Shown here: positions 1 to 64,000 of the stretch, in pieces | How the letters are laid out: each line of letters starts with the position of its first letter | How positions within the stretch are numbered: the first letter of the stretch is position 1 | DNA from: a virus | Lineage: Duplodnaviria > Caudoviricetes | IMG/VR virus record: IMGVR_UViG_3300028886_000036 | Span: 160,001-224,000 of that record | Reading direction: 5' to 3' (one strand) | Length of the DNA stretch: 64,000 nucleotides | The notes under the pieces: generated by a model | Databases searched by the model: none | Seen by the model: only the letters and a program-made list of their open reading frames with translations | Told to the model about the DNA's origin: nothing | Position numbers and translations under genes: made by a program

Positions 1-213
1 AACTAAAGTACATAACAAATCATGATCAGTTCTTAATTGAAGATCTACATCCTGCTTCTTTTTAAGAATAGCTTCGTAGTCACTATCTTCAAGTTTTAGA
101 TGTTTTTCAATGTCTTTAAGCTCATCAGGGGCCATATACAATGTAGAATCAGTATATCCTAAACATCTTAAAATTATCTTATTAATACTATCTTTTTGAT
201 CCTGTGTAATCAT
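1..213 (-). CDS. hypothetical protein, 5' part (runs off window start)
   Basis: Manual translation from ATG at 213 (MITQDQKDSINKIILRCLG...) is open to position 1; it follows 221..820 in the same operon. Confidence 0.7.
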   Translation of the reverse strand, partial: MITQDQKDSINKIILRCLGYTDSTLYMAPDELKDIEKHLKLEDSDYEAILKKKQDVDLQLRTDHDLLCTLV

Positions 214-220
214 ACGTTAA

Positions 221-820
221 TCACGGCCCTTCTACAAAACTGTAATTTTTAGCCTTAAATTCACTATAACCATCTGGAGGAGAATCCTCAATACTAATCA
301 AATGCCACTTCCAAGAACCTACTCGATTTTCATTAGTGCCACTATAATCTCCACCACCTCTACCATTACCAACCGCAGTAAGAATAGGAAGTGGATCAAT
401 TATACCCCAAACATTATACTTACTCGCATTATAATACTTATGCATATCAATATAACCCTTAAGAGTATGATTCACTAAATAACTGTGCTCATAATCAATT
501 GGGGTTCCTGGGGTTGTATCATTGCTTCTACGACTACAAGATCTCCCCCAAACAAATTTATAGGTTGGGATACTAGGCTGCTTTTCTTTAACTCTATTAC
601 TTCTGAAATAGAATTCATCACCTTTTTCATTAGCATAGTCCCCAACCCACAATACTCTTTTAGGGTTCTTATAAATTAAACTATGAATTTTTACCATAAA
701 ATCAGTATCAACAAAACTATGCTCAGTTAGCTTTAAGCCGTCATCAAAATCTAACGGATAATACACTTTCTTATTCCAACCACGCTCTGACCCTATAACG
801 CTCTGATAATACTGACCCAC
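221..820 (-). CDS. phage hypothetical protein
   Basis: 199-aa ORF with AGGAGG RBS, tightly packed in the minus-strand operon. Confidence 0.8.
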   Translation of the reverse strand: MGQYYQSVIGSERGWNKKVYYPLDFDDGLKLTEHSFVDTDFMVKIHSLIYKNPKRVLWVGDYANEKGDEFYFRSNRVKEKQPSIPTYKFVWGRSCSRRSNDTTPGTPIDYEHSYLVNHTLKGYIDMHKYYNASKYNVWGIIDPLPILTAVGNGRGGGDYSGTNENRVGSWKWHLISIEDSPPDGYSEFKAKNYSFVEGP

Positions 821-832
821 AAATTATCCTCC

Positions 833-1372
833 TTACAGGAAATTTTCACACCTAGGCAATCCACCATCCCAATACAACTGTATATTCTTATTAATTAAAA
901 TAGTATGCTCATCAAGTAGAGGATCTATGTTAAATCCTTGATCAAAAACTCCTTCAAAGTAATCCTTATTAAGGCAATATACAAAGTCAGAGTCCTTTTC
1001 TCTATTTGATGCAATATAAATTACATATACCCCATTAGTATCTGTGGGCATGTCTACTAGAGCATAATTACCAAATAACTGTATCTTATGTCCATTAAAC
1101 ATACCCACGCCAGTCTTATTTACATTTACTCTTTTCCAATCATAGATGGCTTTGTGCTTCTTACAATATACATTTTTACTACCAGTTCTCTCTTGCATCT
1201 CTTTGCAATACTTGCACTCTTCCGGTTCTATGGTTTTTTTAAGAGCAACCTTCTGAATCATATTCTTACTGAAAGTGTTAAAGTTCAATATAAACTGCAT
1301 TAAAGTTTCTGGCCTGAATTGCAGTTTATGCTTTGTAATATATTCCTTCGCATTAATTACAATATCTTCCAA
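833..1372 (-). CDS. hypothetical protein, possible Zn-binding (CxxC...CxxH)
   Basis: 179-aa ORF, RBS GGAG, CKYC...CKKH motif. Confidence 0.7.
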   Translation of the reverse strand: MEDIVINAKEYITKHKLQFRPETLMQFILNFNTFSKNMIQKVALKKTIEPEECKYCKEMQERTGSKNVYCKKHKAIYDWKRVNVNKTGVGMFNGHKIQLFGNYALVDMPTDTNGVYVIYIASNREKDSDFVYCLNKDYFEGVFDQGFNIDPLLDEHTILINKNIQLYWDGGLPRCENFL

Positions 1373-1389
1373 TAATAATCATCTCCTAA

Positions 1390-2229
1390 CTAAGAATTTA
1401 CAAACTTTTCCTTTCTGGCCTTCTCCCAAGAAAGATCTGTTTCTTTCTCGATTAATTTAGCTAAATCTATAAGTCTAGAACAAACCTCGCTTGCTAAATC
1501 TAACTTAGTGTAATCAGAAACTTCTTTTCCTAAATTATACCCTACTTCAAGCCATTTGTCAACACGAGTTTTTATATCAGTAAAAGATGTCCTAGTTCTA
1601 GTTGCTTGACCTTGTGATTTATTTAGGCTTTTAAGATTATGTTCTTTAGTATATTTACTACGATATTCTCGTCTATTTAACTCACTTGGAGTTATCCAAT
1701 GCCATCCGCCATCTTTTTCCCAAATATCAATAACCATATTATTAAAACTTTCTGGCATTGGTACAGCATTTTTATAATAATCCTTAATGTCTCTGTTAAT
1801 TGTATTAACAGCAAACTCTAGATCAAATTCTTCGTTTGGATCAGTTATATCAACTTCATACAGCAATATAACTAACGATCTAGCGCAATTGCCCTGCTCA
1901 GGAACTATATTATAAAACGTTTCAAATAACGGGCTAATCAAGCTAAATGTTTTCATATCAATAGAATTTAAAACTGTAGATTGATTAGTAGCATTCTGTT
2001 TTTTATCCCTTGAAAAAAGTGGCATACATCTAAGATTTGTGTGGATTTTAAGATAGTTATTAATAGCTTTAGCTTTAAGACCTACGTTTTTAGAACTATT
2101 ACTACCAGTATGTTTACAAAAAGAGTCCATACAGCTAAGCATAAATTTTCTTCCATTAGGCGTAGACCAGCAAGAATTATTCATCAAGTTTTTAATTTCA
2201 GATACGTCATATGTTGCATGAAACGGCAT
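1390..2229 (-). CDS. hypothetical protein
   Basis: 279-aa ORF, RBS AAGGAGG. Confidence 0.8.
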   Translation of the reverse strand: MPFHATYDVSEIKNLMNNSCWSTPNGRKFMLSCMDSFCKHTGSNSSKNVGLKAKAINNYLKIHTNLRCMPLFSRDKKQNATNQSTVLNSIDMKTFSLISPLFETFYNIVPEQGNCARSLVILLYEVDITDPNEEFDLEFAVNTINRDIKDYYKNAVPMPESFNNMVIDIWEKDGGWHWITPSELNRREYRSKYTKEHNLKSLNKSQGQATRTRTSFTDIKTRVDKWLEVGYNLGKEVSDYTKLDLASEVCSRLIDLAKLIEKETDLSWEKARKEKFVNS

Positions 2230-2254
2230 AGATAATACCCTCCTTCAAATATAG

Positions 2255-2276
2255 GGGGCCCTTTAATAAGGGCCCC
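2255..2276. terminator. GC-rich hairpin, probable terminator
   Basis: GGGGCCCTT-TAAT-AAGGGCCCC inverted repeat between two genes. Confidence 0.55.
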
Positions 2277-2296
2277 ATGAATAAACTTATGCCTAT

Positions 2297-3139
2297 TTAA
2301 ACATTAAAGCCATGACTTCTAAACGCAGGGGCAACCCAAGCTTTATAATCAATGTAGATTTGCGGATTATAAGTAGTTTTGAAGTTATCCTCAAAATCCC
2401 AGCTAAATTTAAGATCATCAAGATATCCACATCTACTTCTATATGGTTCCGGCATTTTATCTACTAGATTATATAACTCAGCAGTAAGGGAATCCATAGC
2501 CAGCAAAATAAACTGTAAACGACACATATTGAACGTTCTTCCAGAGTCTTCGATAATTTTATCATACTCAAGAAGTTTTAAGATGTCGTATTTACTAAGA
2601 CCACGGCCCAAAGATAAATTTTCGTAACAATTATTTTGATAACCTCTTAACGAGTCTTTTTCAATTGTAAAGTAACATCCTTCAGGACCTAAGTACATGT
2701 TCTTATCCATATCAGCACACCAATTAAGATTATACGTATAACCTTTATTATAATACTTGCCACCGGTGGCTGGGTTAACATAGAGTCTCCTGGTAATTTT
2801 AAAACCCAAATCCATGAGACCTCCCCAGATTCTTTTAAATCTTACAGGCCAAGTTTTATATTTAGGGCGATCGCATCCATTGAAAAACACGAAGTTAAAA
2901 TATGTCTTTCTAACAATGCTAACTCCGTTCCAAACAAAAGGATCATTAATATCACGGTCATTAAACACTTCGAGAGCTTGCTTTCTGCCAAGAATTAATG
3001 GTGTTGGCAATAACTTAACAATATTTGTAAGCTGCAAGATATCGACAGAAATACATCCGGTCAGTTCTCTAGATAATGTATTGTCTGTATGAATAAAACG
3101 TGTAAGTGCGCCTTCAGTCATTTTATTACTCCTTTTCAA
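2297..3139 (-). CDS. hypothetical protein
   Basis: 280-aa ORF; true start may be MTEGAL a few codons in, after AAGGAG. Confidence 0.8.
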   Translation of the reverse strand: MKRSNKMTEGALTRFIHTDNTLSRELTGCISVDILQLTNIVKLLPTPLILGRKQALEVFNDRDINDPFVWNGVSIVRKTYFNFVFFNGCDRPKYKTWPVRFKRIWGGLMDLGFKITRRLYVNPATGGKYYNKGYTYNLNWCADMDKNMYLGPEGCYFTIEKDSLRGYQNNCYENLSLGRGLSKYDILKLLEYDKIIEDSGRTFNMCRLQFILLAMDSLTAELYNLVDKMPEPYRSRCGYLDDLKFSWDFEDNFKTTYNPQIYIDYKAWVAPAFRSHGFNV

Positions 3140-3446
3140 TTTTTTCAGATATATTATATTTATTAATTATCACCATAGCCTTCGTTATCCACAATACAGA
3201 TTCATTAAAGCTAAGATCCTTAAAGTCAGGCTTAGCATCTAACGTCCCATCATAGCCAGCATAATACATATCTTTAGCCAGCTTAAAGATAAGATCTTTA
3301 TTCTCAAAATTATACGACTTTTCTATTTCAGGAGTAATCCATTTACGTCTAAACCACTTGTCTCCTTTCAACTCCTCATAATGATTAAGCCAATCACGAC
3401 ACATGTCAAATACATTATTAATTACATTTTCTACTGGTTCGTTCAT
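3126..3446 (-). CDS. hypothetical protein
   Basis: Track ORF 3126..3527; start shortened to MNEPVEN to limit overlap with the RNA ligase. Confidence 0.6.
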   Translation of the reverse strand: MNEPVENVINNVFDMCRDWLNHYEELKGDKWFRRKWITPEIEKSYNFENKDLIFKLAKDMYYAGYDGTLDAKPDFKDLSFNESVLWITKAMVIINKYNISEKIEKE

Positions 3447-4266
3447 AATCTTCAAACCTGAGTTTGCAAATATGCTTACGATCAATATCCCTAATAACCA
3501 CTCCTTCAGATTTGCCAAACAGATCACTGTACTCTTTCTTATTATCGGGAGTTCCGATCACTGCTTGGCTTTTGTTAAACTTCTTTATCCATTTATAAGT
3601 TACACCAAAATCAGTAGGAAGATCCTTAGCCCTGATTCTAGTTAATTCAGGAGTTCTTTCCAACTGAAATTGAGTACAAAAGATATCCAGTGCATTATAA
3701 TCATACCAATAATCAGTACTATCAGATTTCCATCTAGAAATATCCGAAATATCTTTTTCTAACAGTTTTTCAAATTCAATGCAAGGAATAACCCTAACAT
3801 CAAATACCCTAAATTTACGACTGGCCAAAGTATTAACACTACAATATTCTTTACTACCATTAGAGATATTATAGCCATATACCTCACCAAATACTACCAT
3901 TACCACATCACTTTCAACATCATCAGCAAAGCTTTTGATCAAATAATCACAAGAACTCAACACAGTGTTAACTGTAGAATCTGTGATAATTCTATCACCT
4001 TTAGCATGAACAATATTCGATCTAGTTCCTACCAAATAATCATCATTGGTAAGGATAAGTCTCATATTAGTTCCATCGACTTTTTCAGTTACCTCAAGAA
4101 TTGATTCGGGATCAAATTTATTTTCATCATATACTTCATTAAGTAGACAACCTTTAGTACCAAGCTTATGATAAGTAAGAATACTTGGATATTCAGTAAG
4201 AGTATTTATTTTTTCTAAACCAAACTGCTTAACTGCTTCGTTTAACCAAGTACTTTTAGAGCTCAT
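3418..4266 (-). CDS. RNA ligase, Rnl2-like nucleotidyltransferase
   Basis: Motif I EKVDGTNMR, motif III FGEVYG, IIIa FRVFDV, IV EGVVIR, V KLRFEDY. Confidence 0.8.
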   Translation of the reverse strand: MSSKSTWLNEAVKQFGLEKINTLTEYPSILTYHKLGTKGCLLNEVYDENKFDPESILEVTEKVDGTNMRLILTNDDYLVGTRSNIVHAKGDRIITDSTVNTVLSSCDYLIKSFADDVESDVVMVVFGEVYGYNISNGSKEYCSVNTLASRKFRVFDVRVIPCIEFEKLLEKDISDISRWKSDSTDYWYDYNALDIFCTQFQLERTPELTRIRAKDLPTDFGVTYKWIKKFNKSQAVIGTPDNKKEYSDLFGKSEGVVIRDIDRKHICKLRFEDYERTSRKCN

Positions 4267-4466
4267 TCAATTTTCTCCTTTTCTTTAACTAGCTCTTCTA
4301 ATTTATCAATAACCATCCTTAAACTACTAACACACTCAGAATAAGCATCTAATTCTGCATTCACATCATCAGCAAGATCACTTCCTTGAAAGTTATATAA
4401 ATCATTAAACGCCCGATCTGCTTCACATGCCATATTATGAAGTCTAACCCATTCCTTATTAGTCAC
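4263..4466 (-). CDS. small hypothetical protein
   Basis: 67-aa ORF, RBS AGGAGG, 4-nt overlap with the ligase start. Confidence 0.7.
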   Translation of the reverse strand: MTNKEWVRLHNMACEADRAFNDLYNFQGSDLADDVNAELDAYSECVSSLRMVIDKLEELVKEKEKIE

Positions 4467-4493
4467 AAATACTTTCCTCCTATAAATTAAGGA

Positions 4494-6281
4494 CTACTTA
4501 ATGTAGTCCTTAACAATTTCTTGTTTGTTTTCCCAGATATGCTCAATATCTTCTAGGTTAGATGGCGTTACCTGGATCAAGTGTCTAGTATTCTCGTCAA
4601 ACGCGCATTCATACAATTCCTCCGGAGACATTTCTCCAAGTCCTTTATACCTGGATATATTAGCTCCCTTTTTCCTATACTTATTATAAGTAGCGTCATC
4701 AAATATTGGAATAAACTTTTTCTTTTCATATGTTCCAAACAAGGGCATTACTCCAATATACAGATTACCGTTTTTAATAAGCTCAGATGCAAACTTACCA
4801 AAGAACGATACTAGCAATGCCGCAATATGCAATCCATCAACATCAGAATCTGAAAGGCAAACTACTTTACCATATCTAAGCTCATTCAGATCTGGGTTAT
4901 TAGGTTTAATTCCAATACTGTTGAAAATTGCTCCAAGAGTTTTACTATCTACAATTTTGTCAAAACTACTATTCAACACATTAAGAATTTTACCTCTTAA
5001 TGGTAGAACAGCATGCTTTGTTACATCTCTAGCTTGAAGAAGAGTACCACCTGCTGAGTTACCTTCAACTATATAGAGCTCTCTTTCTTCGAGTTTTTTA
5101 CTGGTACAGTCTCGAAGATTCTCCACATTGACTTTATTACCCTTTTTACCTTTACCCAAGTTTTTACTATCTTTCTGCATTTTAACAGACTCAGCATAAT
5201 CAATCTGATCTGTTACAAATTCAGAAAATTTATCTAATAGCTTATCCACATTATCTTGATTGAAGATATAGTCATATTTACCTCTACCTCCAACCAAGCT
5301 ATACTTTTGTTGTCCAGAAAATGATGGATCAGATAGTTTCGCTATCAACAATACATTAATACCAACTACCATATCATCTTCTGACACATATTTATCTTTA
5401 GCCTTTCTAAATAGATAATCATTAAAAGCTTTTCTGATAAATATTCTGTCAGCACCAATAGTGGTCATTGGAAGAGTATTCACAATACTACTATAACTGA
5501 ACTGCGTAGTTTCTGACCTATTCATATATACAGTAACTTCATCAGTAATTTCTTTACCTTCAGGAGTAACTCTTTTACCTTTAATAGTTCCTACACAGGT
5601 TTCTTTGTCAGATTTCTTCATAAAGTTAGTAACAATATCATTATCAATATACACATTAGATTCTTTTCCAGATTTATCAATTACCTTTAATGATACATTT
5701 ACTTTCTCATTGTTAGCTGTAACCAAGATACATTTAAGTCTCTCAATTACATCATCTTTAGAAATTTCAACTGTATCAAAGTATTGAGGATCTGGTTTAA
5801 ATTCTACTTTGGTGCTATATGATAAACCTCTAATTACATTAGGTTTAACATCTTTACTAGGACTATTATAAAAGATATATTCCTTATGAGACCTTTTATC
5901 TTTTACAGTAATGTTCAAATATTCTGACAAGGCATTTACAATTGTTAAACCTTCGCCATGCAACCCAGACTTCTGATCATAAAGATCATTATCGAACTTG
6001 CCACCTGTACGAAGATCTGTACAAATTTCAATCGGGACATCATATGTAAGACCTTCTTGTCTGATTGGAATGCCTCTACCATTATCAATAACACTATAGA
6101 CTCCTTTCTGATAGTCTAGTGTCACAATAATAGTATCAGCTTTTTTACTAAGCAATTCATCTGCTGCATTATCAATCACTTCTGTCAGTAGATAAAACGG
6201 AGTAGTAGTATCTCTCACATAATGTCCGGGCCTAGTTTGAATATGTTCAAATTCACTCACATGTCTTATCGCCATTATCAA
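4494..6281 (-). CDS. gyrB: type IIA topoisomerase subunit B (GyrB/ParE-like)
   Basis: GHKL motifs EVIDNAADE, DNGRGIP, GLHGEG; TOPRIM motifs EGNSAGG, PLRGKILN, DSDVDGLHI; RYKGLGEM. Confidence 0.93.
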   Translation of the reverse strand: MIMAIRHVSEFEHIQTRPGHYVRDTTTPFYLLTEVIDNAADELLSKKADTIIVTLDYQKGVYSVIDNGRGIPIRQEGLTYDVPIEICTDLRTGGKFDNDLYDQKSGLHGEGLTIVNALSEYLNITVKDKRSHKEYIFYNSPSKDVKPNVIRGLSYSTKVEFKPDPQYFDTVEISKDDVIERLKCILVTANNEKVNVSLKVIDKSGKESNVYIDNDIVTNFMKKSDKETCVGTIKGKRVTPEGKEITDEVTVYMNRSETTQFSYSSIVNTLPMTTIGADRIFIRKAFNDYLFRKAKDKYVSEDDMVVGINVLLIAKLSDPSFSGQQKYSLVGGRGKYDYIFNQDNVDKLLDKFSEFVTDQIDYAESVKMQKDSKNLGKGKKGNKVNVENLRDCTSKKLEERELYIVEGNSAGGTLLQARDVTKHAVLPLRGKILNVLNSSFDKIVDSKTLGAIFNSIGIKPNNPDLNELRYGKVVCLSDSDVDGLHIAALLVSFFGKFASELIKNGNLYIGVMPLFGTYEKKKFIPIFDDATYNKYRKKGANISRYKGLGEMSPEELYECAFDENTRHLIQVTPSNLEDIEHIWENKQEIVKDYIK

Positions 6282-6921
6282 GTTCCTTTCCTAAAACACT
6301 CTCTGGCAGTGAATCTATAGATGGAAGTTTCATAAACTCACATACCAAAACATTTTGACCAAACACATCATAGTTGGTCTTAGTTATACAGTACTCTCCA
6401 ATAATGCTTTCTTCGTTAATCTTATAAATATACGCATCTTCTTTATCTACATTATTAAAATCAGCAACCTCTTGAGCTTGAATAGACCTAATTATAAATT
6501 GAATTATTTGAAGTGCTGGCGCAATTCGGGAGTTTATATATTCAGCTTCTTCTTCTGATTCAAAGTTTTCAACAGGAATTGTATCTGGAAATACTTCTTC
6601 TATGGTAGCCATATTAGTAGTTAGCAAAAATCTAGCACCTATAGCATATTGCTCAAGTAGTAGCTTTTCAGGTATAGTGTAAGTTCTAAAGTTATTACTT
6701 ACATACTTCCCTTCATTTATACTGCTAAAATATTTCAGTAACTTCTTAAGTCCTTTTACTGGATCATATTTTCTAAAAGACTGAAGTACTATTGGCTTAT
6801 AATCACTAGCTTCAAGTTCTTTTACATCACTAATTACAGGTATTAGAAATGTGAAGTTAGAACTTTTAGGAGTAGCTTTCAAATATTTTTCATCGGGTCT
6901 ACTAATCATGTTTAATCCCAC
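6253..6921 (-). CDS. hypothetical protein
   Basis: 222-aa ORF overlapping both neighbours in the operon. Confidence 0.75.
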   Translation of the reverse strand: MGLNMISRPDEKYLKATPKSSNFTFLIPVISDVKELEASDYKPIVLQSFRKYDPVKGLKKLLKYFSSINEGKYVSNNFRTYTIPEKLLLEQYAIGARFLLTTNMATIEEVFPDTIPVENFESEEEAEYINSRIAPALQIIQFIIRSIQAQEVADFNNVDKEDAYIYKINEESIIGEYCITKTNYDVFGQNVLVCEFMKLPSIDSLPESVLGKELDNGDKTCE

Positions 6922-7364
6922 AGATATCCGAAATAGTCAATAAACAACTGAAGTCCCTCATCAACTTCTTTTTGGTTGTCGAGATATCTACTAGAAGAAT
7001 CTTCCATAGACATAATATCCCACGACTTAATCATTTTGTCAAGCATATTATCCCAAATTTCTTCAAGTTCTTTATGAGACTTACAATCATTTTTAGGATC
7101 CATTTTAAAGCATCCGGGGATACCATGCCTATTATAGTTTTTAAAGTTGACCAATGCTCTTTTAATAAGATCTGCCAAATCATGATCCATATTCCAAGCA
7201 TCACGATTAATAAACTTATTTTTTCTAGCTGCATCAAGCTGTTGGTCTAACTTATCAAACCTAGACTCCCACTTAAGTTTCCATCTTTTGTGAGACTCTT
7301 TACACATACGAAGCCTTTGTCTAAGAATCTCATTTTCTTTTTTAAGCTTTTCAAGCTCGGTCAT
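6912..7364 (-). CDS. phage hypothetical protein with N-terminal coiled coil
   Basis: 150-aa ORF, RBS GGAG, C-terminus VDEGLQLFIDYFGYLWD. Confidence 0.8.
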   Translation of the reverse strand: MTELEKLKKENEILRQRLRMCKESHKRWKLKWESRFDKLDQQLDAARKNKFINRDAWNMDHDLADLIKRALVNFKNYNRHGIPGCFKMDPKNDCKSHKELEEIWDNMLDKMIKSWDIMSMEDSSSRYLDNQKEVDEGLQLFIDYFGYLWD

Positions 7365-7370
7365 TTGTCA

Positions 7371-7799
7371 TCACTCCAATGTGCAATCAAAATAATGATA
7401 ATCGAAACTAACATTTTGATTATACACCATTTCAAATACTTTTTCTAGTCTTCTACAAATATCATCTTCAATACAAAAACCATATGAACAAGTTTTTATA
7501 ATATTATCATTAAAAGTTCGTAAATCTAATATAATTGCAATCTCTCTAGAAACGTCTACTACATTATCTCTATACGATATAAAAATTTTCCAATATCTAG
7601 ACATACTATATCGTCTACTATGTACTAGCATAAAACTCAAACTTATAATTTCATCCTTCATAATACGATCCATAACAATAGCATTAAATCTTTGACAATA
7701 CAGCATTAACTTATTACGCTTAGTAAGTTTACTACTGTAATCCTTAGCCGATCTATACAAATAATCCCTCCTAAAGTAGAACCTTAAATCTTGGAACAT
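7371..7799 (-). CDS. hypothetical protein, apparently leaderless
   Basis: 142-aa ORF; ATG lies 6 nt downstream of the phage promoter motif and has no RBS. Confidence 0.7.
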   Translation of the reverse strand: MFQDLRFYFRRDYLYRSAKDYSSKLTKRNKLMLYCQRFNAIVMDRIMKDEIISLSFMLVHSRRYSMSRYWKIFISYRDNVVDVSREIAIILDLRTFNDNIIKTCSYGFCIEDDICRRLEKVFEMVYNQNVSFDYHYFDCTLE

Positions 7800-7805
7800 T
7801 AATAG

Positions 7806-7819
7806 TATATATTTACAAA
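7806..7819 (-). promoter_or_regulatory. phage promoter motif TTTGTAAATATATA
   Basis: Recurring motif upstream of several minus-strand accessory genes. Confidence 0.6.
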
Positions 7820-7839
7820 TTTTAAGGTAACAAAAATAA

Positions 7840-7869
7840 AAACAAAGAGAGGTTTCCCTCTCTTTGTTT
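7840..7869. terminator. intrinsic terminator hairpin
   Basis: AAACAAAGAGAG-GTTTCC-CTCTCTTTGTTT, with an A-run that gives a U-tail on the minus strand. Confidence 0.7.
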
Positions 7870-7874
7870 ATACG

Positions 7875-8033
7875 CTAAATAATTACATCTACAATAGCTA
7901 TTATAGCTATAATTGGATACACGACTGTAAGTATTACCTCTAAGAGGTTCTTAAATTTACTATTCGTACAAATAGATATATCATACAAGGCTATTCCGAA
8001 AAACATTATAATTACACATAGTCCAATAAACAT
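7875..8033 (-). CDS. small two-TM membrane protein (52 aa)
   Basis: Manual translation MFIGLCVIIMFFGIALYD...VYPIIAIIAIVDVII; RBS AAAGGAG. Confidence 0.65.
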   Translation of the reverse strand: MFIGLCVIIMFFGIALYDISICTNSKFKNLLEVILTVVYPIIAIIAIVDVII

Positions 8034-8046
8034 TTTTTTTTCTCCT

Positions 8047-8127
8047 TTACAGAACTGCTACGACGATAGCCATAGCTTCTTTAATAGTAAGCATCTTAAT
8101 AAATGAAAATGTAAACACGCTAAACAT
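8047..8127 (-). CDS. hydrophobic peptide (26 aa)
   Basis: MFSVFTFSFIKMLTIKEAMAIVVAVL with a strong RBS AAAGGAGGT. Confidence 0.55.
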   Translation of the reverse strand: MFSVFTFSFIKMLTIKEAMAIVVAVL

Positions 8128-8183
8128 CTATGCCACCTCCTTTCTATAGGAGATAACATAAATTTTAGCTGGTCGAACGCAGC

Positions 8184-8444
8184 TCATTGCTGCAACAAGT
8201 TACTTATTAATATTTCGTTAGTTATCCTATCAGTTATTTCATACAATATTTTGCATGTTTCTGGTGCTGTTCCTATAAATAATAGATTAACTCCATACCT
8301 TGCAAAATCAAACACTATATTATTTTTAAAATAATGTAGATTTTGCTCTTTATATCGTTTCACCTCCTTCTTCATCTCATCACTATTCCACGCTAACCTA
8401 ACAAGACTTGATGCAAAAACTTTGAGCATAGGCTTACTTAGCAT
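8184..8444 (-). CDS. hypothetical protein
   Basis: 86-aa ORF, RBS AAAGGAGG, downstream of the promoter motif at 8511. Confidence 0.75.
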   Translation of the reverse strand: MLSKPMLKVFASSLVRLAWNSDEMKKEVKRYKEQNLHYFKNNIVFDFARYGVNLLFIGTAPETCKILYEITDRITNEILISNLLQQ

Positions 8445-8510
8445 ATGCCCTCCTCCTTTCTCCCTATTATAGGGAAATTACACCCATTTGAAATACAGGT
8501 GCAATAGAAG

Positions 8511-8524
8511 TATATATATTCAAA
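8511..8524 (-). promoter_or_regulatory. phage promoter motif variant TTTGAATATATATA
   Basis: Immediately downstream of the terminator that ends the RNAP operon. Confidence 0.5.
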
Positions 8525-8575
8525 ACACAAAATAAAAGTAGACACCGCTATTACAGCAGTGTCTACTTATTTTAT

Positions 8576-11500
8576 TTAACCATTAATATCAATGCCCATA
8601 CCTGTTATAACAGCATTAAAGTATTCTCCAGCTCCGGATAACTTAATTTCAGTAGTAATGTCAGCACTTCCATTTCTTATTATATCAGATATAACCTGTC
8701 GTTTTACATCGGAATTTTCAGCAGATACAGCAAACATTTGCTTAATAATTTCTTTACCTTCATTACCATATGATAATAAGCACCAAGTATCCATTTCACC
8801 CATTCTTTGACCTCCAGCTCTAGCTTTTCCTCTAGTGGGGCTCATAGAAGTCTTAACATATCTACCAACATTTCTAGCATGAGATTTAAGTTCAGCAATC
8901 TGTTCAAGTCTCTGGAAATACATAATACCACAAGCCACAGGATATCTTGTCTTAGCATTTGGACCTAATTCTGGTATAGTCAAGTATTCACAGAATTTAG
9001 CACCAAACTTTTTACTAGCTGCAATTATTTGATCTATGCTATCCCCTTGAAATGGAGCTACTAATAATTTTAATTTACTCTGTATAGCATCTTGAACATA
9101 CTTATCAAATTCACTAGAATTCATGGCCCTCAAGTTCTGAGCTATCTTAGAACTATAGGTTTTATTGTCAGTACCGTCCATAGATTTATATAAGTCTATA
9201 ATAAAGTTTTCAATAGCAGTTCTTCCAGCTTTTTTATTGTACATATTAGTCAAAGTTTCAGTAGCTTTAAGCATTATTCTAGATGCAGCTAATTCATGTA
9301 ACTGACCAACATTCATTCTTCCAATTACACAAAGATTTGGATATATAACTTCTATAGCTTTTCCATCTTCTGTGTGAGGCATAAGATTATCTGGAAGTAT
9401 CTTAGTAATAACACCTTTACCACCATGCCTGTTAGATAACTTATCTCCAAGATTAGCTGGCATATAAGATACAAGTTCTATAATGACTTTATTACCTTTA
9501 AATGCTTCTCCATGATCGGTATATTTACCAGCATTGTTAAGTATAGCTCTTTTATCAAAGAACTTCTTTCCACCAGCCTTAGTTATAGCATCATTAGATT
9601 GGGCATAGTACTGTTCAGTATGATTAATAAGATCCATAACTTGTGATACATCACCGTTAGGGAAGAACTCACATCCAACTACTTTACAGTCAGTTGGAGC
9701 TATTAATTCATAATCATCACTTAAAGCCATATCTCCTACAATAGATTTCTTAATTCTAAGAACCGTATCTCCAGCTTTAAAAGACTGTCCAATTCTAGGG
9801 AATACTTCAATCTGATCATTTGGTAATAATGTAACTTCTGTTTTATCATTATGTAACGAAGTAATTCTCTTAGCAAATGATTCTGAAATAATAAAACCGT
9901 CCTCATAGTTATAACCCATATATGACATATAACAAGTTAAAGCATTGATCCCCTGAGTAAGAGTTGGCTTAATAAACTGATTAGATGCAAGTATTTGGAA
10001 CTTATTAACTTTATCTCCAGCTTTAACTGTAGGTGTATATTCTAATGCTGCATTCTTTCCAGAGCCTGAAATAAGACATTTAGGTCTAATATCTATGATT
10101 TCATTTCTATTATCATCACCTTTTACTATAATTACCTTATCATCAACATAAGTTACTGTGCCGTTTGCAGACGATTTTTTAGCAAAAGTAGATGAGCACA
10201 TAGCCGGTATAACAGCCTCAGCGCCGGTACCAATAATAGGAGCTTCAGAATTCTCAATAGGAACCGTCTGTCTAGCCTGATTGGCAGCCATGATAGCTCT
10301 AGCTTGGTCATCTGCATCTATATACGGAGTGCAGGATAACGCTGGTCCCATTATTTGAGTATTTTTAGGATTAATCTCCATTGGCATAAAACCGTGTTGT
10401 TCTGAATCATACAAATGACCTAAAGATAAGAATATTCTAGTTCCAGGGTCTCCTTCAGAAGTATCTGACGGATCTAAATTACCAAAATGAGATACTCTAA
10501 CCGCTCTATCTCTAGGCATTATAGCATCAGAATTTGGCAATCCACCGGGACCAGCTATTCTAACTGCTGCATAGTTACTAACTTCTTCTATTGGATTCTG
10601 TTCCTGTAATTGCTGAAGAGCACCCTGATCTCTGAAGAATTTAGTAACAAATCCAGAGTCTACACTAATTTCTTTATTAGGATCATAAAGATGCTTTCTT
10701 TTAAAGTTACTAATCCCCTGGTCAATGCCCTTTTCAACGGCAGTTGTAATAATATCAGTTGTTCTCAAATATACATTTTCTATACTTAATTTATCAGATA
10801 CAGCGCCTGAAATAGCTTTATCCGCACAGAATGGAATAATCTCCTTAAGCACAAATGGTAATTGATTGGATTTAAGAACATTTTCAGTTTGGACATCTAC
10901 AATATATTTAATACACTGTCTTAAAACATACTCAGTTTTAGCAGCTCCTGTATATGCCTTTAAACATTCAAAGGCTTCTTGCGTGGAAGTTATATTCTTA
11001 AATTTATATTTTCTAAACATCAATCTTAAACCAGTCTCAATCACTCTATGATGAACATTAGTCTGATCAAAATCACAAACCAACCATTGTTCATTATCTA
11101 ACTGATAACAAGTTTTACCTCTAATCTTTTTATCAGAAAGCATATGATTAACATTATAGTATCTAAGCACGCCTTCTATACCAAGTATAAGAGAGAATAA
11201 CAAAGCTAATGGGATTTTAACTCCACCAACAAAGCATCTAACGTCTTCCTGTTTGTTGAATATTCCATAAAAGAAGGAAATAGATGAATAGTTAGTTCTA
11301 ATTTGTGAATGATGCTTCTTAACTATAAATATAGGAAGAGTAGCCATAATTGTTGGGAAGAACCATTTGAGTCCACCAGAAACAACAAATCTATCTTCAT
11401 GAATAGCTGGAACTCTAAACTTTAAAGTAACCGTTTTTCTAGAAGTTGTAATGCACTTAATATTGATTATATCAAAATCTGATTTATACATTTCTGTATC

Positions 11501-13105
11501 AGCACCTAATGATTGTGTAAACCAAACTTTCTGTACTTTATATCCAATCTCAGATAATCTACCAGATACTGATCTAAAGATGTCATTAACAATTTTATCT
11601 TGATATTTATGTCTTCTAGCAATAGCCATACTAATATTGTTAGTAATTAAAGAATTAACTAATTTATTATCATTAACCTCATCAATATTCTCATCCTTAT
11701 CATATCCAAGTTCTCTAACAACATTCTCTTGTTTTTCAATATCAGGAGTTATCTCTGGTATGTCTCCTGGTTTTATTGTTTTCATAACATTCTTTAATAC
11801 TTTAGTATTTGCAACAGCTGCCTGGGCAATATCTATTTGCTTCTGTTTATCGTTACTATTAACAGCATCTACAGCTGTAACTGCAGCTTGTGGATTTGCT
11901 CTAGTTAATGCATTTAGTCTATTTGCTAAAACAGAACTATTAATACTAAAGTTATTCATAATAGATCTTGCACTTTTGCTAATCTCTCTTACAGCAGCAT
12001 CAATATCCGCCTGCCCTATAGCTTTAAGCTTTGATTCATTATCGTTAGCTTTTTTAATAGGATCCCTTTTAGCTACAGGAAGTATTATCTTTTTAACTAT
12101 AGGATTACTATCATTTTGTTTATCTCCTCTATCAATAATAACATCTTGCTTAATAACTGGCTTCGGCGGTTCTTCTTTTTTAACCATTTGGAATCTATTA
12201 TTGAAGGTTGGAGTAACGCCTCTAGTTTGAACATTATTAGTAGGAATATTCATTCTCATAGCAGTTCCAGCTGGGTTAGGCTGCATAGGAACCGATTGAG
12301 GGCGATTATTACCAAAGCCGAAGAAGTTCTTTATTTTACCAAACATTCCTGGCTGAGGAGGATCTACTTCTGATTTAGGAGGCATCTTTTGTAAAGACAT
12401 TCTAAGATCCGCCATGGATATAGTCTTTTTCTTTTCCTCTTCCTCTTCCTCATCAACAATTCTTGTATTGATAGCATCTCTAATAAACTTAAAGCACATT
12501 TGGAATGTATTCTTCTTATCCAATGCTTTATCATAAATTAATCTAAATTGACCTTTCGATACAGAAAACAAAACTATCTTACTATATGGAACTGACATAT
12601 ACTGCATCTTTCTTAATTTATACAATATGTTAAAAAGATACATATCCTTCATATTAATCTTTTGTCCTAATATACTTGAATCTACGACATACAGTAATAT
12701 TTGTTCATTTCCCAAGTTATTCATACTATTAACTGTATTAGCCATAAAGTTAGATGCAATTTCTACATATCTTAAAGATTCTAACTTATTCTTCATATAC
12801 ATCATATATGGTGTAATATCATATACAAAAGTTTTATTATTAGAGAATTGTGATAAAACTGGATATACATTAAGTGATCCATAGTTCTTTTTAACTTCTT
12901 CAGTTCTAGTTATAAGTAATTTATTAAAAACTCTCAACGATTTAGGCTGATATGCATATAACGGTGGCATATTAAGAGGAAGCCTATCAAAATAAGTTGC
13001 GCCTATTGGGGCACCTTCAACTAAAAGATGTATTATATACCCTTTTCTAGGAATCATAAGATTAGGTGCCATAGTAGAATGAAGTTTTAATGATTTAATT
13101 TGCAT
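8576..13105 (-). CDS. rpoB: phage multisubunit RNA polymerase beta subunit with long N-terminal extension
   Basis: DDQARAIMAANQARQ, GYNYEDG, GDKLSNRHGGKGV, GRMNVGQ, GGQRMGEMD motifs; 1509 aa. Confidence 0.93.
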   Translation of the reverse strand: MQIKSLKLHSTMAPNLMIPRKGYIIHLLVEGAPIGATYFDRLPLNMPPLYAYQPKSLRVFNKLLITRTEEVKKNYGSLNVYPVLSQFSNNKTFVYDITPYMMYMKNKLESLRYVEIASNFMANTVNSMNNLGNEQILLYVVDSSILGQKINMKDMYLFNILYKLRKMQYMSVPYSKIVLFSVSKGQFRLIYDKALDKKNTFQMCFKFIRDAINTRIVDEEEEEEKKKTISMADLRMSLQKMPPKSEVDPPQPGMFGKIKNFFGFGNNRPQSVPMQPNPAGTAMRMNIPTNNVQTRGVTPTFNNRFQMVKKEEPPKPVIKQDVIIDRGDKQNDSNPIVKKIILPVAKRDPIKKANDNESKLKAIGQADIDAAVREISKSARSIMNNFSINSSVLANRLNALTRANPQAAVTAVDAVNSNDKQKQIDIAQAAVANTKVLKNVMKTIKPGDIPEITPDIEKQENVVRELGYDKDENIDEVNDNKLVNSLITNNISMAIARRHKYQDKIVNDIFRSVSGRLSEIGYKVQKVWFTQSLGADTEMYKSDFDIINIKCITTSRKTVTLKFRVPAIHEDRFVVSGGLKWFFPTIMATLPIFIVKKHHSQIRTNYSSISFFYGIFNKQEDVRCFVGGVKIPLALLFSLILGIEGVLRYYNVNHMLSDKKIRGKTCYQLDNEQWLVCDFDQTNVHHRVIETGLRLMFRKYKFKNITSTQEAFECLKAYTGAAKTEYVLRQCIKYIVDVQTENVLKSNQLPFVLKEIIPFCADKAISGAVSDKLSIENVYLRTTDIITTAVEKGIDQGISNFKRKHLYDPNKEISVDSGFVTKFFRDQGALQQLQEQNPIEEVSNYAAVRIAGPGGLPNSDAIMPRDRAVRVSHFGNLDPSDTSEGDPGTRIFLSLGHLYDSEQHGFMPMEINPKNTQIMGPALSCTPYIDADDQARAIMAANQARQTVPIENSEAPIIGTGAEAVIPAMCSSTFAKKSSANGTVTYVDDKVIIVKGDDNRNEIIDIRPKCLISGSGKNAALEYTPTVKAGDKVNKFQILASNQFIKPTLTQGINALTCYMSYMGYNYEDGFIISESFAKRITSLHNDKTEVTLLPNDQIEVFPRIGQSFKAGDTVLRIKKSIVGDMALSDDYELIAPTDCKVVGCEFFPNGDVSQVMDLINHTEQYYAQSNDAITKAGGKKFFDKRAILNNAGKYTDHGEAFKGNKVIIELVSYMPANLGDKLSNRHGGKGVITKILPDNLMPHTEDGKAIEVIYPNLCVIGRMNVGQLHELAASRIMLKATETLTNMYNKKAGRTAIENFIIDLYKSMDGTDNKTYSSKIAQNLRAMNSSEFDKYVQDAIQSKLKLLVAPFQGDSIDQIIAASKKFGAKFCEYLTIPELGPNAKTRYPVACGIMYFQRLEQIAELKSHARNVGRYVKTSMSPTRGKARAGGQRMGEMDTWCLLSYGNEGKEIIKQMFAVSAENSDVKRQVISDIIRNGSADITTEIKLSGAGEYFNAVITGMGIDING

Positions 13106-13123
13106 ACTCTAATACCTCCAGTA

Positions 13124-16063
13124 TTACGCATTAACAATATCGTCCAGATCTGATTTAATCCTAAACGAATTATCATCAGTCAATACCGCTGTTGTAAATG
13201 CTTTACTGACATTTTCAAAAGCAGCTCCTCTTCTCCAATTCTCATAAACAGCAACCTGTTTAAGACCAACTCTAAGAGGTTCTCCTTTATGATCGCATCT
13301 ATATGGTATAGCAGGAGTTTTTGCATTTCTAAACAACTGGGACACAAATACCTCAAACGCCCACATTGGTACTCCTGGAAGAGTATTATAATACATCAGT
13401 TCAACCAGTTTATCTGGGTTTGTAATATTAGTTTGTTGGGCAAGTTTTTGTACCTGCATAACAGCCCCTGTTGTAGAGCCAGCAGAGTTCTTCATAGAGC
13501 CAAATATAATATCTTTTGCATAGGGAATCCTAAACGCATTGCCAATATCCTCCAAATCATCTGGATCATTAACTAATAAAGTAAAATCATATGGTAAATC
13601 AAGAACTATTTTAAGTTTTCCAGATTCAATAGTAAAGCTTTTAAATGTCATTTCACCACTAGCATTACTTAAAATTTCTTCTTTTGGTACAGTAACTATT
13701 ATAGGTACCGTTGCAATAACATTATCGTGTTTATCCTGAATACAAACATTTTTAATATCAGGGTTAGATGATAAGAAATTAGCAGCACCTTTAGATGAAG
13801 TTGAGTGGAATGTCTGCATGGTTAATTGAGCTCCTCTTTCACCAACAGCTTGTGCAGCAAGAATTCCAACATTATACGATCCAAGCTTATCATAAAGATC
13901 ATAAGGTAAACAATCCAAACCAAGTTTAAATGGCTCCCAATACACTGGCGAAATAATATCTACTTTCTGGCCAATGTAATCTTCTCCGTTTTCAATAATT
14001 TGACCATTCCATAGTTTTCTGTGATATAACCCATTAGCCATATATTTATCTCTAACATTAACCCTTAAAGGTTTAAATGCATGATTGCCTTTCATAGCAG
14101 GATCCAATACTATAGATGCTGCTAAATAAATAAACTGTCTAGTCATATAACCAGAATTAGCAGTCATCTGAGATCTATCAACTAGCCCAGATCTACCAGA
14201 AACTGATGTAACATAATAATCACTAGGATTAAGGCCTTGCCCGGTTGCTGTTTTAACTGGAGTAGGAATAATTTCTCCATCCTGATTGGCGACATATCCT
14301 TTAGCTACAAATGATGCTTTAATATTGCCAACTTTCTTTTCAGCTCCAGATGCTAAAAAGTCAGCTATTAAGTTATCTGTATCAGCAAATTCTTTCATAA
14401 CATCTTGTGTTAGTTTTTCCAAGTTTTCAGGTATTTCTGTACCCTTAGAGAAAATTTCATCCTTTCTTTTAAGGAATTTATCATCAAGCCTATATATGCT
14501 GATATCCAATGTTTTACCAATTATAGTAGGAATTTTACACGCAGATCTAGCTAATAATCCAGCTCTATGAAATATTTCATCAGAAGGTACTTTGCCAATT
14601 AACTTCCTCAATATTTTAATAGCACCTTTACCATTAACTTGTTCTGTACACGGCATTCCAACTATAATCTCAAATATTGCTCTACCAGCAGTTGTTACAG
14701 ATCCATTATATTTAACAGGAAATGCTGCATCATTATGCTCAAAAATAACTGCTTCAGCTTCTTCAACTGTATTTACAGTAGGAGGATTCACTACTTTTGG
14801 ACCCTTATAATCAGCTGTAAGATAATATATACCTAACGGAACATCTTTTTTAAATTCAAATGATAAATCGTCATCACCTTTAGAAGATGAGCAATCTTTC
14901 CCAATTAATACTTTTTCTTTAGCCAACTTTTGAGCTGTACTAGTTATAGGTAAAAATATAGCCATCTGATCTCCATCAAAATCCGCATTAAATGGTCCAC
15001 ATATAATTGGATGTATGTGGAATGTTTCGTCGTTTACTAATTTCATATACATTCCTCTGACAGAATGTCTATGTAAGCAAGGATCTCGTTTAGCTAAAAC
15101 TACTTTACCTTCCATAGCTTTCTTCAATGCATTAATGACTACTTCCTTAACATTTGCAGGAACCTCATTAGACTTTTCTTTAACTTGATCTATAACTCTA
15201 CCTATATTAAGCTGAGTTGCTTTAACTCCGGCTTTTTCTAAATCATCTTTAAAATCAAATAATAAATTATGTGTAACAAAAGGTTTAAGCAAAGTTAATG
15301 CTATATCTTCTGGAACTCCTATAGTATTAGGCTCAATATTAATATCTCCAGTAATAACCGCTCTTGCCGAGAAATCCATTATCTTACCTAAAAGATTGCT
15401 TCTCTGAATACCTTGCTTACCTTTTATAAGATTAGTTAACTCCTGATATACCTGATATACTTCTTTTTGTATTCTAAGAGTAACTGATCTTAAGTTATTC
15501 CCAGTAGAAAATCTAACTACATTAGCATCATTAATTATCTGTGAGTAGTAACTATTGATAGGTGTCATTTCTATTTTATTTCTAACAATATCAACTGGCC
15601 TATACTGTGGGGGGACAACTATAAGTTTATCAATAAATGCGAATGCCTTATATTTCACAATATATCTTAATAGTTTTATTCCAGCATCAGTTACCATATT
15701 CTTTTCAATAAGTTGCTTACATATCTCTTCAGTATGCTCTATAAAAAAGGGGATACCGTAGTATCCCAATGAATTCTTTTCTATCGACTCTGTATCTGGA
15801 TTTAATGAGATTTCTCCAGTAAAAAACTTTAATAAAGCAGATGCTCTTCTATCTGCTATTTCATATAACAATGGATGTAATACTTGTGTGTTCAAGGAAA
15901 TAAACCCAAATACACTTCTCCATCTTGCACTATTTGGTAATCCAAAAATATAATTACTAAAAAGTCCGTTATCATCAAACTTTTCAGCTTTCATAATATT
16001 AGCTGTAGTAACTTCTTTTACATCATTATCAGCTATAAATTTATTAATATCAAGTAATAGCAA
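13124..16063 (-). CDS. rpoC: phage multisubunit RNA polymerase beta' subunit
   Basis: Catalytic NADFDGD, LLGKIMDFSARAVI, RDPCLHR, TANSGYMTR, AQAVGERGAQLTMQTFH; TTG start with GGAGG. Confidence 0.95.
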   Translation of the reverse strand: MLLLDINKFIADNDVKEVTTANIMKAEKFDDNGLFSNYIFGLPNSARWRSVFGFISLNTQVLHPLLYEIADRRASALLKFFTGEISLNPDTESIEKNSLGYYGIPFFIEHTEEICKQLIEKNMVTDAGIKLLRYIVKYKAFAFIDKLIVVPPQYRPVDIVRNKIEMTPINSYYSQIINDANVVRFSTGNNLRSVTLRIQKEVYQVYQELTNLIKGKQGIQRSNLLGKIMDFSARAVITGDINIEPNTIGVPEDIALTLLKPFVTHNLLFDFKDDLEKAGVKATQLNIGRVIDQVKEKSNEVPANVKEVVINALKKAMEGKVVLAKRDPCLHRHSVRGMYMKLVNDETFHIHPIICGPFNADFDGDQMAIFLPITSTAQKLAKEKVLIGKDCSSSKGDDDLSFEFKKDVPLGIYYLTADYKGPKVVNPPTVNTVEEAEAVIFEHNDAAFPVKYNGSVTTAGRAIFEIIVGMPCTEQVNGKGAIKILRKLIGKVPSDEIFHRAGLLARSACKIPTIIGKTLDISIYRLDDKFLKRKDEIFSKGTEIPENLEKLTQDVMKEFADTDNLIADFLASGAEKKVGNIKASFVAKGYVANQDGEIIPTPVKTATGQGLNPSDYYVTSVSGRSGLVDRSQMTANSGYMTRQFIYLAASIVLDPAMKGNHAFKPLRVNVRDKYMANGLYHRKLWNGQIIENGEDYIGQKVDIISPVYWEPFKLGLDCLPYDLYDKLGSYNVGILAAQAVGERGAQLTMQTFHSTSSKGAANFLSSNPDIKNVCIQDKHDNVIATVPIIVTVPKEEILSNASGEMTFKSFTIESGKLKIVLDLPYDFTLLVNDPDDLEDIGNAFRIPYAKDIIFGSMKNSAGSTTGAVMQVQKLAQQTNITNPDKLVELMYYNTLPGVPMWAFEVFVSQLFRNAKTPAIPYRCDHKGEPLRVGLKQVAVYENWRRGAAFENVSKAFTTAVLTDDNSFRIKSDLDDIVNA

Positions 16064-16080
16064 TTATGTAACCTCCTTGG

Positions 16081-16671
16081 TTACTGTTGAGTTCCTTCTT
16101 CCTGGGATACAGTAATTTCCTCCTGCTTAGAATCAGGAGTCTTTTCTACATCAGCAGAGGTATCCTCAACTTCAAATTTTCCATCTCTTAAATCTTTTAA
16201 GTTATGGAGTGTAATATAAAAATCTGCAATAATTTTGTCAAATCTTTTCATAAGTCTTTCTTTAACAACTGCTCTACATTGCTTAATAGTTCTAACTGCA
16301 GGACCAGATTTAGCAGTTTCAATCCTAATACCAAATTGATTCCAAACTTCACTAATAGCATCCATTAAAGACATATTTAATAATACTTTAGCTTGTCTTT
16401 GCAGCTTACTCGCATCTAGACTAAAAGGAGAATTCTTTTCAGTATAAGGATACTTCTTATCAGGATCAGTAGCTTTAGGATCAACCACTGTGGTTGGATC
16501 TACATAGCAAATGCTCATATATTCCACCACAAGGTTATCTAAAGTATCGTATAATCTTTTATCTATTGCAATCTCATAAGGACGCAACAAAGTTTTAAGG
16601 TTTTCTCCTGGAGTGTTATCACTAGCTAACACATTAAACCACTTTTTAATCAACATTGACATTAGTAACAT
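16081..16671 (-). CDS. hypothetical protein in the RNAP operon
   Basis: 196-aa ORF directly upstream of beta'. Confidence 0.75.
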   Translation of the reverse strand: MLLMSMLIKKWFNVLASDNTPGENLKTLLRPYEIAIDKRLYDTLDNLVVEYMSICYVDPTTVVDPKATDPDKKYPYTEKNSPFSLDASKLQRQAKVLLNMSLMDAISEVWNQFGIRIETAKSGPAVRTIKQCRAVVKERLMKRFDKIIADFYITLHNLKDLRDGKFEVEDTSADVEKTPDSKQEEITVSQEEGTQQ

Positions 16672-18013
16672 ACATCCTTTCTACTTGTGAATTAATAAAA
16701 TCCTTATAGTCTTCTGAAGCAACTTTACGTAAATAATCAACAAACTCATCAATAAACTTAAACCAGTTTATCTCCAATTCTTCATTAGTGTTAACATCAA
16801 CATACTTATACTGATATAACACACTAATACTTTCTATAACTATTTTTTTCAAATTAGCATGATTCAAAAATTTATAGTATTTACCAAGTTCCCTACTAAC
16901 AATAGTACTTTGAGCATATGCTTTTATATCATCTGATAAAGGTTTTCTATCTTGAGATATAGCAGAGGCACTAGTTAATAACTTAAGTAACTCAGTTTTA
17001 TCTGGGTCATGATCTTTAAGAAAATCATAACAATATAAATTAATCAGACAATTATTGTCTAAAGAGATATGATATGAGTTGATTCCAAATATCTTAAATA
17101 TCAATGGATTACATATGTTAACCACTGTTGTATAAGCATTATAGTTACTAAGTTTATTAGCAAGATCTTCATATTTTTTAAATATTGGTTCAAAACATAC
17201 TTTAACTATAGATCTATAGTATATTTCATACTCTTCAATTCTATTAGTATTCTCATTGACAGAAATGTTATTGATTGTACTGTTTACAAACTTTATACCA
17301 AAATTAGTTCTTAATAACCAATCGACTTCATTCTTACATATGCTAATCATGTATGCTATAGGATTTTCTTCTGGTTTTAACGATGGTAAAGCTTTATAAA
17401 TAACTGAGCTAAGTAATCTTAACGCATATCCGTCTGAAGTATAACCTGTAGTTACAGAAAGAAGATCCCATATCTTTTTACCAGATTTAGTAGGATAAGT
17501 ACTCATTATAATACTGTTAATTATCTTATACAACTTATCTAACGTACCATTATTGATCATATCTCTACAGATATATTTTTGCATTTCTTTTTGTGATAAC
17601 TGATCCATAGAATCATCTGTTAAATAACAAACAATAAAAAATCTAGTTCTGATAGAAGTTTTAAATAAATCTTCAGATTCCTTTAGATTGATATTCAGAG
17701 TATATGTGGAATCCTCTTTAACATTCATATTAGTACCAAGATTCATATTAGTATAAGTTTTATCTATAAGATAAAATAGCTTATTACTATACTTTAAAAA
17801 CACTTGATATTTACTAGTAGACTCCAAGTACTCCTTCAAAAACTGTTCATATATGTTTAACAGATCTTTATTAAGAGTTAACATATTATTAACTACACCG
17901 AAAATATCATTAAACTTATTAACTAAAGCAGCAAGCTCTGTAGAGAAAGAAGCTACACTGCCATTTGAAAAAATAAAATCAATGGTTTTCTTTTGTTTAG
18001 ATTTTACATACAT
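16646..18013 (-). CDS. candidate sigma-like promoter-specificity subunit of the phage RNAP
   Basis: 455-aa helical protein in the RNAP operon; YKALPSLKPEENPIAYMISICKNEVDWLLR resembles sigma region 2.3-2.4 (function is inference). Confidence 0.4.
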   Translation of the reverse strand: MYVKSKQKKTIDFIFSNGSVASFSTELAALVNKFNDIFGVVNNMLTLNKDLLNIYEQFLKEYLESTSKYQVFLKYSNKLFYLIDKTYTNMNLGTNMNVKEDSTYTLNINLKESEDLFKTSIRTRFFIVCYLTDDSMDQLSQKEMQKYICRDMINNGTLDKLYKIINSIIMSTYPTKSGKKIWDLLSVTTGYTSDGYALRLLSSVIYKALPSLKPEENPIAYMISICKNEVDWLLRTNFGIKFVNSTINNISVNENTNRIEEYEIYYRSIVKVCFEPIFKKYEDLANKLSNYNAYTTVVNICNPLIFKIFGINSYHISLDNNCLINLYCYDFLKDHDPDKTELLKLLTSASAISQDRKPLSDDIKAYAQSTIVSRELGKYYKFLNHANLKKIVIESISVLYQYKYVDVNTNEELEINWFKFIDEFVDYLRKVASEDYKDFINSQVERMYVTNVNVD

Positions 18014-18070
18014 TTAGGTTGCTAGGGGTAGTTGTTGGCTACCCCTAGCTTTATAGCTCCTCTCTAGTTA

Positions 18071-18712
18071 TTATTTCTCTTTCAACGCATCTGTGACTGC
18101 ATTACGGACCACTCCATAAACCTCGGGGTATTGTGAGTTAATGCTATCTGTAACAACTCTTTGAAGCTGTTCACCAACTGCTTTAGTAACAATTTTTTGC
18201 ATTTCAGAATAGATTAGATGACTGGTCATATGAACCCATTCATCACAGAAAAGCTTAATCTGATCAGTGAACTGTTCTACTTCATCAGCATCTCTAAACT
18301 TATAGATCTGCTTACTGGATTTACCTTCAAAACTATCACTAAGATACAACACATATGCAGGAAGACCATCTTTTTCAAGAACTCCAAAGGCAAACTGCAT
18401 TGTATGATTAGTTACAGCATTAGTATATGTACAAGAGAATTGTTTAGTAGCAGTATCTGGATTATTTTTATACTGTTGCACAATATCATTAACTGCTTTA
18501 TAAAATACTTCAGCATTCCTATAATTAGGATTTCCATCTTTAGTAGTCTTATAAGCATTCTTATACAATACAACAGCAATACCATTTTTAGTATCAAAAG
18601 CGCCTGTATCGGTTCTTGGAGCTGAACCAATACGGACTCGATCATTACCATTTTCATCCAAAGCAAAATTCAAATACATGCTATGCGTTTTGTTGTTATA
18701 ATAAGTATTCAT
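18071..18712 (-). CDS. hypothetical protein (possible nucleic-acid binding)
   Basis: 213-aa ORF followed by hairpin GCTAGGGGTAG...CTACCCCTAGC. Confidence 0.75.
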   Translation of the reverse strand: MNTYYNNKTHSMYLNFALDENGNDRVRIGSAPRTDTGAFDTKNGIAVVLYKNAYKTTKDGNPNYRNAEVFYKAVNDIVQQYKNNPDTATKQFSCTYTNAVTNHTMQFAFGVLEKDGLPAYVLYLSDSFEGKSSKQIYKFRDADEVEQFTDQIKLFCDEWVHMTSHLIYSEMQKIVTKAVGEQLQRVVTDSINSQYPEVYGVVRNAVTDALKEK

Positions 18713-19149
18713 CTGGTTAAAATACTTCCTTTCAGATATTCTCCATAAATAGCATAAATTAATTCGCCCTTAAAAACCATATCTTCATTAGTAGCACAGC
18801 ATACCATCCATCTATGCTGATAAGATCCATCTCCACAATCGCATATACTACAACTTGCTCTTAAGTGGGCAGGTGGATTAAACCTAGACACAGTATAAAT
18901 TGCTCGTCTAATATCATTAGAAGCAGGTATCTTGTCAACAGTACAATTAAACTCGAAGTATTCGGTGTCATATGGATTGTTAATATAACGACCAAACAAC
19001 ACACGATCAACTTCTTTTTGACCTTTTCGAACTAGTTCAGGTCTGTTAAATTTAGTACGATAGTCTCTAATAAATTTACGACTCTTTCTACCATACTTGT
19101 TATAAAGATAGGCTCCTACTCCAGCAAGACCAAGCAATTCGATAATCAT
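18709..19149 (-). CDS. hypothetical protein with N-terminal hydrophobic anchor
   Basis: 146-aa ORF, RBS AAGGAG. Confidence 0.75.
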   Translation of the reverse strand: MIIELLGLAGVGAYLYNKYGRKSRKFIRDYRTKFNRPELVRKGQKEVDRVLFGRYINNPYDTEYFEFNCTVDKIPASNDIRRAIYTVSRFNPPAHLRASCSICDCGDGSYQHRWMVCCATNEDMVFKGELIYAIYGEYLKGSILTR

Positions 19150-19192
19150 ACTTTAACTCTCCTTAACTACAATATTAATTACAATAGACTAA

Positions 19193-20176
19193 CTAACTCT
19201 GATGCTTATATTCTGTAAAATAGTTTCTAATAGTATCAAGCATTTTACTTCTGTCATACGATGGAATATTCGCTATAGATGCCGCTTTGGCATGGCCTCC
19301 GCCTCCGTACTGTTCACTAAACTTACTTAAATCAATATCATCATAAGTAGTTCTAAGTGAAAATACTGTCCCCCCATCTTTTTCGTTAGTTAGAACATAG
19401 CACACATTTTTAATTTCTGGGTGCTGTTCCTCTAAAAACCAAGATATCTCAAACATAGGAATATTCTCTTCTGACACTAACATCACAAATGCAGTGTCAC
19501 CTACATATGAGATACATCGGTCAATAGCGTAGTTAAGTTTACTTTGAACTAATTTATTATAAGTATTTAAAGACGCATCACACCACACTGGTAAATAATC
19601 ATTTCTAATTGGATCATTCACACAGTAGTTAGTTATTTTGGAAAGTCTATCATTGAACTTAATGTATTTGTTTCTGGGATCTTGAAATACTATACAGTCA
19701 TATACTCTTTGAAGATCCCTAGCAATTGGAGACTTCTCAAAGTGCCAGGTGTCGTAAGCACTAACCGCTTCAACAAAATCTGCATATTGAACTAACTTGG
19801 GACATTCGTCTTTAAACAATTCATAGAATATTTTTGTAGCAGATATTTCCTCATTGATATGTTTTTCTACTTTATCGTTGTATGTAGTAGCATCCCTAGA
19901 GGTAATGTGATGATCTATCAGCTTTACGTGCATATCACCAACAGAATCTTTTATTTCGCTCCAGATCAAATCAGATAAAGATATATCTGCCAAATACAAC
20001 CATTCAGCATTTTTTATACAACTTAACGCTTTATTAACTGTATCTGAAATATAATACTTACCTCTATTGTACGAAGCATAATGAATCCACTGGAACTTCA
20101 ATAGCTTGCCTATTACTGCACAACCTATTCCATCCAAGTCATTATGCGTAACTAAGATGTTATTATTATAATACAA
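19193..20176 (-). CDS. DHH/DHHA1 family phosphoesterase
   Basis: THNDLDG, LADIS, IDHH, and C-terminal GGGGHAKAA. Confidence 0.9.
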   Translation of the reverse strand: MYYNNNILVTHNDLDGIGCAVIGKLLKFQWIHYASYNRGKYYISDTVNKALSCIKNAEWLYLADISLSDLIWSEIKDSVGDMHVKLIDHHITSRDATTYNDKVEKHINEEISATKIFYELFKDECPKLVQYADFVEAVSAYDTWHFEKSPIARDLQRVYDCIVFQDPRNKYIKFNDRLSKITNYCVNDPIRNDYLPVWCDASLNTYNKLVQSKLNYAIDRCISYVGDTAFVMLVSEENIPMFEISWFLEEQHPEIKNVCYVLTNEKDGGTVFSLRTTYDDIDLSKFSEQYGGGGHAKAASIANIPSYDRSKMLDTIRNYFTEYKHQS

Positions 20177-20213
20177 ATTAACAACATCCTTTCTATACTT
20201 TAAGATATTTATT

Positions 20214-20241
20214 ATTATACACTATATGTTCTAAAAGTCAA
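20214..20241 (-). promoter_or_regulatory. sigma70-type promoter
   Basis: TTGACT-N16-TATAAT upstream of the DHH gene. Confidence 0.55.
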
Positions 20242-20247
20242 GTATAG

Positions 20248-20751
20248 TTAGACATGATAGTCATAACATTTATATACTTCATATTCAAGTTTACTTATTT
20301 TATCTCTAATCATTCTTCTATACAATCCTCTAGCAAAGTCCATCATATCATACATTCCAAAATACGATGTAAGCACTTTTGGATGATCTGGCTGAATGAT
20401 TAACTGCAAAGAATATAGATTATCTGTAAATTTATCAATAGGCTTATTCTCTTGTATAAAACTATTAATTTCTCTAATTCTACCATATAAGTATTTTACA
20501 ACACCTTTAAGTGTAAGTGTAACAACTTTAGTGTTTTTATCAAACTTAAAGTTTTCAGGGAAATAATTCCTAAGAATATCTACTGCAATATCTATACTAG
20601 TTTCATCATAGTAATCTATATCATACCTTTCACTTAAATTAATATCATCAGACTCCCAATAATTACTTACAGTATTATCAATATCATCAATACTTTCACT
20701 AGGCGATTTCAGCACAATCATTTTACTATGCATATAAAGCACTCCTTCCAA
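20248..20751 (-). CDS. hypothetical protein
   Basis: 167-aa acidic ORF downstream of the phage promoter motif. Confidence 0.75.
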   Translation of the reverse strand: MEGVLYMHSKMIVLKSPSESIDDIDNTVSNYWESDDINLSERYDIDYYDETSIDIAVDILRNYFPENFKFDKNTKVVTLTLKGVVKYLYGRIREINSFIQENKPIDKFTDNLYSLQLIIQPDHPKVLTSYFGMYDMMDFARGLYRRMIRDKISKLEYEVYKCYDYHV

Positions 20752-20779
20752 GACTATAGACTTTCCTAAACACTAATAG

Positions 20780-20793
20780 TATATATTTATAAA
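20780..20793 (-). promoter_or_regulatory. phage promoter motif TTTATAAATATATA
   Basis: Motif copy directly after the terminator hairpin at ~20795-20836. Confidence 0.6.
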
Positions 20794-20839
20794 AATCAGG
20801 ATACTAGGACAACTTAATGCTCCCAGTATCCTGATTAAA

Positions 20840-22387
20840 TTACTTTAACAGAACTACAGCTTTAACAAAGCCAGCTCTTTGTGTTGGATAAACTGATCCT
20901 ATAATGATTCCGTTAAATCCCTTATCTCTATCAAAGACGTTATCATATAAAGTAAACGCATTATCTCCTTCTGTAGATGCAATTACTTTTCTACCAATTA
21001 ACTTATGAAGATCTGCTGAAGATGTTTTTATATAACAAGTCTTTTTACCAGTTAATGCAACTAGCACTTTATTATTGGATTTTATACTTCCACAAATCAC
21101 AGCAGGATTAGTAGTGACAACTCCAATATAGCTAACTGGATCATATGCCATCGGCCTAATTAATCCATCTGAACAGATGCCTACTAAATCTCCATCAGAA
21201 TACTGAAGATCCGGATCTGATTCAAACTCTTCAGCAATATCATTTCCACCACCAGTGTTAATAGTAAATGCCAAGTTGTCATTAATGTTAAACTTATAAG
21301 TCTTATCTTCAGGAATATTGAACACTACATTGCGATCATCATCATATGTAATATCCAAATTATTAATAGTAAACTTTTCTGTGCCAAAAGTAATAGACTT
21401 ACCTGTTCTATTAGCAAGCTTTTCAATAGCAGTTGGGGCTAATGTGCAATCAATATCAACATTTTCAAAATCCTTAAATCTGGCAGTTCCTGAAATATCT
21501 CCAACTAAATTAACATTATAATCTCTAGCAAAGATATAAGTATTTTCTTCACCAGTTTCTGCATTAAATTCAGTTTTAAAATTAATACCATATGGAGAAC
21601 TGTTCTCAATTATACGGGTAAAGTTTTCTGTAAAGTTGTTTTTAGTAATCAAATCATCAAAGGTAATTTGCTTTCCTAATTCAGGAGTTTCCAAAGATTC
21701 AGCTTTAGTTGCAACTGCAGCCCTTTTAACTTCAATATCACTTAACGGAACCCATCTTGGTCTTTCATCCATACTAGTAGCAACTACTATTGATGGATAT
21801 TCAGCTACATTCTTTACAGAGATAGCACCTGGTTCAGTAGAAGTATAATTACCAACTAATTCAGCTAAATCAAATCTAAGCTTATTAGCTAAAGCTTTAC
21901 TATCAATATTAATATTAACTTGTGTAGTGCCTTTAGCAATTTCGGTATCATCTACTTTAACAAAGTCATTACTAAACTTTAACCCAAAGTATGATCCAGG
22001 TCCATTAGCTAAAATCTGATGAGAATTATTATTACTATCTTTAACTATAATCCTAGTAAATGCTTTTGGATCAATATAATACTTCTTATCAATATCACCA
22101 TCAGCATTAGTTGGTTCAGTATAAATAGCCTCATATAACCCAGGCTGTTCTGCTTCTAAAAAGGATCTCTTTTCTGTAGGAATATTAATAGTCCAAACAT
22201 TTGAAGATACTTCATTGAAGTTTTCATTCTCTACAAAGCCACAATTAGTACCTTTATAAAAGATATCAAATCGTGTGGTATACATATGCCTAGGAACAAT
22301 ATAATGACTATATTCGTCACCAAATGTAAACTCCATTTGACGAAGATATTCAACTACATCTTCTTTCTTTTTAAAAATATATGCCAA
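20840..22387 (-). CDS. tail fibre/spike protein with C-terminal intramolecular-chaperone-like domain
   Basis: C-terminal DIAEEF...GDLVGI...IGVVTTNPA...VALTG resembles peptidase-G2/IMC auto-cleavage domains. Confidence 0.6.
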   Translation of the reverse strand: MAYIFKKKEDVVEYLRQMEFTFGDEYSHYIVPRHMYTTRFDIFYKGTNCGFVENENFNEVSSNVWTINIPTEKRSFLEAEQPGLYEAIYTEPTNADGDIDKKYYIDPKAFTRIIVKDSNNNSHQILANGPGSYFGLKFSNDFVKVDDTEIAKGTTQVNINIDSKALANKLRFDLAELVGNYTSTEPGAISVKNVAEYPSIVVATSMDERPRWVPLSDIEVKRAAVATKAESLETPELGKQITFDDLITKNNFTENFTRIIENSSPYGINFKTEFNAETGEENTYIFARDYNVNLVGDISGTARFKDFENVDIDCTLAPTAIEKLANRTGKSITFGTEKFTINNLDITYDDDRNVVFNIPEDKTYKFNINDNLAFTINTGGGNDIAEEFESDPDLQYSDGDLVGICSDGLIRPMAYDPVSYIGVVTTNPAVICGSIKSNNKVLVALTGKKTCYIKTSSADLHKLIGRKVIASTEGDNAFTLYDNVFDRDKGFNGIIIGSVYPTQRAGFVKAVVLLK

Positions 22388-22403
22388 TTAAATCAATCCC
22401 TTT

Positions 22404-22925
22404 CTAAAAAGAAATCTGAATCCTGTCAAGCTCTTCAATGCTTCCAGCATTATTAATAGCAATCTGATACTGCTTTAATTGCATGTATACACTAAACTGC
22501 TTATCAAGCATAGCATGATACACCTTATCAACAGTCTCTCTACTTAGATTCATATAAACATTATCATCAACATCAACTAATACACCATTCTCTAACGAAG
22601 CATCTGTCATTCTATCCAACATAGCTCTAACCATTAACAAATCCTTTTCTGCAAATAACATCTTAATAGTAAGTTCATCATTAAGTTTTATTGGAACACT
22701 ACCACTAAGTACCTCTTCATACTTATTCTGTAATTGCTTAAGCATCTTAGCTCTAGTACCTTCAAGAGTTTCAGTTTCAATTTCTTCATCAAGAGCGACT
22801 CCTCTCGACATCAACATATCATCAGTTATAACTTTAGGAAATGAAACATTCTTAAATACTCTTCTAAATTCATTAGGGTCTGTATATGTTTGACCTTTAT
22901 ATTTATAAACTTTTATAAGAATCAC
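22404..22925 (-). CDS. tail fibre assembly/chaperone-like protein (DUF4376-like)
   Basis: Ends INNAGSIEELDRIQISF; adjacent to the fibre gene. Confidence 0.55.
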   Translation of the reverse strand: MILIKVYKYKGQTYTDPNEFRRVFKNVSFPKVITDDMLMSRGVALDEEIETETLEGTRAKMLKQLQNKYEEVLSGSVPIKLNDELTIKMLFAEKDLLMVRAMLDRMTDASLENGVLVDVDDNVYMNLSRETVDKVYHAMLDKQFSVYMQLKQYQIAINNAGSIEELDRIQISF

Positions 22926-23021
22926 CTTCTTTTAAATAAGTTTTATTATAACGTGGTTATCATAGTCCTCAATAATACTGTCGTCAACACCAGTATTAAT
23001 TGTATAAGTATATATAGTATT

Positions 23022-23963
23022 CTAAGAATTGTATACTACAGACACTTGCCCATTAGATCTAGTAATAGTATAGTTTTCAACCGCTTCAATCCTAGATGCT
23101 ATTGATGACCAATTTGAAGCTGTTTGATATGTGCTTAATAATGACTGCGGTACTAATATTTTACAAGTACTATTAAGGCTGCCACAGCTGGAATCAATCA
23201 TGTTAAAAAACGGACCATCTATTATAATATACTGTAAGCTTGTACAACTTGAAAACATATATTCCATAGCATCTGAAGCAACTACTGATTGAGATGTCCA
23301 TCCAGATAAATCAATTACTTGTAAATTATTAGATCCTTGGAATAGACTCTCCATAAATTGCACATTAGAAGTATCTAATCCAGATAAATCTATTGAAGTC
23401 AACGCCTTACACCCATAAACTAAATATCTTAAATTTATACATGCACTAGTATCAATACTATTAAGATCTACAGAAGTTAATGCCTTACAATCCTCTAATA
23501 AACCAACTAGTCTATCAGGTCTAATAGAACTTAAATAACTGACTGCTTCTTGAGGTAACTGAGTCATAGTCTGATAATCATTAGGATAGGTTTTCTTAAT
23601 GTATCTCATTGTAAAGTTAGATACTAATGGTTTAACTACGGAAAAACTACTATTAACAGTAGCATTATAAAAATCTGAATCTCCAGAATATTTGATTATA
23701 ACTTCTTTATACCCAATATCTAAATTAGATACAGTAAATATTGTAGATTCTGTAAGAGATCTTCTCTCATAATATTCATCGTCATTAATGTATATATCAA
23801 GATATCCAGTAGCTTCTGAATTTATAGAAACAGTTATAACTACATTGGATCCAAACGCTATTTCAGATCCAGATACAGATACAGATAGATTACTCTGCTT
23901 CAATGGATGAAACAAGTTTCTATACACTACTGGTATACTAAAGATTGGTCTAAATCTTTTCAT
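23022..23963 (-). CDS. Ig-like domain plus BspA-type leucine-rich repeat protein
   Basis: Ig-like YSGDSDF segment; repeats CKALTSIDLSGLDTSNV; C-terminal ILVPQSLLSTYQTASNW. Confidence 0.8.
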   Translation of the reverse strand: MKRFRPIFSIPVVYRNLFHPLKQSNLSVSVSGSEIAFGSNVVITVSINSEATGYLDIYINDDEYYERRSLTESTIFTVSNLDIGYKEVIIKYSGDSDFYNATVNSSFSVVKPLVSNFTMRYIKKTYPNDYQTMTQLPQEAVSYLSSIRPDRLVGLLEDCKALTSVDLNSIDTSACINLRYLVYGCKALTSIDLSGLDTSNVQFMESLFQGSNNLQVIDLSGWTSQSVVASDAMEYMFSSCTSLQYIIIDGPFFNMIDSSCGSLNSTCKILVPQSLLSTYQTASNWSSIASRIEAVENYTITRSNGQVSVVYNS

Positions 23964-23991
23964 TGTATTATATCACTTCCATTGAATGTAT

Positions 23992-24465
23992 CTATAAATC
24001 AAAATAAATAGTTGCGTTTGTGGCTCTAAAATTATTACTATATCCAGTTGTTGATTGTATAACAGATTTTGCATCAGCTCTAAAATGAATAGCTGTTATA
24101 GTATACGTATTACGAAACATCTGATCTAGTCCGCTACTACCAACACTAACTAACTTTGGAAATGACATACTTGTTATACTAGTGCAATTACTAAACGCGT
24201 AATATAATCCATAATCTCCTACGCTTGATAGCTTAGGAAATGATACCGCAGTAATACCTGTGCACCCACTAAAAGCGAATGATAACCCATTACTGCCAAC
24301 AGTAGTTAATTCAGGGAACGACACAGTTCCAGTTATGCCAGTACATGAATTAAAAACATTATATAAACCATAAGCATCTATTGTTTTAATATCGCTAAAT
24401 GTTAAATTATTATAGCTTGCTGTTTTTAGAATTGTATTTTCAATTTTAAAACTAGGATATAGCAT
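23992..24465 (-). CDS. leucine-rich repeat protein (LRR_5/BspA-like)
   Basis: Repeats FxxCTGITxVSFPKLxxVG. Confidence 0.8.
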   Translation of the reverse strand: MLYPSFKIENTILKTASYNNLTFSDIKTIDAYGLYNVFNSCTGITGTVSFPELTTVGSNGLSFAFSGCTGITAVSFPKLSSVGDYGLYYAFSNCTSITSMSFPKLVSVGSSGLDQMFRNTYTITAIHFRADAKSVIQSTTGYSNNFRATNATIYFDL

Positions 24466-24479
24466 TAGTCATTACCTCA

Positions 24480-25370
24480 CTACAAATCAAAGTAAATAGT
24501 AGCATTAGTTGCACCAAACTTATTACTATAACCATTAGAAGCTTCTATAACAGATCGAGAACTAGATTTAAAATGCAATGCAGTTATTTTAGTACAACCA
24601 TAAAACATATCTCCAAGCCCGTCAGAACCTACAGTAGTTAATTTAGGAAATGATATACTGCCAGTTATCCCTTTGCAATTATAAAAAGCCTGATATAACC
24701 CATCAGTATCAACACTAGTTAATTTAGGGAACGAAACACTAGTAATTCCATTATTACCACTAGTTGAACATGAAAACGCTGATTGCATCCCTGCACTGCC
24801 AATAGTAGTAAGCTCCGAAAACGGTATAGCACCAGATATATTAATACAACCACCAAATGTACTAGATAAACCATATTCAGCAATTGTTTCTAATTTAGCA
24901 AATGAAACACTAGTAATACTAGTGCATCCATAAAATGTATTATTAAGTCCAGCCTTGCCTACACTACTTAAATTTGGGAATTCTGCTGCCGTAATTCCAG
25001 TGCATCCTTCAAATCCATAGCTTAAACCATATTGACCAATAGTAACTAATTTAGGAAAAGACATGTTACCAGTTATTCCTGTACAATTATAAAACGCTTG
25101 ATATAATCCCGAGTCGTTAATAGTAGTTAATTCTGGGAAAGAAACCTTAGTTAGACCAGTGCAGTTATAAAATTTATTACGCAATCCGTTAGCACTTATT
25201 TCAGTAACATTATTAAATACTCCTTTTAATGAAAAAGTATATGTGCAAATGGCATTACCATTAGAAGTCACAAAATATCTTGTTGTTCCTATCGGTTCCC
25301 CAGTGCTATACATTAAAAGACTTTTATTAAACAGTATAATCACCTTCTTTAAACTCATAGTAGGAGTCAT
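24480..25370 (-). CDS. leucine-rich repeat protein (LRR_5/BspA-like), paralog of 23992..24465
   Basis: About 8 repeats; shared C-terminus ATNATIYFDL; true start is probably internal (MYSTGEP). Confidence 0.8.
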   Translation of the reverse strand: MTPTMSLKKVIILFNKSLLMYSTGEPIGTTRYFVTSNGNAICTYTFSLKGVFNNVTEISANGLRNKFYNCTGLTKVSFPELTTINDSGLYQAFYNCTGITGNMSFPKLVTIGQYGLSYGFEGCTGITAAEFPNLSSVGKAGLNNTFYGCTSITSVSFAKLETIAEYGLSSTFGGCINISGAIPFSELTTIGSAGMQSAFSCSTSGNNGITSVSFPKLTSVDTDGLYQAFYNCKGITGSISFPKLTTVGSDGLGDMFYGCTKITALHFKSSSRSVIEASNGYSNKFGATNATIYFDL

Positions 25371-25527
25371 CTATGTTTTTAACTAGCATTATAGACCCAT
25401 TCAAATCAATACTAGTTTCTTCATTACATTCTAATCTAAGTATCTTTAGTAATGCATCTTCTCCATAGTTTTTAAGAAAAGTTCTAGCATTACTATCTAT
25501 ATATACTCTAAAAGAAGTATCTAACAT
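25327..25527 (-). CDS. small hypothetical protein
   Basis: 66-aa ORF in the operon. Confidence 0.55.
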   Translation of the reverse strand: MLDTSFRVYIDSNARTFLKNYGEDALLKILRLECNEETSIDLNGSIMLVKNIDDSYYEFKEGDYTV

Positions 25528-25529
25528 AT

Positions 25530-25793
25530 TTATTTGTTTTGATTAAGAAGCACTTTAAAGAGTTCATCTTTAAACTCATCAAAATCTTTAATCAACTTAG
25601 ATCTTAAATTGGGATTATAGCTCTTTTTCCAATCTATACGATTCAACATCATAAAGTAATGAGCTTCTATTAAATTAAGCATATTCATCAAGTTATCAGT
25701 ATCATAACCTTCTATATCATTATTCACGGTTTCATTATGAATTGCCCCAGCTGCACAAGCTAACGTTGCACCAGCAATCACAGGTATAGTCAT
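25530..25793 (-). CDS. hypothetical protein
   Basis: 87-aa ORF in the operon. Confidence 0.65.
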   Translation of the reverse strand: MTIPVIAGATLACAAGAIHNETVNNDIEGYDTDNLMNMLNLIEAHYFMMLNRIDWKKSYNPNLRSKLIKDFDEFKDELFKVLLNQNK

Positions 25794-25795
25794 AA

Positions 25796-26275
25796 TTAAG
25801 ATACCTTCTTTCCATATTGATTATCAGAAACTAAATACACTCCTAATACTTCATCCCAATGTTTTTCTTGATTTGGCTTAAATCTACCAAACTTAAATAT
25901 AATATTACTATATTTTTTATAGTTATCTAAATCACCAATCTCATCTTCATAATAACCTGTATATATTACAAAGTCATCATTACAACCTTTATCTCTAAAA
26001 TACTCTATCAAACTAATAACTTCATCTTCTTGTAAAATTGGTTCTAATCCACCAATCACTATAGCAGAAGTAATAGGATTATTAATGTATCTCCTATATA
26101 TTTGTTCATTTGATAACTCATGCATTTTAGAGTTGTGAAGCTGGTAATTCTGACAGACTTCACGAGAAATACCAGCTTCATCACAACATTTCCAATTACA
26201 ATAGCAAGTTCCAATAAACATGGAAGGCTTCTTGTAATTGACAAAATCTTCATCTTTTAGATTTGAGATTCTCAA
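25796..26275 (-). CDS. nrdG: anaerobic ribonucleotide reductase activating protein
   Basis: Cys cluster CYCNWKCC, GGLEP, IYTGY, KFGRF...SDNQ; directly downstream of nrdD. Confidence 0.85.
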   Translation of the reverse strand: MRISNLKDEDFVNYKKPSMFIGTCYCNWKCCDEAGISREVCQNYQLHNSKMHELSNEQIYRRYINNPITSAIVIGGLEPILQEDEVISLIEYFRDKGCNDDFVIYTGYYEDEIGDLDNYKKYSNIIFKFGRFKPNQEKHWDEVLGVYLVSDNQYGKKVS

Positions 26276-29200
26276 AAGAGTTCTCCTTTTTGATCAATTT
26301 CATACCAATCTCTTAAAGCAAACTCTGCTTTACGTTCTTTAGAATAGGACTTCTCTGGAGTGAGGAATCCTACAATTCTCTGCCAAGTAGTAGCAACTGG
26401 CTCGCCACAGATTGGGCAGGTTTTACCAAAGAACGAATGATTATTTTTGCAAGTGCTAATTCTAACACAGAAAGCAAAGTAATTAACTCCTTGATCAGCA
26501 ATATAATTAAGAAGATTCCATGCTGTATCAAAATTAGTTAAAGGAGCATCCAAATTTACATGTGCTATAGAACCGCCTGAACATGCTCTATCAAGTTCTG
26601 CACTAATTCTAATCTTTTCATTAAGTGTAGTTTTTACTCCCAAAGGAATCCACTGATTCCCATACAACGGAAGCTCATAAGCTTCTTCTGGGAAGAACAT
26701 CTGATCTTTCTGCATAAGAACAGCAGCAGCTCTTTCTCCAGGGATCTGCTCTATATTAATCATATAATCTTTATCTTTAGCAAACTCTTCTTTAGTATCG
26801 GTAAGGCATTTAAGAAGATCTTTAGCAAACTGAAGTCCTTCATCAGTATAGAAGGTATTACCAAACTCATCCTGATAAGTAAACCCAAATTTTTGGACAG
26901 CTTCATAGATTCCAATAATACCGATTGTATTATACTGAGATTCCATATGAAGCGCACCACAAGTATAGTTTGGAAGTAATCCTTTTTCGATGTTTCTTTT
27001 AATAATGTGCCTAATCACATCAAGGGTTTCACAGCAAAGGATTGTCCTTTCTTTAAGTGATTTAAAGTACTCTTCTTTAGTAGAAGACTCATAGGCAATT
27101 CTTGCAAGATTGATAGTGTTAACTTTGATAGAACCAACTTCTAGAGCAGTTCCTCCGATTGAGTTAAAATACCCAATTTTTTCTACATTAGATACCAATC
27201 TACAATTATGGGTTATAACTCCATTAGGAAGAGTAAAGTATGGTTCATCTTCATTTTCCATTTCAAAGCAGTATACAAAGTCATCATCATAATCAATTTT
27301 TTCAATAGACTTAATCTTAAAGTAAATCGAATTGTTCTTCCAAACATATACATTCTTCTGTTTTCTTCTAATTGTTTCATACCATCTAATACAATAAACT
27401 GGGTAATTTCTGTTAAACTCTTCTTCTCTGATAACAACCATACCATCGCCAGTTCTATCAGAAACATCAATAATAGTATTCATACCAAGTGATGTAAAAA
27501 GAGCTTCCATTTCATAAATAAGCTTTTTCGAAGTTGAATAGATTCTATTAGAGTTACCACCATCAGTAGCGTAATACCCATCAACAATACCTTTTCTAAA
27601 CTCAATTGATTCAAACAAACAATCAAGATTAAGTTCCTTTTCATTGCAATAGTTACCAGATACATATTCTCTAATAAATTTAGCAACTTCATCATTTCTA
27701 ATTACTACAGGATATACATTGTTATAGATCTTGTTTAATGACATAATACTAACTACATCTTCTGGAAGATTATTAAGAGCTAAATTATACTTTTCTTCAT
27801 TAAGGCTTAAATTAACTGTAGTAGTATATGTATCCTTATGTTCATTATCCATAGATCCATCACCAAGATACATACCAATAAGGTATCCATCTTTATATGT
27901 ATAACCTTTATTTTGTTGCTGACCATTAAGTGCTTTAGTATTGAATTCAATATAATCTTCAGTGGTAAGTTTATCAGTACTAATATCTCCTCTAAGAGTT
28001 GGTGTAAGATGGTTATCTGTCATATATAATTCTTTATTGTTAGTAGTAACAACCTTATACATCTCTCTAGCAGGAAGTTTAATTAATTTACCATTTACCC
28101 AGTTACCATTATGGAATACTGTAAAGTTTCTTTTAGTTTCATTATATGGAGATTCAAATAATTCTTTAAAGGTCATGTAATTAACTCCATCGGAAGATTT
28201 ACTTAAACAATACTGATCTCCACTAAAACAACAATTACTTAAACTAGTAACATCTTCTGAAATATAAAAGTTACTATCATTCCATTTCATATTGTGTTTG
28301 CAGCACCATCTAGCAAAATCCTCATCTGCAAACTTACCACCAATTCGAAGAAGTGCATAAGTAAGTACTGGGAAAGTCATCATATTTCTGTCCCTAATTT
28401 TACTTACCATTCTCATAAAACTCTTCTGATACTCCATAAACTCATCTTCATAATCAATCATATAGCTTCCATCTGGAAACTGCTTATCTCCAAACAAAGC
28501 TTCAAAGTATTCACTATCAAAAATAGTAATATTTGTAACCAATATGTTCACATTAAGACGCTACTCTTAATGTCTGCCTATTTAGACAGCTCTATGTCAC
28601 CATAGAGTGCGGACTATATCACGATCTTTATTACTAAAGACCCCATGCACTTCCACTACCAATCGCTTGTAGTGTACTCCCCAAAGGGATAGTCTCTGAA
28701 CCTTGTTTACATGTGTAAACCTTGGCTGCTAATTATCTCTATTAGAGATTTTTCAGCAATTCACATGGTTTGCTTTAACTATCACTAGTTAAAGGCGCAA
28801 ACAGTTTACGCAGACTGATTAACTCTCAGGAACGGCTGATTAAGCCTAAAAATTATTTCTTGGTGAGCTTGATCTCTGTAATATTCAGGACTCTTAATAT
28901 AATATCCATTCTCACAATCTTTCTTCCAAAAATAGAACGAATATATTAAGAAATTTGGCAAACCGCAAGCTCCTGAAGATCTGTTTGACATGAAACTAAC
29001 AAACTCACCAACAAAGTCTGTAAATGTACTTAAATGCTTTGGAGGTTGAGCATTAAAGTTATTTTGTATAAAGTAAAGACCTTTCTCAGCTAAGTCTTTT
29101 AAATCATAAGCAAAACAGTACGGTAAGAAACTTGTACTGTAAGCATCATGGTTATAGAAGTGTCCATCCCATTCATTCTTTAACCAATCTTTAGCGACTT

Positions 29201-29510
29201 CTAATCCATACTTCTTTTTAAGTTCATAGAAGATCTTGTTAAAAGATTCCAGCTTCAATTCTGGCTTTCGCATCTCTGTCATAAGAGAGCAAATATCTTT
29301 AGTACTAGCATTTGCATTACCATCAATTGACGCATCAGCCGTAGTACTATTCTTATCAATAAAGTTATCAATAAACTCTGTGTTGTTTAACTGACTATTG
29401 CTTAATCCATTCAATATAGTAAGTTTATTACCATATTCTTTCTTAAGCGCTTTCAAGCATTCAACAAAATCTTCATCAAGCTTAATTGAAATATCTAAGT
29501 ATCCAGCCAT
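26272..29510 (-). CDS. nrdD: class III anaerobic ribonucleotide reductase; exon 1 28808..29510 + exon 2 26272..28538; contains an intein
   Basis: Splicing restores QSAFTNITIFD; intein removal restores SNCCRL; glycyl-radical motif RIVGF; C-terminal Zn site; mature protein ~647 aa. Confidence 0.93.
27205..28230 (-). mobile_element. intein with LAGLIDADG homing endonuclease (342 aa)
   Basis: Starts CFSGD and ends VITHN before Cys+1; block B TDNH; LAGLIDADG motifs LIGMYLGDG and IVDGYYATDG. Confidence 0.93.
28539..28807 (-). mobile_element. group I self-splicing intron (269 nt, no ORF) in nrdD
   Basis: 5' exon ends in U with P1 GCGU/GCGC (U.G pair); P GAAUUGCUG, Q UUAGCAGC, R UCAGAGACUA, S GAUAUAGUCC; terminal G; splicing restores the frame. 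Confidence 0.93.
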
Positions 29511-29518
29511 ATAATATA

Positions 29519-29728
29519 CTACTCCTCTTCTCCATAATGATTAACATATTTAACAGCTTTGCCATAAGTCAAGATAGTACCATCATCCAATTCTAAAACC
29601 GGCACTGATCTAAAACCTTTAGCTTTCATAACTTCTTTGTCTTCACAGACATTATACTCAATATTCTTATCATTAAGTTTTGATTCAAGAATTTTACATT
29701 TGGAACAACCTGTAGTATAAAGTAGCAT
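29519..29728 (-). CDS. nrdH: glutaredoxin/NrdH-like redoxin
   Basis: CSKC motif, SVPVL; adjacent to nrdD. Confidence 0.8.
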   Translation of the reverse strand: MLLYTTGCSKCKILESKLNDKNIEYNVCEDKEVMKAKGFRSVPVLELDDGTILTYGKAVKYVNHYGEEE

Positions 29729-29812
29729 AAATATAACTTCCTCCTATCTATATAAATAAAACCCTTGTTAGTACTAAAAATTATAGCACTAACAGGGGTT
29801 AATGTCAATATT

Positions 29813-30400
29813 TTACTTGATTGGGAAATCTCTCAAAAACTTCTCAACCATAGGGTCTCTCTTAATTTTATTTTCTGCAACTTCTAGTTCTTCATCGCCT
29901 TCTTTCTTTATATAAATAGGTACTTCATCAATTGCTTTATTGAATTCTTCCATCTGATCTGTAAAGGCTTTAGAGATATTGCCTCTAGCAAGTCTAGTAA
30001 GTGATGGCCCATACTTATTAGCAGCTTTTGAATAAAAAATTGGCTCACCAAAAGTTCTTGAATCTACTGAAATAGTAACAGATCTACCATACTTATCTTC
30101 ATCCATTCTATTTCTCCATCTCTTTATATAAGCAAGTAAATGAAGAATCACATCATAATCTTTAATGTTTGGTGTAATAAAGATACACTTCTTACTATTA
30201 AGCTTATCAATAAGATCCTTCTCAGCAGTAGGAATCTTAAATTTAGTATCAAATGTTTTAGAATGAAGATATGTTTTAATCTTGAATCTAGGATCACACT
30301 CTTGTCCAATATCATCGATAAGATCTCGTTCAAGACCAATTGCTTCTTCATAAGTCTTGTTATTAAGTGTAATTGAAATAATAACACTGAATTCAAACAT
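29813..30400 (-). CDS. hypothetical protein
   Basis: 195-aa ORF in the operon. Confidence 0.75.
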   Translation of the reverse strand: MFEFSVIISITLNNKTYEEAIGLERDLIDDIGQECDPRFKIKTYLHSKTFDTKFKIPTAEKDLIDKLNSKKCIFITPNIKDYDVILHLLAYIKRWRNRMDEDKYGRSVTISVDSRTFGEPIFYSKAANKYGPSLTRLARGNISKAFTDQMEEFNKAIDEVPIYIKKEGDEELEVAENKIKRDPMVEKFLRDFPIK

Positions 30401-30705
30401 TAGTTATCTAACTCACTTTCATTAATAATTTTTTTGTCGTATAGGCTAGCTACATAATATTCTACCTGACATCCTTTTGAGTTGCTTATATCATTTACAA
30501 ACACTATAATATCTGCATCGGCCATTAAGCTAATAGTAATACCAAGATACTTAATATCATTAGTATCATTACCACCGAGCATAACTGAATTAATGATAGT
30601 TGCATCAGGATATTTAGACTTAACTTTAGTAGTGACATTTTTTCTAGTAGCCATAATTTCTGCAGTTGACTTACCTGTAATGGGCTGACTAATAAATACT
30701 TTCAT
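30400..30705 (-). CDS. DUF4406 / nucleoside deoxyribosyltransferase-like protein
   Basis: VFISQPITG...ADIIVF...SKGCQVE pattern. Confidence 0.7.
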   Translation of the reverse strand: MKVFISQPITGKSTAEIMATRKNVTTKVKSKYPDATIINSVMLGGNDTNDIKYLGITISLMADADIIVFVNDISNSKGCQVEYYVASLYDKKIINESELDN

Positions 30706-30723
30706 TAGTATCAGATCCTTTCT

Positions 30724-31935
30724 TTAACCAAGATTCTCTAGATCAAGATCTCCATTGGAGCTGGTTCCAATATTATCAAGCTTGCTAAGCAAATCAAGTT
30801 CTTTATCAGAAAGATCTGATTCTTCTTTAGCAGATTTCTTAATCTGAAGATTTTTGTCCCAAGGATTGTTAGTCTGAATCTCTGCTCTTTTCTGAGCATA
30901 CAATTCTTCAAACTTCTGTCTAAAGGTTTCGTCAGTATCGTAAAGGTTCTTAATGTCTCTACGAGCAAACTTAAACTCTTTATAATTCTCTAGTGAGGTC
31001 TTAGAACCAGAAGTAAAACCTTTAGATTCTCTAATAAGATGTTCCTTGGTCCAAAAGTCTGAAAGTCCAGTAGCATAATCCAACACTACCTGAATAGGAA
31101 CTTTAGGAGCAAAGTTCTTGTTTTTAACAAACTTAATCTCAGTCTTAAATCCTCTAATACCCATCATATCATAATCAACATCTCCTCTATTTCTAGAGGT
31201 GCAAAGATTAAATGGGTAATACTGCATTACAGATCCACCAGTAGCTTTTTGGTCTGAGCCATAATTAAGTTCATTAGCTTGAGGAGCATATGGATTAGCA
31301 ACAATCTTAGATCTAAGTTGCTGAATAACTACCAATGTAACATTTGCTTCAGCAATAATCGGAATTAACTGATTCATAATAAAACCGAGTGTTCTAGAAT
31401 GCTCTCCCATTACTTTAGCCATTTCTTCAGCTTCAAGGCTCTTCTTGGTTGGAGTAACTGATTCAGAATCCCAAATTACAATATATGGAACATCGAGAAG
31501 CTTATTCTTAATCTTATAAGAAATAATACCCTTAATAATTGATGCAATATCTTCCATAGTGATAGTTTTAGAAATAAGTTTTGTACGCTTTGGATCGCAC
31601 CCAAGATCTACTAGTCTCTGCATATTAATAGCCTGTTCAACATCAATATAAATTCCTAGAGCTCTAGGATCATACTTTTGAAAACCAACTACATATTGAA
31701 CTGCGGCTGTAGATTTTCCACTACCAGCTCCACCAGTCATAGCTACAAGTTTACCAAGTGGAACTCCTCCACCCATAACAGTATCAAGAAGATCAATACC
31801 AGTAGGAATTACTTTAACATCGCTATCAGCATCTTGAATATTCAATCCCTTAATAGAATTGAGTTCATCATCAAGACCTGCAAGCAGATCATTAGCAACA
31901 CTTTCAACTATCTCATCATTCTTCTTACGAGCCAT
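30724..31935 (-). CDS. uvsX: RecA/UvsX-like recombinase
   Basis: IPTGIDLLDTVMGGG, Walker A GGAGSGKST, IWDS, TGG, VKNK. Confidence 0.9.
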   Translation of the reverse strand: MARKKNDEIVESVANDLLAGLDDELNSIKGLNIQDADSDVKVIPTGIDLLDTVMGGGVPLGKLVAMTGGAGSGKSTAAVQYVVGFQKYDPRALGIYIDVEQAINMQRLVDLGCDPKRTKLISKTITMEDIASIIKGIISYKIKNKLLDVPYIVIWDSESVTPTKKSLEAEEMAKVMGEHSRTLGFIMNQLIPIIAEANVTLVVIQQLRSKIVANPYAPQANELNYGSDQKATGGSVMQYYPFNLCTSRNRGDVDYDMMGIRGFKTEIKFVKNKNFAPKVPIQVVLDYATGLSDFWTKEHLIRESKGFTSGSKTSLENYKEFKFARRDIKNLYDTDETFRQKFEELYAQKRAEIQTNNPWDKNLQIKKSAKEESDLSDKELDLLSKLDNIGTSSNGDLDLENLG

Positions 31936-31962
31936 TTCAAACCAACCCTTTCTTTTATAATA

Positions 31963-32337
31963 TTAATCAGCAGCGGATTCTTTTGTTCTCTCCATAGCTT
32001 TAATCAACTTATCAACAGTGTCCGCAGTTATAGCATTTGGATCATCTGTGTCAATAGGATTCTCAAACTTATTAATTAAGTCATATCTTTTCTCTAAAGA
32101 TCTAGTAGAACTTTCTTCTGCATCTAATTTAGTTTTAAGTAATTGACTAAATGTCTGAGTAATAATACTTAAATCTGCTGTTCTAGGTAATGTATGAGAA
32201 CCTCTCAAAGCTGTCATAATCTTATCTTGAAGTTCCTCAATAACTACACTAGCTCTACTACTAATTTCATCATATTTACTTTTTCTTTCAGCTAACTCAC
32301 CTAATATCTTCTCAAGTTCTTCAGTTTTATTTACCAT
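31963..32337 (-). CDS. helical protein, possibly T4 gp16-like terminase small subunit
   Basis: 124-aa coiled coil; size and pattern resemble gp16, but support is weak. Confidence 0.3.
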   Translation of the reverse strand: MVNKTEELEKILGELAERKSKYDEISSRASVVIEELQDKIMTALRGSHTLPRTADLSIITQTFSQLLKTKLDAEESSTRSLEKRYDLINKFENPIDTDDPNAITADTVDKLIKAMERTKESAAD

Positions 32338-32827
32338 ACATAGGATCCTCCTCCATCTCTAATATAATCTTTAAAGCTTCATTCAATGGATAGATAATCA
32401 CTCTTTTACCATCAACATCTTCAGTAACAATTCTCGTTGTGTTGATCATATCATATTCAAAAAAATTTGTCAATACAATAGGATCAGCATATGGCTTAGA
32501 AAGTATAACTCCAGAAAATCTTGGATTTTCATGCATCTTGGATCTATACTTTTCTACTGCATCTTCATTTTGCTTTAAAAATTTACTAACTTGCTTATTC
32601 AATTTAGGAAACAAAGATTTGATATCCCAATCATATCCAAATTTACATTCTAATACATATGGATAACGTATAGGATCAGTAAAAAAAATATCTCCAAACT
32701 CAAATTCACCATTACCAGAGTTTGGAGATCTTGTACATTCATTCTCTCTTAAATTCAGGGTTGTTTTTATATGTTCAGCTATTCTATCTTCAAAATATTT
32801 TCCTTTAGTTTTATTCTTATTAGCCAT
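32327..32827 (-). CDS. Holliday junction resolvase (Hjc-like PD-(D/E)XK)
   Basis: KGKYFE...RSPNSG...GDI...LECK. Confidence 0.8.
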   Translation of the reverse strand: MANKNKTKGKYFEDRIAEHIKTTLNLRENECTRSPNSGNGEFEFGDIFFTDPIRYPYVLECKFGYDWDIKSLFPKLNKQVSKFLKQNEDAVEKYRSKMHENPRFSGVILSKPYADPIVLTNFFEYDMINTTRIVTEDVDGKRVIIYPLNEALKIILEMEEDPMYGK

Positions 32828-33534
32828 TAATCAACATAGATCAGAGCATTAGGAGGAAGCAGCTCTAACCTCTGAATTACCTTATCTTTAAGATCATTAC
32901 CTAACTGGGCTATATCTCCATTAACTGGTATTTCTCCGAATGGAGTAGTTAAGGTAGTGTACTTAACCCTGATATTTCCAATAATAGTCATTATATCAGC
33001 TAAACATAAATACAAAAACTCTGATTCATATTGATATGGAATATAGTATAAAGACTCTGGCTGTGCTCTATAATATTGTATCTTGAGCTTATCTGGTCTC
33101 ATCCCCATATTAATTCTTAATCTATTAGGGGGGAAGAATCTCCAGGACATTCCTGCTTTTGAAAAGTGTTCTATAGTTTTACTTCTATCAACTGCTTGAA
33201 CATCTGTAGGAAGTTGTTCATATCCAGTAATTGGTGCCTGATATGGCCATCCATTTATAAGCATATTAGTAAAGGGCATTGGTATATCTACAATATCCAT
33301 TATCTGAGCACCTTCCGGCTCGTGCAGTAAAAACATATTTTCATCAGCAGTTTTATTTTCTTCATCCTGACAATCTAAAACCATCTCTTGATAGTCAGGC
33401 ACATACTTACTAAATTCCATTATAGAGAAGTTACGTATATACTCCCACATGTCATCATCTGTCTTTTCAATAGTAACATTTGGATAACCTAATCTTTGTT
33501 TAATAAAGAATATTACTTTTTGTTTAGATAACAC
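32827..33534 (-). CDS. neck/head-completion protein (T4 gp13-like)
   Basis: IKQRLGYPNVTIE at the N-terminus; GNIRVKY...PFGEIPVNG at the C-terminus. Confidence 0.65.
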   Translation of the reverse strand: MLSKQKVIFFIKQRLGYPNVTIEKTDDDMWEYIRNFSIMEFSKYVPDYQEMVLDCQDEENKTADENMFLLHEPEGAQIMDIVDIPMPFTNMLINGWPYQAPITGYEQLPTDVQAVDRSKTIEHFSKAGMSWRFFPPNRLRINMGMRPDKLKIQYYRAQPESLYYIPYQYESEFLYLCLADIMTIIGNIRVKYTTLTTPFGEIPVNGDIAQLGNDLKDKVIQRLELLPPNALIYVD

Positions 33535-33546
33535 TTATAATATCAC

Positions 33547-34623
33547 CTACCAAGGACTTACTTTTTCTTGAACAACTTTTATAGTGTCAACAGTCTGTTC
33601 AAAAGTAAGTTTGTTAGAATCAACTCTTTCTAGTTCTTTAAGAGTTGGTATAGATAAATTATTCATTAGCTCCTCAAAAGACATTAGTCTATAATTCCTA
33701 TAAAGTATATCTTTTTTAGCATCAATAGTTTTAGCCCAAGATCCTGTAGTAGCTGGATCATCTTTATGCTTATTAGCAAATTCAATAACATGTTCTATTG
33801 ATTTAATTGGTTCCTTCTTTTGCATGCTATCTACAAAAGCAGCTGCTTTAATAGGGCCCAATCCACCTACTCCAGAAATATCATCACCAATATCTCCCAT
33901 TATAGATTTCATATAGATATAGTCCTCTACTGGAAGATCTTTAAAATTATCTAAATACTTCTGTTCATCAAAAATCCCTTTTAGCCAAGTCTTATAATTA
34001 AGATATTGTTTAGTACCATTAGACTTTCTCATGAACAATACAGTATTATGATATTTTAAAGTCTGGATCATATCCCTATCCGAACTATAGATAATGTTTA
34101 AATTAGATTCGTCCTGATATCTATTCTTAATAAAGTACTCTGGTACAAAGTCGGATTCACAGAATGAAAGATATGATCCATAGGTATGGTAAAACTTTCT
34201 AGATGCTTTCATTATAGTTTCAATATTTTTAAGGACTACTTTGTGAAGGTCATCATTATCACAAATATCACTAGTAGTCCTTTTCTTGGTAATAGATCTT
34301 TTAGATTTATACTCTTTATAAATACTTTTATGATATTGATATTCTCCAACATCAGCGAAGGTATAAATATTGAAATCTATACCTCTATACATAGCATATC
34401 TATAATGATAACTAATCCAATCTAGCCAAGATATAAAAACCATACTATTTGGTTTATCAGTATGCTCTGTAACACCCATCATATTTTCAGCGAAGTTCTT
34501 TACATAGAGTAACCCAAGGCTATTCTTTAAATCCAAAAATATATTAAGAGTTTTAGCCTTACCATAATTATTAAGTAAAGTATCTAACTCATTATATTTG
34601 GGGTAACAACTTATGATAGGCAT
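33547..34623 (-). CDS. 5'-3' exonuclease / RNase H (flap endonuclease family)
   Basis: YKSKR, ESD, SSDRDMIQ, MGDIGDDISGVGGLGPIKA (helix-hairpin-helix). Confidence 0.88.
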   Translation of the reverse strand: MPIISCYPKYNELDTLLNNYGKAKTLNIFLDLKNSLGLLYVKNFAENMMGVTEHTDKPNSMVFISWLDWISYHYRYAMYRGIDFNIYTFADVGEYQYHKSIYKEYKSKRSITKKRTTSDICDNDDLHKVVLKNIETIMKASRKFYHTYGSYLSFCESDFVPEYFIKNRYQDESNLNIIYSSDRDMIQTLKYHNTVLFMRKSNGTKQYLNYKTWLKGIFDEQKYLDNFKDLPVEDYIYMKSIMGDIGDDISGVGGLGPIKAAAFVDSMQKKEPIKSIEHVIEFANKHKDDPATTGSWAKTIDAKKDILYRNYRLMSFEELMNNLSIPTLKELERVDSNKLTFEQTVDTIKVVQEKVSPW

Positions 34624-35380
34624 CGGCGGAATCCTCCAGTTTTATTATGCTTTGATATAAACACACATACTTTGGATAATCTTTAAACGTAATATTATGA
34701 TGCATATGCCCAAAAAACCAAACCTTAAAATCTAATTTTTCAGATACAATATCTAGAGTCCTAGCAGTAGGACAATCTACACACCTAACTGTACCATCAT
34801 CTATCTTCCATTCTGGAATCTTATAGTTACAAGACATTTCCCATTTAAGTATTGGCTTAATAAGCTTATTAGGCGGAGTATGTGTAAGCACATAATCAAC
34901 TTTGTTATTAACTCTTTCTAATTCAAGCATTAATTTAAACCATTCTCTATTATTAGGATTCTCATCTGACCACCAATTAACTCCCTCAGTCCGGTTACCT
35001 CTGTCAATTGATGTAGCTCCACCCATACACATAAATGTTTTATTCTCTATTGTATAAACGTTTCCACGCTTCAGATAAAATACATTATGTGTAATTTCGC
35101 CTACTTTGTTACCATACCTGTATATTTCAGGCAAGTCTTTAAGTCTATCAATATTATCATGATTACCATCAATAAACAATACTTCACAAGGAAGATCTGA
35201 TAGATAATTTAAAATTGGTTTCTCTATATTATCTATAAGCTCTTTCATAGCTGGAGTGTTATTAAAGAACACAGCCCCAAAATCGCCAAGCACAATTATC
35301 TTATCCTGGCTAGTTAGATTAAATCTTATTGACTCAAATTTATCCATACTACCATGGCAATCACCAGTTATATAAATCAC
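34592..35380 (-). CDS. calcineurin-like metallophosphoesterase
   Basis: GDCHG, LGDFG, DGNHD, THTPP, FGHMH. Confidence 0.9.
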   Translation of the reverse strand: MIYITGDCHGSMDKFESIRFNLTSQDKIIVLGDFGAVFFNNTPAMKELIDNIEKPILNYLSDLPCEVLFIDGNHDNIDRLKDLPEIYRYGNKVGEITHNVFYLKRGNVYTIENKTFMCMGGATSIDRGNRTEGVNWWSDENPNNREWFKLMLELERVNNKVDYVLTHTPPNKLIKPILKWEMSCNYKIPEWKIDDGTVRCVDCPTARTLDIVSEKLDFKVWFFGHMHHNITFKDYPKYVCLYQSIIKLEDSADAYHKLLPQI

Positions 35381-36093
35381 ATTTTTGCACCTCTCATTTG
35401 CCTGTAATTAACATAGCAACCTTCTAGATTTGTCTCTATTGAAATGATAGATACAATACTAGATTTTTTATAAATATCAATATGCACTTCATCACCAATA
35501 GCATTTTTAAAACATTCATCATTAATAGTAGTTTCAAAGCTTGAAATACTACAATCAATCCCAGATAAAAGATTCATAGTAGAAGTTTTTGCCTTACTAA
35601 CAATAACAAATTTAGCCTTATTTTCATCGGCTTTAACTCCAACATTATCAGCACCGAGTATCCTAACAGATTCATTTAGCTTTTTTATAATCATTTTATC
35701 AAAATCAACAGTGATCAATTTAGGATACTTATCAATGTCTTGCCTTAATGAATTATTATACTTGGTAGTCAGTGCACTGAAATCTGGGATTACCATTTCA
35801 ATGTCACTAATTCCATCAGTAATAACATACTTTTTATTATCTTCAATAATATCAACATAATCAGATGTTGTATTTTTCATCATCTTAAGTATTGGGAACT
35901 TCGAATCAAGATTAGTAATTCCAAAGTTAATTGGTTCTTTAATAAGATTGCTCATATCAACATAGATGTTATAAGATGTATCAGCACCTATTTGACTAAT
36001 TTTAGAATTAACTATTTGTAAATCAGGAGTAATACTACTAAGCTTACTAAGCACATTACAAAACTTATCAAAACTATCTTTATTGAATCTCAC
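35377..36093 (-). CDS. DNA sliding clamp (T4 gp45-like)
   Basis: 238-aa alpha/beta protein clustered with primase and clamp loader; call rests on size and synteny. Confidence 0.55.
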   Translation of the reverse strand: MRFNKDSFDKFCNVLSKLSSITPDLQIVNSKISQIGADTSYNIYVDMSNLIKEPINFGITNLDSKFPILKMMKNTTSDYVDIIEDNKKYVITDGISDIEMVIPDFSALTTKYNNSLRQDIDKYPKLITVDFDKMIIKKLNESVRILGADNVGVKADENKAKFVIVSKAKTSTMNLLSGIDCSISSFETTINDECFKNAIGDEVHIDIYKKSSIVSIISIETNLEGCYVNYRQMRGAKM

Positions 36094-37019
36094 ACTGATA
36101 CACTCCTTCCATATGTTACCTCAGGTTCAACCTTATTTTCACCAAAATCTTTACCAAGTTTGTTTCTATAAATACTAACACTGTTCCATAACTTTCTACT
36201 AATACACTTTAAGTAATCCATATCTTTTTTATCGTTATCTGCAAGTATAACAATCCTTGGATTAAAAGCTAATGCAACAGAAGAGCCAATCTCAAAAGCT
36301 TTACCAATATGTGCATTAAGTGCAGCTACATATACAGAATCTTTTGGAAAGATATCAAGATTATAATAGGTATTCAACACATCAAAAATACCTTCACCAA
36401 TTACAATAGTTTTATGCTTGATGTATTCTGAATAAGATCTTTTGTTATTAATTACATACACATCAGAGCCTTCTGACAATTGAATTGTATCATACCTACC
36501 AAAATAATCAAGGTCATCTTCTCCATAGATTCTACACACAATCTTCTTTTTGTTATAGGTTAAAAAGTTAACAGAATCTTTTGGCAATCTTCTTGTCGGC
36601 TTGTACTTATCAGATCCAGAATAAATGTTTTTCATTTCAATACTGGATATAATATTAATCTCATCTGGGTCAATGTTAATATTACCGAGTCTATGGTTTA
36701 AATATGCTTCTGCAGCATCTGTGATAGTGTATTGTACAAAACTTGAATAACCACCACTAATTGAAGTTGAAGATCCCTTATAACTAGATTTAGGTAAAAT
36801 TACATTATCAATATGAAACAGATTAAGTAACTTACTATAATGCCCATATTCACCACATCTAGCACACCTATAAACCGGCTTATCTTTGGATACATAAAGA
36901 TGCCCTTTAGTTTTATTATCTGAGTCTCCACAAAATGGGCATCTAAACAGATAATGAGAACTATTTTGAGTAATATAAACTAGATGCTTTCTAATCTCAT
37001 TAAAGAAATCTTCGAACAT
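36090..37019 (-). CDS. DNA primase (T4 gp61-like)
   Basis: Zn finger CPFCGDS...CARC; TOPRIM EGIFD, DND, KDFGE. Confidence 0.88.
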   Translation of the reverse strand: MFEDFFNEIRKHLVYITQNSSHYLFRCPFCGDSDNKTKGHLYVSKDKPVYRCARCGEYGHYSKLLNLFHIDNVILPKSSYKGSSTSISGGYSSFVQYTITDAAEAYLNHRLGNINIDPDEINIISSIEMKNIYSGSDKYKPTRRLPKDSVNFLTYNKKKIVCRIYGEDDLDYFGRYDTIQLSEGSDVYVINNKRSYSEYIKHKTIVIGEGIFDVLNTYYNLDIFPKDSVYVAALNAHIGKAFEIGSSVALAFNPRIVILADNDKKDMDYLKCISRKLWNSVSIYRNKLGKDFGENKVEPEVTYGRSVSV

Positions 37020-37021
37020 AA

Positions 37022-37972
37022 TTATCCCTCAATTCTTCTATAAACTACCATCATATCTCCTAGCATAGAAATAAAATGCAACCTCTTGTCAATAGCATTA
37101 TTGAATCCATTAACATAATGATTCATAATTGGAAGCATTACAATAGGAATATTCCTTTCAGTATAAATCTTTTTTACTAGTTCACCGTAGTTGACACTGT
37201 TATTACCAAGACTGTTTCTAATTTGGAATATAATCTTTGACGCATTACCAAAATCCATATTAATTACAAAATCAAGATATCTATCAAATAGATCAATGAC
37301 AATCTTATTAAGATCTGTTGAAACAGAATAAACCAACTCATTATTATCATTAACACTGTTTTGAATAGTATTAATAATAGATCTCATATCAGGATAGCAA
37401 TCATTAACAATGTTAAACACATCACTATCTACATATGATACTCTTTCCATATCAAGAACATACTTAGCTCTATCAATAAGTTTCTCTTTAGGCAAATCAG
37501 TAAATTTATACAAATCGCATCTACTTTTAATAAAGTCTGGAATGCCATTTTCAAAATTTGCTGTAAAGATAAATCTAGAGCTTAAGTTAACATTTATCTC
37601 TGGATTCTCAATAGGGTTTCTCAAAGTCTTCCAAGCATCTGGAGTTAGATTATCTGCCTCATCCATTATTACCAATTTAATGGGACTATCAATAGGAGGA
37701 TTCTTAATAAACTCTAATACCACGTCCCTGATAGTATCAATGCCTCTATCACCAGAAGCATTCATAAATAAAACATCTGCATCATTCTTAATAAGCATAT
37801 TCTTAATAACTAGTGCTGTTGAAGTTTTGCCTGTGCCAGGATTTCCAACAAATATACTATGATTAATGTTTTTATCAGATACTTGCTTCTTAATCTTATT
37901 AACAATGCTATCTTCTACCATTACATCCGTAAGTCTACTAGGTCTATATTTTTCTACCCACAATTCACTCAT
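37022..37972 (-). CDS. clamp loader AAA+ subunit (gp44/RFC-like)
   Basis: LWVEKYRP, GNPGTGKT, NASGDRGID, DEAD, SRC. Confidence 0.92.
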   Translation of the reverse strand: MSELWVEKYRPSRLTDVMVEDSIVNKIKKQVSDKNINHSIFVGNPGTGKTSTALVIKNMLIKNDADVLFMNASGDRGIDTIRDVVLEFIKNPPIDSPIKLVIMDEADNLTPDAWKTLRNPIENPEINVNLSSRFIFTANFENGIPDFIKSRCDLYKFTDLPKEKLIDRAKYVLDMERVSYVDSDVFNIVNDCYPDMRSIINTIQNSVNDNNELVYSVSTDLNKIVIDLFDRYLDFVINMDFGNASKIIFQIRNSLGNNSVNYGELVKKIYTERNIPIVMLPIMNHYVNGFNNAIDKRLHFISMLGDMMVVYRRIEG

Positions 37973-38073
37973 ACAACAAAACTCCCTTCTATATAATTAG
38001 AAATATGGAACACTTATAGAATATACTTATATTTATCGAGATAAAAACCTCCCTGTTACGGGAGGTTATTTTA

Positions 38074-39105
38074 TCATAAACTAGATAATTTGTCTATTGA
38101 TTGCTGTAAAAAGCTATCGTCAGTTATTGTCCAATCATACACACCTATATCATCATTATAAGACTTCTGTCCAAGGAAATCGTCAGTAGTATCGCACATA
38201 AGTTCATACATATTATCAGTATCTATAATAGCTTTCATTTGATCATATTTTTGTTTAAGATACTCATCAAGCTTATCTAACACTTCATCATAAAATGTTA
38301 TTGGATGCGATGCTTTAAATCTACTAAAGTCATTTCTTCTAATATCTATTCCGTGTAAGAAGCATACAAATCTAACTGCTTGAAACAATCTTTCTTGAGC
38401 TAAATATATTGGGTAATCATTCTTTACTTTGATATGAAACCCAATTCCATATGGACTATTATATAAATGCATCAAATTAAACCTGTTAGGATAATAGGTC
38501 TTAACTGGATCTGTGAGATGATAATAACAAACACAATCTGAATCCATATATCTTTCCCACATTTGATCAGGTTGAGTTGTCCTATTTATAAGATCTCTAA
38601 CTTCATTAGTTAACCCAGCATAATCATAACCATATTCATATGCAGATAATATCCATTCACCTAAGAAGTAATTATATGCGCCACTAAATGTATCCCCAGC
38701 TTTAAATCTCTTTCTAAACTCAACACTAAAATTTGGAACATACCTATCATCGTAGAATGTAGCGACAGGTTCTTCATCAAACTTATAAATACCATCTGCA
38801 CCAATAATTTGACCAAATACTTCAATAGATTCTGTAACTATTTCTCCACATGACCTATCAGTAACAGTTAATGTAACCTTAAGAACACCCACTGTAAAAA
38901 ATGCTATAGCTAATATATTTTTTCTAGCATAGGCAGTATATTCTATCGGCTCAGATAATAGATTGTTATCTATTTCCCAAGTATACTCAATATCATTCTC
39001 ATCTATTTCTCTATCAGGATCTGTTATAGTGGCTTTTACCGGTACATAAAATGGTACCTCTTTAGCCATTATAACATCCGTAGGATACCATAAATCTACT
39101 TGCAT
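38074..39105 (-). CDS. putative virion/cell-wall protein: Ig/PKD-like N-terminus, possible amidase-like C-terminus
   Basis: IEYTWEID...LKVTLTVTD Ig-like pattern; the C-terminal half weakly resembles an amidase_2 fold. Confidence 0.4.
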   Translation of the reverse strand: MQVDLWYPTDVIMAKEVPFYVPVKATITDPDREIDENDIEYTWEIDNNLLSEPIEYTAYARKNILAIAFFTVGVLKVTLTVTDRSCGEIVTESIEVFGQIIGADGIYKFDEEPVATFYDDRYVPNFSVEFRKRFKAGDTFSGAYNYFLGEWILSAYEYGYDYAGLTNEVRDLINRTTQPDQMWERYMDSDCVCYYHLTDPVKTYYPNRFNLMHLYNSPYGIGFHIKVKNDYPIYLAQERLFQAVRFVCFLHGIDIRRNDFSRFKASHPITFYDEVLDKLDEYLKQKYDQMKAIIDTDNMYELMCDTTDDFLGQKSYNDDIGVYDWTITDDSFLQQSIDKLSSL

Positions 39106-39572
39106 GAGTGAATTATCCCAGCTAAAGCTAAACCTCCGGCAAGTATTTTGTAGGTAGTTCCATTTCTTTTAAGTCTAGTGTTCTCTTTCTTATAGAAATT
39201 AATCTGATCCTCATAATTCTTTATAAGGTTAGTTGTTTCAAGTTTATAACTTTCATGTAATTCAAATAAATCTGTATAACTTTTCTTTAAAGCATCATGC
39301 TCAACACTTAATTTATCATATGCATCTCTATACGCATCTCTTTCAATAGTTAACTGCTTAACCTGTGCTTTAAGTTTATTAGCACCATTAGCAATAGCGG
39401 TCATTTTCTTTTCAGTAACATACCACCCACTATCAAAGTTATACGACTTATTCTGTGAAATAACTTGAGCACTAGTTACTTGTAAAACTTCAATACCTGC
39501 ATTACTTGCCTGTGGAGATGTCAGACAAATCATCAAGCACACTAACGATGTCACTAGATGTTTTAACTTCAT
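39096..39572 (-). CDS. secreted coiled-coil protein with C-terminal hydrophobic helix (spanin-like)
   Basis: Signal peptide, long heptad region, ILAGGLALAGII tail; overlaps the upstream TM gene by 71 nt. Confidence 0.45.
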   Translation of the reverse strand: MKLKHLVTSLVCLMICLTSPQASNAGIEVLQVTSAQVISQNKSYNFDSGWYVTEKKMTAIANGANKLKAQVKQLTIERDAYRDAYDKLSVEHDALKKSYTDLFELHESYKLETTNLIKNYEDQINFYKKENTRLKRNGTTYKILAGGLALAGIIHSCK

Positions 39573-39936
39573 GAACTACAACCTCCTTTGCTTTAGCTAA
39601 TTCTTTCTCTAAATTAGTTTTAATACCATCAACTCTACTGAGTATATCTAAATATTCAAAATGATTATTAATGACCTTTTCTTCAATCTCAGACATTTTA
39701 GTTTTTATCTGAAGATTCTCTGTTTTTAATACTTCAAGTTCAACTGTTCTAGCATTTAAATTGTAACACATATATCCTAACCCAATAATAGCAGCTATAC
39801 AAACAGCTAAAAGTATCTTAACAGTTTTACTACTAGTCTTTACTTCTGTAATAGTATGTGTAGCAACTTCTTTTCCTTTTTCTGTTAAGGATGATAACAA
39901 AGTATTATCTTTTAAGCTCATTTTAATCAGCTCCAA
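39502..39936 (-). CDS. membrane-anchored coiled-coil protein (i-spanin-like)
   Basis: TM ILLAVCIAAIIGLGYMCY followed by a coiled coil. Confidence 0.45.
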   Translation of the reverse strand: MELIKMSLKDNTLLSSLTEKGKEVATHTITEVKTSSKTVKILLAVCIAAIIGLGYMCYNLNARTVELEVLKTENLQIKTKMSEIEEKVINNHFEYLDILSRVDGIKTNLEKELAKAKEVVVHEVKTSSDIVSVLDDLSDISTGK

Positions 39937-40583
39937 TCTGAAGTATCTACTTGTTTAATATCTAAACTAACATTCTTATTTAATTGAAATTGATTACCTC
40001 TCACTTTCCATTCATCTTTAGATCTAGCAGTACTAAATGTAATACCAGCTTTTCGCTTAATATCATCACTGATGTGCTCTGGTATATAAAAGTAATGATC
40101 TAAATCCTTCCAATCTCCTTCACATACTTCAATAGGTATATCAAGTATTTGGCTATGATAGTTTTCATGAGAAGATATGCACAACGGAACAAAGCCAACT
40201 AAATTCATAAAATGCAATTTCATTACGTTTTTAGATAGGTCAAAAACGGTATATACTTCATCTCTCATATTGTACATAGCTATTTCAACTAAATTATAAA
40301 GAGTATATGGATGATGATGAATCTCTAAAGAACACATAGTTGGAAGATTTCCAGTATGATAACACATTAAATCAGATCCCAAAGTACCTTTAACAAAGGT
40401 TAACCATCTCTTATACTCATTAGAAGATCTGACATATTTTTCTACATTTCTAATAAATTTAGTTAGACTTCTTTCATCTTCCTCTATTTCATCAAGATCC
40501 ATCAAACAAAAATACTCTGTGCCATAAGTTGCGCTTTCTAATTTGACATCTCTGTCTTCTTTATTTCCAAATGTAGTAGTCAT
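39927..40583 (-). CDS. HNH-like fold protein
   Basis: C...LEIHHHP...VPLCISSHENYH. Confidence 0.55.
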   Translation of the reverse strand: MTTTFGNKEDRDVKLESATYGTEYFCLMDLDEIEEDERSLTKFIRNVEKYVRSSNEYKRWLTFVKGTLGSDLMCYHTGNLPTMCSLEIHHHPYTLYNLVEIAMYNMRDEVYTVFDLSKNVMKLHFMNLVGFVPLCISSHENYHSQILDIPIEVCEGDWKDLDHYFYIPEHISDDIKRKAGITFSTARSKDEWKVRGNQFQLNKNVSLDIKQVDTSDWS

Positions 40584-40644
40584 AATAAGTTAGTATTATG
40601 AGAGGATAGCTTTAATATCTACCCTCTCATTTATATCTATTTAA

Positions 40645-41418
40645 CTAATTGCCAGTATCATCATCGTCTGGGTCTTCATAAGACATACCAGGAACTGTAG
40701 AAGCAAAAGGATTGCCCATTGTGATCGGGGGAGTAAATCCAGCGGGAGGATCGTTGTCATCATTGTTTTGTTGACCCTCTTCCTGTTGTTCTCCACCTTG
40801 CTGGCCATCGCCTTGCTGACCATCACCATGTTGTTCTCCGCCTTGCTGGTCATTGCCTTGTTGTTCTCCACCCTGTTGCTCTCCACCTTGCTCATTACCG
40901 CCTTGTTGCTCTCCACCTTGATTATCATTATTACCAGTGTTCTGTCCAGCCTCATCATTTCTCTTTTTAATTACATCAGTAATAAGTTTAAGGTATCTAT
41001 CCTGTTTTTCAATATAGTTTTCAGTATCTTTCTTAAAGGAAGTTCCATCTCCTTCAGAAAGCATTTCTAAAAGATCTTTATGCTGTTCAATATCAGTAAT
41101 AACAGTATAGTAAATACTAGTTAACTGCGATAATGAATATGCATCAAGCTTCTTCATCATTTCTTCTTTAAGAGTAGATCTTAATTCTTGCTCGGTATAG
41201 ATTGTATTAAGAATTCTATCAATGTTCTTTCTAGCACCTTCTGTATACCCGAAGAAGATAGGGCTCTTTGTAACATCAATATAATCCGCAAATTCAGCAT
41301 ACTCTTCTTCTGGCTCAGATAACGTCTCAATACAATCAAGTGCTTCTGTAAGCTCTTTAACAAAAAACTCAAGTTCAATATCGCTATAAACACTCATATC
41401 AGCAGAAAGTGTTCTCAT
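40645..41418 (-). CDS. acidic protein with Gly/Gln-rich pentapeptide repeats
   Basis: 257 aa; (GGEQQ/GNDQQ/GDGQQ)n tract. Confidence 0.8.
   Translation of the reverse strand: MRTLSADMSVYSDIELEFFVKELTEALDCIETLSEPEEEYAEFADYIDVTKSPIFFGYTEGARKNIDRILNTIYTEQELRSTLKEEMMKKLDAYSLSQLTSIYYTVITDIEQHKDLLEMLSEGDGTSFKKDTENYIEKQDRYLKLITDVIKKRNDEAGQNTGNNDNQGGEQQGGNEQGGEQQGGEQQGNDQQGGEQHGDGQQGDGQQGGEQQEEGQQNNDDNDPPAGFTPPITMGNPFASTVPGMSYEDPDDDDTGN
40785..40920 (-). repeat. degenerate 15-bp tandem repeat (~9 units)
   Basis: Units such as TTGCTCTCCACCTTG encode the QQGGE pentapeptides. Confidence 0.75.
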
Positions 41419-41441
41419 TATTATATCAGACTCCTTTCATA

Positions 41442-42305
41442 TTAGATTTCATACATAAATTTTACTCCAGAAGTTCTATATAGATCTAAGCTACTTTGAA
41501 TACCAACTAGTTCTTTATCTGCATCTTTAAATATTCCGCTAAATTTACCCCACAAACAAATATCATTAATGATATACATCATTTCATCAATTTCAATTGA
41601 ACTAAAATTATACTTATCATGAAGAACTTTCTTCATGGCCGTGAAGATATTATACTTACTATCCTTATGCTTAAAAATTATATAAAACATATCATAAGAT
41701 ATATCATTAAACTTTTTTACATAGCTAAGCATCTTACTAAAATTAATTACATAGTTTCTATCAAACAACGCTTTTGTAAATTCAGGATCATTAATATAAA
41801 GATCAATATCATTATATTCAACTAAAGACCACATTGGATCGAATAAAAGATCAAACATAGAACCGCTGTAATAGTTATTATAACTATCAAGAATAAGTTT
41901 TGTATCAATATTTGTGTTCTTATATTTTTCTTGAACAAACTTCTTCTCTAATTTGTTCAGCTTCTTATCCTCAACTTTAAGATTATTTGAAAGTTTAAAT
42001 AGTTTGTTATATTTACCAAGTTGTAGTTTATCAGTGTCAACAGCATAGTTTAGGATATCATTCCAGTTATATTGATCTTTTAAGGTACTAATTACATGTT
42101 GCTCATAATTAGTACCTTTAAAACCACTTTTCTCTATTGAATGTAATCTTTCTTGCTGATATAACTTATCATAGTTTAATTTATGATCACTATAAAGATA
42201 CTTAATAGCATCAATTAGTTCTGTGTCAAAAAAATCTACTATTTCTTGAATAGGCATCTTCTTAAACGAAGACAATCTAACAAATTGGTTTAATACGTCA
42301 AGCAT
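41442..42305 (-). CDS. hypothetical protein
   Basis: 287-aa ORF. Confidence 0.75.
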   Translation of the reverse strand: MLDVLNQFVRLSSFKKMPIQEIVDFFDTELIDAIKYLYSDHKLNYDKLYQQERLHSIEKSGFKGTNYEQHVISTLKDQYNWNDILNYAVDTDKLQLGKYNKLFKLSNNLKVEDKKLNKLEKKFVQEKYKNTNIDTKLILDSYNNYYSGSMFDLLFDPMWSLVEYNDIDLYINDPEFTKALFDRNYVINFSKMLSYVKKFNDISYDMFYIIFKHKDSKYNIFTAMKKVLHDKYNFSSIEIDEMMYIINDICLWGKFSGIFKDADKELVGIQSSLDLYRTSGVKFMYEI

Positions 42306-44191
42306 GGCATACCTACCATAATCATACTATTATTCAAGTAATCTCCAATCTTAACATTAGCAATCTTATCAAAAATTTTATTCTTATAAACCAGAGCATA
42401 AGTAAACAGTTCAATATACGATTCCTTAAAAATCTCTTGATCCCAAGAAAAGAATTTAACAGTTTCTTCAAATCTAATAATATGCTCTGCATAAACTGTT
42501 TTATCAGTATACTGAATAAGTTCTACCAAAATGTTTCTAGCCAAAGTATACATCTGTTCATTAATCAAAGAAACTAATCCTGCATTTTTTTCCTGCATAA
42601 CTCTATTAGACAAGTATCTAGTATTTGCATAATACAACAAGAGATAAATATCAGTAACTGCAGCTGTAAGACAATTAGCTTCTTCAGAATTGAGCTTCTT
42701 AAATTCAGAGTCATTTAACACGCAGAATTTATATTGATCCTTTTCCATTAAAAGATACTTATCAATAGTTCTAATATCCTTAGGATTTCTACCAACAGTT
42801 TTAATCAACACTTCTAGATACTTCTGTCCAAGCTGCTTAAATTCATCATCATTGGAAAACATTTCATGCCCATCAACAGCACACATTTCAAGAGCTTTAT
42901 AAGCTGAAATTGACAACTCATTAAAGTCTTTATCCGGATACTTATTGCTGTATTCATAAGTTGCCGCAAATACACTAATCGAATAGATCAAAGATGTACA
43001 GGGTATACCAATCATACCCCTATTAACCAACATAACAGGGATTGCTTCTGGATTAAACACTCCAGTTTTCTCAATAGCTTTAATAATACCTTTATACTTC
43101 TTTCTTCTGTCTACCTTATAAGTTTTAGCTAGACAATTCAGAACATCCTTATTAAGATAAACTTTTCTACCTTCCTCCAGTTCAGATTCCTCAATATAAC
43201 TAATTCCCATAACTGGCTCTATCACTTTATCTTCCTCCTTGGGATACAATGTAAATTCATCAACTACATTCCACCCATCTTTATCTCCAACCATTATACC
43301 ACTTTTCTGTTCAATTAGTCTATTAGTATCTGAATGATCTATCGCTTCATCAATCACATCATCCAAATCATTGATATCAAATACAACAGATTCCTTGTTC
43401 TCAGGAATAGATGAGTTATCCACAGGCTTATCCACAATATCCACATTATTAACTTCCTCAACTAAGGAAGTCATATCAATAGTAGACAGACTATTGTTAT
43501 CCCAATCCATTTCAGTATCATAATTAGATTTAGTTTCAATGTATTCCTTGTTAGTAAGTTTTTCAAGCAATCCAGTAATTTTATCAAACTTATCAATAAC
43601 CGAATTAAGTTTGTTATACTTATTGTTAGCTTGAAACATGAATACATACATAGCAATGTTTGAGGCAAAGTTGATTAAGAGCTTACTAATGGTTCTCATC
43701 TCCGCCCTAGACAGAATCATAGTAAGAGTATATTCAGCTTTTACAAACATTACTTTATACAAAGGAATACCACGATTATCAGTAACTGGAATAAATTTAA
43801 GGCTAAGTTTATCATTCAAAACCTTTTGAAATACTACTTTGTTAGTATACTTATTGGATACATACCAGCCATTACTAGTAAGTGTTTTGTTAAAATATTC
43901 TTTAATAGAACTAGCTTCACTATACAAATCGAATACAGTGCTTAACATCGCAGCATTACTTCCATTCAAACTAATCATTTGCTTAACATCATTCACATAA
44001 CTGCTTAAGCATAGCATAACATTGTATTTGTAGATAATGTTGGTAAATACTCCAATCTCGGCATAGATACCAACTTCAGTAAACAACTTATTAGTTAACG
44101 ACCCAAAATTGAAACCAAGTTTACTTTCTTCAATATTGAACCACTCAAACGAAGTTTTTTCTTTTAGATCTGACATTTTAATTCCTCCCAT
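42290..44191 (-). CDS. large hypothetical protein adjacent to the origin; contains internal DnaA boxes
   Basis: 633 aa (likely start MSDLKEK after GGGAGG); has its own sigma70 promoter. Confidence 0.8.
   Translation of the reverse strand: MGGIKMSDLKEKTSFEWFNIEESKLGFNFGSLTNKLFTEVGIYAEIGVFTNIIYKYNVMLCLSSYVNDVKQMISLNGSNAAMLSTVFDLYSEASSIKEYFNKTLTSNGWYVSNKYTNKVVFQKVLNDKLSLKFIPVTDNRGIPLYKVMFVKAEYTLTMILSRAEMRTISKLLINFASNIAMYVFMFQANNKYNKLNSVIDKFDKITGLLEKLTNKEYIETKSNYDTEMDWDNNSLSTIDMTSLVEEVNNVDIVDKPVDNSSIPENKESVVFDINDLDDVIDEAIDHSDTNRLIEQKSGIMVGDKDGWNVVDEFTLYPKEEDKVIEPVMGISYIEESELEEGRKVYLNKDVLNCLAKTYKVDRRKKYKGIIKAIEKTGVFNPEAIPVMLVNRGMIGIPCTSLIYSISVFAATYEYSNKYPDKDFNELSISAYKALEMCAVDGHEMFSNDDEFKQLGQKYLEVLIKTVGRNPKDIRTIDKYLLMEKDQYKFCVLNDSEFKKLNSEEANCLTAAVTDIYLLLYYANTRYLSNRVMQEKNAGLVSLINEQMYTLARNILVELIQYTDKTVYAEHIIRFEETVKFFSWDQEIFKESYIELFTYALVYKNKIFDKIANVKIGDYLNNSMIMVGMPCLTY
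43416..43445 (+). promoter_or_regulatory. intragenic DnaA-box cluster (3 boxes)
   Basis: TTATCCACA 43416-43424, TTATCCACA 43428-43436, ATATCCACA 43437-43445. Confidence 0.75.
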
Positions 44192-44206
44192 TTATTTGTC
44201 AACGTA

Positions 44207-44234
44207 ATTGTAACACACAATTTTTATCTGTCAA
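44207..44234 (-). promoter_or_regulatory. sigma70-type promoter for the leftward arm
   Basis: TTGACA-N16-TACAAT with extended TG, ~20 bp from the DnaA boxes. Confidence 0.6.
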
Positions 44235-44253
44235 GTGTCACATCAGAAAAAGC

Positions 44254-44413
44254 TTATCCACAAGTTATACACAGGTTATCCACAATTTGTTATTTAGTTA
44301 CAATATAGTCAGTTCTAGTTAATTTTACTTTTTTAACATAGTTATCCACATATCCACAGCTCCTACTATTACTGAAAAATAATACATACTACTACGTAGT
44401 ATGTATTATTTTT
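44254..44413. other. oriC-like replication origin: DnaA boxes, DnaA-trios and AT-rich palindrome
   Basis: Boxes at 44254, 44265 and 44276 (11-bp phasing); tandem pair at 44342/44350 followed by GCTC-CTACTATTACT; 18-bp perfect inverted repeat 44375-44413; sits at the coding-strand switch. Confidence 0.8.
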
Positions 44414-44608
44414 GTAAAAACTGACTTTATAGCACTATAAAATTTTTTCTCCGAAAATGGTTATACCCTAAAAAAATGCAAAGCATACTTTTACAGGGTA
44501 TAATAAAGTCGGTCGTGTTTGTTTGCTAATAACAAACACTCCCTCCACTAGATAAACTCAGTCAAAGAAACAATTTGTATCAATCCAATTAACTTTAAAC
44601 TTGAACTA

Positions 44609-44637
44609 TTGACAGCAATGAATAACCAGTGTATAAT
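44609..44637 (+). promoter_or_regulatory. consensus sigma70 promoter
   Basis: TTGACA-N17-TATAAT. Confidence 0.75.
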
Positions 44638-44707
44638 CCAAATTAATATAAAAACATGATTAACAGATTGGTTTAAAAATGCTTATGTGTTCCGCCCAAA
44701 AACACAC

Positions 44708-44737
44708 TTGACAAATTGACCAACTTGTGTATATAAT
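44708..44737 (+). promoter_or_regulatory. sigma70 promoter
   Basis: TTGACA-N18-TATAAT upstream of the 44793 ORF. Confidence 0.6.
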
Positions 44738-44792
44738 CATGTTAGCAAGATTGTATAATCTTGTACATTAAAAAATTTGGAGGAATGCTTCA

Positions 44793-45140
44793 ATGAATGA
44801 ATATAAAATTTTGTTTGGTTTTGCAACGGTAGATTTCAATGAGAATATTGGTATTGTAATTGATGAGACTGATGATTACCTTATTCTTAAGAAGCCTTAT
44901 ACGCTTATTAAGCAGCCTACTAGTAGCGGCTCTATGAGTGTTGCGTTTGTTCCATTTATGATGTCTGCTGGAGTTGGCGACGGAAACAATGTTAAAGTCA
45001 ACAAAACTCAAATAGCTTGGTCAATGGTTGAGCCAGATATAGACGAGAATCTGGTTAATAACTACATCACACAAACCACAGGTTTAGTTGTAGCTGGTTC
45101 AGATGTTAAGTCAGCTGCATCAAAACTTTTAGTCAAATAA
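44793..45140 (+). CDS. Sm/LSm-like fold protein
   Basis: ENIGIVIDETDDYLILKKP...VAFVPFM...LVNNYITQTTGLVV pattern typical of phage Sm-like proteins; RBS GGAGG. Confidence 0.55.
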   Translation: MNEYKILFGFATVDFNENIGIVIDETDDYLILKKPYTLIKQPTSSGSMSVAFVPFMMSAGVGDGNNVKVNKTQIAWSMVEPDIDENLVNNYITQTTGLVVAGSDVKSAASKLLVK

Positions 45141-45145
45141 TTGAA

Positions 45146-45400
45146 ATGGACGGTAGAATATCTAACTACTACCACAACAATATAAGTAACATCTCGTCAG
45201 ATCCTGATCAGTTGTATTATAGAGCTGAAAATGCTATACAACTGCTAATAGATTATTGTTACACCAGAAATTGTGGTGAAGAAGAAAGGGAGAAATTGAA
45301 TGAGCTTTTAGATGCTTTAATTGAGTGTCATGAAAATAGCGAACTGGATTTTGTATATGATAACAACTTGGACGGTGAGGAGGCAATCTATAATGACTAA
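45146..45400 (+). CDS. hypothetical protein
   Basis: 84-aa acidic ORF. Confidence 0.65.
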   Translation: MDGRISNYYHNNISNISSDPDQLYYRAENAIQLLIDYCYTRNCGEEEREKLNELLDALIECHENSELDFVYDNNLDGEEAIYND

Positions 45401-46763
45401 TGCAATTGGATTTGTAAAATGTTATACAAATGATTCCAATTATAATACTAAAGTACTCTATAACGTTATAGATACTAACAAGTATAGAGGATCAAATCTA
45501 GCATTAGCTATTAATGACAAAACTACTACTGGTAAGGACATATCTAATTTCAAGTTGGATATTAAAACCAGTACAAACATATCTAAAGCTCCATCTAAAA
45601 ATAAAGAATCATCCTCATTATTAGGGTTTTATGATGAAGATCTTTTTACTTGCAAGAAAGAACCAAATGTAACACAGATGGGTAATGTATATTACCTAGC
45701 TACAGAAGGAAGTATTACTAATAAAGAAGAGTTATCTAACAGGTACAACTTTGATCAAAAATTAACCTGTACAGAGTTTCTTATGGCATATCTTAAAATG
45801 AACTTTCAATTATTCAATAATCCTAAAGATGCTATAATGGAAACTATTAAGTATCTTGAAGGTAAGTTCAGTTTTATACTATATATAAACCCTCTAAATA
45901 TTGTGTATTGGTATACTACTACTGAATTGTTCTTTAGAAAAGACGAGAATAAGTTTATTATTAGTTCGGATCAAGTTGATTGGGCAGAGGATATGAGATC
46001 TGATCATAAAGTGTTGTATATGAACTCTCTTGATTTTAATATGGTTAGAAGCTTTAAATCGCATAAGGATAAAACTGATATAGTCTACACATGTGTATTT
46101 GATAATACTATTGAATCAGTAGTTGCTATGTATACAGTTAAAGAGTTATTCAATCCTAAAAAGATTAATGTCATAACCAGTTATAAAAATTATCTCGATG
46201 TTCAACAAGCACTACAAAACGATGAAGTATTTAATGTAGTAAGAACTGAAATAGATAAACTTGCAGAGCTTCCAAGTGAAGATTATGATGTGTTTGTAGA
46301 TTCAATCAATATTAATTCACAGTACAGATTGATTTCAGACATTTATAAGATGCAATATAATGCTAATACTGAAGAACCCAATATGAAGTATTATCCAATA
46401 TTTAGAGAACTACGAATCACAGATATTGTAAAACTTGGAATTTATCTAAAGGTTCCATTTGGTAGATTTAAACTGTGTGAAAGAGAAGATAATGAATATT
46501 ATAATACCAATACTGATATGCTGTTTTATAACTGTGGTAATTGTCCTACTTGTATCAGAACAAAGTCTATCTTTGATAAAATTGGATATGATTTAAAAGA
46601 TACAGCTTTTGAAGATCCAGTTATTAAATATAAAGACCATAAGATTATTGACAATCTTAAGATAAAGAACTGTGAAAATTTTATAGATAACTGTATGGAT
46701 GATTTTGATTTTAGTGCTTTAGCAAATACCATAACAAAGGATGCCTTTAAATATGTTGGATAA
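45393..46763 (+). CDS. degenerate class II glutamine amidotransferase - QueC-like fusion
   Basis: Start ATG 45393 after GAGGAGG; GATase-like EGSITN...LEGKFSFILY; QueC-like DIVKLG..LKVP...C...CGNCPTC; PP-loop replaced by DNTIES. Confidence 0.65.
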   Translation: MTNAIGFVKCYTNDSNYNTKVLYNVIDTNKYRGSNLALAINDKTTTGKDISNFKLDIKTSTNISKAPSKNKESSSLLGFYDEDLFTCKKEPNVTQMGNVYYLATEGSITNKEELSNRYNFDQKLTCTEFLMAYLKMNFQLFNNPKDAIMETIKYLEGKFSFILYINPLNIVYWYTTTELFFRKDENKFIISSDQVDWAEDMRSDHKVLYMNSLDFNMVRSFKSHKDKTDIVYTCVFDNTIESVVAMYTVKELFNPKKINVITSYKNYLDVQQALQNDEVFNVVRTEIDKLAELPSEDYDVFVDSININSQYRLISDIYKMQYNANTEEPNMKYYPIFRELRITDIVKLGIYLKVPFGRFKLCEREDNEYYNTNTDMLFYNCGNCPTCIRTKSIFDKIGYDLKDTAFEDPVIKYKDHKIIDNLKIKNCENFIDNCMDDFDFSALANTITKDAFKYVG

Positions 46764-46971
46764 ATTTCGTGAGTACTTTTTTACTGTATTAGGTTTATCT
46801 TATGTATTACTAGAATCTATTATTGTGTTGCTTGTAGTGTTTGGGATGTTTGTTATAGCTATACTAATGACTATTTGTATTACTCCGTTAGCAATAATAA
46901 TAGGTATTTACAAATTACTAGAAACATGTTACTATAAGGTAAAGGGGAGATTTTTAACAGATGAATTATAA
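46741..46971 (+). CDS. small membrane protein
   Basis: Long hydrophobic stretch. Confidence 0.6.
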   Translation: MPLNMLDKFREYFFTVLGLSYVLLESIIVLLVVFGMFVIAILMTICITPLAIIIGIYKLLETCYYKVKGRFLTDEL

Positions 46972-47242
46972 TGTAATTACAGAAGCACTCTTATTTACCT
47001 CAGTGTGGATTCTAATATTAATGCTGATAGATATAGTTGAATTTCATTTCAAGAATAACCTAAATAAACTTAAAGGAATCAGTTATAAATTTGCAATGAT
47101 GCTTCTTTTTATCTGGTTTTTTGGATTGAGTCACAATGTGACAAACGACCCCTTGACAAATACAATTTCACAGTATATAATGCTCTTACACTTGAACTTT
47201 GCAGGATATATTGCAGGAGTTACTAAGTACTTGACATTTTAG
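46961..47242 (+). CDS. small multi-TM membrane protein
   Basis: 93 aa with three hydrophobic segments; RBS GGGAG. Confidence 0.6.
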   Translation: MNYNVITEALLFTSVWILILMLIDIVEFHFKNNLNKLKGISYKFAMMLLFIWFFGLSHNVTNDPLTNTISQYIMLLHLNFAGYIAGVTKYLTF

Positions 47243-47258
47243 AAAGGGGTAATTTAAT

Positions 47259-47423
47259 ATGAATCAGGAAGTTGAATTGAAAGTTGCATTGGCTAATGTG
47301 ATTAAGCAGGTTATCACAGACTGGCAAGATGATATTGGTTATGATTGGACCAATAAAGAATGTGCTAAATATGTTGCTAAGGAGATCCTTAAAAAGTTTA
47401 AAGTGGAGCCTATTGACAAATAA
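47259..47423 (+). CDS. small hypothetical protein (54 aa)
   Basis: MNQEVELKVALANVIKQ...; RBS AAGGGG; promoter TTGACA-N17-TATAAT at 47153-47181. Confidence 0.6.
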   Translation: MNQEVELKVALANVIKQVITDWQDDIGYDWTNKECAKYVAKEILKKFKVEPIDK

Positions 47424-47582
47424 TGGATATTAAGTATAATATGTTTATTGCGGGTTTTGGAAGAGATCTAGAACCCAAAGAGGAAGAAAAGAAGCCAGTT
47501 ATTATTGGTAGAAATAAGTTTGTTTCATATTGTGTATCTAGAGCTAATCTTGGTACTAATACTAAAAGGTTTTTAAAAACAC

Positions 47583-47610
47583 TTGACAAGTAATTTTTAT
47601 ATAGTATAAT
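47583..47610 (+). promoter_or_regulatory. sigma70 promoter for the sRNA/tRNA region
   Basis: TTGACA-N16-TATAAT. Confidence 0.65.
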
Positions 47611-47615
47611 ATCAC

Positions 47616-47800
47616 CTAGAAATGCTAGTTTCCCTCCTCCCTGCCGTGTTGCGCGTCTTTGTTATACACTCCTTTACATTGTGGAGATCTTTTCTAGCAT
47701 TTCTGCTCCACTCCTTATTATGTTTTAATACAGAACTATCTATAGCTAACTTAGTTAGAACCTCTAAAGAGAAGGTCTTGGTAGTTCTACTTCTTACTTT
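47616..47800 (+). ncRNA. candidate sRNA rich in anti-Shine-Dalgarno motifs
   Basis: Stem AGAAATGCTAG/CTAGCATTTCT enclosing CCCTCCTCCC and ACTCCTTT, followed by CTCCACTCCTT. Confidence 0.4.
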
Positions 47801-47810
47801 CTAACATCGC

Positions 47811-47904
47811 GGAGACGTGGGTGAGTAGTCGAAACCACTAGTCTTGAAAACTAGTATACCGTAAATTCGGTATCCCGAGTGCAAATCTTTCGGCGTCTCC
47901 GCCA
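47811..47904 (+). tRNA. tRNA-Ser(TGA)
   Basis: Acceptor GGAGACG/CGTCTCC, anticodon loop CTTGAAA, long variable arm, CCA end; atypical T-arm. Confidence 0.85.
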
Positions 47905-47953
47905 TATATTTGAACCTTATATAATTAAATAAATTTGAAAGGGGAAGGTTTGC

Positions 47954-48607
47954 ATGACTGAAACTATGACTGTGCATCAGGCACTTTGTGAAGTAAAGCT
48001 TGCTGATAAGAAGATTAATCAAATGTTTTCTAATGCTAATGATTTTACTGTGATTGGAGTTAATACTAATCCTGATAGTGCTAAAGCGAATGTTAAGGGT
48101 ATTGATCTTGATACCTTTATTAATAATGCTAAATCCAGCTATCAGAAGATTAAAGATATCTTCAATAGAGTAGATGCGATTAAAGCAGCTATTAGTAAAT
48201 CTAATGCAGCTACTATGATTAATGTTGGTGGTAAAACTATGTCTGTTGCAGAAGCTATTTATCAGATGAAGTATGGTATTAAGAATAAGAAGAATCTGAT
48301 TGCAAATCTGCAAAAGCAAAGTAGCTATGTCCAGATTTCTTTTAGAACTGCTGAAATGGCAGTTGAAGAAAAGCTTGAAAAAAGTGTAATTGCTCTCTTT
48401 GGAAAAGATAACATTAAAGCTAATACTGATGAAGTACTTGATTATAAAGACAAGTACAAGAAAAAGTATATGCCGGTTATTGTGGATCCTATCAATATTC
48501 AAGACGCTATTAATAAACTCTCTGAAGAGATTGATCAGTTTGAAATGAATGTTGATAGTGCTATTCAGGTTAGCAATGCTACTACTATGATTACTATTGA
48601 ATATTAG
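47954..48607 (+). CDS. coiled-coil protein upstream of the large ncRNA
   Basis: 217 aa; internal repeat MTVHQAL / MSVAEAI; ends VDSAIQVSNATTMITIEY. Confidence 0.85.
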   Translation: MTETMTVHQALCEVKLADKKINQMFSNANDFTVIGVNTNPDSAKANVKGIDLDTFINNAKSSYQKIKDIFNRVDAIKAAISKSNAATMINVGGKTMSVAEAIYQMKYGIKNKKNLIANLQKQSSYVQISFRTAEMAVEEKLEKSVIALFGKDNIKANTDEVLDYKDKYKKKYMPVIVDPINIQDAINKLSEEIDQFEMNVDSAIQVSNATTMITIEY

Positions 48608-48621
48608 GAGTTGTAATAGCT

Positions 48622-48756
48622 ATGGTTGATCCTAATACTGTTACTATTATTATTGGCTTTCTTTCTCTGGCTTGGTACATTGTTATTCTGTGCAATGTGA
48701 TTGGAATTAACAAATCTCTTAAAAAGTTAGTAGAATTGGAACTTACCAATAAGTAA
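48622..48756 (+). CDS. single-TM peptide (44 aa)
   Basis: MVDPNTVTIIIGFLSLAWYIVILC...; RBS AGGAG. Confidence 0.6.
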   Translation: MVDPNTVTIIIGFLSLAWYIVILCNVIGINKSLKKLVELELTNK

Positions 48757-48772
48757 AACTTTGAACAAATAT

Positions 48773-49277
48773 TGGATATCTATCGAAAGTTCTAAACACT
48801 GAATTTCATAAGTTTTAGTGGGTTTCTTATGTAAAAGAAAAAACCCACTCCACTTATAAAGAATAACGACTGTATTGCACGCACAGCCTAAATTCTTCTT
48901 TATTTGCCTACCTGAACTGGGCTAGATAAAGAGATAAATGATCTTGTGAATCATTTACCCTATAAAATCGCTATGCTGATGAAGCCTAATTCAGCGGGAT
49001 TGAGTAGATGATTACTGATTATTCTTTATTAAGTACTGTTTAATTAGTAGTTAGAGTTCAAATAATAGGTGTGACTCGGCCTAACTTATCTAATACTTAG
49101 TAGAGTATGGATTGGATTTATAAGTGATACCTCTGAGGAAGTATCCTCCAGTCTTACAGTAGAATGTAAACATGCTCGCATTAATAAGCTAATGATTGAT
49201 GAAATCTAGGATAACAGGTCATAACTACTTGAATTCAGTTTTGAGTTTGAACAGACCTCCTAGCTGATAGGTATCCA
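48773..49277 (+). ncRNA. large structured ncRNA candidate (~505 nt) with pseudoknots
   Basis: 12-bp terminal helix TGGATATCTATC/GATAGGTATCCA, many internal helices, two pseudoknots, no ORF. Confidence 0.75.
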
Positions 49278-49289
49278 CTATTTATACAC

Positions 49290-49317
49290 TTGACAGATAA
49301 AAATCTTATGCTATAAT
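49290..49317 (+). promoter_or_regulatory. sigma70 promoter, extended -10
   Basis: TTGACA-N16-TATAAT with TG. Confidence 0.65.
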
Positions 49318-49348
49318 AAACTCATCCTAAATGAAAGAGGTAATGATT

Positions 49349-49489
49349 ATGGATCAGTTCATTAAGAAGCTTGAGAATGGTAATATTGAAAGAACTACTT
49401 TGAAATCATTTGTAGCTAAACTACAGAGACAAATCGAAGTTCAGAATGAAAACAAAGTAGTATTTGGTGATAACTTTAGGATGATGTAA
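49349..49489 (+). CDS. small hypothetical protein (46 aa)
   Basis: MDQFIKKLENG...; RBS GAGGT. Confidence 0.5.
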   Translation: MDQFIKKLENGNIERTTLKSFVAKLQRQIEVQNENKVVFGDNFRMM

Positions 49490-49494
49490 CTAAT

Positions 49495-49686
49495 ATGAAT
49501 ACAAATCTCTATCCTAGTAAAGATGAAGAACTTGCAGTACAAGTTAAATTTAAATTTTATGATGATTTAGTAAAGGATTCTGCTTGGATGCAGTTCGATG
49601 AATCTAATAATTGCTATGTATTTCATACTATGGCTTTTGGATGGATTAAGGAATCTGATGTGATTTCTTGGAAGATTCTACAGTAA
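49495..49686 (+). CDS. small hypothetical protein
   Basis: 63-aa ORF. Confidence 0.6.
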   Translation: MNTNLYPSKDEELAVQVKFKFYDDLVKDSAWMQFDESNNCYVFHTMAFGWIKESDVISWKILQ

Positions 49687-49688
49687 TT

Positions 49689-49806
49689 TAATCTGTAGTT
49701 CAAATAGCAGAACATCACTGAGTAGTTTTATCTATGTATACTCCATGGGTATAATTAGGATAAAATGAAAGCTGAAGATGTTAAGTGTAAGTCTTAACCG
49801 GATTAA
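49689..49806 (+). ncRNA. tRNA-like RNA with extended anticodon-position arm
   Basis: Acceptor TAATCTG/CGGATTA; D-arm GTTC-AAATAGCA-GAAC; T-arm GTTAAG-TGTAAGT-CTTAAC; ~60-nt hairpin in place of the anticodon arm. Confidence 0.5.
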
Positions 49807-49812
49807 TTAATA

Positions 49813-49887
49813 TTCGGGATCGTCCAATAGGCAGGACAAGGGACTTTGGATCCCTTAATGGGAGTTCGAGGCTCTCTCCCGAAGCCA
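49813..49887 (+). tRNA. tRNA-Gln(TTG)
   Basis: TTCGGGA/TCCCGAA acceptor, AGGGA-CTTTGGA-TCCCT, CCA end. Confidence 0.9.
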
Positions 49888-49897
49888 TTTTATAAAT

Positions 49898-49973
49898 TCC
49901 TGCGTAGCTCAGTCGGCGGAGCGAGTGACTGTTAATCACTAGGTCGTAGGTTCGAGCCCTACCGCAGGAGCCA
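49898..49973 (+). tRNA. tRNA-Asn(GTT)
   Basis: Canonical cloverleaf, CTGTTAA loop, TTCGA T-loop, CCA end. Confidence 0.95.
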
Positions 49974-50010
49974 GTATTTATCAAGGTCTATAACACCTTG
50001 TTAAAATTTA

Positions 50011-50408
50011 CATTTGCCTAAATCAGTGCTTAGGACTGAGAATCATATAAAGGCTGATCTCTATTAACAAGAGCAATTATCATTGTATAAAAGATTCTCA
50101 AAACCCTTGATGTGAAAGAGGAGAAAGGGTGTTAGTACATATATCATCCTCATATCGTTTTGAAAGTACTAAACTACTTATAAATCACACATAGTATATA
50201 CAAGTGTGAAGGTAATTCAGAATTGAGTTACTTTGAAAAGATGGCTTTAGTCTGTTAATTCTGTATATACTAACAGACCTAATCTTAGGGTCTTGGTAGA
50301 TTATAATAAGATGTCAGTATGTAATTGACAAAAGACGAGAGATCTGATATAATCCCTGGTGTAAGGTTTTCAGAATCTAGCTTTTTGAAGATCTACCATT
50401 TAGATATG
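50011..50408 (+). ncRNA. second large structured ncRNA candidate (~400 nt)
   Basis: ORF-free; at least seven successive helices plus possible loop-loop pairing and a closing stem. Confidence 0.55.
50325..50353 (+). promoter_or_regulatory. consensus extended sigma70 promoter
   Basis: TTGACA-N17-TATAAT with TG, upstream of the endonuclease gene. Confidence 0.65.
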
Positions 50409-50491
50409 GATACACTTAATAATAATGATAAAAAAATATCTAACAAATAGTGAGAAATAAAATTTATTATTTGTTAGGAGGTCCAAAGTAA

Positions 50492-51412
50492 ATGATTTCA
50501 CATAAAAAGGTTGGAACTATTGGTGAAGCTAAAACTTTAGCTAAATTATCCGAATATGGAATTGATTGCTATTTGCCTTTTAATGAAGATACTAAATCTG
50601 ATATTGTAGCAGATATTAATGGCACGTTAACAAGGATACAGATTAAAACATCTAATAGAATTGTTCATAACTCGTTAATTGTTAAAATACAGCAATCCGG
50701 AAATCATGAAGCATATTTAGCGAAAGATGTTGATTATTTTGTTATTTATAATATGATTGACGATGAACTTTATATGATTACTCGTGTCGATACAGAAAAA
50801 TATGCTGGTAAGTCGGTTAGTATTAAAATAAGATATGATAGAGCTATATATAGGGATACCTTACAAAGTAAGGATATTTTAATTGACGATGTGCTGACTA
50901 GAGATTTAAAGGTAGCTAAAATAATATCTGAAAACTGCTCAGACACCACCAAGATCTCAGAGGCAGATTCAGCTTTAAGAAAAAAATCTAAAAAGCCTTC
51001 TAAGGACGCAATGGTAGATTTATTAAAAGAGTATAAAATAAGTGAGATAGCAGACATTTTTAATGTAACAGGTCAAACTATAAGAAAATGGTGCGCTGAA
51101 TTAGGCATTGAAATTTCTGAGTATACGCGTGAATGTTTGGTTGAAAAAACTTGTGCGTTATGCGGTAAAAAATTTATGACTAAAGATAAGTCTAGAAAAT
51201 TTTGTTCTAAAGAATGTTTAGACAATAGAGGATTAGTTAAAGTTGATTTAAATGATGTAATTAAAATGCATAAAGCTGGTAGTTCTATGAGAGAAATTGG
51301 AAGAAAATACGGGGTCCATCATAAAATGATTTCTAAGTTTTTGAAAAAATTTGATGAAAACCCAAGTTATATAAAATTTGCTACAGAAATTGAAGACGTT
51401 AAACAAGAGTAG
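50492..51412 (+). CDS. free-standing PD-(D/E)XK homing-type endonuclease with HTH and Zn-finger modules
   Basis: GTIGE...DIV...RIQIK; two HTHs (IADIFNVTGQTIRKW, IGRKYGVHHKMISK); CALC...CSKEC; embedded in the tRNA cluster. Confidence 0.8.
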   Translation: MISHKKVGTIGEAKTLAKLSEYGIDCYLPFNEDTKSDIVADINGTLTRIQIKTSNRIVHNSLIVKIQQSGNHEAYLAKDVDYFVIYNMIDDELYMITRVDTEKYAGKSVSIKIRYDRAIYRDTLQSKDILIDDVLTRDLKVAKIISENCSDTTKISEADSALRKKSKKPSKDAMVDLLKEYKISEIADIFNVTGQTIRKWCAELGIEISEYTRECLVEKTCALCGKKFMTKDKSRKFCSKECLDNRGLVKVDLNDVIKMHKAGSSMREIGRKYGVHHKMISKFLKKFDENPSYIKFATEIEDVKQE

Positions 51413-51421
51413 GTAACTTTA

Positions 51422-51496
51422 GCACTGATCGTTCATGTAGTAGGACTGGATCCTTGTAAGATCCAAAAAAGTGTGCAAGTCACTTTCAGTGCTCCA
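51422..51496 (+). tRNA. tRNA-Thr(TGT), atypical T-loop
   Basis: GCACTGA/TCAGTGC, GGATC-CTTGTAA-GATCC, T-loop TGCAAGT, CCA end. Confidence 0.8.
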
Positions 51497-51518
51497 TAAA
51501 ATATAAAATTAGTTAAAT

Positions 51519-51603
51519 GCCCAGGTGATGGAATGGAAGACATTGAGGACTTAAAATCCTCTGGCATCGCGCCGTGGGGGTTCGAATCCCCCTCTGGGCA
51601 CCA
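51519..51603 (+). tRNA. tRNA-Leu(TAA)
   Basis: GAGGA-CTTAAAA-TCCTC, variable arm, TTCGAAT, CCA end. Confidence 0.93.
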
Positions 51604-51607
51604 CTAC

Positions 51608-51683
51608 GGACTCGTAGCTCAATTGGTAGAGTCGGCGACTTATAATCGCCAGGTTCTGGGATCGTACCCCAGCGGGTCCTCCA
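51608..51683 (+). tRNA. tRNA-Ile(TAT)
   Basis: GGCGA-CTTATAA-TCGCC; acceptor GGACTCG/CGGGTCC; T73; CCA end. Confidence 0.85.
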
Positions 51684-51739
51684 AATTTGATTTCAAAACT
51701 AATAAGTTTTAATATAAATGCAGGTGGTGATCACCTTCA

Positions 51740-52378
51740 ATGAGTATATTGTTTAATAATGTTTATCAAGGTCCACCTGGACCACCAGAATTTGAATATC
51801 CTATTTTATATGATGGGTATTTTATTCCTTATTCAGCTGATTATAATTTACGTAACGCTTTATCTCAACAATTAGGTAAGAATATTTCTTATGGAGTTAT
51901 TGGATATATTGATTCGGCATATGCTTTATCTAAATATAATGTTACTGTTAATGATACTGGGTCTATGGATCCTATGAAATTTGGATTTACGAAGCCTGAT
52001 GGTACTAAAGGAATTAATACTATTAAGCAATTTATGTTTAGTGCGGTAGATATGTACGGAGAAATTTATTTAAGCACTAATGGATTTTTAACAGAATATA
52101 GTGAATATAATGATGATGAGAATAGTTCGCCTAAAATAATGGTTGAATTTCAGTTGACTTATGAAAACTACGATAGTAATGGAGATAGAACTCTATTTAT
52201 TAGAACTAATACGCAGTTCGCTGAATTCTTGGATCTTAGAAATTGTGTATCAACTACAAGCGGTGGTGCTACTTATCATACATTTAACAGTAGTAGAGAA
52301 TATAATTCGATATATCTAACTGGATTTTTATCTGTTTCTGCTCCTTTTAGACTTACAGCTAGAGTACTGTCAAGTTAA
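51740..52378 (+). CDS. hypothetical beta-rich protein
   Basis: 212-aa Tyr/Ser/Asn-rich ORF, RBS GGTGG. Confidence 0.7.
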   Translation: MSILFNNVYQGPPGPPEFEYPILYDGYFIPYSADYNLRNALSQQLGKNISYGVIGYIDSAYALSKYNVTVNDTGSMDPMKFGFTKPDGTKGINTIKQFMFSAVDMYGEIYLSTNGFLTEYSEYNDDENSSPKIMVEFQLTYENYDSNGDRTLFIRTNTQFAEFLDLRNCVSTTSGGATYHTFNSSREYNSIYLTGFLSVSAPFRLTARVLSS

Positions 52379-52480
52379 CTATTTATAAAAGAAGTGATTA
52401 TAAATATTTATGCGAATGGTCAGTTACACGTAATCCTTATCCAATAGATATCACTTAAAGAAAGGATTGTGACATGTCTA

Positions 52481-52501
52481 ATGACTGAATGGTACTTTAC
52501 A
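52481..52501 (+). repeat. 21-bp direct repeat, copy 1 (copy 2 at 53728-53748)
   Basis: ATGACTGAATGGTACTTTACA is identical at both sites. Confidence 0.85.
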
Positions 52502-52652
52502 AATGGAACTTCTTCTAATAATACAATAAAAGTTGAATATGTAGCCTTTATTCCAAATACTGGGAATATGTAGAACGTTAGCAAATAAAAACCAGTAGAA
52601 GATAAGCTGTATGTTTGATTTATAGTTTATTGTAAAGGAGTGAATACTATGC

Positions 52653-53525
52653 ATGTTTAGTAAAAAACTTTTGATACAAAATAAAGATAGCCCATATTTA
52701 ATATATAGACTTACATATGCGGAGTGTCAGGCGTACCATAGTTCTTTAACACTTGGGTATGTTATTAAGAATCGTGATGAAAAGTTTAAGGTAGTTGCGA
52801 TTGCAAATAATCTATATATCAATAATAATGGATATATTTATGGAAATAGTGACGATCCACTTTATACTTATTCACGTTTTACAGATAGTCAATGGTATGA
52901 ATTACGTGTTTACTGTGATGATAGTATAATGAATCTGGGAAGTTTTTTTCTTAGAGACTTCTATGTTTTTACTAGATATGAGCCTTCAACATATTTATAT
53001 TTTTATGGGGATGGACGAGATTTAGTTTATGACGCTTCAGGTGGATATTATTCGGTTTTTCGGTCTGATAGACAACAACAATATTCTGGGGATTATACTT
53101 CGATGTCTATAAACACGATATCAGCTATACAAGATTCTTTTAATTTATATGCTGCACAAGTTAGGGATAATCCACAGTCAGATCCCGTAGAATTTGATCA
53201 AATGAGAACTGTTGAAGTTGAATTTGATTATAATTCTAGCTATGAATTAAATGTTGAAGGATTATTAGTAACTATTAATAGTGATACACTAAATATTAGT
53301 TTACAATATTCTTCTCAAAATCTGAGTTTACAATTCTATAGAATATCATTAAATCAATCTGAAATAGCACAAATTCCAGTATATGCTAATTCAGATAGTC
53401 GAGTATATACCATTCCAAGTAATGCCCCAGATTTAATAAATGGAATTAATAGTCTTACTGTTGTAGCTAGATTAAGTGATAATTCTGAGTCTATATCAGA
53501 AAACACATTCGTTTATAATGCATAG
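52653..53525 (+). CDS. hypothetical Tyr-rich protein, possible C-terminal Ig-like domain
   Basis: 290-aa ORF, RBS AAGGAG. Confidence 0.75.
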   Translation: MFSKKLLIQNKDSPYLIYRLTYAECQAYHSSLTLGYVIKNRDEKFKVVAIANNLYINNNGYIYGNSDDPLYTYSRFTDSQWYELRVYCDDSIMNLGSFFLRDFYVFTRYEPSTYLYFYGDGRDLVYDASGGYYSVFRSDRQQQYSGDYTSMSINTISAIQDSFNLYAAQVRDNPQSDPVEFDQMRTVEVEFDYNSSYELNVEGLLVTINSDTLNISLQYSSQNLSLQFYRISLNQSEIAQIPVYANSDSRVYTIPSNAPDLINGINSLTVVARLSDNSESISENTFVYNA

Positions 53526-53541
53526 AAAGGATGATTCTTAT

Positions 53542-53709
53542 ATGGTTAAATATTTTTTTGAGTCAAATGGAAATAAGACCGAGGTTTCTGAAGTGATTTT
53601 TAATTCAGTTAAAAATCATTATGATAACAGTAGAATGTCTGCTACTGGAGATAGTTTTGGTAATGAAGAAATCACTCTTTCTGTAGAAGAAAGCGACATG
53701 CCTTTTTGA
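53542..53709 (+). CDS. small hypothetical protein
   Basis: MVKYFFESNG..., RBS AAAGGA. Confidence 0.55.
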   Translation: MVKYFFESNGNKTEVSEVIFNSVKNHYDNSRMSATGDSFGNEEITLSVEESDMPF

Positions 53710-53727
53710 AAGGACTTGAAATAACAT

Positions 53728-53895
53728 ATGACTGAATGGTACTTTACAGAAGACAGTAATGGCGTCAGAACAATGGTTAAGAAGAAGGATTATAAGGAGC
53801 TTCAGTATAAGAGATTTAAGAATAATGAAGATCCTTATCCTCAGGATGTAGATACTACTAAACATAATTTGGTAGTGCATACACTTCATATTTAA
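53728..53895 (+). CDS. small hypothetical protein (55 aa)
   Basis: MTEWYFTEDSNGVRTMV...; begins with the repeat copy. Confidence 0.5.
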   Translation: MTEWYFTEDSNGVRTMVKKKDYKELQYKRFKNNEDPYPQDVDTTKHNLVVHTLHI

Positions 53896-53907
53896 AGAGG
53901 TGTCAAT

Positions 53908-54054
53908 ATGCTAGGTTATGCATTTACTTGGCTTACACAAGCTAAAGATAGTGTAGCTAATTTCTTCCTTGGTGTTCCAGTAACTATCTTTGTCACACTT
54001 GGTATTATTTTCTTTATAGCGATGTTCTTCTTTGCATTTAAGAAGAAGGATTAG
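53908..54054 (+). CDS. small TM protein (48 aa)
   Basis: MLGYAFTW...IFVTLGIIFFIAMFFFAFKKKD; RBS GAGGT. Confidence 0.6.
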   Translation: MLGYAFTWLTQAKDSVANFFLGVPVTIFVTLGIIFFIAMFFFAFKKKD

Positions 54055-54089
54055 ATAAAATTAAAAATAGAGAAAGGATTTGATCTATA

Positions 54090-54689
54090 ATGTTGGGTAG
54101 TTATAACATTAACGTTGCTCCTAGTAAGCTTCCTCAGAAGGTTGCTACTGCTTTTGGTGAGATTTTTAGTAATATGGTTGGTGCGGAGTACACACCAATT
54201 GCGTATCTTGGTGATAAGGTTGTTTCAGGTGTGAACCATGCTATCCTTGCAACTCAGACCATGATTACTGGTACCGATGTTCATAATGTGGTTCTTGTGG
54301 TTCTGAATGAGAAGGATGATAAGTTTAGTTTGGTTGAGATCACCACACTGCTTTCAGATTCTGGTCGTATGGGCGGTCTCCAGGTTGCTCCTACTATTAA
54401 TATCCCTGAAGAGGCTATGACGGTTTTTAATAACACTCTTGCTGGTTTTGTTGGTAGTAAGGTTACTCCTTTTGCTCTGCTTGCTACTCAGGTTGTTAAT
54501 GGCTTTAAGTATGTGTTTGCTTGTGAGAGCACTGCTGTTCTTTCACCTGAAGCTATGCGTACCAGCAACTACAATCAGGTTGTACTTGTGAGTGTTTACT
54601 CTAACTACGACAAGATTGAGTTTAATACTGTTATTGAGGGCGTTCCTGCTCAGGGTGCTCTTGGCGCTCCTCTTGGCGAATGGCCTTAA
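54090..54689 (+). CDS. tandem two-domain protein, possible cystatin-like fold
   Basis: Internal duplication YTPIAYLGDKVVSG / VTPFALLATQVVNG. Confidence 0.75.
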   Translation: MLGSYNINVAPSKLPQKVATAFGEIFSNMVGAEYTPIAYLGDKVVSGVNHAILATQTMITGTDVHNVVLVVLNEKDDKFSLVEITTLLSDSGRMGGLQVAPTINIPEEAMTVFNNTLAGFVGSKVTPFALLATQVVNGFKYVFACESTAVLSPEAMRTSNYNQVVLVSVYSNYDKIEFNTVIEGVPAQGALGAPLGEWP

Positions 54690-54824
54690 TAAATAATATT
54701 TCTTTCATAATAAACCTCTAGAGGGGTGAAACTCCCCTCAACCCTTTTCTTTTGACCAGTTTTTCTAGATTAAAAAGCTGAGACCCTTGTTATAGGAGAC
54801 CCATACTTATGGAGGTAGCTAAAA

Positions 54825-55787
54825 ATGAAAATTATATCTAGTAGTACATATGATGAGATGATGCATAATCATCTAGAATTAACCGAGGATCTTTATTTTG
54901 AGATACCTTCTGGAGAAAAATTAAGAAAGTTCTGTAAGAAGATACGTTATGGATTACATCCTGAAATATTTAATTATTATCGGGAACATGATCTTGATCT
55001 TTTTACAGTATATAAGGATTATCTAGTAATCCATAACGATAGTCTTTGGAAGGAACTTAAAAAGAAAGATGAGGATTCTAAAATGATTAAAACTAACTAT
55101 ACATTAGATGAGCTTGGGAGTAAGTTTAAATATTCAATCTTGATTACAGCCCCAATAAATGATTCAATTACCTATGACCTTATTGATATTGTTAAGAGTA
55201 AATTTCGCATTGATAAAGATTTCAATATCGGTATATTCAAAGTTATTAATGCTATATATAGTGACGATATGGAGGAAAATTTGGGTTACTATCTTTCAGA
55301 CAATAACAATATGGGATTTCCTCTTTGTAACGGTGGATATGAGTTTATTTTAGATAATGGTAAATTAACGGTAGAAAGCGATCAGGTTTCATCAAATAAG
55401 CCTTGTATTAAAAAATTTACCTGTAGTTTTGAGTTATCAGAAAAAAAGAATCAAAAGAAGCAAGCCACTGAAAATGTTAATTCTGGAAGTCTTGAATCTA
55501 GTGGACCTTGGCATGAACCTGAAAAGGTCAAAGCTATTAGAGAAACTATTGAAGCCGTAATGAAAAACACAGGCAAGACAGATCTTAAAGATATTGATCT
55601 TGACATGCTCAGTAGTTGTATTAATGCAACCTTTAATAGAGAAAAGATGTTCTATAAATGGTTGAATGAGTTTACCAATGAAGAAGTTGATGATAAGACA
55701 ATTAAGTTTGCATTCAAATTCTTAGACTGGGTTCTTTTGAATAAACTTGATTCAGAGAAAACTAACGGTATTTGTTTTAAAGAGTAA
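54825..55787 (+). CDS. hypothetical protein
   Basis: 320-aa ORF, RBS GGAGG. Confidence 0.75.
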   Translation: MKIISSSTYDEMMHNHLELTEDLYFEIPSGEKLRKFCKKIRYGLHPEIFNYYREHDLDLFTVYKDYLVIHNDSLWKELKKKDEDSKMIKTNYTLDELGSKFKYSILITAPINDSITYDLIDIVKSKFRIDKDFNIGIFKVINAIYSDDMEENLGYYLSDNNNMGFPLCNGGYEFILDNGKLTVESDQVSSNKPCIKKFTCSFELSEKKNQKKQATENVNSGSLESSGPWHEPEKVKAIRETIEAVMKNTGKTDLKDIDLDMLSSCINATFNREKMFYKWLNEFTNEEVDDKTIKFAFKFLDWVLLNKLDSEKTNGICFKE

Positions 55788-55797
55788 TATTAACATT

Positions 55798-55875
55798 CGG
55801 GTATTAGCGCAGTCTGGTTAGCGTATCTGCTTTGGGAGCAGAGGGTCGAAGGTTCAAATCCTTCATACCCGACCA
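55798..55875 (+). tRNA. tRNA-Pro(TGG)
   Basis: CGGGTAT/ATACCCG, TTTGGGA loop, TTCAAAT, CCA end. Confidence 0.93.
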
Positions 55876-55983
55876 TTAAGACTTACAACATTTATATGTT
55901 TGTAAATAAAGTTTGCCAACACATTTGCCGCGATGTGTTGATGAAGAACGTTATCAGTCATGGATAACACCCTCCTTTGGAAG

Positions 55984-56011
55984 AAGCCTAGCTTAACCGC
56001 TAGGCTTTTTT
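55984..56011 (+). terminator. intrinsic terminator
   Basis: AAGCCTAGC-TTAACC-GCTAGGCTT followed by a T-run. Confidence 0.8.
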
Positions 56012-56012
56012 A

Positions 56013-56041
56013 TTGACAATTAAACAAAGCAATGTTATAAT
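56013..56041 (+). promoter_or_regulatory. consensus extended sigma70 promoter
   Basis: TTGACA-N17-TATAAT with TG. Confidence 0.7.
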
Positions 56042-56075
56042 TAGTTTAATCTTAAGCATAAAGGAAGTGTATATA

Positions 56076-56465
56076 ATGTCAGAATGGTTTGGTCATGAGC
56101 CATATATTCCAAATCCTAGTGGAATATATAAAAAAGATATTAATTATGTGGCTACTGAAGAAGAAGTTAATCAAGCAAAAGAAAAAACTATGATTGATGA
56201 TGATTGCGGGTATGATGGAGGTAAATGGATTAATACTTCAGTTAGTAGCGAAGTACCAATTGAAGTAAAAGTTTTATGTAATGAAACTTGTAGAAAACAA
56301 ATGGATTATTATGAGGATACTATAGTTAAACTCAATGATATGAATAGGCATCTTAAAGATAAAGTTACATTGTATACTATATTAACTTATTTCTTTGCAT
56401 TAACTACTGGGTTGCCTCTTTTATATATGATGGTAGAATATCTTACCTTAAAAGGAATAATGTAA
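56076..56465 (+). CDS. hypothetical protein with C-terminal TM
   Basis: Start MSEWFG after AAGGA; the track's TTG start overlaps the -35 box. Confidence 0.65.
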   Translation: MSEWFGHEPYIPNPSGIYKKDINYVATEEEVNQAKEKTMIDDDCGYDGGKWINTSVSSEVPIEVKVLCNETCRKQMDYYEDTIVKLNDMNRHLKDKVTLYTILTYFFALTTGLPLLYMMVEYLTLKGIM

Positions 56466-56470
56466 GATGA

Positions 56471-56503
56471 AAAAGAAAGGTAGATAACCTCTACCTTTCT
56501 TTT
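56471..56503. terminator. bidirectional terminator between convergent genes
   Basis: AAAAGAAAGGTAG...CTACCTTTCTTTT. Confidence 0.75.
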
Positions 56504-56507
56504 ATTT

Positions 56508-57146
56508 CTATGAACTAAACATTTTCTTCTTAATCGGACTTAACATAAAGAATGCAGATACTTTGTACTGTTTATTAGCATTTTCAATTACAACTTCTTC
56601 CTGAAGATAGCTACTAATACTTGGAGTCCTTTTATTAAAGAAACTAATCTCATAAGTACTATCTTTATAGTATGCTATTCTAATATCTATACCACAAATA
56701 GTATCTTTAACAGCATATCTATCACCATAATAGTTAAGACGTATAAATGTTATCTTATCATTGAACTTTATTTTAGCGTAGATACATTTATTAAGCATAT
56801 CTAACGCTTTTTCAAACGAAACGTTAAAGTAATTACAAAATTCATTCATAGTTTTTTCTATTGATTTAGCCCATGCCATAGACAGTTTTCTCTCACGGAT
56901 AACGTCTTTCCTATGTAGTTCTTCCATATAGGCTAAACGTTCTTTTTGAAGTGATAGGTAAAATTTTTTAGTTGTATAACATTTCTCTCTTCCACAATAT
57001 ACGTTCTTTGCGCTAATTGTTCCATTAAGTTTTATTTCATTAATGGCAATAATCTCATTTTGAGATATGTCGTCCTGATATTCTTCTCTCCATAAGAATG
57101 TACTTAAGTCTAAACTTTCCTCACACGCCATATTTATAGATACCAC
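56508..57146 (-). CDS. hypothetical protein
   Basis: 212-aa ORF. Confidence 0.7.
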   Translation of the reverse strand: MVSINMACEESLDLSTFLWREEYQDDISQNEIIAINEIKLNGTISAKNVYCGREKCYTTKKFYLSLQKERLAYMEELHRKDVIRERKLSMAWAKSIEKTMNEFCNYFNVSFEKALDMLNKCIYAKIKFNDKITFIRLNYYGDRYAVKDTICGIDIRIAYYKDSTYEISFFNKRTPSISSYLQEEVVIENANKQYKVSAFFMLSPIKKKMFSS

Positions 57147-57274
57147 CTTTCTTTTAAATTTTTATAAAAAGAAACCCTAGCCAGTGACGTGGATAACTAG
57201 GGTTTCCTTTATATTGGGTGAAAGTTATGCAGTTTGATTAACTACGGACTATCTCTAGCCATAACAGGTACCTC

Positions 57275-57601
57275 CTACTTTCTCTGAAATATTGGACCAG
57301 TATATACTGGGTATAACAGCCATTCAATTAACGGGACACTCTTGGCATATTTAGCAAACACAAAAGTTTTATGTGTGCCAGAATCAATTTCAATATGCCA
57401 TAGAGTTTGACATTGGTCATAGATAGGTGTTTTTTTAATTTCTTCATGCAAGAATTTCCGTGGGTTTTCAGTATTAAGAAATTTCTCATACTCTTCTTCC
57501 GATACTTCATTCCCAACAGAATCTAAAAATTTTGATTCAATAACATATTTACTTGCATGAGCTTTATTACTAATCCGGTATAGTCCTTTTTCTACTACCA
57601 T
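57275..57601 (-). CDS. hypothetical protein
   Basis: 108-aa ORF, RBS AGGAG. Confidence 0.7.
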   Translation of the reverse strand: MVVEKGLYRISNKAHASKYVIESKFLDSVGNEVSEEEYEKFLNTENPRKFLHEEIKKTPIYDQCQTLWHIEIDSGTHKTFVFAKYAKSVPLIEWLLYPVYTGPIFQRK

Positions 57602-57657
57602 ATTTTCTCCTAAAGTAATTCCGGGCTAGATTTATATCCAGCCCGGAATGATTAAAT

Positions 57658-58452
57658 CTACTTACAATATTTTTCGCAGAACGCGTTGTATCCAGTCTCG
57701 TTGTTAGTGTATACGTCGATCTTGTGCTTCTCATCAGCACGATCTGTGTGGAACCCAGACGTATCAACAAAAGTCGCAACGTCACTGGTGTGGAAAGCAA
57801 TGAGCTTTGAACCCATGTCGATTCCAGCGAACCCGTTCTTTAACTTGATAACTGGATACTTCTTTACAGAAGCATCCACTCTCGTGTCAAAGTACTTAAC
57901 ACCCTTTAGTGCTTTTGGCTCAGTCGGAATAAGCTTTTTTGCGTCCGGAGAATCAACAAGAATCGCCAAAGAACCTTTCTGATACATGTTAGGAAGCTTT
58001 ATAAGCTTTTCCATACCCTCAAACGACGCTGACGAATAAACATACTCGTTTACGACATCGTTGATAAACTGGTACAGATGCTCTGTATCCGGTTCTTTAG
58101 GAAGCCTTTCGCCCTCCACCATCATCTTGGTAATGATATACCTTCCATTAGTGGGATTAAAACCACCAATGCCAAGGATGTGATATACGGCTCCGTGGTG
58201 CGCCAGAGGAGCTTCTTTGGAGAAAAAGCTTCGAAGGATGCAGACGAACTTGAACTCCTGAAACAACGCTCCATACGGCATGATGCACTCGGTAACGCGC
58301 TTCACCTTGAACTGCACTGCCTCCCCTGCAAAGACTTTAGTACTTAAAGTCTTTCCATCCGAGTCTTCGATTTCACACGACACGGGGAAGTCTTGGGTAT
58401 AGATATACTTCACCCACCAATTGTTGCTGCGCTCGTTGTTATTGTCGGTCAT
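57658..58452 (-). CDS. hypothetical protein, GC-richer than its surroundings
   Basis: Start MTDNNNER after AAGGAGG; promoter motif at 58510-58523. Confidence 0.8.
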   Translation of the reverse strand: MTDNNNERSNNWWVKYIYTQDFPVSCEIEDSDGKTLSTKVFAGEAVQFKVKRVTECIMPYGALFQEFKFVCILRSFFSKEAPLAHHGAVYHILGIGGFNPTNGRYIITKMMVEGERLPKEPDTEHLYQFINDVVNEYVYSSASFEGMEKLIKLPNMYQKGSLAILVDSPDAKKLIPTEPKALKGVKYFDTRVDASVKKYPVIKLKNGFAGIDMGSKLIAFHTSDVATFVDTSGFHTDRADEKHKIDVYTNNETGYNAFCEKYCK

Positions 58453-58509
58453 TTTTATGACCTCCTTATTGAGATTAAGTCCTGTGATAGAAACAGAACT
58501 CACAATAAT

Positions 58510-58523
58510 AATATATATACAAA
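58510..58523 (-). promoter_or_regulatory. phage promoter motif variant TTTGTATATATATT
   Basis: Motif copy downstream of the hairpin at ~58549-58575. Confidence 0.55.
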
Positions 58524-58585
58524 TTTTGAGATAGACTTAAAAATAAAAAGAGCCCCACAATTAAGTGGGACTCTTATATAGAACA

Positions 58586-59692
58586 TTAGTCATCAAACAC
58601 AACATCTTTGTTGTAAACTAATTTCATCAACTTCTTAAAAGACGGCTTAGTATGCAGGAACCTGAAGAATGGATGAGCATCGTCTGCTAAAGTTCTATCA
58701 AGAATTCCGTCTCTGACAAACCAATCATAGTCATCCATTCGAAAAACCCAAAACGCATGATAGTACTGGTCAGGCCAGTACACCAAAACCCAACCTGTTT
58801 CAGTATCTAACGCAGTAGCTAACGGTGGGTTCTTCAGGAGCTCGTTAGATTTTGAAGTGATGTTTTCGCTTAGAATAATACCGGAAACCTCAAGCTTCCC
58901 AAACAACTTAATATATTCAGTTGATGGAGAAGCACTAGTGTACTGATTAATAGTACCAGCATGTTTTCCAGTAGACTCATACGTAGTCGTTTTTATTTCT
59001 ACAATGGGCCGATTTTTCTTTTCAGAAATTTCCTTCTCTTCTTTGTCATAAAGTATAGGCCAATCAAGGTTAGAAAGAAAGAACTCGAAATTTTTGTACC
59101 TATACTTAGAAGAGTAAAATTTCTTAGGATTGATCTGATATTGCTCTCTATCAGGCATATTTTGAACTTCCCGATCAAGATAGATTAGCTCGTTCCCTAC
59201 AGTCTCCAAAAGAGACATGAAATAATGCCCACTGTTGCTATCTTCCAACGCAATTCTTTCAAACATTTCTCCATTTGTACTAACTCGTACTAATTTATAG
59301 CATCCATCAGATACATCATAATGGAGTAGTATATCGTTGACATACTTAGCGCATAACATAGGTACGTCTTTTTCAGGCCATTTTCTGCGATATGCATGTT
59401 TTATTGTCAACCTGATAACAACGTTTCCGGGGTTATTCCCACGTACAAGTCGTGTAGGCCAAATACGAATAAGTTGACCTTCACGAACTTCTTCCATTCC
59501 GATAGGAATGCCTAATTTTTTATCGAAGACCATAGCCGGGCCATATGGAATTCTGCCAAACTCATATTTAACAAGTAAGCAATTCTCCCATAATGGTGAC
59601 CATCCCCATGTACTTTGCGACTCAAGTCTATTCTCTCGGGTAAAAATTCTACCCCCGAGATCCTGTTCTTTTCTCGCCCAATAATATAACAT
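58586..59692 (-). CDS. hypothetical protein
   Basis: 368-aa ORF; C-terminus resembles that of 57658..58452. Confidence 0.8.
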   Translation of the reverse strand: MLYYWARKEQDLGGRIFTRENRLESQSTWGWSPLWENCLLVKYEFGRIPYGPAMVFDKKLGIPIGMEEVREGQLIRIWPTRLVRGNNPGNVVIRLTIKHAYRRKWPEKDVPMLCAKYVNDILLHYDVSDGCYKLVRVSTNGEMFERIALEDSNSGHYFMSLLETVGNELIYLDREVQNMPDREQYQINPKKFYSSKYRYKNFEFFLSNLDWPILYDKEEKEISEKKNRPIVEIKTTTYESTGKHAGTINQYTSASPSTEYIKLFGKLEVSGIILSENITSKSNELLKNPPLATALDTETGWVLVYWPDQYYHAFWVFRMDDYDWFVRDGILDRTLADDAHPFFRFLHTKPSFKKLMKLVYNKDVVFDD

Positions 59693-59745
59693 GGTATTAC
59701 CGCCTTTCGTAAAATTAGCCCTGTAGATACAGAACTTATTAACAT

Positions 59746-59759
59746 TATATACTTACAAA
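59746..59759 (-). promoter_or_regulatory. phage promoter motif TTTGTAAGTATATA
   Basis: Back-to-back with a plus-strand sigma70 promoter. Confidence 0.6.
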
Positions 59760-59767
59760 TTTTAGAC

Positions 59768-59796
59768 TTGACAAATAGTGTAATGTCTATTATAAT
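59768..59796 (+). promoter_or_regulatory. consensus sigma70 promoter
   Basis: TTGACA-N17-TATAAT. Confidence 0.75.
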
Positions 59797-60116
59797 TACA
59801 GTATCTTAATGAAGGGGTTGATCATAGCATGATTAACAAAGACTTTATTTCTAAGTATCCTTTTGATATACCAGGTATTGTTTATAAGAAAGATTATTGG
59901 GACGATAACTATGAATATGAAGAAGATGATGATGAAGATAAAGACAGTTGGATGTCTCTATAATTAGTTTAAGGAGGATTATAATATGTCTAGATTTACA
60001 GCTGAAAGTTTTGAGGATATGCTACATAGTATTCATTATATCTCTAGAACTCTTGAAAGAATTGAAAAGTTGCTTGTAGATATTGATGAAAAGATTAATA
60101 GGAAGGAGTCTTAATT

Positions 60117-60386
60117 ATGCCAATGAAGAATCATTTTGATTATATGGTACATGACGCAGTATATAGACCTTATGAATCCCCAATGCCATTTACTGAAGGT
60201 CTTTATATGGATATTAAGGATTATATTGAATCCTTAGAAAGACGTATTGAAGAACTTGAAAAGAAAGTTGAAGAAAGTAATAATAAAAGTAATGTTCATA
60301 TTACTATTGATACACCAGAGATTAATAGTCCGAGAGTTTGGTGGGATACTAAATCACCATATACTATTAACTCACCAACTTGTTAA
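60117..60386 (+). CDS. hypothetical protein
   Basis: 89-aa ORF, RBS AAGGAG. Confidence 0.65.
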   Translation: MPMKNHFDYMVHDAVYRPYESPMPFTEGLYMDIKDYIESLERRIEELEKKVEESNNKSNVHITIDTPEINSPRVWWDTKSPYTINSPTC

Positions 60387-60401
60387 GAAGGAGGAATTAT
60401 A

Positions 60402-60629
60402 ATGAGTTTAGGTGTTATTCTTGTAATAGCTATATGCATTGCAACTTTATTTAGTTGTATTGCTGATATAATGTTTGACATTAAGTTAATTAATTCTAAT
60501 ATAGATGCTTTGGAAAAGAACTTCTATGATAGAATGTTTCAAACTGAGAACAAATTTAGACAGCTAGATACTAAATATAGTCTCAGTAGTATTAGATTTA
60601 AAAAACTAGAAAAGGAGATTGATAAGTAA
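60402..60629 (+). CDS. small membrane-anchored protein
   Basis: N-terminal TM; RBS AGGAGG. Confidence 0.65.
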   Translation: MSLGVILVIAICIATLFSCIADIMFDIKLINSNIDALEKNFYDRMFQTENKFRQLDTKYSLSSIRFKKLEKEIDK

Positions 60630-61150
60630 TGAAGTATGATATTTACCCAATTAAGATTTGTGTAAGAGGTCGTAATCAGGAAAAGCCAGAAGAGCTTAGT
60701 TCTATTATGACTATTATTCCTGAAGCAGTTGAGGATAGTTTTAACAAGCCTGATACTCCGCCTACTATTAATATTAAGCTTTTGATTGATAGTAATAATC
60801 TAGAAGATATTGATTATCTTCATAGCAGACTTTGGTTTGACCAGTTTATTTCATATACTGGTATTTATAATTTGATCAATAAGGTTAATTTTGCATGCGC
60901 AATTGAAGTTAATAATCAGGTGGAATTTACAGATTCTAATAAAGAAGATCTGAATCATATGTTTGAACACTTTGTTGAAGACTTTAAGAATTTTGTTGAG
61001 GATACTAAAACACATATTGTAGTGTGGCCAGAGCAACCAGCATTTACTATTACCACTCCAGAACCAATTAAAGAAAAGGAAGAAACTAATGAAACAGCAC
61101 CTGTTGCAGAAGCAGAGGTAGCTAATGACTCAACTACAAAGACTGAATGA
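60629..61150 (+). CDS. hypothetical protein
   Basis: 173-aa acidic ORF. Confidence 0.75.
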   Translation: MKYDIYPIKICVRGRNQEKPEELSSIMTIIPEAVEDSFNKPDTPPTINIKLLIDSNNLEDIDYLHSRLWFDQFISYTGIYNLINKVNFACAIEVNNQVEFTDSNKEDLNHMFEHFVEDFKNFVEDTKTHIVVWPEQPAFTITTPEPIKEKEETNETAPVAEAEVANDSTTKTE

Positions 61151-61258
61151 GACCTATGATATTGTAACTAAATATGGATGTTTTGATTATGAGTTTATTA
61201 TCTTTATGATAGTACTCATAGTCGTATTATACTTTTTGTTTAAGATTGAGCTTAACAA

Positions 61259-62155
61259 ATGACTAGTAGACTTGATCCTAACTTTAAAGTGCAACTAGCT
61301 AATACATATGATCCAGAAAAGAACTATAAAGGAATTGATTATTGGTATGGATCATATAAATATGACGGCATTAGGTGTATGTATTTAAATCGTACACCTA
61401 ATGTTATCTATAGTAGAAAAGGACTGGTTTTTACTGGGTTTGATAGTATAGTTATTCAGTGCAATGAGCTAGCTAATAAATTGGGTATAGTTAATAAGGA
61501 AGATATTTTTATTGATGGAGAATTATATTCAGATGAACTAGACTTTAATGATATTCAAAGTATAGTAATGACTGAAGATAGCTCTTTAGTAGATAAGGAT
61601 AAGATATATCTTAGAGTATTTGCATTAGGTCCTTTTAGAGATACCTATGAAATGGTTAGTATATTTAGTTCAAGTGTATTTGATGGATTAGATAAACTTA
61701 AACCAATTACATATTTCACTGTACATAATGATAAAGAGACTATTACTAATAAATGCAAAGAGTGTATTCAAAATGGATATGAAGGGATTATGTTAAGAGA
61801 TCCGGTAATTCCATATGATTGGAAACGCAGTAATAAACTTCTTAAATATAAAATGTTCAAAGACAGTCATGAACTAGATATGACTATAGTTGATATTCTA
61901 CCAGGAAAGAATGGAACTAAGTACAGTGATACTATGGGTGCAGTATTGTGTATAGGTTATATAAATGATGCTGAAGTTAGATGTAGAGTAGGATCCGGGT
62001 TTACAGATCAAGAAAGACATGACATGTGGGATCATCCAGAGAAGTATCTTAATAAAGAGATTGTAGTTAGATATCAGGATGTTACTTCTGACTCTAAAAC
62101 CGGTAATATCTCTATTAGGTTTCCTATTAAGAAATGTTTTAAGTTAGATAGATAG
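61259..62155 (+). CDS. lig: ATP-dependent DNA ligase
   Basis: KYDGIR, IDGELY, EGIMLR, KRS...LLKYK; OB fold VGSGFTD...IRFP. Confidence 0.93.
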   Translation: MTSRLDPNFKVQLANTYDPEKNYKGIDYWYGSYKYDGIRCMYLNRTPNVIYSRKGLVFTGFDSIVIQCNELANKLGIVNKEDIFIDGELYSDELDFNDIQSIVMTEDSSLVDKDKIYLRVFALGPFRDTYEMVSIFSSSVFDGLDKLKPITYFTVHNDKETITNKCKECIQNGYEGIMLRDPVIPYDWKRSNKLLKYKMFKDSHELDMTIVDILPGKNGTKYSDTMGAVLCIGYINDAEVRCRVGSGFTDQERHDMWDHPEKYLNKEIVVRYQDVTSDSKTGNISIRFPIKKCFKLDR

Positions 62156-62167
62156 GGGATAGATATA

Positions 62168-62878
62168 ATGGCTCAAGTTAAATTTTCGTTTAATGCCAAA
62201 CGTAATGAAGATGGTAGATGGTCTTATACTTATGATTATGATGCTAAAAAGATTTCATTTGATAAGATGATCTGCACTGATTCTGAGATTATTTTTGAAG
62301 CAGTGTTAGATACAAATGATTCTGTATCAGAAGTAAATGATCCTTATTTGAATCCTTATTTGAATGAGTTATCTATATTGTTTAAAAATGGTTATAATGA
62401 AATCGGTGTTAAAGATATATTTAAGAGAATAAATCTCACCAGTATAGACTTTAGTAAAGCTGATGATCGAGGTAATATTAATTTATACACTTTTAATAAA
62501 CATACCACGCCAGTGTATATTAGATTTGGAGACCCTGATACACCTAATACTTATAGTGGAGACCCTGATACACCTAATACTTATAGTTATGAAGAAGTTA
62601 AAGAGCTTAAAGAAAAGTATTTAGATGATACTGGAGATTATATGCTTCCATCACGTTTGAATGGCGATATTTATAAGTATCAATGTATTATAGCTGTAGA
62701 CCTTATTAAAAGTAATGTTTTTAAAGAACATGATGTATATCTTTTATATGTTGTTACTAGGACTATGTATGAGATGGTTAGTGGTCATGAACTTACTAGG
62801 CTTGGCATGGATGAAGGACAGCGATATATCAGTAACTTTTTAACTAAAGAAAGACTATCTAACTGCTTGGTTAAATGA
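62168..62878 (+). CDS. hypothetical protein with in-frame tandem duplications
   Basis: 236 aa; GDPDTPNTYS x2 and PYLN x2. Confidence 0.75.
   Translation: MAQVKFSFNAKRNEDGRWSYTYDYDAKKISFDKMICTDSEIIFEAVLDTNDSVSEVNDPYLNPYLNELSILFKNGYNEIGVKDIFKRINLTSIDFSKADDRGNINLYTFNKHTTPVYIRFGDPDTPNTYSGDPDTPNTYSYEEVKELKEKYLDDTGDYMLPSRLNGDIYKYQCIIAVDLIKSNVFKEHDVYLLYVVTRTMYEMVSGHELTRLGMDEGQRYISNFLTKERLSNCLVK
62528..62587 (+). repeat. perfect 30-bp tandem duplication
   Basis: GGAGACCCTGATACACCTAATACTTATAGT twice. Confidence 0.9.
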
Positions 62879-63165
62879 AAAAGAAAGTTGCAAAGAAACT
62901 AGCTGAAAAAGATTTTACTGACTTAACTAAATATCAAGTCAATATAAAGAAGATTGATGCTAAACCAATAGATGATCCTATTCCACATAAGCATCCTAGC
63001 ACCCATAAAAAAATAGAAGTAATTTATAGATTAGCTAATGAGTATACTGAAGATACTTTGGAAGATCTAATCAACACAATTAAACTAGATGGGATTGACA
63101 TAATCACTGTTCATAGTGGTTATGTTAGAGATCCACTAGGCAAAAATAAAGAGACCCCCGGTTAA
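62875..63165 (+). CDS. hypothetical protein
   Basis: 96-aa ORF ending inside a bidirectional hairpin. Confidence 0.65.
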   Translation: MKKKVAKKLAEKDFTDLTKYQVNIKKIDAKPIDDPIPHKHPSTHKKIEVIYRLANEYTEDTLEDLINTIKLDGIDIITVHSGYVRDPLGKNKETPG

Positions 63166-63716
63166 GAGGGTCTCTTTATTATATGCAGACGTAATTTAAG
63201 CAGATGCTTCCAGCAATAAAGGAACCTTTCGATCTCGAAAGGATGTATGTCGATACGATCCTCTTCTGGTACTTTTACTACCAACGCATAATAGTAATGG
63301 TATAGAGTTCTATATACACCTAGCTCTTTAAACTTTCTATAGATGAAATTCATAAAAAGCCTTAGCCAGATGAATTTTACTCCGTGTTTTACCATTTGTT
63401 CTACCGCGAATTTGTCTGCGTATATTTCAGCAAATCTTGATTGAGATTGGTTATGTTCCCAATAACAGTAGATGTGCCCAATCTCGTGGTAGATGATGAA
63501 CGGAAGTGCAAACAGCAAATTGCCGCTTCTGTAACTTCTAGAAATGGATATAATAAATCTATTTCCATTCCCACGAATTCCGCAGAATGAATCCCATATA
63601 CGCTTTCTTATTACGATAGATAATGGGATTTCAAAATCCTTTATTATGTTTCTTATTCTACGCCTTAATTGTTTAATAGTGATCATAACAAAGACCTCCA
63701 AAAACAAGTTGTACAT
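63162..63716 (-). CDS. HEXXH zinc metallopeptidase-like protein
   Basis: IIYHEIGH...AEIYADKFA...HPFEIER pattern. Confidence 0.7.
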   Translation of the reverse strand: MYNLFLEVFVMITIKQLRRRIRNIIKDFEIPLSIVIRKRIWDSFCGIRGNGNRFIISISRSYRSGNLLFALPFIIYHEIGHIYCYWEHNQSQSRFAEIYADKFAVEQMVKHGVKFIWLRLFMNFIYRKFKELGVYRTLYHYYYALVVKVPEEDRIDIHPFEIERFLYCWKHLLKLRLHIIKRPS

Positions 63717-63744
63717 CTCTCAAGAGATGCTGTTACATTCCCTT

Positions 63745-63758
63745 TATATATTTATAAA
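63745..63758 (-). promoter_or_regulatory. phage promoter motif TTTATAAATATATA
   Basis: Identical to the copy at 20780; follows a terminator. Confidence 0.6.
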
Positions 63759-63828
63759 TGGCTAAAGACTAGCCAATGAAAAAGGCTGCCCAGAGATTGC
63801 TCTCCGGGGCTTACGCCTTTCAATGATA

Positions 63829-63999
63829 TTAATCGATATAGACCGCATCGCTAGGCGACGATGCGGTGAATTCAGCATGGTGCGGCATGCACCACTCAGC
63901 TTTCCCTGAGGCCAGGATCTTTTCCCTGGCCTGCTCTTCTGTCGCCGCGTGCGTGCGATAAAACTCGCACTCATGCGGAGACGGTCCACCAAAGAAATA
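63829..63999 (-). CDS. 3' end of a GC-rich hypothetical gene (runs off window end)
   Basis: Manual frame ...YFFGGPSPHECEFYRTHAATEEQAREKILASGKAEWCMPHHAEF...VYID*, followed by a terminator hairpin. Confidence 0.6.
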   Translation of the reverse strand, partial: YFFGGPSPHECEFYRTHAATEEQAREKILASGKAEWCMPHHAEFTASSPSDAVYID

Positions 64000-64000
64000 C

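Follow-up and report, generated by a model that had tools for sequence, protein, structure and literature searches.

The region analysed here belongs to a single virus record (IMG/VR IMGVR_UViG_3300028886_000036; Caudoviricetes) of 275,466 bp and 32% GC, estimated by CheckV to be complete; the window is the stretch of 64,000 nucleotides from position 160,001 to position 224,000 of that record, and coordinates are those of the window unless given for the genome. About 70 genes extending across 135–203 kb of the genome point leftward, and most genes to the right of the site point rightward. A non-coding gap of about 600 bp (44177–44792) holds a DnaA module on the + strand, which thus lies between divergent transcription units (leftward promoter at 44234–44207, rightward promoters at 44609 and 44708) and at the head of the replication-gene block. 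The features of the locus are as follows.

42290–44176, − strand: gene for a 628-aa protein, the first of the leftward replication block, with a GGAGG ribosome-binding site and its ATG at 44176
43416–43445, + strand: auxiliary cluster of three DnaA boxes (TTATCCACA, TTATCCACA and ATATCCACA) inside the coding sequence of the 628-aa gene
44207–44234, − strand: σA/σ70-type promoter of the leftward block (TTGACA, 16 nt, TG-n-TACAAT), with an extended −10 and a score of 11/12
44254–44284, + strand: array of three DnaA boxes, all on one strand and spaced with a period of 11 bp (TTATCCACA at 44254, TTATACACA at 44265 and TTATCCACA at 44276)
44285–44341, no strand assigned: 57-bp spacer from the array to the box pair, with a partly conserved sequence (CAATATAG...TCTAGT) found even in the clade at 37% identity
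44342–44358, + strand: overlapping tandem DnaA boxes, TTATCCACA at 44342–44350 (perfect) and ATATCCACA at 44350–44358 (one mismatch)
44359–44374, + strand: GC spacer (GCTC, 44359–44362) and DnaA-trios (CTA CTA TTA CTG, 44363–44374)
44375–44413, no strand assigned: AT-rich perfect inverted repeat, with 18-nt arms (44375–44392 and 44396–44413) that are 100% complementary and a 3-nt centre
44609–44637 and 44708–44737, + strand: two σ70-type promoters of perfect consensus (12/12 each)

The boxes of the array are separated, as read from the sequence, by gaps of 2 bp, and their starts precede the box pair by 66, 77 and 88 bp. Within the pair the boxes are offset by 8 bp and share one base; the better box is 12 bp from the first CTA (44363) and 9 bp from CTC, and the bottom strand of the trios reads 3′-GAT GAT AAT GAC-5′. 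Each single strand of the inverted repeat is able to fold as a hairpin (−15.1 kcal/mol for the DNA hairpin, z −9.4), for which an Rfam search returned sub-threshold chance hits only. The AT-rich stretch (44375–44413) falls in the 96–97th percentile of the least stable 40–60-bp windows genome-wide and is not the genome minimum. A sequence-only reading of the window had proposed three phased boxes at 44254, 44265 and 44276, a tandem pair at 44342–44358 followed by a GC spacer and 3′-GAT trios, a perfect 18-bp AT-rich inverted repeat and a switch of gene strand at the site, in a phage with its own replisome; every one of these elements was recovered in our analysis at the same place, and the replisome is described below.

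The leftward promoter lies about 20 bp from the first DnaA box, with the array directly upstream of its −35 element, and can also be read in the alignment of four relatives (L140, L001, L003 and L005; see below). Both rightward promoters are kept in relatives as well; they point away from the module, into rightward early genes. A promoter scan gave no convincing promoter reading into the element, with weak candidates only in that direction, and a terminator scan found none in the window copy of the module. Further to the right, a strongly conserved hairpin occupies 44505–44550 on the + strand (GTCGTGTTTGTTTG, a loop and CAAACAC), with a promoter-like TATAAT ahead of it at about 44499 and a C-rich stretch, CCCTCC, after it; in the matching hairpin of L005 both sides of the stem are changed (CGTG/CAC to CGGG/CCC). 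The hairpin may belong to a small RNA or to a leader whose tail is anti-Shine-Dalgarno.

The left block encodes a primase, a clamp loader, an Mre11-like phosphoesterase, a 5′-3′ exonuclease, a RecA/UvsX-like recombinase, NrdD with an intein and a GyrB-like topoisomerase subunit, and a DnaB-family helicase gene is located at 240 kb of the genome. No phage-encoded DnaA and no DnaC/DnaI-type loader were found, nor any match to the initiator families DnaD/DnaB_2, Phage_rep_org_N and Rep_O; a Pfam search for a gp59 loader was uninformative, its control being without any match anywhere. Neither ParB nor a tyrosine integrase was found, which disfavours plasmid-like carriage, a role raised earlier as an alternative for the site. 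The NrdD sequence (26272–28551 and 28806–29510, − strand) contains an intein that has a LAGLIDADG domain, and the N-terminal part of NrdD is a separate upstream ORF.

The 275-kb genome contains eight perfect DnaA boxes, five of which lie within 927 bp at the module locus; the three outside it compare with about 3.5 expected for the whole genome. The genome-wide Poisson probability of five boxes (at most one mismatch) within 120 bp is about 3e-4, which speaks against chance clustering, and the combination of box, spacer and trios, with at most one mismatch in the box, occurs once in the whole genome. Other than the DnaA box, no repeat family, that is, no other iteron, was detected between 43300 and 44900. 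The perfect boxes away from the locus are at 3185 (+) and 5242 (+) and at genome position 15889 (−); one of the three is inside the GyrB-like topoisomerase gene, where it codes for V-D-K with GTG.

The three intragenic boxes (43416–43445) are about 810 bp from the origin boxes and share their orientation. They fall in the part of the 628-aa gene that codes for a disordered acidic linker and encode the peptide NVDIVDKPVDN, in which 3/3 Val codons are GTG, a codon used for 9.5% of Val residues genome-wide. The cluster is kept in the clade whose 628-aa protein is 76–87% identical and is absent from L005 and L008; L003 has a different peptide at this position and still carries three perfect boxes. 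The choice of GTG codons and the persistence of the boxes in L003 despite the different peptide point to selection of these boxes at the level of DNA.

The arrangement resembles the basal unwinding system (BUS) of bacterial chromosome origins (Richardson 2016, 2019 [PMC6669920]; Pelliciari 2021 [PMC8287927]; Pelliciari 2023 [PMC10721633]), and in particular incC of B. subtilis, in that it combines tandem same-strand boxes, a GC spacer, 3′-GAT-5′ trios opposite the box strand, an AT-rich region and phased upstream boxes; the phage box pair is the counterpart of DnaA-boxes 6/7. The BUS is defined by a box with at most two mismatches to TTATCCACA, optionally followed, between this box and the trios, by a same-strand second box with at most four mismatches; by a spacer of 0–16 bp (peak at about 10–13 bp, most commonly 13 bp), usually GC-rich beside the trios; and by a run of three or more trios whose middle base on the bound strand is A, 3′-GAT-5′ being preferred beside the box (PMC8287927). 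The phage module contains every sequence element of this definition (box, second box, 12-bp spacer, trios, orientation and AT-rich region) as well as the phased upstream box.

To place the match among chromosomes, the 29-bp core common to the phages, TTATCCACWTATCCACNGNNNCTAYTAYT, was scanned against one genome per prokaryote species. It occurs exactly in at least 120 bacterial species from many phyla, and among the core matches listed (at least 120 species) dnaA is the immediate upstream neighbour, on the same strand, in 72, and dnaN the immediate downstream neighbour in 60; at the Brochothrix campestris locus the order DnaA–core–DnaN was confirmed by Pfam. The box-to-trio orientation of the phage module is the chromosomal one, as in these dnaA/dnaN loci. 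The overlapping box pair of the phage recurs as an identical 18-mer in at least 120 bacterial genomes. This 18-mer, TTATCCAC(A/T)TATCCACAG, with a GC-rich triplet and then CTA trios after it, is present letter for letter in the origins of at least 120 species (L009–L128), among them Bacillota, Chloroflexota, Deinococcota and Actinomycetota and also Poribacteria, Cloacimonadota, Bdellovibrionota and Spirochaetota. In 112 bacterial origins among the matches listed, the distance to the closest upstream box on the same strand follows an 11-bp ladder (43/44, 54/55, 66/67, 77 or 88/89 bp), and 19 of the 112 have at least three phased boxes, for example at 55, 66 and 77 bp. At the level of sequence, the phage module (66, 77 and 88 bp) reproduces this geometry as well as the core, and its spacing agrees with the requirement of the minimal B. 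subtilis system for a distal, helically phased upstream box (PMC6669920). The earlier description of the site as having a bacterial-oriC-style architecture is thus upheld by the letter-for-letter core, the geometry and, as set out below, conservation in distant phage relatives. Many of the bacterial origins with the 18-mer also have an inverted TAGTAG run 30–45 bp after the trios, and in a Ktedonobacteraceae MAG (L074:476–574) two BUS cores face each other (476–504, +; 546–574, −), forming a mirror-image twin module.

When extended homology was considered across the at least 120 origins, the similarity of the phage module to any single one ended after about 35 bp, so that no donor or host can be named. 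The module has phage genes on both sides and no dnaA: it is a phage-borne sequence match to the BUS and not a chromosomal oriC beside dnaA/dnaN. It differs from the bacterial BUS in that it is carried by a virulent-looking 275-kb phage, between divergent phage promoters and not next to dnaA/dnaN; in that its AT-rich element is a perfect palindrome, its trios are only four and a phage gene contains a further box cluster; and in that the DnaA would be the host's, whereas most of the replisome is phage-encoded.

Relatives were found through homologues of the 628-aa protein in a protein database and by an alignment-based scan; locus searches that used single proteins, with two flanking proteins, found nothing, and BLAST of 43000–46000 against 50,697 reference phage genomes gave no match. 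By amino acid identity of the neighbouring protein, the relatives are L140 (87%), L001/L002 (86%, on a 293-kb contig), L003 (76%), L004/L005 (68%, on a 281-kb contig) and, more distantly, L008 (37%) and L141–L143 (37%, on a 284-kb contig); the L139 locus covers only 144 bp upstream. Conservation of the layout in related phages, which the sequence-only reading had proposed as a check, extends over all these numbered relatives from L140 to L141–L143, that is, over three deep clades and down to about 37% protein identity, leaving aside L139. The common order is two to four phased boxes, a spacer, a box pair or a single box, a GC spacer, three or four CTA-type trios, AT-rich DNA and a hairpin. A distance of 1.2–2.2 kb, with other genes in it, separates the module from the gene for the 628-aa homologue in L008 and L141; since the layout is kept at this different distance, it is the module itself that is conserved and not merely a promoter region. 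In all long contigs the module is internal.

In seven lineages the distance from the proximal box of the array to the pair, measured start to start, is 66, 66, 66 and 65 bp or 55, 55 and 56 bp, and the two classes (65/66 and 55/56 bp) differ by one helical turn. The number and orientation of the boxes vary among relatives, three of which have a reversed DnaA box in place of the conserved spacer sequence (44285–44341). Across five phage lineages, invariant columns make up 94% of the box pair, the most conserved part of the intergenic region, 59% of the GC spacer and trios, and 28% of the whole intergenic region. The central T of the trios (A on the bound strand) is kept in 20/20 cases (4/4 trios in each of five aligned lineages). 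When two 10-kb loci, those of the window and of L008, were compared, the best nucleotide match was the origin (78% over 138 bp). In relatives both arms of the palindrome are changed in a way that maintains its symmetry; in L008 and L141 a GC-rich hairpin with a T-run, resembling an intrinsic terminator, replaces the AT-rich palindrome at the same place. No module was found within the 10 kb examined of L006/L007 (36% identity). When L006:562–3780 is set against L141:3950–5930, the region upstream of the 628-aa homologue, module included, is seen to be replaced by a gene for a 1072-aa tail-fibre-like protein, and nucleotide similarity of L006 to L141 begins only about 70 bp before the homologue gene.

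That the cluster arose by chance, or that a chimeric assembly has joined a host oriC to phage DNA, is an a priori possibility in metagenome assemblies, and its only ground here; the sequence-only reading had itself pointed to a chimeric junction as what might undo it. The same module with the same flanking phage genes recurs in at least seven assemblies made independently from different samples; neither dnaA nor dnaN is present, and the similarity to bacterial origins does not exceed about 35 bp. The conservation data refute both chance and chimera, and we assign this explanation a negligible probability.

Cumulative GC skew was another check named beforehand. Its global minimum, at about 204–205 kb of the genome, coincides with the module, so the predicted inflection is present; it is, however, explained almost entirely by coding-strand bias. 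The coding strand has a skew of about +0.2 whichever strand a gene is on and wherever it lies in the genome, and in a regression the strand term was 0.186 ± 0.006, with a replichore term of 0.015 ± 0.007 (about 2 sigma). The best-fit circular origin, at 207.5 kb, is close to the module, in a fit landscape that is nearly flat. As gene orientation accounts for the minimum, we rejected GC skew as non-diagnostic, and it counts neither for nor against an origin.

We think it probable, short of confident, that the module (44254–44413) is a phage origin opened by host DnaA, and the most likely role of this phage-borne BUS copy is that of the replication origin of the jumbo-phage family, at least early in infection. 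Opening by DnaA is the most economical reading by virtue of the mechanism demonstrated for the identical bacterial module, and not of results obtained with the phage; by the same analogy we infer DnaA binding, unwinding, helicase loading and origin activity, and likewise the bidirectional opening by host DnaA that had been suggested earlier. Host DnaA would bind the high-affinity box pair (44342–44358) and the phased array (44254–44284), a step to which the intragenic cluster (43416–43445) may contribute. DnaA-ATP would then oligomerise from the pair onto the bottom-strand trios (3′-GAT GAT AAT GAC-5′), a step that the upstream boxes, being helically phased, would assist by looping, and the adjoining AT-rich palindrome would melt. 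Divergent transcription from the strong flanking promoters could add negative supercoiling, and the replicative helicase, either the DnaB-family enzyme of the phage or that of the host, would be placed onto the bubble. Later replication would probably be driven by recombination, as in T4.

Several observations weigh against an origin of this kind. A phage with a full replisome of its own does not obviously need DnaA, and T4-like phages initiate without an initiator protein, through R-loops and recombination. The box array abuts a conserved promoter, which is the typical position of a transcription-factor site; the related lineage L006/L007 lacks the module within 10 kb; and the AT-rich element, if easily melted, is not the least stable DNA of a genome with 32% GC.

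The main rival reading is that the module is a DnaA-responsive switch of the divergent promoters, sensing the growth state of the host, or a DnaA sink that stalls host initiation, and that phage replication does not start there. Three phased boxes stand directly upstream of the −35 element of a conserved σA-type promoter, and DnaA is known to act as a transcription factor where boxes are clustered, as at the P. aeruginosa oriCII/gidA promoter (PMC13438810). The variable number and orientation of boxes among relatives would suit a binding platform, and the intragenic boxes raise the local DnaA-binding capacity. A switch or sink, however, needs double-stranded boxes only and leaves the GC spacer, the trios (20/20), the AT-rich hairpin and the 11-bp ladder unexplained, and seven to nine boxes per genome copy make a small sink. 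The conservation of the trios and of the AT-rich hairpin favours an origin, since binding of DnaA to double-stranded DNA alone would not need them. We therefore regard a purely regulatory or titrating function as unlikely, though deserving of serious attention; by analogy with bacterial oriC, where dnaA is regulated too, origin and regulatory roles may coexist.

Phage T4 offers a second comparison. Its origins oriF and oriG are R-loop origins, made of a promoter and a downstream unwinding element, without DnaA; the phage has a gp41-type helicase, primase, clamp loader and UvsX-type recombinase but no initiator, and uses its origins early and recombination-dependent replication thereafter. The present phage is likewise large and virulent-looking, with a comparable replisome set and no initiator protein found. 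An R-loop origin could therefore be envisaged here too, with an RNA across or beside the AT-rich palindrome priming the first leading strand and DnaA acting only as an accessory or a regulator. Such an origin would fit the T4-like replisome, the lack of an initiator among the genes found, the strong promoters flanking the element and the conserved hairpin that closes the module with a T-run and is terminator-like in L008 and L141. Yet the consensus promoters point away and no convincing one leads into the element, in contrast to oriF and oriG; no terminator was found in the window copy; and the exact identity to the BUS, a DnaA-type unwinding module, would have no role. This makes an R-loop origin rather improbable.

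In T5-like phages, conserved DnaA-box pairs and inverted repeats occur in a large non-coding region by the earliest genes, and binding of membrane-associated DnaA has been put forward there as a hypothesis only (bioRxiv 10.1101/866236). With this iss region of T5 the phage locus shares conserved, precise DnaA boxes and inverted repeats, the large size of the non-coding region that contains them and the setting in a large, virulent-looking phage; it is likewise next to a group of small genes whose promoters are strong and of host type. The module might thus be a DNA-anchoring or injection-pause signal, like the DnaA-box arrays in the first-step-transfer region of those phages. The T5 pairs, however, are 3 bp apart, are proposed to be non-replicative and lie in long inverted repeats of the terminal repeat, where trios have not been described, whereas here the pair overlaps by 1 bp, the array gaps are 2 bp, and the module is an oriC BUS, internal in all long contigs. 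We consider anchoring very improbable; both it and an R-loop origin are less likely than either the DnaA-opened origin or the switch or sink.

The DnaA-opened origin also has counterparts in which host DnaA is used. Among mobile elements, phage-plasmids and iteron plasmids (P1 oriR, pSC101 and RK2) have DnaA boxes at their origins and use host DnaA (review PMC4980987); these, however, need their own Rep protein on iterons, whereas the phage has no other iterons and no matches to the Rep-type families searched, and carries the chromosomal unwinding module itself. A likeness is also found in oriC2 of Clostridioides difficile, a low-GC Firmicute origin with a similar trio run, CACCTACTACTATTACTACTA, which directly follows the boxes and precedes the mapped unwinding region (PMC7561715). 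The C. difficile origin has two parts, a gene lying between the first box cluster and the second at a distance of about 1.3 kb, and the intragenic cluster of the phage is 0.8 kb away. The oriC2 region is chromosomal and flanked by dnaA and dnaN, and its DnaA-dependent unwinding was shown experimentally.

The 628-aa protein encoded next to the module matched no Pfam and no PHROGs family, and its 12 aligned homologues all come from metagenome or virus contigs. It consists of an N-terminal domain (residues 12–176), the disordered acidic linker (211–278) and a helical C-terminal domain. A fold search with the model of the whole protein gave weak hits only. Folded alone, the N-terminal domain was modelled with a pLDDT of 85 and matched Pur-alpha in Foldseek (E 2.8e-4); alignment to 3k44_A (VIA-align) gave a Z of 11.8 and an rmsd of 3.6 Å, with 141/145 residues aligned. 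According to this model, the domain has a PUR-alpha repeat I-II/Whirly-like nucleic-acid-binding fold and not a known Rep fold. In a more daring version of the DnaA-opened origin, the phages of this family, about 280 kb in size, would fire their sole origin through host DnaA-ATP, and the PUR-alpha/Whirly-like protein would be a phage factor of a new kind that binds the melted palindrome strands and hands the bubble to the phage DnaB-type helicase, replacing the host DnaD/DnaB/DnaI loaders; we hold this to be doubtful. If the module were indeed the sole origin, phage DNA replication would be gated by the initiation potential of the host.

To our knowledge, how replication starts in large virulent phages without an initiator gene is largely unknown outside T4, and a chromosomal-type DnaA unwinding module on such phages is a concrete candidate origin open to direct testing, for which an in vitro assay of DnaA-dependent strand separation has already been published (PMC8287927). 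An origin of this type would imply that phage replication can be tied to the DnaA-ATP status of the host, and raises the question of whether such phages and the host chromosome compete for DnaA, and of whether this can be exploited by hosts.

Our literature search found no description of DnaA-trios or of a BUS in a phage; one paper reports DnaA boxes only, predicted by Ori-Finder, in a Pseudomonas phage. What the present case adds is a virulent-looking T4-like jumbo phage with its own replisome, deep conservation of the module, the ladder geometry of bacterial origins and a PUR-like neighbour. The 29-bp core together with the 11-bp ladder provides a simple signature by which origins could be annotated in the genomes of uncultured phages. 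In IMG/VR, nine viral contigs unrelated to this phage (L130–L138; GC 41–69%) carry the identical core with upstream boxes and have no dnaA or dnaN nearby, which suggests that the strategy may be general. One of these contigs, L133, has eight boxes with at most one mismatch, seven of them perfect, within about 165 bp.

Follow-up and report, generated by a model that had tools for sequence, protein, structure and literature searches.

A 505-nt pseudoknotted RNA downstream of a phrog_1491 gene in a phage tRNA array: a divergent, enlarged member of a widespread family distantly related to RAGATH-27

Large, multiply pseudoknotted RNAs that have a dedicated protein partner are, to our knowledge, rare in bacteria and phages, and several RNA-protein systems of this sort have turned out to be new machines. 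The only part of the system described here for which a catalogue entry could be found is RAGATH-27, which is listed in Rfam as a candidate sRNA with an 86-nt model containing one hairpin; a literature search found no text on RAGATH-27, nor any on the version of the present RNA that occurs in T5, nor is this motif taken up in the main text of the 2017 survey by which ROOL was introduced (PMC5737381). Large RNAs in a comparable setting are GOLLD and ROOL themselves, which that main text places near tRNAs and in prophages (PMC5737381) and which a more recent preprint describes as multimeric cages (bioRxiv 10.1101/2024.12.08.627333).

The original prediction for the locus considered here, made from the letters of the DNA, was that a large non-coding RNA, a coiled-coil protein and a membrane peptide might together form an undescribed ribonucleoprotein system. 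As regards the word “undescribed”, this has to be divided into two parts. The full unit of gene and RNA is indeed uncatalogued in the public sources searched, in which RAGATH-27 is the only catalogued fragment of it; however, the first ~80 nt of the RNA prove to be distant kin of that motif (RF03100), and the RNA as a whole belongs to a large family rather than being a one-off. What is new is the recognition of a divergent clade of large members, the switch of repeat motif that this clade has undergone, formal testing of the second long-range contact, and the reclassification of the peptide as an optional insert.

The locus and its non-coding RNA

The window, by which is meant the whole stretch of 64,000 nucleotides that was analysed, corresponds to bases 160001-224000 of a record of 275,466 bp that CheckV classes as complete. 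It has a G+C content of about 31% and a strand switch near 44 kb; its sole group I intron lies at 28590-28817, and a gene for a homing-type endonuclease is also to be found elsewhere in the window. Seven tRNA genes lie within 47.8-55.9 kb (ARAGORN, Rfam), and it is inside this array that the RNA element is located. The order of the unit is promoter, tRNA-Ser(UGA), a 217-aa ORF, a 44-aa ORF, the ORF-free stretch 48773-49277 and then a second promoter (Table 1). The arrangement in which tRNA-Ser precedes the protein gene is also present in a 284-kb relative (locus L002; ARAGORN) and, according to its annotation, in phage phiCD211.

The first of the two promoters is likely to be the start of a single unit comprising leader, tRNA-Ser, protein, peptide and RNA, a role that is assigned to it from its sequence and position; promoter-like sites in this region are no more numerous than in shuffled sequences. 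It had been predicted that no terminator separates the 217-aa gene from the RNA and that a new promoter begins just after the RNA, and both points hold good: the + strand shows nothing resembling a terminator in the interval from gene to RNA, and the downstream promoter matches its consensus perfectly. As to a promoter belonging to the RNA itself, none is clear, the best candidate (48707-48736) matching at 10/12 positions, which is a level common in shuffles. A motif at 48761-48774, common to L002 and to a further relative, L228, was also considered for a role as phage promoter or as signal for processing, and was dropped because its repeats in the window are not above chance.

Table 1 Features of the unit, with positions in the window (Pa, Pb and P1 are helices of the RNA; R1 is the covariance model of the 3′ domain described in the text).
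Feature	Position	Strand	Pairing, basis or remark
Sigma-70-type promoter, perfect consensus	47583..47610	+	Hexamers match 12/12
tRNA-Ser(UGA)	47811..47904	+	ARAGORN, Rfam; directly upstream of protein gene
217-aa helical protein gene, phrog_1491 family, candidate RNA partner	47954..48607	+	phrog_1491, E 3.4e-50
44-aa single-pass membrane peptide ORF	48622..48756	+	Translation
Whole closed non-coding RNA, 505 nt	48773..49277	+	Fold, alignments, covariation, R1 model
P1 closing helix, 5′ strand	48773..48784	+	12 bp with 49266-49277
5′ joining strand	48785..48805	+	Conserved GAAA, then 48789-48805 pairing into 3′ domain
Long-range pseudoknot, strands shared with family	48798..48805	+	Pairs with 49232-49239
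Long-range pseudoknot, extension in window's clade	48789..48797	+	Pairs with 49245-49252
H-type pseudoknot, two interlocked stems	48807..48849	+	Stem 48807-48812 with 48826-48831; loop 48817-48825 with 48841-48849; region of weak RAGATH-27 match
Variable expansion region, hairpins	48850..48996	+	Alignments; helices backed by 3 sequences only
Conserved block, then AGUA-rich track	48997..49161	+	Stands at place of YAAAG repeat array
Conserved 3′ domain: Pa, Pb, pseudoknot-forming hairpin loop, invariant GCU	49172..49265	+	R1 model, covariation; Pa 49206-49210 with 49259-49263, Pb 49216-49218 with 49256-49258
P1 closing helix, 3′ strand	49266..49277	+	Pairs with 48773-48784; preceded by invariant GCU
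Sigma-70-type promoter, perfect consensus plus TG extension	49290..49317	+	Candidate start of next unit; marker of 3′ limit

That the stretch between peptide and second promoter is free of ORFs was confirmed, in the sense that no ORF of 30 aa or more is present on the + strand of 48773-49277, the only ORFs there being two of 30-31 aa on the - strand. When it is folded as a single sequence the energy reached is -134.9 kcal/mol, as against -106.5 kcal/mol for dinucleotide shuffles (z = -5.1; 0/100 shuffles as good). Rfam searches, carried out at the gathering threshold on the window and at E up to 10 on 48500-49500, returned nothing notable for this stretch but a weak match to RAGATH-27, which is discussed below; the scan, which covered ROOL, GOLLD and OLE among other families, thus gave no strong match of any kind. 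The RNA had also been said to lack the core motifs of RNase P, tmRNA and group I introns, and it was found accordingly that the models for RNase P RNA, tmRNA, group I and OLE give no Rfam match in 48773-49277 at E up to 10.

The 44-aa peptide had been counted as part of the system, and this part of the prediction has to be given up. Locus L228, in which the neighbouring protein is 96% identical to that of the window, has a 43-aa counterpart at the same spot, with a similar hydrophobic core and basic tail, the peptide being much more diverged between the two than is the protein. This close relative is the only one with such a counterpart: the peptide is missing from L002 and from the metagenomic locus L229, where the RNA starts ~15-35 nt past the stop of the gene, while other loci of the family have different small ORFs between gene and RNA. 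The peptide is an optional, clade-specific insert that lies outside the conserved module.

Covariation and distribution of the family

Covariation was assessed using an unfitted MAFFT alignment of 28 diverse members, which include the window, a T5-like phage, phiCD211 and QCM8. Taking P1 together with Pa (5 bp) and Pb (3 bp), standard pairs are found in 98.7% of cells, and 18 of the 20 pairs show double (compensatory) changes, a result equalled by 0/500 shuffles; if the partner strand is slid by 1-3 columns, pairing falls to 35-53%. The 12-bp closing helix of the original prediction is present, and in P1 considered alone compensatory changes occur in all 12 pairs, with 99.4% of cells paired across the 28 members, where it should be borne in mind that the 3′ strands of P1 were found through a complementarity search; these strands always abut the invariant GCU, and slid controls collapse.

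A blind scan for covarying diagonals brought to light two more contacts, in which the strand following P1 pairs with the interior of the 3′ domain. Here 82.6% of cells are paired, as against 31-43% when slid, with double changes in 11/11 pairs and 0/500 shuffles doing as well, and because both contacts cross Pa and Pb they constitute pseudoknots. A long-range pseudoknot between these parts of the RNA had been proposed earlier and is real, its exact strands, together with an extension peculiar to the window's clade, being those given in Table 1. The H-type pseudoknot, similarly, is present, and it recurs with other letters from the window to the T5-like phage, although in this case the search was made sequence by sequence and is less formal. 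Even within the window's own clade, P1 and both pseudoknot systems each occur with three different sets of letters (in the window, in L002/L145 and in L229). Taken together, P1, the threaded long-range pseudoknots and the H-type pseudoknot lock a compact core.

Not all of the helices originally proposed fared so well. An internal 11-bp helix (48856-48866 with 49019-49029) and a competing 10-bp helix (48851-48860 with 49117-49126), both of them A/U-rich, are complementary in the window but are interrupted by gaps or mispairs in both clade relatives and are absent from the RNAalifold prediction; they were rejected as unsupported, and the complementarity may be due to chance. For the element as a whole, however, we are highly confident that 48773-49277 is a real, stable structured non-coding RNA belonging to a widespread family of phage RNAs.

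How widespread this family is became apparent from the collection of regions downstream of homologues of the 217-aa protein, which had been suggested as a check at the outset. A protein-alignment search of viral contigs yielded 161 relatives, and among the 80 that were kept there recur a RAGATH-27-like 5′ end and a 12-bp closing helix, the latter in many letter combinations, with spans of 333-486 nt. Using a profile of the 3′ domain, a same-strand downstream match was found in at least 147 of 160 viral and metagenomic loci that had been located via the protein, the remaining 13 being mostly cut short or else divergent members that could be recognised by eye. The same profile matched 16 of 18 loci from bacterial genomes, mostly of gut Clostridia; these loci are probably prophages or binned phage contigs. 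The protein family itself is present in 656 deposited phage genomes. In Clostridioides phage phiCD211, Bacillus phage QCM8 and a T5-like coliphage, the RNA lies within 440-640 nt that have been left unannotated behind the gene, and gut or rumen phages likewise have members of the family. The T5-type RNA, which is 90-100% identical in 441 phage records, is annotated almost never; the pair of gene and RNA is spread, unannotated, over hundreds of tRNA-rich phages. Searches at the level of DNA were of less help, since a search of a phage collection with the locus gave no useful match, and exact-pattern scans of viral contigs with 5′ motifs gave nearly all chance matches in coding DNA, only one of them (L101, which is G001 below) being real. 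No second copy of the protein gene was found in the genome from which the window comes.

It might also be thought that the RNA is not a free molecule but a cis-acting element of its operon, for example a 3′ UTR by which the upstream mRNA is stabilised or autoregulated, or a platform on which neighbouring tRNA precursors are processed. Several observations would suit such a role, namely that no terminator was found between gene and RNA, that the RNA has no clear promoter of its own, that it is embedded among tRNAs and that in some members a tRNA lies inside the RNA (the counterpart of the expansion region, which is otherwise short, contains an embedded complete tRNA-like gene in L150, L163, L171 and L224). 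However, a fold of 330-505 nt with three pseudoknots and a 12-bp terminal helix goes far beyond known 3′ stabilisers, while the fact that loci with small ORFs placed between the two still retain the RNA argues against tight coupling in cis to the 3′ end of the gene, and we regard an explanation of this kind as distinctly improbable.

Relation to RAGATH-27 and features of the divergent clade

The Rfam model for RAGATH-27 (RF03100) matches 48772-48849 with 26.3 bits, well short of its gathering threshold of 76.1; the corresponding E-value is 0.4 on a 1-kb stretch and 0.026 genome-wide, and the match is the best in the 275-kb genome. In L002, the 284-kb phage mentioned above, a homologous RNA of ~484 nt, in which compensatory changes are seen, comes immediately after the gene for a 54%-identical protein, and there the best match to the model (20.4 bits) falls at the homologous spot, both matches coming directly after the gene homologue. 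Model positions 1-86 align to 48772-48849 with the hairpin kept, and there is striking agreement in columns that the model treats as “unpaired”. The window RNA thus resembles RAGATH-27 in that its 5′ ~80 nt align end to end, with common sequence blocks and a hairpin, and in that the gene context is the same.

Matches to RAGATH-27 above the threshold (92-95 bits) occur in G001, L170 and L210, in each case directly after the homologous protein gene, and each of them forms the 5′ start of a closed RNA, 370-390 nt in length. In the first of these, a 172-kb phage, the match (95.2 bits) follows directly after a 33%-identical homologue of the protein, and the 5′ end of the RNA pairs with a segment ~370 nt downstream, just before tRNA-Gln. 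Of the family loci tested, only 2/16 reach the cut-off, from which it follows that RAGATH-27 as defined in Rfam is a fragment of one subclade, covering its first 86 nt. The full unit, at ~290-505 nt, differs from that model in having in addition a closing helix, a 3′ domain and three pseudoknotted contacts.

At the other end of the RNA, membership could be approached using R1, a covariance model of the 3′ domain that was built from 26 members with the window's clade left out. Its top match in the window is at 49172-49265, with 24.3 bits and an E-value of 0.0075 (which is rough, the calibration having been short), the next best match scoring 14.6; in L002 and L229 it gave 31.3 and 27.4 bits at the expected place, against a background of at most 14.6. 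When sequence-only nhmmer profiles were used, again without the window's clade, the window was not significant (E 2.3 and 7.1), implying that the clade is strongly diverged and that the case for membership depends on models that take structure into account, on common architecture and on context. Apart from the array of repeats considered below, the features of the full-length family are found in the window RNA: P1 adjoining the GCU, the GAAA junction, the H-type and long-range pseudoknots, a 3′ domain with Pa and Pb, a setting within a tRNA array, and a phrog_1491 gene upstream on the same strand. The window RNA is an enlarged and divergent member of a large family, distantly related to RAGATH-27 at its 5′ end.

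The relationship with RAGATH-27 also brings with it the idea that the RNA might be catalytic or mobile, whether as a self-cleaving ribozyme, as an intron-like element or as a remnant of one, given that RAGATH motifs owe their discovery to an association with ribozyme-linked genes (PMC13346280 expands the name) and that the window contains, at other positions, a gene for a homing-type endonuclease and a group I intron. However, at E up to 10 the stretch matched none of the ribozyme or intron families, no gene is interrupted, the position of the RNA after one gene is fixed across hosts, and no cleavage-site signature came to notice in the comparisons made; on this evidence a catalytic or mobile RNA seems very improbable indeed.

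The clade to which the window belongs comprises three full-length members, namely the window, L002/L145 and L229, the last of these from a metagenome, with protein identities of 54-56%. In comparison with the rest of the family, the window RNA is the largest member seen, at 505 nt (others being 292-486 nt), it has a longer long-range helix, and the RNA is preceded by a membrane-peptide ORF; a further difference lies in the repeats. Typical members have 8-17 YAAAG motifs with a 7-nt period, placed between the variable region and the 3′ domain, AAAG being enriched over shuffles, whereas the window has just 3 YAAAG-like motifs, which are scattered, and the clade as a whole 3-5, so that no such array is present. 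What is found there instead is AGUA. In the window this occurs 7 times as against a shuffle mean of 3.5 (44/1000 shuffles, which is marginal), in L145 9 times as against 4.4 (16/1000, which is moderate) and in L229 15 times as against 6.2 (0/1000, a strong result), and spacings of 7 and 14 nt between AGUA copies are seen in both L145 and L229. The clade has replaced the 7-nt YAAAG track by an AGUA-rich track, and this change of repeat motif coincides with the clade that has the most divergent protein.

The upstream protein, candidate functions and known systems

Outside phrog_1491, no Pfam or NCBIfam family matches the 217-aa protein, and the label “tail fiber”, which is attached to phrog_1491 in PHROG and in some GenBank records, found no support. 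AlphaFold, working from a 20-row alignment, models the protein as long helices packed in a bundle, together with short beta hairpins (pLDDT 79.6, pTM 0.72); its most conserved segments are the N-terminal and C-terminal ones, the conserved C-terminal tail being modelled with low confidence. A Foldseek search of the PDB with this model gave nothing at E 0.001 or better, and the best Z in VIA-align was 10, for a syntaxin-like bundle, which is below the informative level for helical proteins. There is, in other words, no recognisable RNA-binding fold, the best structural matches being generic helical bundles, and the neighbours of the protein in the Atlas are hypothetical proteins of phages and Bacillota, with a weak row for DUF6847 (TM 0.29).

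A homodimer is predicted for the protein, with a score of 0.58, as against 0.32 for the best control, contacts agreeing between runs to at least 89% and the pLDDT of the partner being at least 81. The mark concerned was reached by 20/30 proteins solved as pairs and by 1/23 solved as single chains, these counts being rough and the alignment used being our own. The prediction supports, without amounting to a demonstration, the view that the protein self-associates as a dimer.

These results bear on the claim that a large, ornate RNA acts together with its upstream protein. The parts of that claim which concern the RNA and the linkage are upheld by covariation and by a near-universal association of the two genes, while physical binding continues to be a matter of inference. 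On balance we lean, from the sequence comparisons, towards a partnership in which dimers of the protein would sit on the repeat track. The considerations that favour this are, firstly, that synteny is near universal in phages of both Proteobacteria and Firmicutes (although synteny by itself is no proof of a complex) and, secondly, the long, apparently unpaired periodic track, together with the change of its motif in the clade that has the most divergent protein. On this view a single transcript, begun at the 47583 promoter, would carry tRNA-Ser, the coding sequences of the 217-aa protein and of the peptide, and the RNA; the RNA would then be trimmed to the P1 helix by host enzymes that process tRNA and other RNAs, and its displayed repeats would be bound by dimers of the helical protein to give a ribonucleoprotein.

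What such a particle might do is a more speculative matter. One could envisage a takeover of host RNA or translation early in infection, or a decoy against tRNA-directed defences, but these ideas are suggested only by the constant place of the unit inside phage tRNA arrays, and any specific cellular role of this sort must be thought unlikely at present. The fullest version of the proposal, that is, a widespread phage ribonucleoprotein in which dimers of a helical protein read single-stranded repeats on a triple-pseudoknotted scaffold, motif and protein co-diverging (YAAAG to AGUA), encoded within the tRNA arrays of phages ranging from T5 to jumbo gut phages and with a role early in infection concerning host RNA or translation or else as a decoy for tRNA-directed defence nucleases, can be put forward as no more than tentative.

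Because the pair is present in relatives of T5 (441 records), its function is directly testable by standard E. coli genetics, and it is found also in phages of Clostridioides, Bacillus and gut anaerobes. The window's clade, as the most divergent so far, is of particular use in this connection, as it points to the parts that are indispensable (P1, both pseudoknot systems and the 3′ domain) and to those in which change is tolerated (the repeat motif, the inserted ORFs and the variable region), which is just the information required for the design of mutants and for the construction of a proper covariance model.

Among known systems, ROOL (RF03087) and GOLLD (RF01998) are like the window RNA in being large and pseudoknotted, in occurring in phages or prophages and in often lying beside tRNAs. 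It could accordingly be asked whether the present RNA also acts alone in the manner of ROOL or GOLLD, the upstream gene being merely co-regulated, or else serving as a helper for folding or packaging. The tRNA-adjacent context is as reported for those RNAs in the survey already cited (PMC5737381), the compact pseudoknotted core is strongly conserved, and the 217-aa protein is without a known RNA-binding fold, all of which would fit. On the other hand, a single protein family is linked to this RNA near universally across very distant phages, whereas the main text of that survey reports no such linkage and no obligate partner gene for ROOL or GOLLD (PMC5737381). The RF03087 and RF01998 models, moreover, matched nothing in 48500-49500 at E up to 10, nor anything in the window at the gathering threshold, and a repeat track of such length, apparently unpaired, suggests that some ligand recognises its recurring motif, so that we consider an RNA acting alone to be rather unlikely. 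Bacterial Y RNA (YrlA, RF02553), which has a Ro/TROVE protein as its neighbour, offers a different comparison, and here too there was no Rfam match, the partner protein in the present case having no Pfam family.

For the partnership that we favour, in which protein dimers would bind the track, the nearest parallels are RNAs that display repeats to oligomeric proteins, of which CsrB and RsmZ, bound by CsrA, and the (G/U)AG repeats of the trp leader, bound by TRAP, are the familiar examples. There is no relation in sequence or fold between those systems and the one in the window, where the repeats are carried on a knotted scaffold and the protein, a helical bundle, is a putative binder. By analogy, however, what the window would have in common with CsrB/RsmZ-CsrA and with trp leader-TRAP is the combination of regularly spaced copies of a short motif with a small, apparently self-associating protein that is encoded nearby.

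Insertions within and beside the RNA

In several members of the family of RNAs lying 3' of the phrog_1491 protein gene, a complete tRNA-like gene is found by ARAGORN within the variable region of the RNA itself, after the H-type pseudoknot and before the repeat array (see the table). This region would seem to be either an insertion hot spot or a carrier of tRNAs. The junction between protein gene and RNA, occupied in the window by the ORF of a 44-aa membrane peptide, also holds an inserted small ORF in further family loci, namely L172, L187 and the L175 group (about 3136-3700); the start of the L187 ORF resembles a lipoprotein signal peptide and that of L172 a membrane helix; the L175 group has a soluble, acidic product. 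The junction is a recurrent site of small, often membrane-directed ORFs.

Coordinates of inserted and neighbouring elements
Feature	Location	Strand	Details
306-aa ORF	window 50492-51412	+	PD-(D/E)XK nuclease and helix-turn-helix domains; within tRNA array
Group I intron	window 28590-28817	-	89.6 bits
tRNA-like gene, Tyr	L150:3325-3398		ARAGORN
tRNA-like gene, Gly	L163:3310-3384		ARAGORN
tRNA-like gene, Gly	L171:3314-3386		ARAGORN
tRNA-like gene, Ser	L224:3314-3385		ARAGORN

Surroundings of the RNA in the window

A stretch of about 190 nt (window 47616-47800), whose sole ORF is of 60 aa, separates a strong promoter from tRNA-Ser, and would form the 5' portion of the transcription unit containing the 505-nt RNA. 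Immediately 5' of tRNA-Gln lies a tRNA-like stretch (49689-49805) that is not called by ARAGORN; it resembles, by appearance only, a called tRNA whose anticodon is CUA, as in amber suppressors, at positions 5407-5500 of L002, a 284-kb phage of the same clade, and L150 likewise has such a tRNA (4751-4829). Stop-codon suppression or recoding is possible in these phages.

A second ORF-free stretch (50011-50408) lies between tRNA-Asn and the 306-aa ORF, which likely encodes a homing-type endonuclease. The 3'-domain covariance model and profile matched this stretch only weakly (12.9 bits at 50070-50130; E 0.5-0.8), and so do not show it to be a relative of the 505-nt RNA. Elsewhere in the window, the group I intron is flanked by two minus-strand ORFs (26272-28551 and 28806-29510), and probably splits a single gene.

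Other RAGATH matches

The second-ranked match to RF03100 (RAGATH-27) in the window's whole genome, at 148964-149037 and so outside the window (19.8 bits, E 0.41), is probably due to chance, given that this genome holds no second copy of the partner protein gene. Two other orphan Rfam motifs share phage tRNA arrays with the gene-RNA pair: RAGATH-36 at L196:897-1053 (132.8 bits) and RAGATH-33 at L191:5367-5493 (121.8 bits).
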